Made by a program: the position numbers and the translations under genes
Notes under the pieces: model-generated
The model's database searches: none
Seen by the model: the letters and a program-made list of their open reading frames with translations, nothing else
What the model was told of the DNA's origin: nothing
Shown: piece after piece, positions 1 through 32,000 of the stretch
Layout of the letters: every line of letters starts with the position of its first letter
Numbering within the stretch: the first letter of the stretch is position 1
Source: Patescibacteria group bacterium
GTDB taxonomy: Bacteria > Patescibacteriota > Patescibacteriia > 2-01-FULL-39-33
Direction of reading: 5' to 3'
NCBI GenBank assembly: GCA_041662745.1
Contig: JBAZRV010000003.1
Coordinates: forward strand, 108,051 to 140,050
DNA: 32,000 bases

Positions 1-8271: not shown

Positions 8272-8631
8272 TTAGTTAGTGGTTTTCAACCGCTTAATCA
8301 TCTGATCGCGCAGTTTATTTTTAGGCAACATGCCCCAAACGGCTCGTCTGAGGACCTCGCCGGCATTGTCTTTCATGACCACGCTGGTTTTTTTGATTTT
8401 TAATCCGCCCGGATGGGTAGTGTGCCATTTGTATTCTTTTTGTTCCAGTTTCTTGCCGGTTAGTTTGAGCTTGGAACAGTTAGCGACCTCTACAAAATCT
8501 CCGGCATCAATATTGGGCGTAAAAGTGGCTTTATTTTTGCCACGTAAAATAATGGCGATACGCGTGGCTAAACGTCCGACCGGTTGGCCAGTAGCATCAA
8601 GCTGATGGGTTTTTCTTTCTATTTCTTTCAT
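8272..8631 (-). CDS. rplM: 50S ribosomal protein L13 (compact, 119 aa)
   Basis: DATGQPVGRLATRIAIILRGKNKATFTPN.D.GD.V.V and WHTTHPGG are L13 signatures. The gene is adjacent to rpsI. Confidence 0.9.
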   Translation of the reverse strand: MKEIERKTHQLDATGQPVGRLATRIAIILRGKNKATFTPNIDAGDFVEVANCSKLKLTGKKLEQKEYKWHTTHPGGLKIKKTSVVMKDNAGEVLRRAVWGMLPKNKLRDQMIKRLKTTN

Positions 8632-8644
8632 AAAATAAATTTAA

Positions 8645-8995
8645 TTAAATAAACTCAATGATAGCCACTTCCGCTCCGTCATTGACGCGTGGAGCTAATT
8701 TGACGATTCTGGTGTAGCCGCCTTTGCGATCTTTGTATTTCGGACCCAAAACTTCAAACAGTTTTTTGACCGCGCCTTGGGTGTAAAGCACCTTCAGGGC
8801 TTCACGGCGATTATGCAAAGTGTCGTTCTTGGCCAAGGTGATCAATTTTTCCACTTTGGGACGGGTTACCTGAGCTTTGGCCTTGGTGGTTTTGATTTTT
8901 TCGTAGACCACAAGAGAAGTAACCAAGCTGCGCAATAACGCTTCCCTTGGCGCCTTTTCACGACCCAATACTTTTCCTTTTCTGTTATGTCTCAT
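8645..8995 (-). CDS. rplQ: 50S ribosomal protein L17
   Basis: MRHNRKGKVLGREKAPREALLRSLVTSLVVYEKIKTTKAKA...GGYTRI. Confidence 0.95.
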   Translation of the reverse strand: MRHNRKGKVLGREKAPREALLRSLVTSLVVYEKIKTTKAKAQVTRPKVEKLITLAKNDTLHNRREALKVLYTQGAVKKLFEVLGPKYKDRKGGYTRIVKLAPRVNDGAEVAIIEFI

Positions 8996-9089
8996 AATAT
9001 GTTAGTCATAAAGTCTAAAGCCGAAGGTCTGGAAAGTTTAAAGAAAATCATTTAAACTCCGGGCTTGCGGTTTTTTGACTCAGTTCTGT

Positions 9090-9956
9090 TTATTCTTCAA
9101 TCTTTTTGGGGCGGCCGCGCTTTTTGGGCTTAGGCTCTTCCGTTGATTCTTCCCCAGCCCCTTCGGCGACTTCCGCGTTCTCTTCCAAAACTTCCTCAAC
9201 CTTTTCTTCAGCGGCGACTTCCGGCAGGATTATCGGCGCCTCAATATCAATTTCTTCTATTTCCCTGGTGCCGCCTTCCATAATCCAGCTAAACTGGTTG
9301 GTCAGGATTTCCGCCGCTTTTTTAACGGCATCTTCCGGGGAGATGGTGCCATCGGTTTCAACAGTTAAGATTAATTTATCATAATCGGTGCGTTGACCGA
9401 CGCGAGTCGCCTCTACCTCTAAGCCGACATTGATAACCGGCGTAAAAATAGAATCAGTCAAAATCGTGCCGATCTCGCCCTTGCCTTTATTCTGATCTTC
9501 CACCGGAACATAACCGATGCCTTTGGCTACGGTCAATTCCATTTCTATTTCGGCGTTTTCTGCGCTCAAGGAAGTGATGACGGCGTCTTTATTGACTACC
9601 TCGGCATCAACTGACTGCTGGATATCGGCGCCGGTAACTTTCTTTTTGCCTTCAGCTTTAAGTTGCAAGGTAACCGGTTCGTCGGAGTAAACCTTAAATC
9701 TTAAGGTTTTCAAATTAAGGATGATTTCCAAGACGTCTTCCGGCACATTCTCCATGGCTGAACATTCGTGCTTGACGCCTTTGATTTTAACGGCAGTAAC
9801 AGCGCCACCCGGCAGAGACGACAGTATGATGCGTCTTAGGGCGTTTCCTAATGTCAGGCCATAACCGGGAAAGCAGGGCTCAATTACAATTTGAGCTGAT
9901 TTGCCCGGAACCGATTCTTCAACAATGAATTTTTTAGGCAAAGGAATGTGTTTCAT
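9090..9956 (-). CDS. rpoA: DNA-directed RNA polymerase alpha subunit, N-terminal domain plus atypical tail
   Basis: The alpha-NTD motif [28 protein letters not shown] is present. The last 60 aa are acidic low-complexity ending in [13 protein letters not shown], with no recognisable alpha-CTD. Confidence 0.9.
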   Translation of the reverse strand: [288 protein letters not shown]

Positions 9957-10026
9957 AATATTTCCTCCTTGGCTGCCGGAACTTTAGCGCCGACAGCCTG
10001 TTAACTTAAAATAATTAAATTATTTA

Positions 10027-10665
10027 TTATTTGCTGTAGTACTCAACAATAGTTCGCCAATCAATATTAACGGCGATATCTCCTAATTTGGGCTGGCTGG
10101 TCACTTTTCCTTCAATCTTATCCGAGTCAATCGTCAGCCAGGCAGGAATGTTTGTCAGTTTGCTCAGTTTTTGTTTGATTTCTTTATAGCCGGAGCTTTT
10201 TAATATCTTGTCGGACAAAGCGATGACATCGCCGGTTTTGACTTGGTAAGAAGGAATGTTGACTTTTTCGCCGTTAACCCTGACATTGCCATGGCCGACC
10301 AACTGGCGGGCGGCGCGGCGGGAAGCGGCAAAACCCAAACGATAAACCGTATTATCCAAGCGTCCTTCCAAAAATCTAAACAGCCATTCGCCGGTATTGC
10401 CGACTTTGCTCAAAGACTTTTTAAAGTAAATTAAGAATTGCGCTTCATAAATGCCATACATGCGCTTGGCTTTTTGTTTTTCTGCCAATTGCTTGCCGAA
10501 ATTGGTTTTTTTACCAACACGTTGCAACGGGCCGTGCATGCCGGGAGGAAAATTGCGTTTAACCATCGGGCATTTGGCAGAGTTGCATTTTTCGCCTTTC
10601 AAAAATAATTTTTCACCGGCGCGGCGGCAAGATTTGCATTGAAGATTTCTAGTAAAGTTAGACAT
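10027..10665 (-). CDS. rpsD: 30S ribosomal protein S4
   Basis: N-terminal Cys cluster (CKSCRR..C..AKC) and an S4 RNA-binding domain (RLDNTVYRLGFA.SR..ARQLV.HG...VNG). Confidence 0.95.
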   Translation of the reverse strand: MSNFTRNLQCKSCRRAGEKLFLKGEKCNSAKCPMVKRNFPPGMHGPLQRVGKKTNFGKQLAEKQKAKRMYGIYEAQFLIYFKKSLSKVGNTGEWLFRFLEGRLDNTVYRLGFAASRRAARQLVGHGNVRVNGEKVNIPSYQVKTGDVIALSDKILKSSGYKEIKQKLSKLTNIPAWLTIDSDKIEGKVTSQPKLGDIAVNIDWRTIVEYYSK

Positions 10666-10692
10666 AAGGGATTAAGAATAGAAAAATAAAAA

Positions 10693-11169
10693 TTAAACGC
10701 GGCGCGGTCTGGGAGCGCGGCAGCCATTGTGAGGAATCGGGGTAATGTCTTTGATGCTGGAAACGATAAAACCATTGGCATTAATGGCGCGGACAGCTGA
10801 TTCGCGGCCGCCGCCGATGCCACGGACAAATACCGAGACTTCCTTTAAACCGTATTTTTTGACTTTTTCCGCAGCCGTTCTGACAATAATCGTCGCGGCA
10901 TAAGGAGTGGCCTTTTTGGGCCCCTTGAAACCGCATTGGCCGGCTGAACACCAGGACAACACATTGCCGTTTTGATCAGTGAAAGTGACAATGGTGTTGT
11001 TGTAGGTGGACTTAACGTAAGCCCGGCCGCTGGCTACCTGGCGGGCAGCGACGGTTTTTTTGACTTTCTTTTTCGACTTGTCGGCCGGTTTGGCGGCTTC
11101 GGCTTCAGCGTTAGCTTCTGCCGGAGCGGTCATAATGGTCGGTTCGTTTGTCAACAATTCTTCAGACAT
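10693..11169 (-). CDS. rpsK: 30S ribosomal protein S11 (with a roughly 30 aa Ala/Lys-rich N-terminal extension)
   Basis: [35 protein letters not shown] and the C-terminal [15 protein letters not shown]. Confidence 0.95.
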
Positions 11170-11199
11170 AATTATATTGGTATTTGACTATTATATTGA

Positions 11200-11595
11200 T
11201 TAAGTTTTTTGGCTGGTGTCTTTTCTGCCCGAACCCATGGTTTTTCTAACATTGCCTCGCACGGTGCGGTTATTGGTTTTGGTGCGTTGGCCGCGAGCCG
11301 GCAAACCTTTCATGTGGCGGATTCCGCGATAAGACTTGATTTCTTTCAGGCGTTTGATATTGCTCATGACTTCTCGGCGCAAATCGCCTTCAATGTTAAA
11401 ACCGCCTTTTTCCACGGCCGTTCTTAAGGCGATCACCTGTTCTTCGGTCAAATCATTGACTCTGGTATCGGGATTGATTTTAACGCCGGCCAAAATTTTA
11501 TTGGCGCGCGGCTTACCGACGCCAAAAATATAAGTTAAAGCGATTTCTACTCTTTTATTGTTGGGGATAACGACTCCCGCGATTCTAACTGCCAT
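11200..11595 (-). CDS. rpsM: 30S ribosomal protein S13
   Basis: [27 protein letters not shown]...[17 protein letters not shown]. Confidence 0.95.
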
Positions 11596-11618
11596 AATTA
11601 TGTATAGTTTATAAATTA

Positions 11619-11732
11619 TTACCCTTGGCGTTGTTTATGCTTGGGATTTTTGCAAATAACAACCAGACGCTTTTTGCGCCTGATGACTTGGCAATCCTTG
11701 CAAATTTTTTTAACTGAAGCTCTAACTTTCAT
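11619..11732 (-). CDS. rpmJ: 50S ribosomal protein L36 (37 aa; below the ORF-track cutoff)
   Basis: Hand translation gives [37 protein letters not shown]. It sits between infA and rpsM as expected. Confidence 0.9.
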
Positions 11733-11827
11733 AAAGATAAAAATTGAGAAATAAGAAATTAAGGTAGGCAAAACTCACTCTTGGCTTTTAGCCATTAGCT
11801 GTATGCTATGTGCCATAAGCTACTGTG

Positions 11828-12067
11828 TTAATAACGATAAGTGATGCGTCCGCGAGTCAGGTCATAGGGCGTCATTTGGACTTTGACTTTGTCTCCGGGC
11901 AACAGGCGGATGTTAAACATTCGCATCTTGCCGGATAAATGAGCCAAAATCTCATGGCCATTCATTAACCGGACGCGGAAGTTGGCTGACGGCAATGATT
12001 CCGTCACCTCGCCATCCAACTCCAAGAAATCCTTAGAGTCAGCGGCATTTTCTGGTTGTTGTGACAT
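11828..12067 (-). CDS. infA: translation initiation factor IF-1
   Basis: [64 protein letters not shown]. Start placed at the ATG (MSQQPEN) rather than the upstream TTG. Confidence 0.9.
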
Positions 12068-12258
12068 TGTAAAGTTATTCTTTAATAACAAACTACTTAA
12101 TTATTATTTGTCGTTTTACTTTTTAACGGGTAAAACTGTAAATAAGGCTATGTTTTTTTCAGATAAAACAAAAACTCACGGCTCCCTTCTTTACATCCAA
12201 AATCGACCATACTTTTAAGGAAATTAAGCCAAATTTTGTCTTTTTCAAATCTGAGATA

Positions 12259-12286
12259 ATTATAGCAGATTGAGTAATTTTGTCAA
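12259..12286 (-). promoter_or_regulatory. sigma70-like promoter of the infA-rpsI operon (a second candidate lies at 12307-12335)
   Basis: Minus strand TTGACA (12286-12281), 16 nt spacer, TATAAT (12264-12259). The upstream candidate is TTGACA (12335-12330), 17 nt spacer, TAAAAT. Confidence 0.55.
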
Positions 12287-12364
12287 TACTTGCCGAATTT
12301 AATTTAATTTTATAGTAATTTTAGCCTATTGTCAAGAAAAACCCGTTGCCGGATGGCAAACGGG

Positions 12365-12562
12365 TTAAGTTTTTGGTTTGCCAGCCTCACCCCGTTCACC
12401 TAATTGATCTCTTAGGCTTTTGTTCTCTCGGCGCAAGCGTTCATTGTCATTGGCGATTTGCATAACGCCGTAAAATATAAAACCGAAAAGCGCTAAGATA
12501 AAAATAAAAATAAGGTAGTGCTGGCAAAAAATTAAAAGAACTAAATAAAGCGATTCTTTCAT
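12365..12562 (-). CDS. small membrane protein with one TM segment plus a short coiled coil, 65 aa
   Basis: Hydrophobic N-terminal half followed by NERLRRENKSLRDQL. A hairpin terminator aacccgtt/aacgggtt overlaps the stop. Function not assignable. Confidence 0.45.
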   Translation of the reverse strand: MKESLYLVLLIFCQHYLIFIFILALFGFIFYGVMQIANDNERLRRENKSLRDQLGERGEAGKPKT

Positions 12563-12619
12563 TATCCCTCCTTTCGCAGCCGTTGTTTCGGGTAATTCTA
12601 TGATGCCGGTAATTAATAA

Positions 12620-14398
12620 TCAATCCAAAATCGCCTTAATGCGTCTGATGCCGGACGAGGATGCCTCTTCTTTGATAATTTTGAAGTGCCCCAGTTCGCC
12701 GGTATTTTTGGCATGCGGTCCGCCGCAAATCTCTTTGGAGAAGCATTGTTCAAAAGTGGAGTCGCCGCCGATGCTGTAAACCTTGACGCGATCGCCATAC
12801 TTGCTGTCAAAGATTCCCATGGCGCCGCACTCGCGGGCCTTTTCAATGGATAATTCTTCGCTGATAACGGGCAAGTTTTTTGCTATTTGTTCGTTGACCA
12901 AATCTTCTATTTGCTTTAACTGTTCCGGCGCAACCTTTTCCGGATGCGAAAAATCAAACCGGATGCGTTCGGCGGTAATATTGGAACCGCGTTGAAATAC
13001 GTGATCACCCAGGATATGACGCATGGCCGCCAGCATTAAATGAGTGGCCGTGTGCATGCGCGCCGACAGTTCGGTGTTGTCGGCCAGTCCGCCTTTGAAT
13101 TTCTTTTCCGCTCCTTGGCGCGAGGTTTGCTGATGCTTGGAAAATTCCTTTTGATATTCTTCTTCATCAATTATCAGATCTTTTTCTTTGGCTAATTCAC
13201 GCGTCATCTCAATAGGAAAACCGTAAGTGGAAAACAGTTGGAAGGCATCGGCGCCGGAAATTTTTTTGTCTTCTATTTTTAATTTATCAAATTTTTTCAA
13301 ACCGTTTTCTAAAGTAATGTTGAATTTTTCTTCTTCCTTATTAAGCTCGTCAATAATTTGGTCGCGTTTTTCCCGCAATTCTTTGTAGAATCCGCCCTGC
13401 AATTCAATCACCGCTTCGGCCACTTGAGAGGTGAAAGGAGAATTAATGCCCAGTTCGGCGCCGAAGCGGATGGCGCGGCGCAACAAACGGCGCAAGACAT
13501 AACCCTGCTCCACATTAGACGGAATTACGCCGTCAGCCAACAGAAAGGCGGCGGCGCGCAAATGATCGGCAATAATCCTGACCGGTCTTAATTCCTCCGG
13601 TTCCAGTTCGTCAGGCAAAAGGCCGCCTAAAGCGCAAACTTGGGCGACAATGCTGTACAGCGGATCAATATCGTAAGCGCTGGACTTGCCGTCCAGAGTG
13701 GCCACGGTGCGCTCCACGCCCATGCCCGTATCCACGTTTTTCTGTGTCAGCTCTTCATATCTGCCGTCGGCGGTTTTATTGTAAACCATGAATACGTTAT
13801 TCCAGATTTCCACCCAACGCTTGTCGTTCGGATCAAATTCTGTTGGTGCCGGTTCTTCGCCGGACCAATAAAACATTTCCGTATCCGGACCGCAGGGACC
13901 GGTTTGGCCGGCCGGGCCCCACCAATTGTCGGCTTTGGGCAAATAAGCGATGCGCGCCGGCTGAACTCCCAGTTCCTGCCAGAGAGCGAATGATTCCCGG
14001 TCTTGCGGCGCGTCATCATCGCCGGCGAAACAAGTAAAGGCCAGTTTATCCAAAGGAATGCCTAATTCTTTGGTTAAAAAATTAAAACTCAAAGTAATAG
14101 CTTCTTTTTTGCCATAATCGCCCAATGACCAATTGCCTAACATCTCAAATAAAGTCAAATGCCAAGCATCGCCGACATCGTCAATGTCGCCGGTACGAAT
14201 GCATTTTTGGACATTGGCCAAGCGTTTGCCGCAAGGATGTTTTTCGCCCAAGAGGTACGGCACTAAGGGGTGCATGCCGGCGGTGATGAATAAAGCGGTC
14301 GGATCATTTTCCGGCACCAGAGGCGCGCCGGGAATAATTGCGTGGCCGTTCTTTTCAAAATATTCAAGAAATTTTGTTTTTAAATCCTTAGTAGTCAT
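12620..14398 (-). CDS. alaS: alanine--tRNA ligase, short form (592 aa) ending after the editing domain
   Basis: Class II AlaRS N-terminus (FLEYFEKNGH..PLVP.NDPT.LF..AGM). Editing-domain motifs HTATHL..A..ILG and CGGPH are present. The ORF stops about 25 aa after CGGPH. Confidence 0.95.
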   Translation of the reverse strand: MTTKDLKTKFLEYFEKNGHAIIPGAPLVPENDPTALFITAGMHPLVPYLLGEKHPCGKRLANVQKCIRTGDIDDVGDAWHLTLFEMLGNWSLGDYGKKEAITLSFNFLTKELGIPLDKLAFTCFAGDDDAPQDRESFALWQELGVQPARIAYLPKADNWWGPAGQTGPCGPDTEMFYWSGEEPAPTEFDPNDKRWVEIWNNVFMVYNKTADGRYEELTQKNVDTGMGVERTVATLDGKSSAYDIDPLYSIVAQVCALGGLLPDELEPEELRPVRIIADHLRAAAFLLADGVIPSNVEQGYVLRRLLRRAIRFGAELGINSPFTSQVAEAVIELQGGFYKELREKRDQIIDELNKEEEKFNITLENGLKKFDKLKIEDKKISGADAFQLFSTYGFPIEMTRELAKEKDLIIDEEEYQKEFSKHQQTSRQGAEKKFKGGLADNTELSARMHTATHLMLAAMRHILGDHVFQRGSNITAERIRFDFSHPEKVAPEQLKQIEDLVNEQIAKNLPVISEELSIEKARECGAMGIFDSKYGDRVKVYSIGGDSTFEQCFSKEICGGPHAKNTGELGHFKIIKEEASSSGIRRIKAILD

Positions 14399-14640
14399 AA
14401 TATGACGTATGGTTTATGGCGCATGATAAACAACCGATAACCCCTGATTAATTTTAGTTTATTGGAAGTCCTTTGAATACCCCGACCGCTTGGCGGCGGG
14501 ATCAACTTCATGTATGAAATCATAACAAAATCAGCTGATTTTGGCAAATTTGAAATAATTAAAGCAGGATTGAATAAATCATGAAAAATGAAAACGCCCG
14601 GCAGTTATGTACCGCGCGGGCGTTAAGGTGCTTTGGATTA

Positions 14641-15180
14641 TTAATTTGTTTCTTCGCAAACTTCTTTCTTGAAGACTAGTTTGACGCTTGTGATCCCCGG
14701 CAGATTATCTTTCCACCACTGGGCCGCCTCGGGATTTTTCTTTTTCAGCAATTCAATTGCCTCATTTCCGTAAACTTCATAACCCCCAAGATTTTCCGGT
14801 CGACCCCCCCGGACACCAATTTGGCGGCCGGTTGCAGTACTCGGTACTGCCGACAATTTCAAACCAATCCATGCTTGACGTACCCATTCAGGGGCTTGTC
14901 CCGGCGGAATCGCGATGATTTTAATTTTCATTCTGTCCTCCTCATGCATTGTTGGCGTTTCAACTGTTGCAGCTTCTTTTTTGTTTTTCTGCTCCAGCGC
15001 TTCTAAATATTTCTTATAGCCGGGAAAATACATATGAATTCCTCGGACTGCCCCACTTACACTATCGCATTTTTGTTCAATTACCGCATCGCAATCTTCG
15101 CAGCCAAACCAATTCATGCCACTGTGCCGATACAGCTTGGGTAGTAGTATCATTTCTTTACCGCATGTTTGACAACGCAT
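14641..15180 (-). CDS. hypothetical protein with an N-terminal zinc ribbon (179 aa)
   Basis: CQTCGK...GCEDCD at the N-terminus. The remainder is unrecognised. A terminator hairpin lies at about 14594-14626. Confidence 0.55.
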   Translation of the reverse strand: MRCQTCGKEMILLPKLYRHSGMNWFGCEDCDAVIEQKCDSVSGAVRGIHMYFPGYKKYLEALEQKNKKEAATVETPTMHEEDRMKIKIIAIPPGQAPEWVRQAWIGLKLSAVPSTATGRQIGVRGGRPENLGGYEVYGNEAIELLKKKNPEAAQWWKDNLPGITSVKLVFKKEVCEETN

Positions 15181-15182
15181 AA

Positions 15183-15968
15183 TTAAATTCCTCCTTGATC
15201 TGTTGCAGTTTTATTTTCCCCATCTTCAAACACTTGCTCTATGATTTTTTTCAATTTTCTCCTTAATTCATTAAAATCCAAATTCTCATATTCCGCAGGA
15301 GTGACCGGCTTTAGAAATTCAAAAGTTATGATTCCCGGCCGAACCAACAAACTGCCGCGTTTCCAAGACTCATAAGCGCCTCGGATCACGCAGGGAATAA
15401 TGACGGGTTGGGCATTTTTGGCTAAGTGAAAGGCGCCCTTTTTGAATTCTTGCGGGTGGCCGGTTTTGCTCCTCTCGCCTTCCGGAAAGACCGCCAGCGA
15501 TTCGCCGGCTTTAATCGCTTTTTCTATTTTTTTCATGGAGGCGATCGCCTGTCCGCGATCCTTATTGTCTACGGGAATAATGCCGTGGGCTTTCATCATC
15601 CAGCCCCAAACGGGCAGGCGGAAATATTTGGCGGCGCCGACGCCGGTAATCCGTTGCGGCATGGCATAAGCCACTAAAAAAGCGTCCAGAAACGATTGAT
15701 GATTGATCAAATATAAATACGGTCCGGCAGCCCGATCGGGTATTATACCCTTAATCACCACTCGTTGCCCGAGTGTTTTTAGGCAAAACCAACCGCAGGG
15801 TCGGATCCAAAAACGCCACAATAATTCTCGTGGCAGAAACAACAGCCAGAACATATAGAAATTGGCGCAAATAAACACAGTCAAGACAAAAAATAACAGG
15901 GCAATCAGCGAGCGCAAAACACCAAAAAGATCATACAATAGTTTCCCCGCCTTAACTGTTGTTTTCAT
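15183..15968 (-). CDS. plsC: 1-acyl-sn-glycerol-3-phosphate acyltransferase family protein
   Basis: Acyltransferase motifs NHQSFLDAF (HX4D) and FPEGERSKTG. Start set at MKTTVK (ATG 15968) to avoid a long overlap with the upstream gene. Confidence 0.8.
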   Translation of the reverse strand: MKTTVKAGKLLYDLFGVLRSLIALLFFVLTVFICANFYMFWLLFLPRELLWRFWIRPCGWFCLKTLGQRVVIKGIIPDRAAGPYLYLINHQSFLDAFLVAYAMPQRITGVGAAKYFRLPVWGWMMKAHGIIPVDNKDRGQAIASMKKIEKAIKAGESLAVFPEGERSKTGHPQEFKKGAFHLAKNAQPVIIPCVIRGAYESWKRGSLLVRPGIITFEFLKPVTPAEYENLDFNELRRKLKKIIEQVFEDGENKTATDQGGI

Positions 15969-16353
15969 TGGTTTTCCTTTCCGGTTTTGAGGCGCGTTTT
16001 TTCCGCCTGCCCGTTCGCAAATAATCAGCAGGAGAAAAGTCAATTAGCGGCGGCGGCGTACCGTCTTTTTCCAAATTGGCGACAATTTGGCGATAGCGAA
16101 CGACCTTAGCTATTTCCTCGGCGTAAACATGAAAATAACGATCTAACGGCGATTGCCGATTGTCGCTGCAAGAAATACCAGCAGTCAATTCAAAGACATT
16201 GCCGCACTTTTTACAGCCCCAGAAAACCCGGTCGTGAAGCTCGGTTCCCGGATTTGATAATCTTGGAATTTTGGGTAAACGCCTTAACGCCGGTATCTTT
16301 TTTCTTGACGGCTGATGTGACCGGCGACAAATCGGGCAAAACATTTTTTCCAT
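15952..16353 (-). CDS. hypothetical zinc-ribbon protein
   Basis: CPICRR ... GCKKCGN pair. Start set at the ATG (MEKMFCPIC) because the track start is a TTG. Confidence 0.5.
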   Translation of the reverse strand: MEKMFCPICRRSHQPSRKKIPALRRLPKIPRLSNPGTELHDRVFWGCKKCGNVFELTAGISCSDNRQSPLDRYFHVYAEEIAKVVRYRQIVANLEKDGTPPPLIDFSPADYLRTGRRKKRASKPERKTNENNS

Positions 16354-16452
16354 TGTTTCTGCATCCTTATTGTTGTGATTCAATTGTCAAGGTTCTTAGT
16401 TGATTATTATTAACTATCATTGAGTTTTTGTCAATCTAATCAAAAATGGTTA

Positions 16453-17529
16453 TTAACCGCTGATGATTCCTCCGCCGAGCAATTTATCGCCGTCATAAAA
16501 GACGATTGATTGTCCGGGCGTAGCGGCGCGAGGCGGACGTGCGAATTCCGCTACGTAGCGCCGGCCGATTTTTTTGATTCGGCATTTTTCCGGTCGGGCC
16601 TGATAACGGATTTGCGCTTCACAGGACAAGGGTAAATTGATTTCTCCCGCCAGCCAATTAGCCGATTTAAAAAACACTTGGCGGCCATGCAACTTGGCGC
16701 TGTCGAATTTTTTTGACACTATCAGCTCGTTTTTTTTGCGATTAAAAGCGATCACATACCAAGGCCCGCCGGATAAGCCGATGCCGCTGCGCTGGCCCAG
16801 GGTGTAAAGAGCCAGCCCTTGATGCGCGCCGATAATTTCGCCTGCTTCATTAATGATTTTACCCGGCTTTAATTTTAAATATTTTTTCAGGAATTCCGCG
16901 TAGCTTTGGCCGACAAAGCAGATTTCTTGGCTGTCAGGCTTGGCGTGCACGGCCAAACGGAATTTTTTGGCCAATCCCCTCACCTGTTCCTTGGCGTAAT
17001 CGGCCAAAGGAAACAAAAGGTGTTTTAACTGTTCTTGCTTTAAATTATATAAGAAGTACGTTTGATCTTTATTTTTGTCTTTGGGACGGTATAATTCAAA
17101 TTGATTTTCAGTTTGCGGCTTGAGTCGCGCATAATGGCCGGTGGCCACATAATCAGCATCAAAGACAGTGCGAGCATAATCCAATAACAATTTAAACTTG
17201 ATGAATTTGTTGCAAGCGACGCAAGGATTGGGCGTACGACCGGCCTTGTATTCGGCCAAGAACTCGTCAACGATTATTTTTTTGAATTGTTTGCCGAAAT
17301 TAACCTTATGAATCGGGATATCCAGCACGTGCGCCACTTCCCTAGCCTCGTTCCAAGCCGCCAAACTGCAACAGCGGTTCTCGCCGTACTTCTCTCCGCT
17401 GGGAAACCAGAATTGCATAAACACGCCCACAACATTATAGCCTTGGTTTTTCAATAGCGCCGCAACTGCCGAGGAGTCCACTCCGCCGGACATGGCCACT
17501 ACGACTTTTTTATTTTGGTTTTTTTTCAT
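16453..17529 (-). CDS. mnmA: tRNA 2-thiouridine(34) synthase MnmA
   Basis: PP-loop VVVAMSGGVDSSAVAALL, followed by NPCV.CN, TGHYAR and DQTYFL motifs. Confidence 0.95.
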   Translation of the reverse strand: MKKNQNKKVVVAMSGGVDSSAVAALLKNQGYNVVGVFMQFWFPSGEKYGENRCCSLAAWNEAREVAHVLDIPIHKVNFGKQFKKIIVDEFLAEYKAGRTPNPCVACNKFIKFKLLLDYARTVFDADYVATGHYARLKPQTENQFELYRPKDKNKDQTYFLYNLKQEQLKHLLFPLADYAKEQVRGLAKKFRLAVHAKPDSQEICFVGQSYAEFLKKYLKLKPGKIINEAGEIIGAHQGLALYTLGQRSGIGLSGGPWYVIAFNRKKNELIVSKKFDSAKLHGRQVFFKSANWLAGEINLPLSCEAQIRYQARPEKCRIKKIGRRYVAEFARPPRAATPGQSIVFYDGDKLLGGGIISG

Positions 17530-17643
17530 ACTTCAATCATAACCGATATTTTTCAGAAAAACAAACAAGGGCCGGCTAATCGACTGTGCAAATCACAAGC
17601 CCCCTTAAGGCGCCTAAGCGCTTGATCGTTAAAATATTATTAA

Positions 17644-17672
17644 TAAAAAAACGCCGAAAAAATTTCCGGCGC
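17644..17672 (-). terminator. rho-independent terminator after the 17707-18447 gene
   Basis: cgccg(a)aa/ttccggcg hairpin followed on the minus strand by T7. Confidence 0.45.
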
Positions 17673-17706
17673 AGTTGTCAAAATGATCAGGTTACCAAAA
17701 AGCGTC

Positions 17707-18447
17707 TTAACACCCCCGCTTGTCTTCCGGTTTGTTGAATTTGGCAAAGCTGGACAGCAGGATCCGTTCAAAATATCCTTTGCAGAAGTTGTACAAGTTT
17801 TCAAACAACCTGATAGCGAATTCCCGCAGGATCGTGCGTGGCAGCGATAGCGGCCACCAGACCCACCAGAAAATCAGCTTCTCCTTGTATTTGTCAAGAT
17901 TGGGTCTGTCGGAGATGCGCTGGAGTTCGCAAATCGTCAGCCATTTGTTTTTTAGCTCTGGAGTGGGGATAACTTGCGTTCCTACGATATTATTCCTTTT
18001 AAGAAATTCATTCAGGAGGGCGCCGTATTCCTCAGCCAAAGAAATACTCAACAATTTTAATTTAATGCTCGCGTAAACCAACCCGATCACGATGTAACCG
18101 AAGAAAATTCCGATAATAACCAGAGGGTTGGCGTAAACGTACCTGAATAAGATTACAAAGGGGTTGAACGCACCCAAAAGCCACATGGCAAAAACACCTA
18201 CCGCAATCAATATCACCGGTGTTTGCCATTCGTCGTCAGTGCAATATAACACCAGAATAATCAGCCAAATAGAGCAATAAATCCAGAAGCCCAAGCCGCC
18301 GAATATGAAAAGGTTGAAGATGGTCCAACTGCTTAAATGCACAAAAAACGACGGTACCGGGGTGTCATTCGCTTGATTGACTACGCAGCCGGACATGGCT
18401 ATCGCGCCCATGGACAATAGCAAGGTCAGTAGCAGAATTTTTTTCAT
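17707..18447 (-). CDS. polytopic membrane protein with a lipoprotein-type signal peptide
   Basis: MKKILLLTLLLSMGAIAMSGC lipobox followed by 4-5 hydrophobic segments. No family recognised. Confidence 0.6.
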   Translation of the reverse strand: MKKILLLTLLLSMGAIAMSGCVVNQANDTPVPSFFVHLSSWTIFNLFIFGGLGFWIYCSIWLIILVLYCTDDEWQTPVILIAVGVFAMWLLGAFNPFVILFRYVYANPLVIIGIFFGYIVIGLVYASIKLKLLSISLAEEYGALLNEFLKRNNIVGTQVIPTPELKNKWLTICELQRISDRPNLDKYKEKLIFWWVWWPLSLPRTILREFAIRLFENLYNFCKGYFERILLSSFAKFNKPEDKRGC

Positions 18448-18679
18448 TTGTCTCTCCTTGTCTGTTTTTACCCTGTTTTTTGACTAATCAGTTTAACTTT
18501 AAAAGAGCATCAATCGCTATTGCCGCTATTTGTTTAACGCATCGTTTTCTCCCTTGATTGTCCTATGTTTTAACGGTAATAATTGAGTTTAGCAAATTTA
18601 TTATATGTTGTCAAACAGTTTCAGACGCTAAATTTGATTTTTTTAAAAATCATTCTTATCTATTAATAACACCATAATT

Positions 18680-19912
18680 TTAAACAGCGTTGTTTCCGGC
18701 GATGTAGCCGGTAGTCCAGCAGACCTGCAAATTGAAGCCGCCTGTCGGTCCGTCCAAATCCAGAATTTCTCCGGCTAAATATAGGTTGGCGATAATTTTT
18801 GAACGCATGGTCTTGGGGTCAACCTCACTGATCTTGACTCCGCCCTTGGTGATCATGGCCTTGTCATAGCCCTCTAATTTATTAATGGTAACTTTAAATT
18901 CCTTAAGTAATGAAAGCAGGGCTTTTCTTTCCGTGCGAGTAACGGCATTAACTTGCTTGGCGGGATTGATTCCGGCTGATTTTAACATAACAGCAATCAG
19001 TTTGGCCGGCGCTAAGCCGTTTAGGGCGTTTTTTACGGTTTTGTTTTGTTGTTTTTGCCAAGATTCCCGAAGATCAGCCTCAAGTTGCTTATTGTTTTTT
19101 AATGGGAAAAAGTCTATGGCGATGGAGGTGCCAGAGTTTAACTTGTCGGTGATTAGCCGGCTTAGGTTGATTGCGGTCGGACCGCTGATGCCGTTAGCGG
19201 TAAAAATCATATCGCCGATTTCCTGATTCAGCAAGTGATTGTTTTGTTTGACTGTTAATTTGATGTTTTTGCAACTCACACCCTCTAATGATCTGACGGT
19301 TTTGTCTCGCAGAATAATCGGGGTTAAAGCCGGCCGCGGCTCTATAATCGTATGCCCCAGTTTTTGCAGCCAGGCGTAGGCATCGCCGGTTGAGCCGGTT
19401 AAGGGGTAGGATTTCCCGCCGGTCGCCAATAAATAATTTTTAGCTGTTATTTCTTCGCCGCTTGCCAAGACAACTTTTTGGATTTTGTTATTTTGGGCAA
19501 TAATTTTTTTGACGGCCGAACCGATCTTTATTTCTATTTGATATTTTTTCAAATCAGCAAGCAAGGCCCCTAAGATGTCTTGCGCCCGATCGCTTCGAGG
19601 CAGAACCCGATTATAGTCCTCTATTTTTGCCTTAACTCCCCTGGCGGCGAAAAAATTAATCGTATCTGCAACATCAAACCTGCTGAAGCCGGATAATAAA
19701 AATTTGCCGTTATCACCATAATAACCGGCCAATGTCTTATGGTTGTCAATTTTATTGGTAAAGTTGCAACGCCCATTGCCGCTCAGCAACAGTTTTATCC
19801 CCGGCTGGCGGTTTTTTTCAATTATAACCGTTTTGGCGCCAAGTTCGCCGGCGCGGTTGGCGGCCATTAGTCCGGCTGGTCCGGCGCCGATTATCATTAA
19901 ATCATAGATCAT
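18680..19912 (-). CDS. HI0933/BaiN-like NAD(P)/FAD-dependent oxidoreductase
   Basis: YDLMIIGAGPAGLMAA dinucleotide-binding motif, about 410 aa, with C-terminal GE.LD.DG.TGG.N.Q. Confidence 0.85.
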   Translation of the reverse strand: MIYDLMIIGAGPAGLMAANRAGELGAKTVIIEKNRQPGIKLLLSGNGRCNFTNKIDNHKTLAGYYGDNGKFLLSGFSRFDVADTINFFAARGVKAKIEDYNRVLPRSDRAQDILGALLADLKKYQIEIKIGSAVKKIIAQNNKIQKVVLASGEEITAKNYLLATGGKSYPLTGSTGDAYAWLQKLGHTIIEPRPALTPIILRDKTVRSLEGVSCKNIKLTVKQNNHLLNQEIGDMIFTANGISGPTAINLSRLITDKLNSGTSIAIDFFPLKNNKQLEADLRESWQKQQNKTVKNALNGLAPAKLIAVMLKSAGINPAKQVNAVTRTERKALLSLLKEFKVTINKLEGYDKAMITKGGVKISEVDPKTMRSKIIANLYLAGEILDLDGPTGGFNLQVCWTTGYIAGNNAV

Positions 19913-20041
19913 ATTGGTGATTATATCATGATTATGATTATTAATAAAAACACCGTTAAAAAATAAAAAGCCGCCTACCGGATTTGTGGGGCTTTGTTAC
20001 GAAATACTTACCCCGTTATGTCGCTCACTATAATTAAATGC

Positions 20042-20077
20042 AAATATAAAAGCGGACATCCCAATGGAATGCCCGCT
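20042..20077 (-). terminator. rho-independent terminator after the dikinase-like gene
   Basis: agcggacat/atgcccgct stem (one mismatch) followed on the minus strand by TTTATATTT. Confidence 0.45.
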
Positions 20078-20090
20078 AAATGAACTACTG

Positions 20091-21860
20091 CTATTTTGGC
20101 AAACTGCCTAATAAATCTTGCAAATACCTGCTGAATTCATTGCGCCACTGGTTTGGTATGTGCCTTGAAACTAAGTCGCGGTTATCAATCACAACCTGCA
20201 AATCGCGCCTGATGCCGTCTAGCCCGCATTCATCAATAATATCTTCTTCAAGCTTGAACGGGTCATAATCTACTGGACTGCCATCTTGGCCAATCGCATA
20301 GTGAATATTGTAGAGAGCGCCGGCCGAATCATTATTGTCTTTATTGGCATCATTGGCTGCCCGTCGCATCGCCATTTTGTACTCCTCAACTTGTACCGGG
20401 GAGTATTTATTACGTTTCGTTTCTTTGGCGATATAAACAAAGCCTTCTTTCGTTTCTCCATCAACCAGTGCCACCGCCTCGGTTTGCCAGACCGAGATGT
20501 CAACCGGGTTGCCGTATTCAACTTGTCCGGCCAGACCGAATAGCGGCGTAGCATCAAACTCAGTGCCGATAAAGAGAATGTCACTGCGCGAGCAGAGCTG
20601 CTGGAAATGCGAAGCTCCCAGCCCCTGGGAGTGATTAACCAGGCGTATTCCTATTTGCAACGCATCCGTCATTTGCCTTGTTGTGTAGTCTATTTGCTTC
20701 TCAATTACCGCGCCGGCATTACTGAAGTGGCGGAAACCGAATTGGACATTAAGGCGCCCTGTTGTTTCATCTCGGTCAATTCCCGCCAGAGCAGAAATCG
20801 CATCCTGGGGTATGATCAAGATATAGTCGGTCAGCCTTTTGTTAAGATTCTCCAGCCGATCGGCCGTAACAGGCGACCAACTATGGACATATACGACGGC
20901 TTGGCAGACATTGCGGCCGGAATTGTAAACATCCGCGCCTTGAGCCAGCAAGAAATACCGATCCTTGTTGACGGTCATATCGCCAGGCAATCGATCTTCA
21001 TAGGGCGCGCATTGGACTATATGGATTTTATCTCCGACCAATACCCACTCTAAACTGAAATCACCATGTTCTTTAAGTTTGGCCAGTTTTTCAAAAAATC
21101 TGCAGAATTCACCAAAATTAATGGAACGATGAATTTCTAAGTACTGACTACTAATTTGGCCGATGTCACCTGTTTGTAATTGAATCGTATCGGCCTTTTT
21201 CAAATCCCAGATGTCTCTATAAAAATGTAACGGCTTATTTGGGTCGGGATCTTGATTATAAATCAGGCCACCACCCTTAACCGCTTGAGTGCCAAGTCCG
21301 ACCACTAACCGAACTGTCGGCAATCCTTGATAGGAAGTGTAAGCCACTCCCGACAAAGACGGTAACCAATAGCCATCAAATTCAAAACCTTGCACCGGCT
21401 GGATGAATATTGCCATCCCGAACGGCGCTTGGTTTTTTTCTCGCCACGCTTTGGCATCCGGCGACAGCTCACTGGCGTAAACCTCGCGTTCTTTCTCCCA
21501 AAGCAATTGCAAATCACGTTCACGATCGCCATTAGGTACAAAAAAAGTTGATTGGTAGATGCCGGTACCGCCCCGCTCGGACAGAGCCGTAGAACGAATA
21601 GCATATGGCTTACCTGTTAACATCCCATTTAAAATATCTCGATTGATTACTGTCAGGAATATTGGGCACTCAACGCCGTTTAGTTGTTCCGGCGAACTTT
21701 CCTCGTTAAGTCCAAGATTATCCAATGTTTCAGCGAAAATATCTGACAGGATTACGATCCCCTCCGGAATATTCATTCCTAAAGAGATAATCAATCCCGC
21801 AAACCGTTCCAAATCCTCAACTTTGCGGCCCTTTGATCCGGTGCCATAGGTTTTGAACAT
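20091..21860 (-). CDS. PEP-utilising-enzyme family phosphotransferase (PPDK_N-like ATP-grasp plus swivel phospho-His domain plus an unknown C-terminal region of about 120 aa)
   Basis: N-terminal half: GSKGRKVEDL..GMNIPEGIVI, YAIRSTALSE..G.YQSTF and HIVQCAPY resemble the pyruvate phosphate dikinase AMP/ATP-binding domain. GLGASHFQQLCSRSDILFIG resembles the GGxxSHxAIxARExGIPxVxG swivel-His motif. AGGAGG SD present. Confidence 0.6.
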   Translation of the reverse strand: MFKTYGTGSKGRKVEDLERFAGLIISLGMNIPEGIVILSDIFAETLDNLGLNEESSPEQLNGVECPIFLTVINRDILNGMLTGKPYAIRSTALSERGGTGIYQSTFFVPNGDRERDLQLLWEKEREVYASELSPDAKAWREKNQAPFGMAIFIQPVQGFEFDGYWLPSLSGVAYTSYQGLPTVRLVVGLGTQAVKGGGLIYNQDPDPNKPLHFYRDIWDLKKADTIQLQTGDIGQISSQYLEIHRSINFGEFCRFFEKLAKLKEHGDFSLEWVLVGDKIHIVQCAPYEDRLPGDMTVNKDRYFLLAQGADVYNSGRNVCQAVVYVHSWSPVTADRLENLNKRLTDYILIIPQDAISALAGIDRDETTGRLNVQFGFRHFSNAGAVIEKQIDYTTRQMTDALQIGIRLVNHSQGLGASHFQQLCSRSDILFIGTEFDATPLFGLAGQVEYGNPVDISVWQTEAVALVDGETKEGFVYIAKETKRNKYSPVQVEEYKMAMRRAANDANKDNNDSAGALYNIHYAIGQDGSPVDYDPFKLEEDIIDECGLDGIRRDLQVVIDNRDLVSRHIPNQWRNEFSRYLQDLLGSLPK

Positions 21861-22000
21861 ATCCGATCCTCCTTGGTTGGTTGTGAATATTTAATGTGAA
21901 TATTTAATAATGTAAGGTGCTTACTTAACGTGTTATATTAGCAGATAACATCAAAAAGTCAAGAGTTTGGTTCTAACGTCCATATCTCATCATCAAATAA

Positions 22001-22025
22001 CGCCGAGAACATGGGGTTCTCGGCG
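22001..22025. terminator. hairpin cgccgagaac-N5-gttctcggcg (same stem as at 30000-30025)
   Basis: Perfect 10-bp stem with T-rich flanks on both strands, downstream of the interrupted gene. Confidence 0.5.
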
Positions 22026-22036
22026 TTTAATTTGTA

Positions 22037-22438
22037 CTAAGCGCCTAAACTTTTCAGATAGGCAATCGCTTCTTCGACCGTCGGCACAATCAAGCCGTAT
22101 TGCGCCAGAGTTTTTTTGGTGAAGTCTGGCTAGACGCTGTCCGGCCAAATCAAGATAATACGTTTAATGGACGGATCTTGCTTGATTTTCTGCTCATGCC
22201 AGCAATAGAAATAGCCAATCTCAGGTCCGATTCCCGGCAGAGGAAAGGAGGGTACCAAGGAGATCATGAATCCTGACTGTTTGATTGCTTTGTGATTTTG
22301 TTCCTAATAGTCATTGCCTTTATACTCTTCCCAATCATAAATTTTCAAATCGGGAAAGGTGGCCTTTATCATTGCCTTATAAGGAAATGGCGCGCGTCTA
22401 TCCGGCGGTCCGCCGAGGAAGATGTCATAGTCCATTAG
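22037..22438 (-). pseudogene. nucleoside 2-deoxyribosyltransferase-like gene interrupted by two in-frame TAG codons
   Basis: A single reading frame gives MDYDIFLGGPP..KGNDY*EQNHKAIKQSGFMISLV..GIGPEIGYFYC..IILIWPDSV*PDFTKKTL..LKSLGA*. The internal stops are at 22304-22306 and 22130-22132. Confidence 0.5.
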
Positions 22439-22715
22439 TTTTCTCCTCATTTGTAAAATACGACTCAACAAATTTTTCAATTTGTTCTTTCGTTTCCGGA
22501 TCAGCGTATACTGCCACCAGAAAATCCGGTCCGCCTCGAGAAAACGGCCTCTGTAATAAACCGTGTCCCTCGGGATAATCAATGACGATTTGCGGCCAAA
22601 GTTCCAAGTTTTCAACCGTTGAGCAAAATGATCCAAGGTCATTAATAAGCTTGATAATTTGGTCAAGGCTAATTCTTCCAACATGGATTCGTTTAGATTT
22701 TTCGCTTTCCAGCAT
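22425..22715 (-). CDS. hypothetical protein (96 aa)
   Basis: GGAGG SD and the consensus promoter at 22775-22803. Its end overlaps the ATG of the next gene (AATGGACTATGA). Confidence 0.5.
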   Translation of the reverse strand: MLESEKSKRIHVGRISLDQIIKLINDLGSFCSTVENLELWPQIVIDYPEGHGLLQRPFSRGGPDFLVAVYADPETKEQIEKFVESYFTNEEKTNGL

Positions 22716-22774
22716 GAGTTTCCTCCTTTGTTTTGTTGGTAAAAAATTGTTAATGAGCAGTATTTATTGTCAGT

Positions 22775-22803
22775 ATCTTAATAAAGTAGTAGTTTTTTGT
22801 CAA
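22775..22803 (-). promoter_or_regulatory. sigma70-like promoter of the 22715-22037 gene pair
   Basis: Minus strand TTGACA (22803-22798), 17 nt spacer, TAAGAT (22780-22775). Confidence 0.5.
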
Positions 22804-22867
22804 TAGTTCTAACATCCACGTTACGGTATCAAAAAACACCCCGATGATGGGGCGTTTTTCATGAACT

Positions 22868-22986
22868 GGGTGTTTATGAACAAATCCGAACCGAATTTCA
22901 ACAAAATTCATGATCGGTCGGGCGGAATTCCCCCCCAAACCCCTCCTTCCGCCCGACCGAAACATCTGGACGGCTGAGGCGGAATT
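22868..22986 (+). repeat. repeat X (left end of the element), 119 bp, perfect inverted partner at 25752-25870
   Basis: Base-by-base comparison of 22868-22986 with the reverse complement of 25752-25870 gives 119/119 identical. It contains a 14-bp-stem hairpin tcggtcgggcggaa/ttccgcccgaccga (22914-22927/22947-22960). Confidence 0.95.
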
Positions 22987-23029
22987 GCAATTTCCAATTT
23001 TTCTTTGGCGGCGGAATTTTTAATTAGTA

Positions 23030-23596
23030 TTATATACAAATTATACTTTTGAGATAAGTGAATATCACACTATGGGCGTATAAAAATAATAAAAAAGCTA
23101 ACAATATTAATACGATTGAAATCACCCGCATTTTAGAATAATCTACTAGTAAAAATTTTGGCACCTCATAAGTATTATTATCTATACAGTGATCATATAT
23201 TTTCAAAATATTATTTTTATTAATTACTTTTTTATCATTCTTGTCTATTGGATAAATCTGTCGATTATCAATTTTTATAATCGACATGGAATAAGTGTCC
23301 GTTTCTAATATACTATTAAAATATATATAAGTTTCGATTTTTCTTCCGCGATATATTCCGGATATAATATTCGACGCAGACTCACCAATAGGATTAATCT
23401 CTCTGAAATACTGAAATTTTAAATTATGCTTTTTTGCCCATATTCTTTCTTCGATACTTTTTAAAAAGCGGTAAAGGTACCATAAAAATACAAGGATAGA
23501 CAAAGACAACACTAAAGACGCGATAGCCAGAACTGGCTCACGTACATCAGAATCTAATGTTTTTGTAAAATAACAAACTAGTGGCGTAATTGACAT
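23030..23596 (-). CDS. membrane protein with N- and C-terminal TM segments (188 aa), AT-rich cargo
   Basis: ORF with hydrophobic segments at both ends. It lies 4 nt from the upstream gene's stop. No family recognised. Confidence 0.55.
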   Translation of the reverse strand: MSITPLVCYFTKTLDSDVREPVLAIASLVLSLSILVFLWYLYRFLKSIEERIWAKKHNLKFQYFREINPIGESASNIISGIYRGRKIETYIYFNSILETDTYSMSIIKIDNRQIYPIDKNDKKVINKNNILKIYDHCIDNNTYEVPKFLLVDYSKMRVISIVLILLAFLLFLYAHSVIFTYLKSIICI

Positions 23597-23599
23597 AAT

Positions 23600-24511
23600 T
23601 TAATTTAGATGTAGCCCAAAATTTGCCCCAAGACTAATGCATTCATCTTTTGCTTCTTGAGTTTTTGCCTTATTGCATTGACTTAAATCAGAATTATAGT
23701 GCTTCATAATCACCCAAAGGTAACACAATCCAGCCTTGCTTTGTAGCTTAACGTAATCACACATTGAGAGATCGCTAATATTTCCATTAGTTGCTCGGTT
23801 GACGATGCAATAATCTCTGTAGCCATCTGGTATATCAAGGCAATTTATTGGATTGTCATTCATTATGCCAGCGGAAGAAACAATCATATTATAACAATCT
23901 CCAATATTAGACTTATTACTAATTTTAGAGCAAAGAGAAAAATTACTATCTAGGTTATTACTAATAACCCAGCCATAACAATCACCAGAATTATATTTAG
24001 TGTCTGGCCCACCGTGAGTCGTTACCCCGCCTTGGATTTTATCGCAGTAACTTATTTTATCAGCATCTAAAACCCCACTACTAGCGTTTGTCATAATTGT
24101 TTGCTGACAATTCAAATCACAATTATTTTCAGTTTGCCAATAAGTGCATTTTCCTGAACAGCAGTTACACTGTTCGCTATATAACGATTGCATTTTTTGT
24201 CCTTGACAGTACATATATTTAAAGCAGCATTCGCCATTTTGATCGCCACAACCTTTATTTAAATCACCTAATAAGGCCACTGGTTTTGTAATTGGATTTG
24301 CAGTAGAATTCGGAGTAGCCACAACCGTCTTTGGTGTAGCACTTGGTGCTTTGGTAACTACTTGATTCTGTGCGGGAGCAGTTTGAGCGGCACCCTGCTC
24401 TTTTACTGGTTCTGGCTGTGCCTGATTTTGTTCAACTTTGGAAGCTCCAAGAGAGCACCCAGTCAGCAATATGGCGAGGCCAAGGGCTGAAAACACTAAA
24501 AGTTTTTTCAT
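23600..24511 (-). CDS. secreted Cys-rich repeat lipoprotein (303 aa)
   Basis: Lipobox MKKLLVFSALGLAILLTGC, then a Pro/Gln/Ala/Thr linker, then a Cys-dense module (CGDQNGECCFKYMYC..CNCCSGKC). These are followed by about 5 repeats of the pattern C-x8-12-(D)CY-x2-V/I-x8-12. Confidence 0.7.
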   Translation of the reverse strand: MKKLLVFSALGLAILLTGCSLGASKVEQNQAQPEPVKEQGAAQTAPAQNQVVTKAPSATPKTVVATPNSTANPITKPVALLGDLNKGCGDQNGECCFKYMYCQGQKMQSLYSEQCNCCSGKCTYWQTENNCDLNCQQTIMTNASSGVLDADKISYCDKIQGGVTTHGGPDTKYNSGDCYGWVISNNLDSNFSLCSKISNKSNIGDCYNMIVSSAGIMNDNPINCLDIPDGYRDYCIVNRATNGNISDLSMCDYVKLQSKAGLCYLWVIMKHYNSDLSQCNKAKTQEAKDECISLGANFGLHLN

Positions 24512-24534
24512 AATTTTTAATTTTTATTCTAAAT

Positions 24535-25335
24535 TTACGTTGTCATTTTCAACTCAAACTCTTTGAGTTTTTCAGAGTCATATTTATCATTAATGCGAGT
24601 CAGAATATCAAATATTCCTTTCCATAAACAAATACTAAACATCAATGGATAAAGAAAAATGAATAATGTTTGATATTCATAGCCAATATAGGCACGCAAG
24701 AATATGAATATTATCGCGGCTGGAAATATGGCAAACATAGCAGAAAAAGCAGACATCATAATAACTAATATTCTAACGAGCGCTGGATTGATCTGGTTCA
24801 ATACGATATTAAATAAATATTCTTCTTGGTTCTTGATTAAGTTTGATGACAAAAAAGCTTTAACCTTTTTCATAACACCTGACTGCATGGATTTAACCGT
24901 CAAATAGCCTTCTTGAATTGCAAAATAAATTAAATTTCCAAAAACTATATATGGACTTTTTAACGGATAATGTAAAATAACTCCACTAATAGAATAATGC
25001 TGGCCACTAGATATTGCAACAATAATAAAATAAGCGAATAGAGTGATGCCACCCACAAGAAGAATTGTGACTGGAGCGTAAATAAAAACTTCTCCCCATC
25101 TAAAATAAAATATTTTAAATAAACAATAAATAGCTAAAATCACCGTCTCAAATAAATAAACAAAAAACAAAGTATAAAAATCGTAGTAATTAAAAATTAC
25201 TCCCAAAAACGGTATAAAATTATAAGTCAATATATAAAAAGATTTGAGCGAAAAAAAGTCCTTAACAAATCGGCTAAACCCCATTTTGAGTAATGGCCAA
25301 AATTCTGAAGACTTTATGGCTGGTGGGTGATACAT
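24535..25335 (-). CDS. polytopic membrane protein (266 aa), AT-rich cargo
   Basis: About 7 hydrophobic segments rich in Phe/Ile/Tyr. No family recognised. Confidence 0.6.
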   Translation of the reverse strand: MYHPPAIKSSEFWPLLKMGFSRFVKDFFSLKSFYILTYNFIPFLGVIFNYYDFYTLFFVYLFETVILAIYCLFKIFYFRWGEVFIYAPVTILLVGGITLFAYFIIVAISSGQHYSISGVILHYPLKSPYIVFGNLIYFAIQEGYLTVKSMQSGVMKKVKAFLSSNLIKNQEEYLFNIVLNQINPALVRILVIMMSAFSAMFAIFPAAIIFIFLRAYIGYEYQTLFIFLYPLMFSICLWKGIFDILTRINDKYDSEKLKEFELKMTT

Positions 25336-25386
25336 AAGTAGTAAATTGTTTATATTATAGCAAAAACTACATTCAAAAACAATAAA

Positions 25387-25593
25387 CTATTTTAGCAGTT
25401 CCCACGCTTCTACTCCTAAAGCATGAGCTAATTTGTTTAAATTTTCAAGCGTAGGATTAATATGTCCGCTTTCTACTCGACAGATATACGCACGGTCAAT
25501 TTTACTGGAACGAAAAACATCGCCTTGAGTCAGGCCTTTATCTTCCCTTATCTTCTTAAAATTATACGCTAATTTTTTACTTAATTTATGCAT
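25387..25593 (-). CDS. XRE/Cro-type helix-turn-helix transcriptional regulator (68 aa)
   Basis: IREDKGLTQGDVFRSSKIDRAYICRVESGHINPTLENLNKLAHALGV is a classic HTH_3 pattern. Start set at ATG 25593 because the track start is a TTG. Confidence 0.85.
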   Translation of the reverse strand: MHKLSKKLAYNFKKIREDKGLTQGDVFRSSKIDRAYICRVESGHINPTLENLNKLAHALGVEAWELLK

Positions 25594-25674
25594 AGTTATC
25601 CACAGGTATTTTACCAATTATTGTATATTTAAACAATATTGCTGTATACTACAATATAGATGCTTGATTTAGCA

Positions 25675-25701
25675 TTAAGAAAAAGAAAAAGTTTGATTTT
25701 G
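25675..25701 (+). repeat. repeat W (20 bp perfect core at 25679-25698), inverted partner at 25967-25993
   Basis: gaaaaagaaaaagtttgatt at 25679-25698 equals the reverse complement of 25970-25989. One copy lies upstream of the XRE gene and the other 17 nt upstream of the recombinase ATG. Confidence 0.85.
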
Positions 25702-25703
25702 TC

Positions 25704-25733
25704 CAAAATAAAGTTCGAGCCGATTTTTTTAAT
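25704..25733 (-). repeat. repeat Z' (30 bp), perfect inverted copy of recombinase coding sequence 27333-27362
   Basis: The reverse complement of 25704-25733 is attaaaaaaatcggctcgaactttattttg, identical to 27333-27362. Confidence 0.9.
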
Positions 25734-25751
25734 CTGGTTCTTTGGCGGTTT

Positions 25752-25870
25752 AATTCCGCCTCAGCCGTCCAGATGTTTCGGTCGGGCGGAAGGAGGGGTT
25801 TGGGGGGGAATTCCGCCCGACCGATCATGAATTTTGTTGAAATTCGGTTCGGATTTGTTCATAAACACCC
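25752..25870 (-). repeat. repeat X' (inverted copy of X)
   Basis: See X: 119/119 identity in inverted orientation. Confidence 0.95.
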
Positions 25871-25944
25871 AGCCAGTTCAATTTTTTCGAATTCAAAACC
25901 GAATTCCAACCGTTTTTTGGCTTAAATTCAAATTTTTTACCTTG
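25871..25944 (-). repeat. repeat Y' (74 bp), inverted copy of the recombinase 3' coding end 27363-27436
   Basis: 73/74 identical. The single difference (27368 C versus T) is a synonymous GGC/GGT change in the recombinase reading frame. Confidence 0.9.
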
Positions 25945-25966
25945 GTTCCGATTACTATCGGAACGC

Positions 25967-25993
25967 CAGAATCAAACTTTTTCTTTTTCTTTA
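25967..25993 (-). repeat. repeat W' (inverted copy of W) immediately upstream of the recombinase gene
   Basis: See W. It is preceded by a perfect palindrome gttccgat-tact-atcggaac (25945-25964). Confidence 0.85.
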
Positions 25994-26006
25994 ATTCAAT
26001 CTAATT

Positions 26007-27452
26007 ATGAAATACTTTCTTTACGCCCGCAAGTCAACAGACGAAGAGGAGCGTCAAGTCCTTTCTATTGAAGCCCAGCTCGCAGAGCTGATGGAGTTAG
26101 CCACCAAAGAAAAATTGGAAATTGCGGACTCGCTCTGCGAGTCCAAAACCGCCAAAGAACCAGGCCGAAAAATTTTTGGCGAAATGCTCTCTCGGATTGA
26201 AAAAGGTGAAGCCGACGGAATTTTAGCGTGGCACCCTGATCGATTGGCCAGAAATAGCGTGGACGGCGGTAAAATCATCTACATGGTGGATATCGGCCAG
26301 ATCAAAACGCTAAAATTCCCGACTTTTTGGTTTGAGAATACTCCGCAAGGGAAATTCATGCTCAATATCGCTTTCGGTCAGAGCAAATACTATGTTGATA
26401 ATTTAAGCGAAAATGTAAAACGCGGTTTCAGGCAAAAGCTAAGGCGCGGCGAATATCCTAACAAAGCGCCAATCGGTTATCTTAACGACCGTACAGCCAA
26501 AACCGTGCTTATTGATCCTCTACGCGCCAAGCTGATAATAAAAATGTTTGAAATGTATAACACAGGAGAATTTTCGCTTAAATTTCTTAAAGATAAGTTT
26601 TGCGATATCGGCTTGACCAGCAAGCGAGGCAAAATCCTGACTGTCGGCATGATTTCCAATATATTGAGCAATCCCTTTTATTGCGGAGTATTCAGGTTTA
26701 ATGGCGAAAAGTATCAAGGCAAATACGAGCCAATTATTTCCAAAAAGCTTTTTGATGAAGTTCAGGCGGTAATGAAAGATCGAGGCCGGCCATTAGGGCA
26801 AGATAAACACGACTTCGCCTTTACCGGACTGATGAAATGCAAATGTGGCGCCTGCATTACCGCCGAACGGCAAAAAGGCCATATCTATTATCGCTGTACG
26901 AAGAAAATGGGAATCTGCGACGAAAAATATATTCGCGAGGAAAACTTGCTGGAGCAATTCCATGGCCTTTTTCAAAAAGCTGTTTTGCCTGATGACTGGA
27001 TTCGTAATATGCTCGCCAAACTCGGCGAAGAAGAGAAAAGCGCTATCAAATCATCTTCTAGTCTGATTGATGAGGTAAAAACGCAAATAACGGTCACTGA
27101 AGGCAAGCTGGACAAGCTACTTGATGACCGATTAGAGGGTTTACTCGACAAGGACGACTATTTGCGCAAGAAAGAACAACTCATCAATCAGAAAATTGAT
27201 TTGGAGGACAAAATCCAGTCAATCAGGCAAACAGGAAATAATTGGCTCGAACCGATGAGAGAATTCCTTTTCGCCAATAAACAAACCAAAAAAGTCGCCA
27301 ACGACGGCGACCTTTTGGAAATCCGAGCATTTATTAAAAAAATCGGCTCGAACTTTATTTTGCAAGGCAAAAAATTTGAATTTAAGCCAAAAAACGGTTG
27401 GAATTCGGTTTTGAATTCGAAAAAATTGAACTGGCTGACTGACTCGGTCTAG
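26007..27452 (+). CDS. large serine recombinase (481 aa)
   Basis: Resolvase catalytic N-terminus MKYFLYARKSTDEEERQ..SIEAQ (nucleophile Ser in YARKST) and GILAWHPDRLARN. It also has a recombinase domain, a zinc ribbon (CKCGACITAE...YYRCTKK..C) and a coiled-coil tail. No SD or obvious promoter upstream. Confidence 0.9.
   Translation: MKYFLYARKSTDEEERQVLSIEAQLAELMELATKEKLEIADSLCESKTAKEPGRKIFGEMLSRIEKGEADGILAWHPDRLARNSVDGGKIIYMVDIGQIKTLKFPTFWFENTPQGKFMLNIAFGQSKYYVDNLSENVKRGFRQKLRRGEYPNKAPIGYLNDRTAKTVLIDPLRAKLIIKMFEMYNTGEFSLKFLKDKFCDIGLTSKRGKILTVGMISNILSNPFYCGVFRFNGEKYQGKYEPIISKKLFDEVQAVMKDRGRPLGQDKHDFAFTGLMKCKCGACITAERQKGHIYYRCTKKMGICDEKYIREENLLEQFHGLFQKAVLPDDWIRNMLAKLGEEEKSAIKSSSSLIDEVKTQITVTEGKLDKLLDDRLEGLLDKDDYLRKKEQLINQKIDLEDKIQSIRQTGNNWLEPMREFLFANKQTKKVANDGDLLEIRAFIKKIGSNFILQGKKFEFKPKNGWNSVLNSKKLNWLTDSV
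27333..27436 (+). repeat. repeats Z (27333-27362) and Y (27363-27436) inside the recombinase 3' end
   Basis: The partners of Z' and Y' described above. Y ends in the core TGAACTGGCT. Confidence 0.9.
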
Positions 27453-27733
27453 AACCGATCCATATCAAGTATTATAAGGGCTTTTCGAAAATATTTCCAG
27501 AGGCGATTTGAGGCGTCTCGGTCGGGGTAAAATATACTATGAAATGCGACAAATGCGACAGTACTTTGGAACTGTCTAAATATAGAATTTTGAGCAACAA
27601 AATGAGACAAATGAGACACAAAATGAGGTTTTCATAATGTAATATAAAAGTGTAATTTGTATCTAATTTTAGATTAAAAAAGAGCGAGACACACCTAAAA
27701 ATAACTGTCTCACTTTGTATAAAATTTTTGTGC

Positions 27734-27762
27734 TTGACAAACCTCTCAAAATAATATATAAT
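27734..27762 (+). promoter_or_regulatory. consensus sigma70 promoter of the radical SAM operon
   Basis: TTGACA (27734-27739), 17 nt spacer, TATAAT (27757-27762). Confidence 0.65.
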
Positions 27763-27855
27763 ATCATGTTAGTCAAAATGGCTAATTACTAAGAGGTACA
27801 TTAACATTTTACGGTATTTAACCAATCAACCCAACCCCAAACAAGGAGGAAATCC

Positions 27856-28968
27856 ATGAGTACTACGAACATGAGTTTTGCTATCAGACCGACAGACCGC
27901 TGTAACCTGAATTGTGACTATTGCTACGCCAGAGTCGCCGATCCAAAAGACATGAGTCCGGAGACACTGAGGTTGGTTTTGCAACGGATCGCCGATAGCT
28001 ATCCGGGGCATGTTACAATTAGTTGGACTGGCGGAGAACCGCTGCTGATGGGTCCCGATTTTTTTCAACGAATCGCCGAGATTCAGGCAGAGTTGCCGCA
28101 GGTGCAGTTTACCAATATTCTGCAAACCAATTTGACATTACTTCAGGATTGGGTCATCACTTTTTTGTCTGCTCACAATTGGCAGGTGCGCACCAGTCTC
28201 GATCTTCCGCCTGCCAATCATGACGAGCTGAGGATCAAAGGAAATTTCAATGCGACGATGATGCGCATACGGCGCCTACAAGAAGCCGGCGTGCCGGTCA
28301 ATATCAATACCGTCATAACGTCGAAAAACGTCGGATCAGCACCGGAGATATACTGGTTTCTTAATAACAACAGAATCAACAGTTTCTCTGTTTCGCGATT
28401 CATCTTGCAGGGTAACGGGGTGCAAAATGCCCATCTGGCAATTAAGGAGTCGACTCGTTTCGGCCGTTTCTTGATTGAATTGTTTGATCTTTGGATGGCC
28501 GATACCAGCGAAACGAAAATACGGAAAATCACGCCACTCAATACATTGATGGAAGCCTGCGAGTATTACATGCGCGGGAAAGTAAATCCGGAAGCGTGTT
28601 TCCATTGTCAAAATCAGGTTTACGCAATCGGACCGACTGGTGACATTTATCCGTCTTGCAACAAGTTTTTTGGCTTGCCCGGCACTTGCCTGGGCAACAT
28701 CTCTGAACTGGAGCTGGCGGACGTCACTGATTCTCCTGAACGCGTTGACTTTCTGGAACAGGTCAAGAAAGTTGGCGAGAAGGTTTGCATCGGCTGTCAG
28801 TACATGCCGATCTGCCGCGGTGGCTGTTACTATGTCGCTTTTGCCACTCTACCTGAATTGGACAAGATTACGAAACGTGACCAATTCTGCAAGGGATACT
28901 ATTTGGTGTTTGATCATATCATCGATTATCTGCAGAAAATGCGTCGAACAGAGGAGGCAATCCAATGA
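27856..28968 (+). CDS. radical SAM/SPASM-domain enzyme (370 aa), anSME-like architecture without an N-terminal RRE
   Basis: CNLNCDYC at residues 16-23, GGEPLL, and C-terminal auxiliary-cluster Cys motifs (CFHCQN..., CIGCQYMPICRGGCYY, FCKGYY). AGGAGG SD present. Confidence 0.85.
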   Translation: MSTTNMSFAIRPTDRCNLNCDYCYARVADPKDMSPETLRLVLQRIADSYPGHVTISWTGGEPLLMGPDFFQRIAEIQAELPQVQFTNILQTNLTLLQDWVITFLSAHNWQVRTSLDLPPANHDELRIKGNFNATMMRIRRLQEAGVPVNINTVITSKNVGSAPEIYWFLNNNRINSFSVSRFILQGNGVQNAHLAIKESTRFGRFLIELFDLWMADTSETKIRKITPLNTLMEACEYYMRGKVNPEACFHCQNQVYAIGPTGDIYPSCNKFFGLPGTCLGNISELELADVTDSPERVDFLEQVKKVGEKVCIGCQYMPICRGGCYYVAFATLPELDKITKRDQFCKGYYLVFDHIIDYLQKMRRTEEAIQ

Positions 28969-29978
28969 CTGCGATAACGACCATACCAGTGTTAAGATCG
29001 CTGAAGTTCGCGGTCGGCTATGACTGCAATATGCATTGCGGTTTCTGCCTTCAGCAAATGAGCGACCGAAAACCGATTCTGCCATTCGAGCTGGCTCATA
29101 AAATCCTGACGGAAGAAATGGTGGCTCGGGACGTACGACTTATTACTTTGACTGGCGGTGAACCGACCTTCGGCCCCTATCGTGAATTATCACTTAAGAT
29201 CATCAGGCTTGCCACGAGTCTGGGCATGGAGACGTCGATCTTCACTAATGGTGTTTTGCTTGATGATGCGACTCTCGATGAATTCAAGGTAGCCGGTCTG
29301 AGCCGTTTCCGGGTTAGTTTGTATGATCCGATTGATTGGACTGACGTCAGGAAACTGATCGCCGGATTGCGCCGGCGTGACTGGCCGACGATGTTCAAAT
29401 ACACAGTAACGAAAGAGAACTATCCGCTATTGGATTCTGTTCTCAAAATGTTGCCGGAAGCTGACATAGATTGGTTCCAGATTAAGCCGTACAATCGCTT
29501 GGAGATTGAACAGATCGACCAGCAGTACGAGCTTGAACCCAAGCAGGTACTGGCGATGGCCAAAACTTTGCTCGGTTTCCGCAGGAACTTTCCAGCGATC
29601 AAAGTTGATCTTCTGCCGCTCTGCTATGAATTCCTGGTGGATGACAGTTTGACTACCGATAACCTGAGTCTCTGCCACTGCGGCAAGGGTTCTCGCGGTT
29701 ACATGGTCATTGATCCCGAGGGCGAGGTTCGTATCTGCGGCGCTTATCCTGATCCGATCGGCAACGCCAATACCGACACCATCGCTGATTTGTGGATTAA
29801 CCATCCGCTATTAGCGCAAGTCAGGAATCTGGCAAATAGGCCGAGGCCAATCGAATGCCAGGACTGTAGCCATTGGGAAAAATGTGCTGCAACGGACTGC
29901 CATAGTGCGACCTTTGCCAAGTTCGGCAATTTCAATCATGGTAATCCGCAATGTCCGCTTATAGCCGGACGACAATAA
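28965..29978 (+). CDS. second radical SAM/SPASM(twitch)-domain enzyme (337 aa)
   Basis: CNMHCGFC, TGGEPTF and C-terminal CHCGKG...ICG, CQDCSHWEKCAATDCH. ATGA overlap with the upstream gene and a GAGGAGG SD. Confidence 0.85.
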   Translation: MTAITTIPVLRSLKFAVGYDCNMHCGFCLQQMSDRKPILPFELAHKILTEEMVARDVRLITLTGGEPTFGPYRELSLKIIRLATSLGMETSIFTNGVLLDDATLDEFKVAGLSRFRVSLYDPIDWTDVRKLIAGLRRRDWPTMFKYTVTKENYPLLDSVLKMLPEADIDWFQIKPYNRLEIEQIDQQYELEPKQVLAMAKTLLGFRRNFPAIKVDLLPLCYEFLVDDSLTTDNLSLCHCGKGSRGYMVIDPEGEVRICGAYPDPIGNANTDTIADLWINHPLLAQVRNLANRPRPIECQDCSHWEKCAATDCHSATFAKFGNFNHGNPQCPLIAGRQ

Positions 29979-29999
29979 CGTCAATAAACGTACATGATA

Positions 30000-30037
30000 C
30001 GCCGAGAACAAGGAAGTTCTCGGCGTGTTTTTATTTT
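30000..30037 (+). terminator. rho-independent terminator of the radical SAM operon
   Basis: cgccgagaac-aaggaa-gttctcggcg followed by a T-rich tract (tgtttttatttt). Confidence 0.7.
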
Positions 30038-30116
30038 GTCAAAATTATAGTTTCCAACAGCTTATCAACTCAGGCCCCCTGGACTCCCTAGCGGGGTTGC
30101 GTCATTCATTAGTTAT

Positions 30117-31430
30117 ATGAATGAAACAACAGCGCCTGTGGGGGCTACGGGCACGATAATAGCCCCGCCAAAGGTCAAGTACTGCCTTTATGCAAGGAAA
30201 TCAACTGAGTCAGAGGAGCGGCAGATCCTATCCATAGACAGCCAGATCAAGGAGATGCTCTTATTGGCAGAAAAGGAGGGTTTAGATGTCGTAACCATGA
30301 AGCGTGAATCGCACTCAGCTAAGGAAACCGGCCAGCGACCAGTTTTTAATGAGATTATTGAGGAGATTAAGTCAGGTCAGTACAATGGGATTCTGACTTG
30401 GGCGCCAGATCGCATTAGCAGGAATGCCGGTGACTTGGGTAAAATCGTAGATTTGATGGATTCCGGGCTATTAAAAGACATCCGGACTTACGGCCAGAGA
30501 TTCGGCAATAATCCTAATGAGAAATTCTTACTGATGATCTTGGGATCTCAGGCTAAGCTGGAAAATGACAATAAAGCGGTCAATGTTAAAAGAGGACTAC
30601 GAAGCCGGTGTGCCATGGGTTGGAGGCCGGGCCAGGCGCCAACCGGTTACCTTAATGAAAAACATGTCGACAAAAAATGCCAATGCCGGTTAGATCCCAA
30701 AAGAGCGCCGATTATCAAACAGATGTTTGAAAAAGTCGCTAATGAGGGCTGGAGTGGCCGAAAAGTCTACCGCTGGCTTAAAGACATTGATTTTAAGACT
30801 AAAAACGGCAAGCACCTGGTGCTTGCCAATATCTATATTCTTCTTAGAAATCCATTCTATTATGGCGAGTTCGAATATCCAGTCAAAAGTGGCGTTTGGT
30901 ATACCGGCAAACATACGCCGATTATTACTAGGGAGATTTACGATAAGGTTCAGCTATTGCTGAGCGACCGCTATGTATCCAGAACGGAAAGCAAGGAATT
31001 CGCTTTCACCAAATTGTTCAAATGCGGCTATTGCGGATCGGGCATCTCGGCCGATGAGAAATTTAAGAAACTAAAAGATGGCGGCACCAACCGCCATGTC
31101 TATTACTTTTGCACCAAAGCGAGGGATATTGATTGCAAAAATCAGCCGATCAATGAAACCGATTTGATCAGCGAGCTGAACCGCTTAATGGACAAGATTG
31201 ATCTGGATGAGCTTGGCGTCAAGAAAAAATTAGAGGATGAAATGAGAAGGTATAACCGATTCAATGTCGGAGTGCTAGGCAAAAAGCAAAAGGAATTCAA
31301 TCAAGATGTGGATATTAGAAATTATGCAAAATACCTGCTTAGAGATGGCACTATTTTGGAAAAGAGAGAATTATTGGGTTGCCTGAAAAGTAAGGCGATA
31401 TTGAAGGATAGGAAAATTATTTTGGAGTAG
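30117..31430 (+). CDS. large serine recombinase, paralog of 26007-27452 (437 aa)
   Basis: KYCLYARKSTESEERQILSIDSQ, GILTWAPDRISRN and the zinc ribbon CGYCGSG...YYFCTK..C. The N-terminal roughly 170 residues align with the first recombinase with many identities (by eye). Confidence 0.9.
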   Translation: MNETTAPVGATGTIIAPPKVKYCLYARKSTESEERQILSIDSQIKEMLLLAEKEGLDVVTMKRESHSAKETGQRPVFNEIIEEIKSGQYNGILTWAPDRISRNAGDLGKIVDLMDSGLLKDIRTYGQRFGNNPNEKFLLMILGSQAKLENDNKAVNVKRGLRSRCAMGWRPGQAPTGYLNEKHVDKKCQCRLDPKRAPIIKQMFEKVANEGWSGRKVYRWLKDIDFKTKNGKHLVLANIYILLRNPFYYGEFEYPVKSGVWYTGKHTPIITREIYDKVQLLLSDRYVSRTESKEFAFTKLFKCGYCGSGISADEKFKKLKDGGTNRHVYYFCTKARDIDCKNQPINETDLISELNRLMDKIDLDELGVKKKLEDEMRRYNRFNVGVLGKKQKEFNQDVDIRNYAKYLLRDGTILEKRELLGCLKSKAILKDRKIILE

Positions 31431-31483
31431 AAAAGTAATCAAAAATAATGCCTTCATAAAACTGTGGCATTTAGCTAATAATT

Positions 31484-31768
31484 TTACATTACACCCTCAG
31501 GACAATCAGTAATTATTTTTGTTGCTCGTTGTTTTCTATCCATCTCCTCTGCCTGTAAAGCCGAATTCAAATCGGCCAAATCATCAACTATTTTTGTTGC
31601 ATCTTTATAAACATTTTTTGCTTCATCATTCATTTTTGAAAGACTTATTTTAGGATCAAGCAATTTATGAACAAATCTATTTCTAATATTTTTATTAAAT
31701 TTTTTAAGATTTGCAATTAACTCCTTATCTTCGCAGTATTTATCTAGTTCAAAAATTAAATTTCCCAA
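31484..31768 (-). CDS. hypothetical helical protein with an RxxxxH (HEPN-like) motif; possibly 5'-truncated
   Basis: IRNRFVHKL fits Rx4H. The frame is open upstream to a TAA at about 31850 but contains no ATG, and the track start is a TTG. Confidence 0.3.
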   Translation of the reverse strand: MGNLIFELDKYCEDKELIANLKKFNKNIRNRFVHKLLDPKISLSKMNDEAKNVYKDATKIVDDLADLNSALQAEEMDRKQRATKIITDCPEGVM

Positions 31769-31955
31769 AGTATATTTTGAATATTTTTCTTCACTGGGGT
31801 CAATATAAAGAATTGTGTCAAATTTACTAAGTGTTAGACTTCCTGAAATTAAAAATTGATAAGTAACGATTGTTGAGACTGTAAAATATTATGTGTAAAT
31901 GGTATCTTGGGATGTAGGACGATTGGCGTCCTGCCTAACCCAAGATCCTATGCCT

Positions 31956-31990
31956 AAAACAAAAAGAAGGCCGGCTGTCGATGAGCCGGC
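31956..31990 (-). terminator. rho-independent terminator for a minus-strand gene lying beyond the right edge
   Basis: gccggct/agccggc stem (31970-31976/31984-31990) followed on the minus strand by CTTCTTTTTGTTTT. Confidence 0.5.
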
Positions 31991-32000
31991 GAATGAGTTG

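Follow-up and report, generated by a model that had tools for sequence, protein, structure and literature searches.

An integrative island from a Patescibacteria group bacterium that carries an inverted copy of its joined ends upstream of its serine recombinase gene

Introduction

Serine-integrase half-sites span ~25 bp, and an offset between the attP and attB motifs is known for LI integrase. Enzymes of the TnpX/TndX type have low target specificity, using many insertion sites with a GA dinucleotide as core, at the ends and at the joint, and need no cofactor for excision. In CTX-phi two inverted att-like sequences pair in single-stranded DNA to give a duplex attachment site, and the integrated form retains an unused copy, while the yeast 2-micron circle consists of two arcs between long identical inverted repeats, each holding a Flp site. 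Islander-type islands, which carry tyrosine integrases, are small, insert at tRNA 3' ends, restore the gene end and bear defence cargo (PMC4383910). In DIRS-1, an internal complementary region (ICR) complementary to both termini side by side acts on a linear single-stranded DNA intermediate and is essential for forming the circle junction, after which a site-specific recombinase integrates the circle (PMC7192593).

The island described here resembles phage-type large serine recombinase (LSR) systems (Bxb1, phiC31, A118/LI integrase class) in the order of its Resolvase, Recombinase and zinc-ribbon domains, in its short asymmetric attP and attB with a 2-3-nt exchange core and a dyad in attP, and in an attP motif that lies ~5 nt further from the centre than its attB counterpart (by eye, in 29 loci). 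It differs from them in that its family targets tRNA 3' ends, the usual habit of tyrosine integrases, in that an intact inverted attP with very long arms is kept, and in that no directionality factor is recognisable. Insertion at tRNA 3' ends, restoration of the gene end, small size and defence cargo are shared with the Islander-type islands, but their identity block measures tens of nt against 3-9 nt here, and the present family combines a serine integrase with an internal inverted joint (B). CTX-phi also contains two inverted att-like sequences inside one element; it is however a filamentous phage that uses host XerCD, exchanges one strand pair and has short, imperfect arms, whereas the arms of the island are long and perfect and its enzyme cuts both strands. 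The 2-micron circle is likewise split by perfect inverted repeats containing the site of its own recombinase, but it is a replicating plasmid in which inversion serves copy amplification, whereas the islands occur in the integrated state and lack genes for replication. The likeness to DIRS-1 is an internal block exactly complementary to both adjacent termini, found in the window (defined below) and in the family. DIRS-1 is eukaryotic, with a reverse transcriptase, a tyrosine recombinase and an ICR of 88 nt, whereas the island is bacterial, with a serine enzyme, no reverse transcriptase, a block of 200-450 nt and a single-stranded stage that is only putative. At most, B works like an ICR; the island is not a DIRS member.

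The island, its ends and the internal joint

The DNA analysed, referred to as the window, is a stretch of 32,000 nt from a Patescibacteria group bacterium (GCA_041662745.1, JBAZRV010000003.1:108051-140050). Positions 22866-27437 (~4.57 kb) are almost certainly an integrated island, one member of an extensive family of minimal integrative islands. Its left end, X (22866-22986, plus strand; the P' arm of attP), starts with the T-arm-like motif AAATCCGAACC and is 100% complementary over 121 nt to an internal inverted copy, X' (25752-25872, minus strand; repeat I1). Its right end, Y (27363-27437, plus strand; the P arm of attP, which also encodes the recombinase C-terminus), is matched at 99% over 75 nt by a second inverted copy, Y' (25870-25944, minus strand; repeat I2). 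X' and Y' are the left and right halves of B and overlap there by 3 nt (CTG, or CAG on the other strand, 25870-25872); B is exactly Y|CTG|X, which is the joint expected of an excised circle.

Read directly, the left junction (A) is ...GGGGCGTTTTTCATGAA-CTG-GGTGTTTATGAAC... and the right junction (C) is ...CGAAAAAATTGAACTGG-CTG-ACTGACTCGG..., while the reverse complement of B reads ...CGAAAAAATTGAACTGG-CTG-GGTGTTTATGAAC..., the left part of C followed by the right part of A. This relation, and the behaviour of A and C as attL and attR, had been put forward in a preliminary description of this DNA and is borne out by repeats I1 and I2, by the junction sequences and by their 3-nt overlap. The 8-nt core TGAACTGG given there has to be shortened. 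C matches B through the second CTG of TGAACTGGCTGG, that CTG included, and A matches B from the same CTG on; since both matches meet at this one CTG, the exchange took place inside it and not anywhere in TGAACTGG. The register of the junctions and the ends of the repeat arms put the exchange window at 22866-22868 (plus strand) in attL, with further copies at 25870-25872 in B and at 27435-27437 in attR. At A, TGAACTGG is made up of host TGAA, the CTG and the G of X, and its register is shifted by 4 nt relative to B and C. The sequence predicted for the empty site is TTTTTCATGAA-CTG-ACTGACTCGG, the earlier version being 4 nt (one CTGG) too long. The view of B as an attP-type joint with an imperfect dyad on the exchange point agrees with repeat I15 (25836-25856 versus 25890-25910, 81% complementary), whose centre at ~25873 lies 1-2 nt or less from the 3-nt overlap. 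Neither the empty site nor a joint specific to the circle was found in the sequence collection searched, which may simply lack the organism.

Contigs of relatives often break at repeats, and the internal block might on this account be suspected to be an assembly artefact, as the preliminary description had allowed. That suspicion is already refuted: an independent assembly from another sample (ENA ERZ27249449, L003) is 100% identical over window positions 22758-32000 and reproduces all three junctions, and dozens of unrelated MAGs share the layout, as do a 771-kb contig (L018) and a complete genome (L031). Three loci from other samples with ~92% DNA identity (L001, L002, L004) also have B upstream of the gene and Y at the gene 3' end.

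A family of islands inserted at tRNA genes

Among contigs drawn from one genome per species, 573 of 599 candidate stretches encode a relative. The layout recurs throughout a large and apparently undescribed family of tRNA-inserting islands, mostly in Patescibacteria, each of which comprises, with near certainty, an LSR, variable cargo (often restriction-modification) and, in most cases, a small HTH regulator. That attL, attR and an inverted attP occur together had been presented as an oddity of one molecule, but it is a conserved trait of the family: an inverted copy of the recombinase 3' end lies upstream of the gene in 46 of the 53 loci with enough flank, in 28 of them at 100% identity. All three junctions were found in 29 loci, as host|core|X (A), Y|core|X (B) and Y|core|tRNA (C); the core overlap is 3-9 nt in 27 of these and takes negative values in L005 and L053. 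The arms (Y 68-159 nt, X 70-334 nt) are far longer than serine-integrase half-sites. It is nearly certain that every intact member keeps the inverted joined ends X'|core|Y' just 5' of the recombinase gene, with arms maintained identical to the true ends. Copies and true ends change in concert: in L001 Y and Y' are mutually identical yet differ at 4 positions from Y of the window, and the short t3 copies treated below behave likewise.

The right junction in the family normally falls at a tRNA 3' end: in 57 loci the LSR 3' end adjoins a tRNA encoded on the other strand, and the core (3-9 nt) equals the tRNA 3' terminus. Insertion almost certainly proceeds by attP x attB exchange at the final few bases of tRNA genes. 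Restoration of the tRNA gene's 3' end by the island was found in relatives and not in the window, where neither a tRNA nor any Rfam family was detected at the right junction. The host right flank in the window (27438-27465, plus strand) is not a tRNA gene but resembles an antisense tRNA acceptor/T-arm, GACTCGG-TCTAGAA-CCGATC, when aligned with the L001 and L032 junctions at tRNA-Gln. On the left, a G+C hairpin between an A-run and a T-run (22839-22859, with the stem at 22839-22852, followed by the T-run) lies immediately outside the insertion point and is terminator-like on both strands. The window target is, with hardly any doubt, a T-arm-like pseudo-site next to a terminator.

In TnpX/TndX elements, too, the recombinase gene sits at one end of a small element that is presumably mobile via a circle, and the preliminary description had assigned the island to this type. 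The assignment is not borne out, as the core is CTG and not GA, the sites behave as a phage-type attP x attB pair with unlike arms, and the family is specific to tRNA 3' ends, with a core that follows the tRNA terminus, unlike a transposase of low specificity.

Recombinase gene and cargo

The LSR gene (26007-27452, plus strand, 481 aa) was identified as an ORF with three domains, in the order Resolvase PF00239 (3e-19), Recombinase PF07508 (4e-14) and Zn_ribbon_recom PF13408 (1e-6), which upholds the earlier claim of an integrated LSR element with its recombinase gene at the right end. Residues Y6, R8, K9 and S10 are invariant in 30 sequences, in agreement with a catalytic serine in a YxRxS motif near residue 10, and the nearest solved structure by sequence covers the catalytic domain only (3g13, E = 3e-8). 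The 3-nt overlap in the window is the very short common core, with hybrid attL and attR as products, that marks attP x attB exchange. The ORF crosses Y and the exchange point and then runs through 15 nt of host DNA, stop codon included; in close relatives it stops within the antisense tRNA-Gln, giving 495 aa. In Hin/Gin/Cin systems a small serine invertase acts on short inverted sites around a promoter or gene segment, and both orientations are common. An invertible segment of this type was considered and rejected, given the large type of the recombinase and the one orientation in 57 of 60 loci.

The cargo consists of three ORFs of 188, 303 and 266 aa (23030-25335, minus strand) with no family match and a low GC content (0.30-0.35). 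The first gene of the cargo operon adjoins B and encodes a small XRE-type HTH protein (25387-25593, minus strand, 68 aa) resembling restriction-modification controller (C) proteins; at least 16 of 30 loci have a homologous ORF of ~70 aa at the B-proximal cargo end, with a single exception to its minus-strand orientation. No directionality factor was recognised among the cargo, such factors being too diverse for exclusion. Genes for replication, transfer or excision were absent from the cargo of the family, and no reverse transcriptase was found in the window cargo or in 20 scanned cargo proteins of relatives.

A pair of overlapping, divergent promoter-like hexamers with a weak consensus match lies in a palindromic stretch just upstream of B (25620-25655). 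Resolvase genes are classically autoregulated through res, and B, flanked by a promoter near 25628-25655 and by the start codon, might likewise be a regulatory site at which the LSR binds in its own 5' leader to repress the gene or to titrate the enzyme and so keep the island quiet. The distance of 60-330 nt from B to the start codon downstream of it, seen in nearly all loci, would suit this role. We nevertheless regard it as distinctly unlikely, because 50 bp would suffice for such a site, the promoter prediction is no better than chance (2 found versus 2.1 expected), and an exact identity of 200-450 nt, co-varying helper pieces and a copy beyond the cargo (F1, below) would be left unexplained.

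Short inverted copies and palindromes

In one subfamily, which includes the window, four further short inverted copies of recombinase-gene or leader segments adjoin X and B; they were absent from the preliminary description. F1 (22987-23012, plus strand) adjoins X and is an inverted copy of n1b (26100-26125, recombinase codons ~32-40; repeat I6, 26 nt, 96%); 21 of 30 loci, the window counted, have this piece after X. The other three lie on the plus strand to the left of B. S1 (25677-25701) copies A0 (25967-25991, plus strand), a leader segment 16-40 nt 5' of the start codon (I8, 25 nt, 96%). S2 (25704-25733) copies P1 (27333-27362, plus strand), the gene segment just 5' of Y that codes the invariant GSNF motif (I3, 30 nt, 100%). 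S3 (25734-25751), which adjoins X', copies t3 (26146-26163; 18 nt, 100%), which codes TAKEP and the first base of a G codon. S1, S2 and S3 are spaced by 0-9 nt in 21 of 22 loci, the exception being L063 with 25 nt at S1|S2, and S3 lies 0-7 nt from X' except in three loci with 24-38 nt. In L018, L030, L061, L069 and L082 a 20-nt t3 copy follows synonymous changes of the gene copy.

Two palindromes accompany these pieces. The first, g, is a perfect local palindrome, GTTCCGAT-tact-ATCGGAAC (25945-25964), between Y' and A0; about half of the subfamily has a hairpin of different sequence at this position. The second, hp, GGACTCGC-tct-GCGAGTCC (26126-26144), lies within the coding region, where n1b, hp and t3 adjoin one another (26100-26163, plus strand), and its stem is perfect in 22 of 24 loci through compensatory changes that alter amino acids. 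In a single strand, the extra copies, which co-vary with their partners, would pair with them to give two four-way junctions.

The complementarity might act in RNA, the long leader of the recombinase mRNA pairing with the start region, codons 46-52 and the 3' end to influence translation or stability. All partners but X and F1 lie within one predicted transcript, and pairing of A0 with n1b around the start codon is feasible as well; X and F1, however, lie beyond the antisense cargo operon, and the pairings cross one another. In decayed arms, moreover, the mismatches show no significant G:U bias, the control arm X behaving alike, and include many transversions, which together with the single-strand fold argues for pairing in DNA. 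The RNA explanation is accordingly very improbable.

B and the short pieces might instead be a relic, with no present function, of an ancestral head-to-head or nested pair of elements that was later reduced, kept identical only by template switching or gene conversion between inverted repeats. Long palindromes are well known to undergo conversion from arm to arm. The reverse complement of B (Y-X-t3-P1-A0) is derivable from two laps of a minimal recombinase circle with three deletions, and in some loci decayed X arms (92-94%) stand beside perfect Y arms. Against a relic, the layout persists across proteins 47-60% identical, in several phyla and in streamlined genomes, the loci without B include all three with a truncated recombinase gene, and pieces of 16-30 nt co-vary although conversion is inefficient at such size; this origin seems quite improbable to us.

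Possible role of the internal joint

Our preferred but tentative proposal, to which we give somewhat less than even probability, is that B is an internal complementary region comparable to that of DIRS, splinting single-stranded ends and rebuilding attP for integration. Were one strand exposed, by uptake in natural transformation, by conjugative transfer or as a lagging-strand template, X would pair with X' and Y with Y', and the contiguity of X' and Y' in B would bring the ends of the element side by side exactly at the exchange point, with the host flanks as flaps. Flap trimming and ligation, or copying, could then yield a closed circle with a perfect attP, and after second-strand synthesis the LSR would integrate it into a tRNA-type attB. 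Such a route would need neither excision from the donor nor a directionality factor. In the subfamily, the pairs F1:n1b, S3:t3, S2:P1 and S1:A0 and the hairpins hp and g may lock the inner stem ends as the two four-way junctions. Patescibacteria take up DNA through ComEC (PMC10633639).

This ICR-like role is favoured by arms far longer than serine-integrase half-sites, their concerted change, the conservation across the family, the exact abutment of S1, S2, S3, X' and Y' and of F1 with X, the compensatory changes in hp, the DIRS-1 precedent and a family cargo that lacks replication, transfer and excision genes. When folded, the condensed single strand gave two stems stacked on B, X:X' of 118 bp and Y':Y of 74 bp; with all helper pairings included, the structure is pseudoknotted, and its helix-length closure is only just satisfied and fails in L048. 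The proposal is weakened in that no single-stranded or circular form of the island was observed and that neither the empty site nor the circle joint was found. Serine recombinases require duplex sites, so second-strand synthesis must be assumed, and a duplex circle would hold two equivalent attP sites, from which roughly equal gene orders are expected. The tRNA follows the gene in 57 loci and precedes it in 3, a skew that calls for selection after integration. Ordinary gene conversion, moreover, can keep long inverted repeats identical in the absence of any pairing role, and hp and g could act as protein-binding sites instead of hairpins.

A second, fully functional attP is another possible reading of B, though a rather unlikely one. 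The excised duplex circle would then be split by two inverted attP sites, with the cargo on one arc and the recombinase on the other, and either site could serve for integration. In the chromosome, the LSR or homologous recombination between the 75-330-nt arms could invert the recombinase segment or the cargo, swapping the promoters that read the recombinase, e.g. by read-through from the tRNA gene. In its favour, B shares the dyad and T-arm-like motifs with the joint made by recombination. On the other hand, it gives no reason for the over-long arms, their perfect identity or the four helper pairs, and no attP x attL or attP x attR recombination is known for serine integrases. Cargo orientation is uniform in all subfamily-I loci checked, so this is not a freely switching system, and isomers are rare (3 versus 57). 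Natural isomers do exist, which favours a second attP: L072 has tRNA-Gln(+)|Y' upstream of an LSR segment that is 94.5% identical to that of L051, a locus with the usual order, a like relation holds between L023 and L021 at 91%, and L059 resembles a cargo-inverted isomer that has suffered a deletion.

Junctions of the island and its insertion site

The dominant inverted repeats of the region, as found in a repeat scan, are two pairs that connect the ends of the integrated island (22866-27437) with an internal block (B, 25752-25944). The left end of the island (X, 22866-22986) and its inverted copy in the block (X', 25752-25872) are 100% complementary over 121 nt; the right end, which is the 3' end of the recombinase gene (Y, 27363-27437), is 99% complementary over 75 nt to the other internal arm (Y', 25870-25944), and the two internal arms share positions 25870-25872. 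Read directly in reverse complement, B is ...AAAAATTGAACTGG-CTG-GGTGTTTATGAAC...; the right junction (C, attR) matches it up to and including the CTG and the left junction (A, attL) from the same CTG on, so that the exchange must fall within these 3 nt. B is thus exactly the left part of C joined to the right part of A, as the preliminary description had proposed, and the imperfect dyad reported there corresponds to a listed repeat pair (I15) whose centre lies 1-2 nt or less from the CTG. The shared core given there, TGAACTGG, had to be revised: at A it consists of host TGAA, CTG and G, and is shifted by 4 nt against the register of B and C. The empty site predicted from the CTG register is TTTTTCATGAA-CTG-ACTGACTCGG, also given as TTTTTCATGAACTGACTGACTCGG.

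A misassembly, earlier named as a possibility, was excluded by a contig from a different sample, ERZ27249449, that is 100% identical over window positions 22758-32000 and reproduces all three junctions. The preliminary description had also suggested that an uninterrupted attB be sought; a pattern spanning its version of the empty site and ours had no match in the JGI metagenomes, and the contigs of other samples carrying the flanking genes were all occupied. A pattern specific for a circle or tandem joint (the end of Y, X and F1, a short inverted copy described below) had no match, and other samples with the cargo genes yielded repeat-broken contigs only. As the junction sequences are identical in all inversion isomers, short patterns cannot reveal isomers.

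No tRNA or other known RNA was found at the right junction in the window. Since the right flank is only T-arm-like in alignment and the left flank is a terminator-like hairpin, the window copy occupies a secondary site. A genuine tRNA-Gln(TTG) gene (1159-1230, minus strand) is present in the window and is unoccupied, although the close relatives of the island use tRNA-Gln(CTG).

Recombinase gene and cargo

The product of the ORF at 26007-27452 is a protein of 481 aa in which Resolvase, Recombinase and zinc-ribbon domains were recognised. Between A and this gene the GC content is 30-35%, compared to 43-50% across most of the window; this stretch carries a small XRE/C-protein-like HTH gene and three ORFs that could not be assigned, and all four lie on the minus strand. 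The HTH protein is similar to the controller proteins of restriction-modification systems, and at least 16 of 30 loci have an HTH ORF of about 70 aa where the cargo comes closest to B, with one exception on the minus strand. A scan of 20 cargo proteins from relatives revealed restriction systems (Type I, IIG, III, Mrr and GmrSD), methylases and assorted enzymes, with no protein for replication, transfer, phage functions or reverse transcription among them. A phage origin was rejected, given the absence of phage, replication and transfer genes from the scanned cargo and the presence of just two close relatives in viral contigs.

Related islands at tRNA genes

Homologues of the recombinase number in the thousands. 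In a profile search with one genome per species, a relative was encoded in 573 of the 599 candidate stretches, mostly from Patescibacteria and in part from MAGs labelled as other phyla, and 80 loci were kept for scripted analysis. In the closest relatives (L001, L002 and L004, about 92% DNA identity), X'-CAGCCAG-Y' likewise precedes the gene and Y forms its 3' end; on the right they are flanked by the 3' end of a tRNA-Gln(CTG) gene on the opposite strand, whose terminal CAGCCA is supplied by the element. In L001, Y equals Y' exactly, and both differ from Y of the window at four positions.

The coexistence of attL, attR and an inverted attP-like copy in one molecule, regarded as an oddity in the preliminary description, turned out to be the usual state of the family: of the 53 loci with sufficient flank, 46 have an inverted copy of the recombinase 3' end (at least 40 nt), which lies 24-391 nt before the start codon, and 28 of these copies match their partner at 100% identity. 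In 57 loci the recombinase 3' end adjoins a tRNA gene of the opposite strand (Gln, Ser, Asn, Trp, Arg, Leu, Glu, Pro, Tyr, Gly or Ala). All three junctions are visible in 29 loci, with B reading as Y, core and X; in 27 of them the core is a 3-9-nt overlap that equals the tRNA 3' terminus. Among relatives, attL and B are 0.76 to 8.5 kb apart. The consensus C-terminus of the family (...NW....DSN) is the tRNA T-arm read antisense. The X arms begin with AAATCCGAAC-like motifs that are T-arm-like too, but lie a few bases farther from the core, in agreement with the known recognition of attP and attB by the zinc-ribbon domain.

Many contigs of relatives begin 200-320 nt upstream of the recombinase gene (L001, L002, L004, L008, L013, L014, L021, L032, L035 and others), and L099, a contig with cargo only, stops no more than 2 nt from the inner (X/F1) edge of X; the X and Y repeats systematically break short-read assemblies beside tRNA genes. 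At the left end of L005 (151-326), a 93% relative, a degenerate Y-like piece (47 nt, 91%) adjoins X (93%) in a direct attP-like joint, which suggests a tandem or remnant element on the left of this locus.

Short inverted copies and palindromes

The preliminary description had detected A, B and C, and had overlooked a set of short inverted copies of recombinase-gene segments. The repeat scan identified S2 (25704-25733) as the reverse complement of P1 (27333-27362; 30 nt, 100%), F1 (22987-23012) as that of n1b (26100-26125; 26 nt, 96%) and S1 (25677-25701) as that of A0 (25967-25991; 25 nt, 96%), to which S3 (25734-25751) and t3 (26146-26163; 18 nt, 100%) can be added. F1 directly adjoins X, and the remaining copies lead into B in the order S1, S2, S3, X', Y', with gaps of 5 nt (2 nt with the 25-nt S1 arm), 0 nt and 0 nt and a 3-nt overlap of X' and Y'. 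One subfamily repeats this order in about 20 loci, where the gaps span a few nt and the copies are 95-100% identical to their partners. An inverted copy of codons ~30-40 comes after X in 21 of 30 loci, the gene-side boundary lying at +115 to +119 in most, and a 20-nt copy of t3 co-varies with the synonymous differences of the gene copy in five loci (L018, L030, L061, L069, L082).

A perfect palindrome (hp, 26126-26144 in the window, codons 40-46) lies in the coding sequence that separates n1b from t3, with a stem of 5-8 bp across loci. Its sequence varies by locus, yet in 22 of 24 loci the pairing stays perfect and the peptide shifts accordingly (SLCEA, SFEEA, SFQEA); judged from this pattern, a nucleic-acid constraint appears to override the recombinase coding sequence at hp. 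About half of the subfamily loci have a second local palindrome (g), again differing in sequence, in the interval from Y' to A0. A0 and n1b can also pair with each other around the start codon (15 bp, CTTTTTCTTT with AAAGAAAAAG), and for this reason S1 resembles n1b and F1 resembles A0; this pairing may be a low-complexity coincidence or an alternative pairing.

In a single strand, these adjacencies would define two four-way junctions, the first formed by X:X', F1:n1b, hp and t3:S3, and the second by S2:P1, Y:Y', g and A0:S1. In both of these putative junctions B would be the continuous strand, on which the two ends of the island would meet at the core. Folding of a condensed single strand with DNA parameters returned X:X' (118 bp) and Y':Y (74 bp) stacked on B, together with hp and g; the helper helices cross these two stems and cannot be displayed in a nested fold.

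Isomers and deletion derivatives

The recombinase segment is inverted in three loci, compared to 57 in the usual order. In L072, tRNA-Gln (plus strand) and then Y' precede a recombinase segment that shares 94.5% identity with its counterpart in L051, a locus of the usual order; the pair L023 and L021 repeats this relation at 91% identity, and L007 is apparently an older inverted case. These rare isomers speak for the main rival reading, in which B serves as a second, functional attP or as an inversion device; this reading leaves the length of the arms and the short clamps unexplained. Frequent inversion was rejected, as the orientation of the cargo and the placement of the helper pieces are uniform in all subfamily-I loci examined and the recombinase segment is inverted in those three loci only.

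In L059 (10001-11350), L043 (1123-2481) and L039 (10001-11275), B is absent together with the first 28-35 codons, and the recombinase genes start at residue 29-36, exactly at the n1b segment; L059 retains a direct t3 copy 1.8 kb upstream. A deletion between direct n1b repeats of a cargo-inverted isomer would give exactly this structure; the three loci look like such deletion products. No clear link was found between decay of the arms and a broken recombinase gene, since loci with decayed arms keep full-length genes.

Function of the internal block

It is secure that the locus is an integrated island of the large serine recombinase (LSR) family with specificity for tRNA 3' ends, and that B is a conserved, concertedly evolving part of its design. 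Serine integrases are major tools of genome engineering, and the accepted view of their elements is a simple one, with attP on the circle and attL and attR in the chromosome. The present family, which is widespread (hundreds of species representatives), departs from that view in keeping a long, closely matched inverted copy of its joined ends, accompanied by co-varying clamp sequences of which one constrains the recombinase's own coding sequence. A full-text literature search returned no account of serine-recombinase islands at tRNA genes in Patescibacteria, nor of an internal inverted attP.

We favour the reading that B acts in single-stranded DNA as an internal complementary region (ICR). 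This is argued by arms several times longer than recombinase sites and contiguous precisely at the exchange point, by short clamps and covarying hairpins that complete two junctions, by pairing that is DNA-like rather than RNA-like, and by islands that lack excision or transfer genes; two further arguments come from the literature. Patescibacteria hosts import DNA as single strands (PMC10633639). The retrotransposon DIRS-1 has an essential ICR that is complementary to its two termini placed next to each other; this ICR works on a linear single-stranded DNA, after which a recombinase integrates the circle (PMC7192593). In the island, B and the short clamp helices would fold a single strand, and joining of its ends would give a circle that has a perfect attP. 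From chromosomal DNA, the island could then be re-established through natural transformation or single-strand transfer, and would need no excision, directionality factor or transfer genes.

This ICR reading has its weak points: no intermediate was found, the serine enzyme requires a duplex attP, and gene conversion by itself can hold long inverted repeats identical. The strong bias towards one gene order is also unexpected under it, because a duplex circle would hold two equal attP sites. Less likely are a role of B as an operator, its survival as a relic and a function in RNA. The last was rejected as an explanation, since the mismatches of decayed arms show no significant G:U bias (59 vs 39) and include 59 transversions, which makes selection on RNA pairing unlikely.

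The mechanism has a substantial chance of being new for prokaryotes. The specific proposal that a DNA island carries a built-in splint, as a prokaryotic counterpart of the DIRS ICR that is free of reverse transcriptase and as a new route of horizontal transfer in Patescibacteria, is put forward tentatively, as possible but rather doubtful. If true, the ICR principle was invented independently, and the splint would account for the spread of defence systems by minimal islands among naturally competent, streamlined bacteria; if B is instead a second attP or an inversion device, it would represent a new regulatory layout for serine integrases. Under either reading, the family offers many new integrases, with attP and attB sites directly readable in the genome sequences, and explains the frequent assembly breaks beside tRNA genes in these organisms.

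Neighbouring genes in the window

A second large serine recombinase gene (437 aa) is located at 30117-31430 on the plus strand, with low-GC DNA behind it on to 32000. Its product is 39% identical to the first recombinase over 340 aa, and no B-like inverted repeat was found at this gene; membership of the same family was rejected in favour of a different family without such a repeat, and the gene is probably the start of another, different element. Between the two recombinases lie two adjacent radical-SAM/SPASM genes (27856-28968 and 28965-29978), preceded at 27540-27630 by odd short repeats (aaatgcgac / aaatgagac), and the region 27540-29978 may be a peptide-modification cluster.

Follow-up and report, generated by a model that had tools for sequence, protein, structure and literature searches.

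In the 32,000-nucleotide stretch of patescibacterial DNA analysed here (contig JBAZRV010000003.1; hereafter the window), a cassette of four genes lies between two inverted repeat arms, X and X', and a gene for a large serine recombinase lies next to it (Table 1). The arms are 121 nt long, 100% complementary and spaced 2765 nt apart; the chance expectation of such a perfect repeat in 32 kb is approximately 1e-60. A preliminary description of this DNA had placed the perfect repeat at 22868-22986 and 25752-25870; this repeat was confirmed, with 2 nt more at the outer end. The 14-bp-stem hairpin previously noted in each arm and the three nearby GCGGAATT motifs are present as well, and no additional copy of X was found elsewhere in the window. 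ARAGORN and an Rfam E-value scan were empty over 22000-28200, so that X was rejected as a tRNA or pseudo-tRNA, and the same scans detected no intact tRNA 3' of the recombinase gene. When X was aligned with the tRNA-Gln of a related locus (L008), the likeness was confined to the core and the CGAAC motif. As had been described, the genes between the arms, encoding an XRE regulator, a membrane protein, a Cys-rich lipoprotein and a second membrane protein, all lie on one strand, the minus strand. Searches of PADLOC, PHROGs and NCBIfam returned no match for the three membrane/lipoprotein genes, and a defence annotation of the cargo was rejected.

The neighbouring gene, already recognised as encoding a serine recombinase, matches three Pfam domains, each passing the cut-off (PF00239, E=3e-19; PF07508, E=4e-14; PF13408, E=1e-6), and its residues S10 and R8 are invariant across the homologue alignment. 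The protein matches the PHROG 95 integrase at E=1e-76 and an invertase model at E=5e-15, the latter over the N-terminal domain only. Judged by its domains, it is an integrase-type large serine recombinase and not a Hin/Gin-type invertase. Two further features had been missed. First, a second inverted repeat (C2' and C2; 75 nt, 99%) abuts the first and brackets the recombinase gene. Second, four short inverted copies of the recombinase gene adjoin the arms. N1', which marks the distal boundary of the cargo, also sits beside the distal arm of at least 12 relatives. C1' contains an invariant GGCTCGAAC core, and the same codons were found in 95-100% of 62 genes. N2' was found in 23 of 62 loci, 229-326 nt 5' of the ATG, compared with 0 of 62 in a shuffled control. 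The sequences of N1', C1' and N2' track the recombinase gene of their own locus.

Table 1. Features of the locus, with positions in the window; roles as element ends and half-sites are predicted
Feature	Position	Strand	Remarks
X, distal arm	22866-22986	+	putative left end of element, attL side
CTG core within X	22866-22868		
P'-type half-site motif CGAAC within X	22887-22891		18 nt from arm end, same in 32 relatives
Hairpin in X	22914-22927 / 22947-22960		14-bp stem
GCGGAATT motif, three copies	22922, 22979, 23011		
N1'	22987-23012	-	inverted copy of recombinase codons 32-40 (26100-26125), 26 nt, 96%
D', AT-rich	23017-23050	-	86% complementary to 27646-27680, downstream of recombinase
Cargo module	23030-25617	-	GC 26-34%, compared with ~44% in flanks
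188-aa membrane protein	23030-23596	-	
303-aa Cys-rich lipoprotein	23600-24511	-	lipobox LLTGC, many Cys residues
266-aa membrane protein	24535-25335	-	
XRE/HTH regulator	25387-25617	-	Pfam HTH_3; most like R-M 'control proteins'
u'	25674-25701	-	inverted copy of recombinase 5' leader (25967-25995), 29 nt, 93%; recurs in relatives
C1'	25704-25733	-	inverted copy of recombinase codons 443-452 (27333-27362), 30 nt, 100%
N2'	25734-25751	-	inverted copy of recombinase codons 47-52 (26146-26163), 18 nt, 100%
X', proximal arm	25752-25872	-	predicted P' half of internal inverted attP copy
Hairpin, mirror copy in X'	25778-25791 / 25811-25824		
C2'	25870-25944	-	inverted copy of recombinase 3' end (P arm); with X' a predicted complete second attP
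Large serine recombinase, 481 aa	26007-27452	+	Resolvase, Recombinase and Zn_ribbon_recom domains
C2, P arm of attachment site	27363-27437	+	putative right end of element, attR side
B', candidate host-side half-site	27438-27470	+	resembles tRNA T-arm (GGTCTAGAACC)

Homologues of the recombinase number at least 7997 at E<=1e-10, and the closest among the matches listed come from Ca. Buchananbacteria and Patescibacteria. An upstream arm paired with a 3'-end arm, 75-160 nt long and usually 98-100% identical, was observed in approximately 60 of 76 homologous loci, mostly of Patescibacteria, and in approximately 25 of these 60 a second repeat abuts the first. The sequence comes from a metagenome, a number of short contigs terminate in the repeats or close to them, and in one assembly the overlap between two contigs, 22758-22898, equals k=141 exactly, all of which might point to a chimeric or fold-back assembly artefact. 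However, more than 50 independent MAGs and metagenomes, produced with different assemblers, show this architecture, the repeat boundaries match the core and half-site geometry described below, and both 121-nt arms are spanned, together with the cassette, by an independent contig (L001; ERZ27249449; MEGAHIT, k=141) that is 100% identical and has the same orientation. An artefact is thus effectively refuted.

The relatives also reveal a close association with tRNA genes. In more than 40 of the 52 loci scanned, the recombinase gene meets at its 3' end a tRNA gene on the opposite strand. The last codons of the recombinase cross the attachment-site core, where TGG (Trp476) complements the CCA end of the tRNA, and the tail in the orientation as assembled is antisense-tRNA sequence. 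If reading instead continues from the arm to X, approximately 55 of 60 loci show a conserved tail, ..IRT(D/E/F)F..N..*, and in the window the minus strand of X', in frame after C2', encodes GVYEQIRTEFQQNS*. Among 120 protein clusters, at least 72 carry the tRNA-antisense tail and approximately 8 the native one. The repeat is functionally tied to the neighbouring recombinase.

The spacing of a short motif indicates how these sequences might work. On the X side, the distance of CGAAC from the end of the arm is 18 nt in 32 loci and 16-17 nt in 11 more; on the tRNA side, this distance is 13 nt in 28 loci and 11-12 nt in 12 more. The window fits the 18/13 spacing, with the motif at 22887 on the X side and at 27451 on the tRNA side, where B' carries AGAAC (27451-27455) exactly 13 nt from the arm end. 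According to text in PMC3783163, the motif for the zinc-ribbon domain of serine integrases is 5 bp closer to the crossover in attB than in attP. This 5-bp offset was found across the family and in the window, and since it separates attP from attB half-sites, C2 together with X was read as attP. The site formed by X' and C2' has quasi-symmetric arms at 25836-25856 and 25890-25910, centred at approximately 25873. A mirror-image GTTCG motif was rejected as a feature of the P arm, as it is not conserved across the family, and the sequence 3' of the recombinase was rejected as a diverged copy of X, as no similarity was detected.

Herein, we propose that the arms are probably the P' side of the attP of an integrative element of 4572 bp (22866-27437), mobilised by its own recombinase, although this proposal leaves the duplicate attP and the short patches unaccounted for. 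The attP would straddle the 3' end of the recombinase gene, with the last 75-160 nt (C2) as the P arm and the adjoining X, which would encode the native C-terminal tail, as the P' arm. Each element would bear a second complete attP (X' and C2'), inverted and just 5' of the recombinase gene, so that the circular form would consist of two unique segments, cargo and recombinase, parted by one inverted-repeat pair of approximately 200 bp. Integration would proceed through the attP at the gene 3' end into the 3' end of a tRNA gene, the target in the window being perhaps a degenerate tRNA-like site. The attP that is used would thereby be split, X going to the far end (attL) and C2 remaining beside the target (attR), and the internal attP would stay intact; the pattern of X, cargo and X' noted previously would follow from this. 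In exact-protein look-ups of both flanks and the cargo, neither an empty target site (22865 joined to 27438) nor a circular junction was found for the window strain, and the contigs were all collinear with the window and all ended near the repeats; the ends assigned to the element in the window are therefore supported by analogy with the relatives and by half-site geometry. Indirect support for the proposal comes from the circular relative L015, described below, and from L088, a locus of a related lineage with an intact tRNA-Gln and no recombinase.

A circular form was observed in a relative. L015, a 59%-identical relative, is a circular contig of 4585 bp with identical 51-nt ends and the order R-C2.X-N1'-cargo-u'C1'N2'-X'-R, where R is the recombinase, and shows the unintegrated form of the element. 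Two segments and one inverted-repeat pair were found in this circle, the expected position of C2' being hidden by an assembly gap. The yeast 2-micron plasmid (FLP/FRT) and plastid-type genomes are likewise circles split by long identical inverted repeats, and the 2-micron repeats contain the recombinase targets. The present elements resemble the 2-micron plasmid in having two unique segments, one inverted-repeat pair with targets, and candidate orientation isomers (L015 compared with L010 and L093). In L010, tRNA-Trp is followed by a decayed C2' arm, a recombinase gene that reads into X, and cargo that points the same way; compared with standard loci, the recombinase segment is inverted with respect to tRNA and X. 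In L093, the recombinase lies between two X types and reads into a different X, and here too the cargo is co-directional with it. In contrast to the 2-micron plasmid, however, the present enzyme is a serine integrase, for which two identical attP are no expected substrate, the element is without replication genes, and the isomers are deduced from relatives rather than from direct flipping; two isomers of one same element were not seen among the relatives.

From these arrangements we infer that the recombinase segment can invert, and perhaps the cargo segment too, and that the two attP copies may be held identical by flip-flop recombination or gene conversion. It is reasonable to attribute the identity of X and X' to ongoing recombination or a recent origin, as the preliminary description had done. 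Canonical large serine integrases recombine neither two attP sites nor an attP with an attR, so that flipping of either segment by the recombinase itself is not to be expected, and homogenisation of the arms would have to be due to host recombination. Arm identity is not kept in every lineage, as the distal and proximal arms of L008 are only 88% identical. A single-stranded fold pairing the two attP copies, in the style of CTX phage or integron attC, was rejected, since double-strand cleavage of such a stem by a serine enzyme would leave loop-capped chromosome ends instead of integrating the element.

The cassette had previously been interpreted as a phase-variable lipoprotein switch, that is, a programmed inverton in which the recombinase would act on X and X' and flip 22987-25751, switching the lipoprotein genes and/or the recombinase. 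Several observations recall such a system: the cassette is flanked by the perfect 121-nt inverted repeat and adjoins a serine recombinase, each arm holds a recombinase half-site, the neighbouring recombinase segment has been inverted in evolution (L010), and many members of the family have two arms with 100% identity. The Hin/hix, Gin/gix, Cin (P1, with 0.6-kb repeats) and PinQ systems also place an inverted-repeat segment beside a serine recombinase gene. However, Hin/Gin-type invertases have approximately 190 aa, a C-terminal HTH and two full identical sites, whereas the present enzyme, an integrase, has 481 aa and contains recombinase and Zn-ribbon domains, and each X arm, which stops at the crossover core, provides no more than half a site. 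The full sites would be attL and attP, a pairing that, according to text in PMC3783163, serine integrases do not recombine. Moreover, unlike in invertase switches, a single cargo orientation was found in all loci scored among the approximately 25 relatives with both X arms, orientation being scored relative to marker fragments (at least 12 loci for N1', more for C1'); the flipped state was not found. In L008, a 93%-identical relative, the arms have diverged and the orientation is unchanged, an outcome that the preliminary description had itself named as a refutation, and contig L001 resolves one orientation only. The k=141 overlap of contigs L004 and L001 was rejected as a sign of inversion, because its branch point (22898/22899) lies off the breaks expected for an inversion (22846-22986) or an empty site (22725-22865).

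The contents of the cassette also speak against a switch. Between the same repeats, genes for a methyltransferase and a hydrolase and a restriction-like gene are found in L008, and Vsr, Dcm and a restriction enzyme in L015; unrelated cargo occupies the equivalent place in L088 and L093 as well, and cargo varies among near-identical elements. The repeats are therefore not tied to the lipoprotein genes, which, as far as sequence comparison can tell, are exchangeable cargo of a mobile element. Thus, we regard programmed phase variation at this locus as quite improbable.

Another explanation is that X, cargo and X' form a separate non-autonomous element with TIRs of approximately 120 bp, mobilised in trans by recombinases of this family and lying beside a C2'-recombinase-C2 unit with its own TIRs. 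X-bounded units do occur in other contexts. In L088, an intact tRNA-Gln is followed, 60 nt downstream, by a unit with the order X-N2-C1-u-cargo-N1-X', and neither the 8 kb on one side of this unit nor the 2 kb on the other contain a recombinase; in L089 and L092, N1-X' is joined to other flanks. In addition, the recombinase lies between two different X types in L093, and the recombinase segment is found with X or tRNA on either side. However, no target-site duplications of the kind that a TIR transposon or MITE might leave were seen, and the conserved tail of the recombinase is encoded in X, which suggests that X is an integral partner of the gene. X and C2 have P-type geometry or no B-type motif, so that two hypothetical circles, each bearing an attP-like site, could not fuse by canonical attP x attB recombination; a fusion of separate recombinase and cargo circles was rejected for the same reason, both ends being P-type. 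L088 can be read just as well as a derivative that has lost the recombinase. We therefore consider a separate TIR element unlikely and retain a single integrative element carrying its own recombinase.

As to what the inverted duplication might do for such an element, we offer a tentative and rather doubtful suggestion. Inversion might belong to the life cycle of these elements: the integrase gene might flip between a resting state, converging on the tRNA gene with an antisense-tRNA tail, and an active state, downstream of the tRNA gene with the native ..IRTEF.. tail supplied by the spare attP. The paired inverted attP might also allow cargo or recombinase segments to pass between elements as cassettes, and, as functional parts of this switch, N1', N2', C1' and u' might be recombination or pairing sites or an antisense leader. 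A comparable change of a C-terminus is found in mycobacteriophages with integration-dependent gene alteration, in which attP lies inside the repressor gene and the protein end differs between the integrated and the free state. The present attP is likewise intragenic, and the native ..IRTEF.. tail is exchanged for an antisense-tRNA tail; however, it is the integrase gene that is altered, and upstream of it a spare copy of the native 3' end is retained in inverted orientation.

Compared with other integrases, the recombinase shares with phiC31, Bxb1, A118/LI and SPbeta, and with TnpX/CcrAB/XisF relatives, the order of Resolvase, Recombinase and Zn ribbon, as well as short quasi-symmetric sites with the host half-site motif 5 bp closer to the crossover. 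Unlike in those systems, the targets of this family are the 3' ends and T-arms of a wide range of tRNA genes, its attP overlaps the last codons of the integrase, a second full inverted attP lies beside the gene, and the elements are only approximately 4.6 kb, with no recombination directionality factor evident. A phage origin was rejected, as the element contains no phage genes and, of 11 IMG/VR matches, only 2 were true relatives, at 46-48% identity. As small cargo-carrying elements at the 3' ends of tRNA genes, the present elements resemble tRNA-gene genomic islands and tycheposons, in which, according to text in PMC4383910 and bioRxiv 10.1101/2020.12.28.424599, the element supplies the terminal tRNA nucleotides. 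In contrast, those islands mostly use tyrosine integrases (910 of 937 tycheposons) and have direct end repeats, and none has been described with an inverted duplicated attP. A full-text literature search found no description of this combination of attP and inverted duplication.

The Patescibacteria (CPR) have tiny genomes and few characterised mobile elements. The present locus belongs to an apparently very large family, in which elements of approximately 4.6 kb bring R-M, membrane-protein and other cargo into tRNA genes. The design is unusual, with an attP over the integrase stop region, a second inverted attP, and gene-derived patches that evolve in concert with the gene. If the inverted duplication does control the integrase or allow cassette exchange, it would represent a new, directionality-factor-free regulation of a unidirectional serine integrase. 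Moreover, compact integrases whose tRNA targets are defined could be drawn from this family for genetic work in organisms that resist manipulation. The lipoprotein cassette should be annotated as mobile-element cargo rather than as a phase-variation locus.

The long perfect inverted repeat claimed in the preliminary description is real: its arms, X and X', are 121 nt long and 100% complementary, with a chance expectation of approximately 1e-60, and the hairpin and GCGGAATT motifs described with it were also confirmed in the sequence. An independent k=141 assembly contig (L001) matches window 22758-32000 exactly. The four genes enclosed by the repeat, all on the minus strand, encode an XRE/C-protein-like regulator, a 266-aa membrane protein, a 303-aa Cys-rich lipoprotein, and a 188-aa membrane protein, and the GC content of this stretch is 26-34% versus approximately 44% in the flanks. 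Ordinary chromosomal DNA makes up the left part of the window, with genes for glycosyltransferases, RpoA, AlaRS, and MnmA. Self-comparison of the window revealed a second repeat, in which the 3' end of the recombinase gene (C2) is matched by an inverted copy (C2') directly adjoining X'; therefore, the recombinase gene itself is bracketed by inverted repeats. In addition, four short inverted copies of recombinase-gene DNA (N1', N2', C1', and u') were observed at fixed places beside the X arms.

Positions of the element, its repeats, and neighbouring features in the window
Feature	Position	Description
tRNA-Gln(TTG)	1159-1230	sole tRNA gene of the window; 21 kb off the element
Element	22866-27437	4572 bp
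X	22866-22986	arm of the 121-nt repeat
CGAAC	22887	X side
X hairpin	22914-22960	GC-rich
N1'	22987-23012	copy of codons 32-40; adjoins X
AT-rich stretch, 34 nt	23017-23050	distal cargo boundary; 86% complementary to 27646-27680, 200 nt downstream of the recombinase
u'	25674-25701	copy of recombinase 5' leader; on X' side
C1'	25704-25733	copy of codons 443-452; on X' side
N2'	25734-25751	copy of codons 47-52; on X' side
X'	25752-25872	arm of the 121-nt repeat
C2'	25870-25944	75-nt, 99% inverted copy of C2
Recombinase gene	26007-27452	large serine recombinase
Palindrome, 20 nt	26126-26145	adjoins N1
GGCTCGAAC in C1	27345-27353	G447-S448-N449
GGCTCGAAC, further	27243-27252
GGCTCGAAC, reverse complement	26726-26733; 25713-25721
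C2	27363-27437	3' end of recombinase gene
AGAAC	27451	past the recombinase
Possible second island	27539-27637; 27734-27762; 27856-29978; 30117-31430	immediately right of the element

The short copies (18-38 nt) track the recombinase gene of their own locus. In a comparison of 62 homologous loci (shuffled control, 0/62), mismatches to the locus's own gene were 1.6 (N1), 0.7 (N2), and 2.2 (C1), compared with 8.8, 3.6, and 8.8, respectively, to the genes of other loci; the patches and the recombinase gene of the same locus undergo concerted evolution. The boundary of N1 always lies at ORF nt +119/120, and the palindrome adjoining it is missing from the copies. The GGC-TCG-AAC core of C1, corresponding to motif GGCTCGAAC, is written in identical codons in 95-100% of the 62 diverged homologues, a constraint at the DNA level. 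GGCTCGAAC resembles the complement of the tRNA T-arm and the attP half-site motif. In 27 of 48 loci, versus 2 of 42 controls, the stem of the hairpin in X reaches 9 bp or more. Some lineages have a C-rich hairpin loop (17-23 nt) and others have its exact reverse complement (G-rich), as if the loop had been flipped between the stem arms.

By similarity, the recombinase is much closer to the phage integrase family than to the invertases. Its homologues number in the thousands, most of them from Patescibacteria, and the closest among the matches listed (93%) are those of a Ca. Buchananbacteria MAG (L007) and a Patescibacteria MAG (L008). Of the 52 loci scanned, more than 40 have a tRNA gene (Gln, Ser, Asn, Trp, Arg, and others) that lies on the opposite strand and abuts the 3' end of the recombinase gene. 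This arrangement explains why most homologues end in 'RDSNP/DSNQ': these tails are the T-arm translated in antisense; among 120 protein clusters, a tRNA-antisense tail was observed in at least 72 and a native tail in approximately 8. The repeats are likewise a family trait. In approximately 60 of 76 loci, the final 75-160 nt of the gene are paired with an arm located 50-250 nt upstream of its ATG; identity is usually 98-100%, and the arm terminates approximately 6 nt inside the tRNA. Approximately 25 loci share with the window a second, directly adjoining repeat (X/X', 83-100% identical), with N1' beside the distal arm and C1' and u' beside the proximal arm. In L025 (1-986 and 3678-4664), the recombinase gene occurs as two tandem copies (989 nt, 91%), and inverted C2.X units enclose a cargo segment, an arrangement that suggests accretion of elements at one tRNA site.

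Herein, we propose that the repeats represent attachment sites of an integrative element, which we consider the probable reading of this locus. First, the arm ends in 6 nt (TGGCNG) that complement the ..NGCCA end of the tRNA. Second, CGAAC lies 18 nt beyond the arm end on the X side in 32 loci (16-17 nt in 11 more) and 13 nt beyond it on the tRNA side in 28 loci (11-12 nt in 12 more). In serine integrases, the zinc-ribbon-domain motif is characteristically shifted 5 bp inward in attB, the host site, relative to attP, the element site (PMC3783163). On the basis of this shift and the CGAAC offset, C2+X would be attP, C2+tRNA and flank+X would be the element ends after integration (attR and attL, respectively), and X'+C2' would be a putative second complete attP in inverted orientation. 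In the window, AGAAC is found exactly 13 nt from the arm end, inside the T-arm-like GGTCTAGAACC, and no intact tRNA follows the recombinase there. The nearest relatives of the element are located at tRNA-Gln(CTG). Third, reading from the arm into X yields a conserved tail, ..IRT(D/E/F)F..N.. followed by a stop, in approximately 55 of 60 loci (GVYEQIRTEFQQNS and a stop in the window), and the tail in the assembled orientation is junk. This conservation may partly reflect conserved half-site DNA, because ATC-CGA-AC encodes I-R-T. In other words, each arm of the 121-bp repeat would be one copy of the P' side of an attP that is duplicated and inverted, and integration would have separated one P' copy from its P arm.

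Free, inverted, and recombinase-less forms have also been observed. A 4636-nt contig (L015) has identical 51-nt ends and therefore represents a circle of 4585 bp, matching the window element in size; its order is R-C2.X-N1'-cargo(Vsr, Dcm, REase)-u'C1'N2'-X'-R, where R is the recombinase gene, with an assembly gap at the expected C2' after X'. In L010, the recombinase segment lies in the opposite orientation: the order is tRNA-Trp (upstream), a decayed C2' arm with 49 identical alignment columns, R reading into X, N2-C1-u, and co-directional cargo. The X into which R reads in L093 is a different one, and XRE and TaqI-like genes follow in the same direction. An X-N2-C1-u-cargo-N1-X' unit without a recombinase is located between ordinary host genes in L088 (Ga0315268_10003943, 8265-11193), 60 nt downstream of an intact tRNA-Gln(CTG), and is either a decayed element or a non-autonomous relative. 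In one MEGAHIT assembly (ERZ27249449), contigs L004 and L001 overlap by exactly 141 nt (window 22758-22898), ending 33 nt inside X, and the X variants of relatives diverge exactly past this last nucleotide; the same site may hold a different X or cargo variant in a co-occurring strain.

The enclosed genes had been read in the preliminary description as a candidate invertible, phase-variable lipoprotein cassette, and this was not borne out. Close relatives carry other genes in this place, which argues that the cassette is cargo and not specifically a lipoprotein switch. Measured against the marker fragments detected, the cargo points the same way throughout the approximately 25 relatives with both X arms. 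This includes L008, in which the same skeleton holds cargo of an unrelated kind (a methyltransferase, a restriction-like protein, and a hydrolase) between X arms only 88% alike; arm divergence with no change in orientation is the outcome that the preliminary description had named as refuting its reading. Phase variation of the cassette is therefore very unlikely. Inversion as a property of the element is plausible, because arm identity is maintained in most lineages, the window, L007, and L008 have strongly different C2 sequences that are nevertheless perfectly mirrored in the C2' of each, and the recombinase segment is inverted in one relative. Canonical serine integrases reportedly do not recombine pairings other than attP x attB (PMC3783163), and thus any flipping would be host-mediated or non-canonical.

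Besides two radical SAM/SPASM peptide-maturase-like genes and a perfect 12/12 sigma-70-like promoter, the possible second island beside the element includes a 32-aa Cys-containing ORF (MKCDKCDSTLELSKYRILSNKMRQMRHKMRFS) and another large serine recombinase, which has 437 aa and shares 39% identity with that of the element. The island resembles a RiPP-type cassette equipped with an integrase of its own; within the window, repeats like those of the first element were not found around it.

No description of the layout of the first element was found in full-text literature searches. Serine-integrase integrative elements as such are a known kind.

Follow-up and report, generated by a model that had tools for sequence, protein, structure and literature searches.

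A probable serine-recombinase integrative element of Patescibacteria with two inverted attP copies and a pairing network around its recombinase gene

How is a 'one-way' enzyme controlled in tiny elements that lack a recognisable directionality factor, and how are such elements so easily retargeted among tRNA genes? These questions are raised by a locus in a 32,000-nucleotide stretch of a Patescibacteria genome (contig JBAZRV010000003.1), referred to here as the window. Large serine recombinases (LSRs) serve as the principal means of inserting large DNA into genomes, and their directionality is thought to depend on the geometry of attP and attB together with a protein factor. In the window, the ATG of an LSR gene is preceded by a block of inverted copies of other parts of the locus. 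A sequence-only reading took this block to be a shufflon-like arrangement in which the recombinase gene has three alternative 3' ends in storage. Although the repeat pairs that it listed are all present where it placed them, this idea does not hold up, since the tails are unconserved and not exon-like and the repeats have no common recombination site. Positions 22866-27437 are instead probably a small LSR-moved integrative element of 4.6 kb with two inverted attP copies, invertible segments and a pairing network around the recombinase gene.

The recombinase gene (26007-27452, plus strand) encodes a protein of 481 aa, found by protein cluster look-up as MFA6228167.1 from a metagenome-assembled Patescibacteria genome. 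The domains follow the order expected of an LSR, with the Resolvase catalytic domain (PF00239, 3e-19) followed by the Recombinase domain (PF07508, 4e-14) and the zinc-ribbon (Zn_ribbon_recom, PF13408, 1e-6), all above cut-offs. Similarity to characterised members is distant, as the NCBIfam profile scores for CcrB, XisF, and CcrA are all far below cut-offs; in the PDB there is a single match, which is distant and limited to the catalytic domain. The clade to which the recombinase belongs is very widespread and uncharacterised, with at least 500 candidate stretches confirmed in each of two collections, mostly in Patescibacteria; the homologues run to thousands, of which 7,997 were scored, and a search of the full-text literature found no account of its layout. 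Viral contigs yield just two partial matches to this clade, which is almost absent there, and a phage-integrase reading was dropped for that reason.

The remainder of the element consists of a regulator and three cargo genes. An XRE-family HTH regulator (25387-25617, minus strand; Pfam HTH_3, E 6e-12) is divergent from the recombinase, and a candidate promoter directed into the internal block (25628-25655, plus strand), proposed from 9/12 matches in a consensus scan and thus from sequence match alone, overlaps a minus-strand promoter-like site of the XRE gene (25648-25620) from the same kind of scan. The cargo (23030-25335, minus strand) comprises ORFs for a 188 aa membrane protein, a 303 aa Cys-rich lipoprotein-like protein, and a 266 aa multi-pass membrane protein, none of which has a Pfam or NCBIfam match; its G+C content is 0.29-0.38, compared with about 0.44 in the flanks. 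The regulator and the recombinase are the sole element genes that match known Pfam or NCBIfam families, and the same searches reveal no Rep or relaxase gene and no recognisable recombination directionality factor (RDF), a diverse group whose absence is judged here by known-family matches only.

The repeats that tie these parts together are far beyond chance, with BLAST E-values of the repeat pairs within the window ranging from 8e-65 to 1e-5. The outer arm x (22866-22986), which forms the element's left end, is the reverse complement of x' (25752-25872, plus strand; 121/121), and the arm Y (27363-27437, plus strand), through which the recombinase ORF reads, is that of y' (25870-25944, plus strand; 74/75). 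The sole mismatch between Y and its inverted copy is synonymous (GGC/GGT), as had been noted from the sequence. Directly upstream of Y lies Z (27333-27362, plus strand), which encodes the conserved KKIGSNFIL motif and has its reverse complement in z' (25704-25733, plus strand; 30/30), where a T-arm-like sequence, GTTCGAGCC, is found. Z and Y together were described as the last 104 bp of the ORF; they do lie near its 3' end, whereas their length is 105 nt and they stop 15 nt before the ORF ends. The 18-nt link (25734-25751, plus strand) is not filler, being the reverse complement of recombinase positions 26146-26163 (18/18, E 0.002). The patch r' (22987-23012), adjoining x, is complementary to recombinase codons about 33-41 (26100-26125), with an exact match of 22/22 between 22987-23008 and 26104-26125 and 25/26 overall. 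Its partner r (26100-26125), a 19-nt hairpin (26126-26144), and link' (26146-26163) succeed one another on the plus strand within the coding region of the catalytic domain. The block is completed by W (25677-25701, plus strand) and W' (25967-25991, plus strand; 16-40 nt upstream of the recombinase ATG), which pair over 22/22 positions between 25677-25698 and 25970-25991 and over 24/25 across 25677-25701. A perfect palindrome, gttccgat-tact-atcggaac (25945-25964), is conserved in three relatives (L002-L004) and may be an operator. The order W-z'-link-x'-y' fits no single-step history in which a second copy of the cassette underwent simple inversion or deletion.

The internal block represents a second attP copy, intact and inverted, in which x' and y' form the two half-sites on either side of a CAG core (25870-25872), with x' as the P-type half and y' as the P' half. 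The junction of Y and x sequences inside the block is the circle joint, as the sequence-only reading had recognised. An imperfect dyad (25836-25856 and 25890-25910) is centred on this core, and x' holds a 14-bp G+C-rich hairpin (25778-25791 and 25811-25824) as well as GTTCGG, a motif located 23 nt away from the boundary with y'. Integration has split the first attP copy, which overlaps the recombinase ORF at its 3' end, into x, the P-type half with a CTG core at 22866-22868, and Y, the P' arm with a CTG core at 27435-27437. The crossover points are these three cores, and CTG/CAG is all that the three sites have in common, consistent with the short-core conservative crossover of LSR elements. 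The site flanks recombine as expected for attP × attB giving attL and attR, plus one extra intact attP.

Junctions in relatives place these crossovers at the base. In close relatives of 91-94% identity (L002-L004, L084, L085), the switch from Y to tRNA-Gln(ctg) occurs at exactly the same base, and in 89 loci a tRNA gene begins within a few nucleotides of the end of Y. The flank sequence at the left end of the window's element changes exactly at the CTG beside x, and an identical boundary is present in L084. The host-side flank R (27438-27723) was considered as a tRNA gene and rejected, as ARAGORN finds no tRNA there; it is a B-type half-site mimicking a tRNA T-arm, in which GTTCTA lies at a distance of 18 nt from the boundary. 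L084 has the same site in empty form at about 2286-2605, where hairpin-G, CTG, and ACTGACTCGG follow one another, and the difference between empty and occupied R sites falls exactly at the core; the R junction is also found in L088. The GTTCGR of the x' arm lies at 23 nt and the T-loop GTTCGA of the tRNA arm at 18 nt, a difference of +5 that is seen in 55/65 loci and agrees with the offset between attP and attB half-sites of LSRs that Rutherford et al. reportedly described in 2013. The R arm beside the window's element has the B-type spacing. The left flank of this element resembles the tRNA-Gln site of L084, whereas the R flank is a different site, so that the local history includes an extra rearrangement.

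The arrangement of cargo between x and x' followed by recombinase between y' and Y recurs in 133/167 relatives, mostly beside tRNA genes and including two complete (closed) genomes. The y'/Y repeat of these 133 loci is identical in 76 and at least 97% identical in 111, and the arms measure 75-330 bp across the family. An x/x' repeat is found in 59 loci, and in 43 of these it adjoins y', overlapping it by 3-9 nt. Arms differ at 0-1/75 positions within an element, compared with 1-22/75 between elements; they evolve in concert. Other arrangements occur around this core layout. A solo x-r' remnant lies in L084 at 4398-4548, and four loci (L042, L071, L109, L158) have two different x arms around one cassette. 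Many contigs begin or stop inside arms, and the arm repeats explain why contigs from these organisms often break beside tRNA genes.

The two segments are found in more than one orientation among relatives. L023 and L025, both from JGI samples, represent a relative at about 56% identity and not the window's own element. Their recombinase, tRNA-Asn, and host flank are 100% identical, yet the segment from y' to Y is reversed in one with respect to the other; the suggestion that the recombinase segment flips at Y/Y' is supported in that both orientations are seen. The cargo segment is flipped in L007, the same circle has been integrated through the other attP copy in L080, and L077 has its cassette flanked by two tRNA-Ser genes in inverted orientation. 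Such alternatives are rare in assembled contigs (about 4/133 for the cassette and 1/about 50 for the cargo). For the window's own lineage none was found, and the 491-aa form in which Y is joined to x is absent among its protein-cluster members. The exchange at Z/Z' and the inversion at W/W' that had also been predicted have no product arrangement in the 167 loci.

The short patches follow a different pattern from the arms, as they behave as covarying complementary segments within a network that runs through the whole recombinase gene. The r' patch lies beside x at the same gene offset (+83 to +119) in 16 relatives, the link keeps its gene offset (+137 to +156) in 19 relatives with covariation, and the position of z' is conserved, again with covariation, in 25. 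W differs wholly in sequence between relatives and is yet always the reverse complement of the W' of its own element. Both the patches and the helices within the gene occur at conserved offsets with compensatory changes. Within the recombinase gene, perfect inverted repeats of 11 nt or more number seven, against an expectation of 0.5. The helices of the gene are nested and coaxial; two of them pair gene positions 394-408 with 564-578 and 720-735 with 1228-1243. Fold z is -9.9 for the gene and -7.8 for the internal block. The enrichment of inverted repeats is specific to the recombinase gene; structure is confined to this gene and its flanks, and the cargo is not structured. A strict alignment-column search recovered just the three most conserved helices, its weakness being due to helix offsets that shift between subfamilies, and per-sequence detection performed better. 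Mismatches comprise 9 G·T, 13 A·C, and 20 others, and the W:W' stems are purely Watson-Crick. The absence of a G·U excess weakens an RNA-regulatory reading and is no proof of DNA; Rfam covariance models gave no match at E <= 1 on either strand of 22500-27800. Within one strand, the pair sets {x:x', y':Y}, {r:r', W:W'}, and {z':Z, link:link'} are mutually exclusive.

These features suggest a mechanism in which an LSR of canonical type would move the element, with tRNA gene 3' ends as its usual targets. The present integration would have used the attP copy at the ORF 3' end, producing the L-x junction at 22866 and the Y-R junction at 27437 and leaving intact the second copy, which accounts for the greater part of the 330 bp that precede the ATG. 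In the excised circle, cargo and recombinase segments would be separated by two inverted, attP-bearing repeats. As the arms are long and identical, each segment could invert and either attP copy could serve for integration, and the recombinase cassette would therefore occur in both orientations relative to the target. Its orientation would determine whether the gene's own leader or a tRNA gene lies upstream, and the last few recombinase codons would change as a side effect. The agent of inversion would be either host homologous recombination or the LSR itself. Recombination of attP with a second attP or with attL is not known from canonical LSRs, and inversion may hence be plain homologous recombination of the host between long repeats, with no adaptive switch. 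The patches W, z', link, and r', together with the intragenic helices, may act at the nucleic-acid level to control expression of the recombinase; an antisense leader is one conceivable route, and a state-dependent 3' end as with lambda sib is another.

Other accounts of the block must explain the same conservation. Shufflon-like diversification, with C-terminal exons stored in the block and three functionally different tails generated by inversion at Y/Y', Z/Z', and W/W', is very improbable. The three tails are open and translate exactly as predicted, and in one relative the segment between y' and Y occurs in both orientations, but the tails are 4-30 residues long and unconserved, and the conserved protein ends ahead of Y, near ...IGSNFILxGKK. 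Past ...NWL, the residues are set by the sequence on the far side of the crossover, including antisense tRNA in relatives (e.g. RDLDSNQDNSFQRAASYR, ...DSNQ... or ...ESNP...), and the tails are by-products of read-through. No common sfx-like site is present, as the repeat pairs x, y, z, link, r, and W have six unrelated sequences, and the element's sole recombinase is a serine enzyme rather than a tyrosine enzyme of the Rci type. It had also been proposed that the block is a scar of successive integrations. Debris of nested or tandem insertions, or of an old inverted duplication of the cassette, kept similar by gene conversion alone, would account for r', link, and z' being literal fragments of the recombinase gene; tandem and partial elements do exist (L084, L042, L071, L109, L158), and host recombination is expected to homogenise long inverted repeats. 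Such a non-functional origin is nevertheless decidedly unlikely for a block that is conserved and co-evolving down to about 50% protein identity, with the same pieces persisting at the same offsets at 50-60%. At 18-36 nt, the patches fall below the length at which gene conversion is efficient, and yet they stay perfect, even in L007, whose long arms have decayed to 84-89%, and W is non-coding, differs wholly between elements, and always complements its own W'. Family-wide conservation and covariation also led to the rejection of a W/W'-bounded, MITE-like miniature transposon and of a multiple-displacement-amplification chimera. The chance of an assembly or amplification artefact of the fold-back type is close to nil: many contigs start or end inside arms, but an independent assembly (L001, ENA ERZ27249449) matches the window base for base over 22758-32000, the layout recurs at over 130 loci that come from many projects, as well as in the two closed genomes, and covariation between elements cannot arise from an artefact.

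Two further accounts turn on a folded nucleic acid. In one, the complementary segments would fold a single-stranded DNA intermediate of transformation, transfer, or replication, in which the stem of x'y' with Yx rebuilds a duplex attP. The pairing is strictly Watson-Crick with no excess of G·T over A·C, the intragenic helices show a nested, coaxial arrangement, stacked x:x' and y':Y stems would form the attP duplex, and Patescibacteria are naturally competent. This account is unlikely, as structure is limited to the recombinase gene and its flanks while the cargo is unstructured, the element has no Rep or relaxase gene, and the three pair sets exclude one another in one strand; serine recombinases cut both strands, and integration of a folded circle would leave hairpin-capped chromosome ends. 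A bolder proposal, which is speculative and deserves some weight, is that a folded single strand or a structured transcript, acting with the inverted attP pair in place of a protein directionality factor, sets the timing and direction of the LSR, or that the recombinase itself inverts attP-type sites. The folded strand would make the cassette from y' to Y a conserved giant hairpin of compensating, Watson-Crick-only helices through the coding sequence, tied to the cargo ends by W, z', link, and r'. Either version, if true, would mean that large serine recombinases can be controlled by a new principle.

The integrative element with two inverted attP copies shares traits with several known systems. 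Its predicted circle resembles the yeast 2-micron circle (FLP/FRT), in which two long inverted repeats with a recombination site separate two isomerising unique segments; the 2-micron circle, however, is a replicating plasmid whose inversion by the tyrosine recombinase FLP amplifies copy number, while the element here integrates and has no replication genes. The R64 shufflon likewise has inverted repeats and a 3' coding end that changes on inversion. It differs in its tyrosine recombinase Rci, encoded outside the invertible segments, in a 19-bp sfx consensus repeated many times, and in conserved alternative exons that belong to another gene, pilV, and none of these traits has a counterpart here. 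In lambda int/sib, a regulatory sequence past att lies downstream of the recombinase gene, and the mRNA 3' end differs between integrated and excised states; by analogy, x and r' would come after Y in two situations only, the circle and the alternative orientation. The lambda enzyme, Int, is of the tyrosine type, and its sib consists of one RNase III hairpin.

The serine recombinases Hin, Gin, Cin, and Pin offer the precedent of a recombinase gene that can sit in a segment bounded by inverted repeats and flip along with it, as in Hin, with a change of promoter context. An orientation change of this kind is found here between L023 and L025. Those enzymes have about 190 aa and act on 26-bp hix/gix sites with a Fis enhancer, unlike the 481-aa LSR with arms of 75-330 bp, whose repeats are copies of the integration site and whose element also integrates into tRNA genes. 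LSR elements themselves, including those of the phiC31, Bxb1, and A118/LI integrases, SCCmec CcrAB, and XisF, share with this locus the three-domain recombinase, the short-core crossover without target duplication, the attP dyad with its recognition motif 5 bp further out than in attB, and an attP beside or overlapping the recombinase gene. The clade keeps this canonical site geometry and adds three unreported features: a second, inverted attP, still intact after integration, such that two copies with arms kept identical flank the recombinase gene; recombinase and cargo segments that are able to flip; and a heavily self-complementary coding sequence, in which the recombinase gene is shaped by long-range base pairing as much as by the protein that it encodes.

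The inverted repeats of the element at 22866-27437, in which cargo lies between arms x and x' and a large serine recombinase (LSR) gene (26007-27452) lies between arms y' and Y, were compared within the window, and every pair given by the sequence-only reading was confirmed. Arm x (22866-22986) is the reverse complement of x' (25752-25872) at 121/121 positions, Y (27363-27437) of y' (25870-25944) at 74/75, Z (27333-27362) of z' (25704-25733) at 30/30, and W (25677-25698) of W' (25970-25991) at 22/22; a perfect palindrome occupies 25945-25964. The sole Y/y' mismatch is indeed synonymous. Absent from that reading were two matches to the recombinase gene: the 18-nt link is the reverse complement of 26146-26163, and 22987-23008, adjoining the left x copy, that of 26104-26125. 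An independent ENA assembly is identical to the window over 22758-32000.

The x/x' and y'/Y repeats share a 3-base overlap, CAG (25870-25872), and the same three bases, as CTG, form the ends of x (22866-22868) and Y (27435-27437). Three sites on one strand, left flank to x (L·x), Y to right flank (Y·R) and Y to x (Y·x), read as attL, attR and an additional attP that is intact. In close relatives with an upstream block of identical layout (L002-L004 and L084-L087; 91-94% DNA identity), the sequence switches at the base equivalent to 27437 to tRNA-Gln(ctg) on the opposite strand, and because it enters the tRNA gene after Y, their proteins end ...NWLRDLDSNQDNSFQRAASYR (antisense tRNA). A tRNA gene (Gln, Asn, Arg, Leu, Ser, His, Ala, Met or Lys) starts within a few nucleotides of the Y end at 89 loci. 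No tRNA was found in the window's own right flank, R; an unoccupied copy of R in the relative L084 (terminator hairpin-G/CTG/ACTGACTCGG...) shows that 27437/27438 is a true junction. L088, a further element, shares this junction and the protein end ...NWLTDSV.

The attP contains an imperfect dyad (25836-25856 / 25890-25910) with the core at its centre. The T-loop mimic GTTCGR, present in every x' arm, lies 23 nt from the junction, against 18 nt for the T-loop GTTCGA of the adjacent tRNA, a shift of exactly +5 at 55/65 loci; the spacing in the window's R arm is B-type. In serine integrases attP and attB half-sites are as a rule shifted by 5 bp, as reported for the LI integrase. The dyad, the 5-nt shift and the R arm spacing argue that x'·y' is a genuine attP and that its attB would be the 3' end of a tRNA or a sequence mimicking it.

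Metagenome and genome collections were scanned, and among the matches listed were 167 loci at 47-94% protein identity. The y'/Y repeat is present in 133/167 (median 91 nt, range 46-159), perfect in 76 and at least 97% identical in 111; x/x' pairs no shorter than 60 nt, the longest 334 nt, occur in 59, and in 43 of these x' and y' adjoin, overlapping by 3-9 nt. This comparison with homologous elements disposes of the idea that the block upstream of the recombinase is a one-off: the duplicated-attP layout is a family trait. Elements range from 2.4 to 10.9 kb, two closed genomes (L113, L158) have the same layout, and the hosts are for the most part Patescibacteria, with some other phyla; the recombinase family hardly occurs in viral contigs. 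The window's recombinase, itself from a Patescibacteria metagenome-assembled genome (MAG), has Resolvase, Recombinase and Zn-ribbon domains, and characterised LSRs are only distantly related to its family.

The cargo differs wholly among relatives, with peptidase C14 and cyclodipeptide synthase in L084 and methyltransferase and helicase in another; in the window, 23600-24511 (-) encodes a 303-aa Cys-rich protein with a lipoprotein-like start (…LTGCS) and no family match. Many relatives' contigs start or end within y or x arms (L009, L011, L013, L014, L021, L023, L034, L045, L048, L049, L064, L075, L083, L088, L092, L115, L122, L129, L134, L138, L162). In Patescibacteria MAGs, this architecture systematically breaks assemblies beside tRNA genes.

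In the window's clade, the y arms differ at 0-1/75 positions within an element versus 1-22/75 between elements. The recombinases of relatives L023 and L025 are identical, as are 6.4 kb of host flank with a tRNA-Asn; L023 3532-9971 is the reverse complement of L025 16321-9882, while L023 9843-11404 equals L025 8378-9939 on the same strand, so within one and the same context the two loci carry the y'..Y cassette in opposite orientations. The pair is the decisive case for cassette flipping, and through such homologues the proposed self-flipping recombinase gains support. The arrangement in L080, tRNA-Leu/y'-recombinase-Y/x-cargo-x', is that of the same circle after opening at its other attP. In L007 the cargo segment is flipped, the only clear case among about 50 loci with the short patches W, z', link and r'. 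In L077 (33-1940) the cassette, without an x arm, lies between two inverted tRNA-Ser genes (gct, tga), as would result from recombination between the intact internal attP and a second tRNA gene (attB) that inverted a stretch of chromosome. Together, the arrangements of L023/L025, L080, L007 and L077 indicate that both attP copies are used; a single arrangement is dominant in assemblies. The agent of exchange may be the LSR or host recombination between identical arms. The long arms of L007 (6571-9947) have decayed to 84-89% identity, and its short patches, which have become direct repeats, keep 100% identity (28/28, 24/24, 36/36). A solo x-r' remnant in L084 (4398-4548) and the different x-type arms flanking one cassette on both sides in L042, L071, L109 and L158 suggest that such sites collect tandem or partial elements.

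The sequence-only reading had seen in the block three stored alternative 3' ends for the recombinase, as in a shufflon. Its three predicted tails agree with the translations, but the conserved protein stops before Y, and residues beyond ...NWL are read-through into sequence past the crossover. The repeat pairs have no common site, and no Z/z' or W/W' recombination product was seen among the relatives' loci. On these grounds, and because the enzyme is a serine recombinase, the reading of the block as a store of three 3' ends is rejected. Within Z, a sequence resembling a tRNA T-arm (GGTTCGAGCC) codes, as its reverse complement, for the conserved motif IGSNF, and CGAGCC/GGCTCG boxes similar to that sequence recur in the gene (26726-26741 / 27234-27249); the recombinase C-terminal region may have grown by read-through of old tRNA-like attachment arms.

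About 50 relatives have the patches in matching positions: W' precedes the ATG by 15-44 nt, and within the gene r occupies +83..119, link' +137..156 and Z +1326..1360. The patches covary, W being wholly different between elements yet always matching the W' of its own element. Self-complementarity is dense along the recombinase coding sequence, in the window and in the homologues L002-L168. The window's gene holds 7 perfect inverted repeats 11 nt or longer, against a mean of 0.5 and a maximum of 3 in 100 synonymous-codon shuffles, and its fold energy is -463.6 versus -371.4 ± 9.3 kcal/mol for codon shuffles (z = -9.9; block alone, z = -7.8); in the second recombinase, cargo genes and neighbouring genes, inverted repeats do not exceed their own shuffles. 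The intragenic helices are nested, perfect and 11-18 bp long, conserved in position in more than 60 homologues, with compensatory synonymous and amino-acid changes (NLSEN codons at 394-409 with 565-580; K codon AAG/AAA with GCT/GTT). Three outer pair sets, {x:x', y':Y}, {r:r', W:W'} and {z':Z, link:link'}, are mutually exclusive within one strand. Transcription from a promoter-like site at 25628-25655, a candidate by consensus match only, would make the whole block part of the recombinase leader, and our best guess is that patches and helices serve antisense-leader or state-dependent 3'-end control. The main rival is that a folded single-stranded DNA form explains the network; helix mismatches show no excess of G·T over A·C, pairing being Watson-Crick only.

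The left flank (22802-22865) resembles that of the tRNA-Gln(ctg) site in L084 (5892-5956; 77.5% DNA identity over a longer match including x and r'), and the right flank (27438-27723) matches a different, unoccupied L084 site (2286-2605), 3.3 kb away. The window's element therefore lies between halves of two different target sites, which implies that a deletion or an exchange between two copies of the element took place in the past. Directly right of R, a pair of radical-SAM/SPASM genes (27856-28968, 28965-29978) is followed by a second LSR of a different type (30117-31430, 437 aa), without flanking inverted repeats or internal helices; 27856-31430 may be an older, neighbouring element whose end supplied the tRNA-like R site. 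Both x copies hold the same ATG-initiated frame (MFRSGGRRGLGGNSARPIMNFVEIRFGFVHKHP...; 25773-25925 (+), 22750-22965 (-)), which runs outward over the core, beyond which the sequence differs between the two copies, and, because it overlaps a G+C-rich hairpin, is probably not a gene.

Full-text literature searches found no description of this duplicated-attP layout, which is a variant of known LSR elements without an earlier description in the searched literature. For state-dependent 3'-end control of the recombinase, lambda sib is the proposed analogue. R64-type shufflons exchange alternative 3' ends at shared sites, whereas the window's element has a serine recombinase and no shared site.
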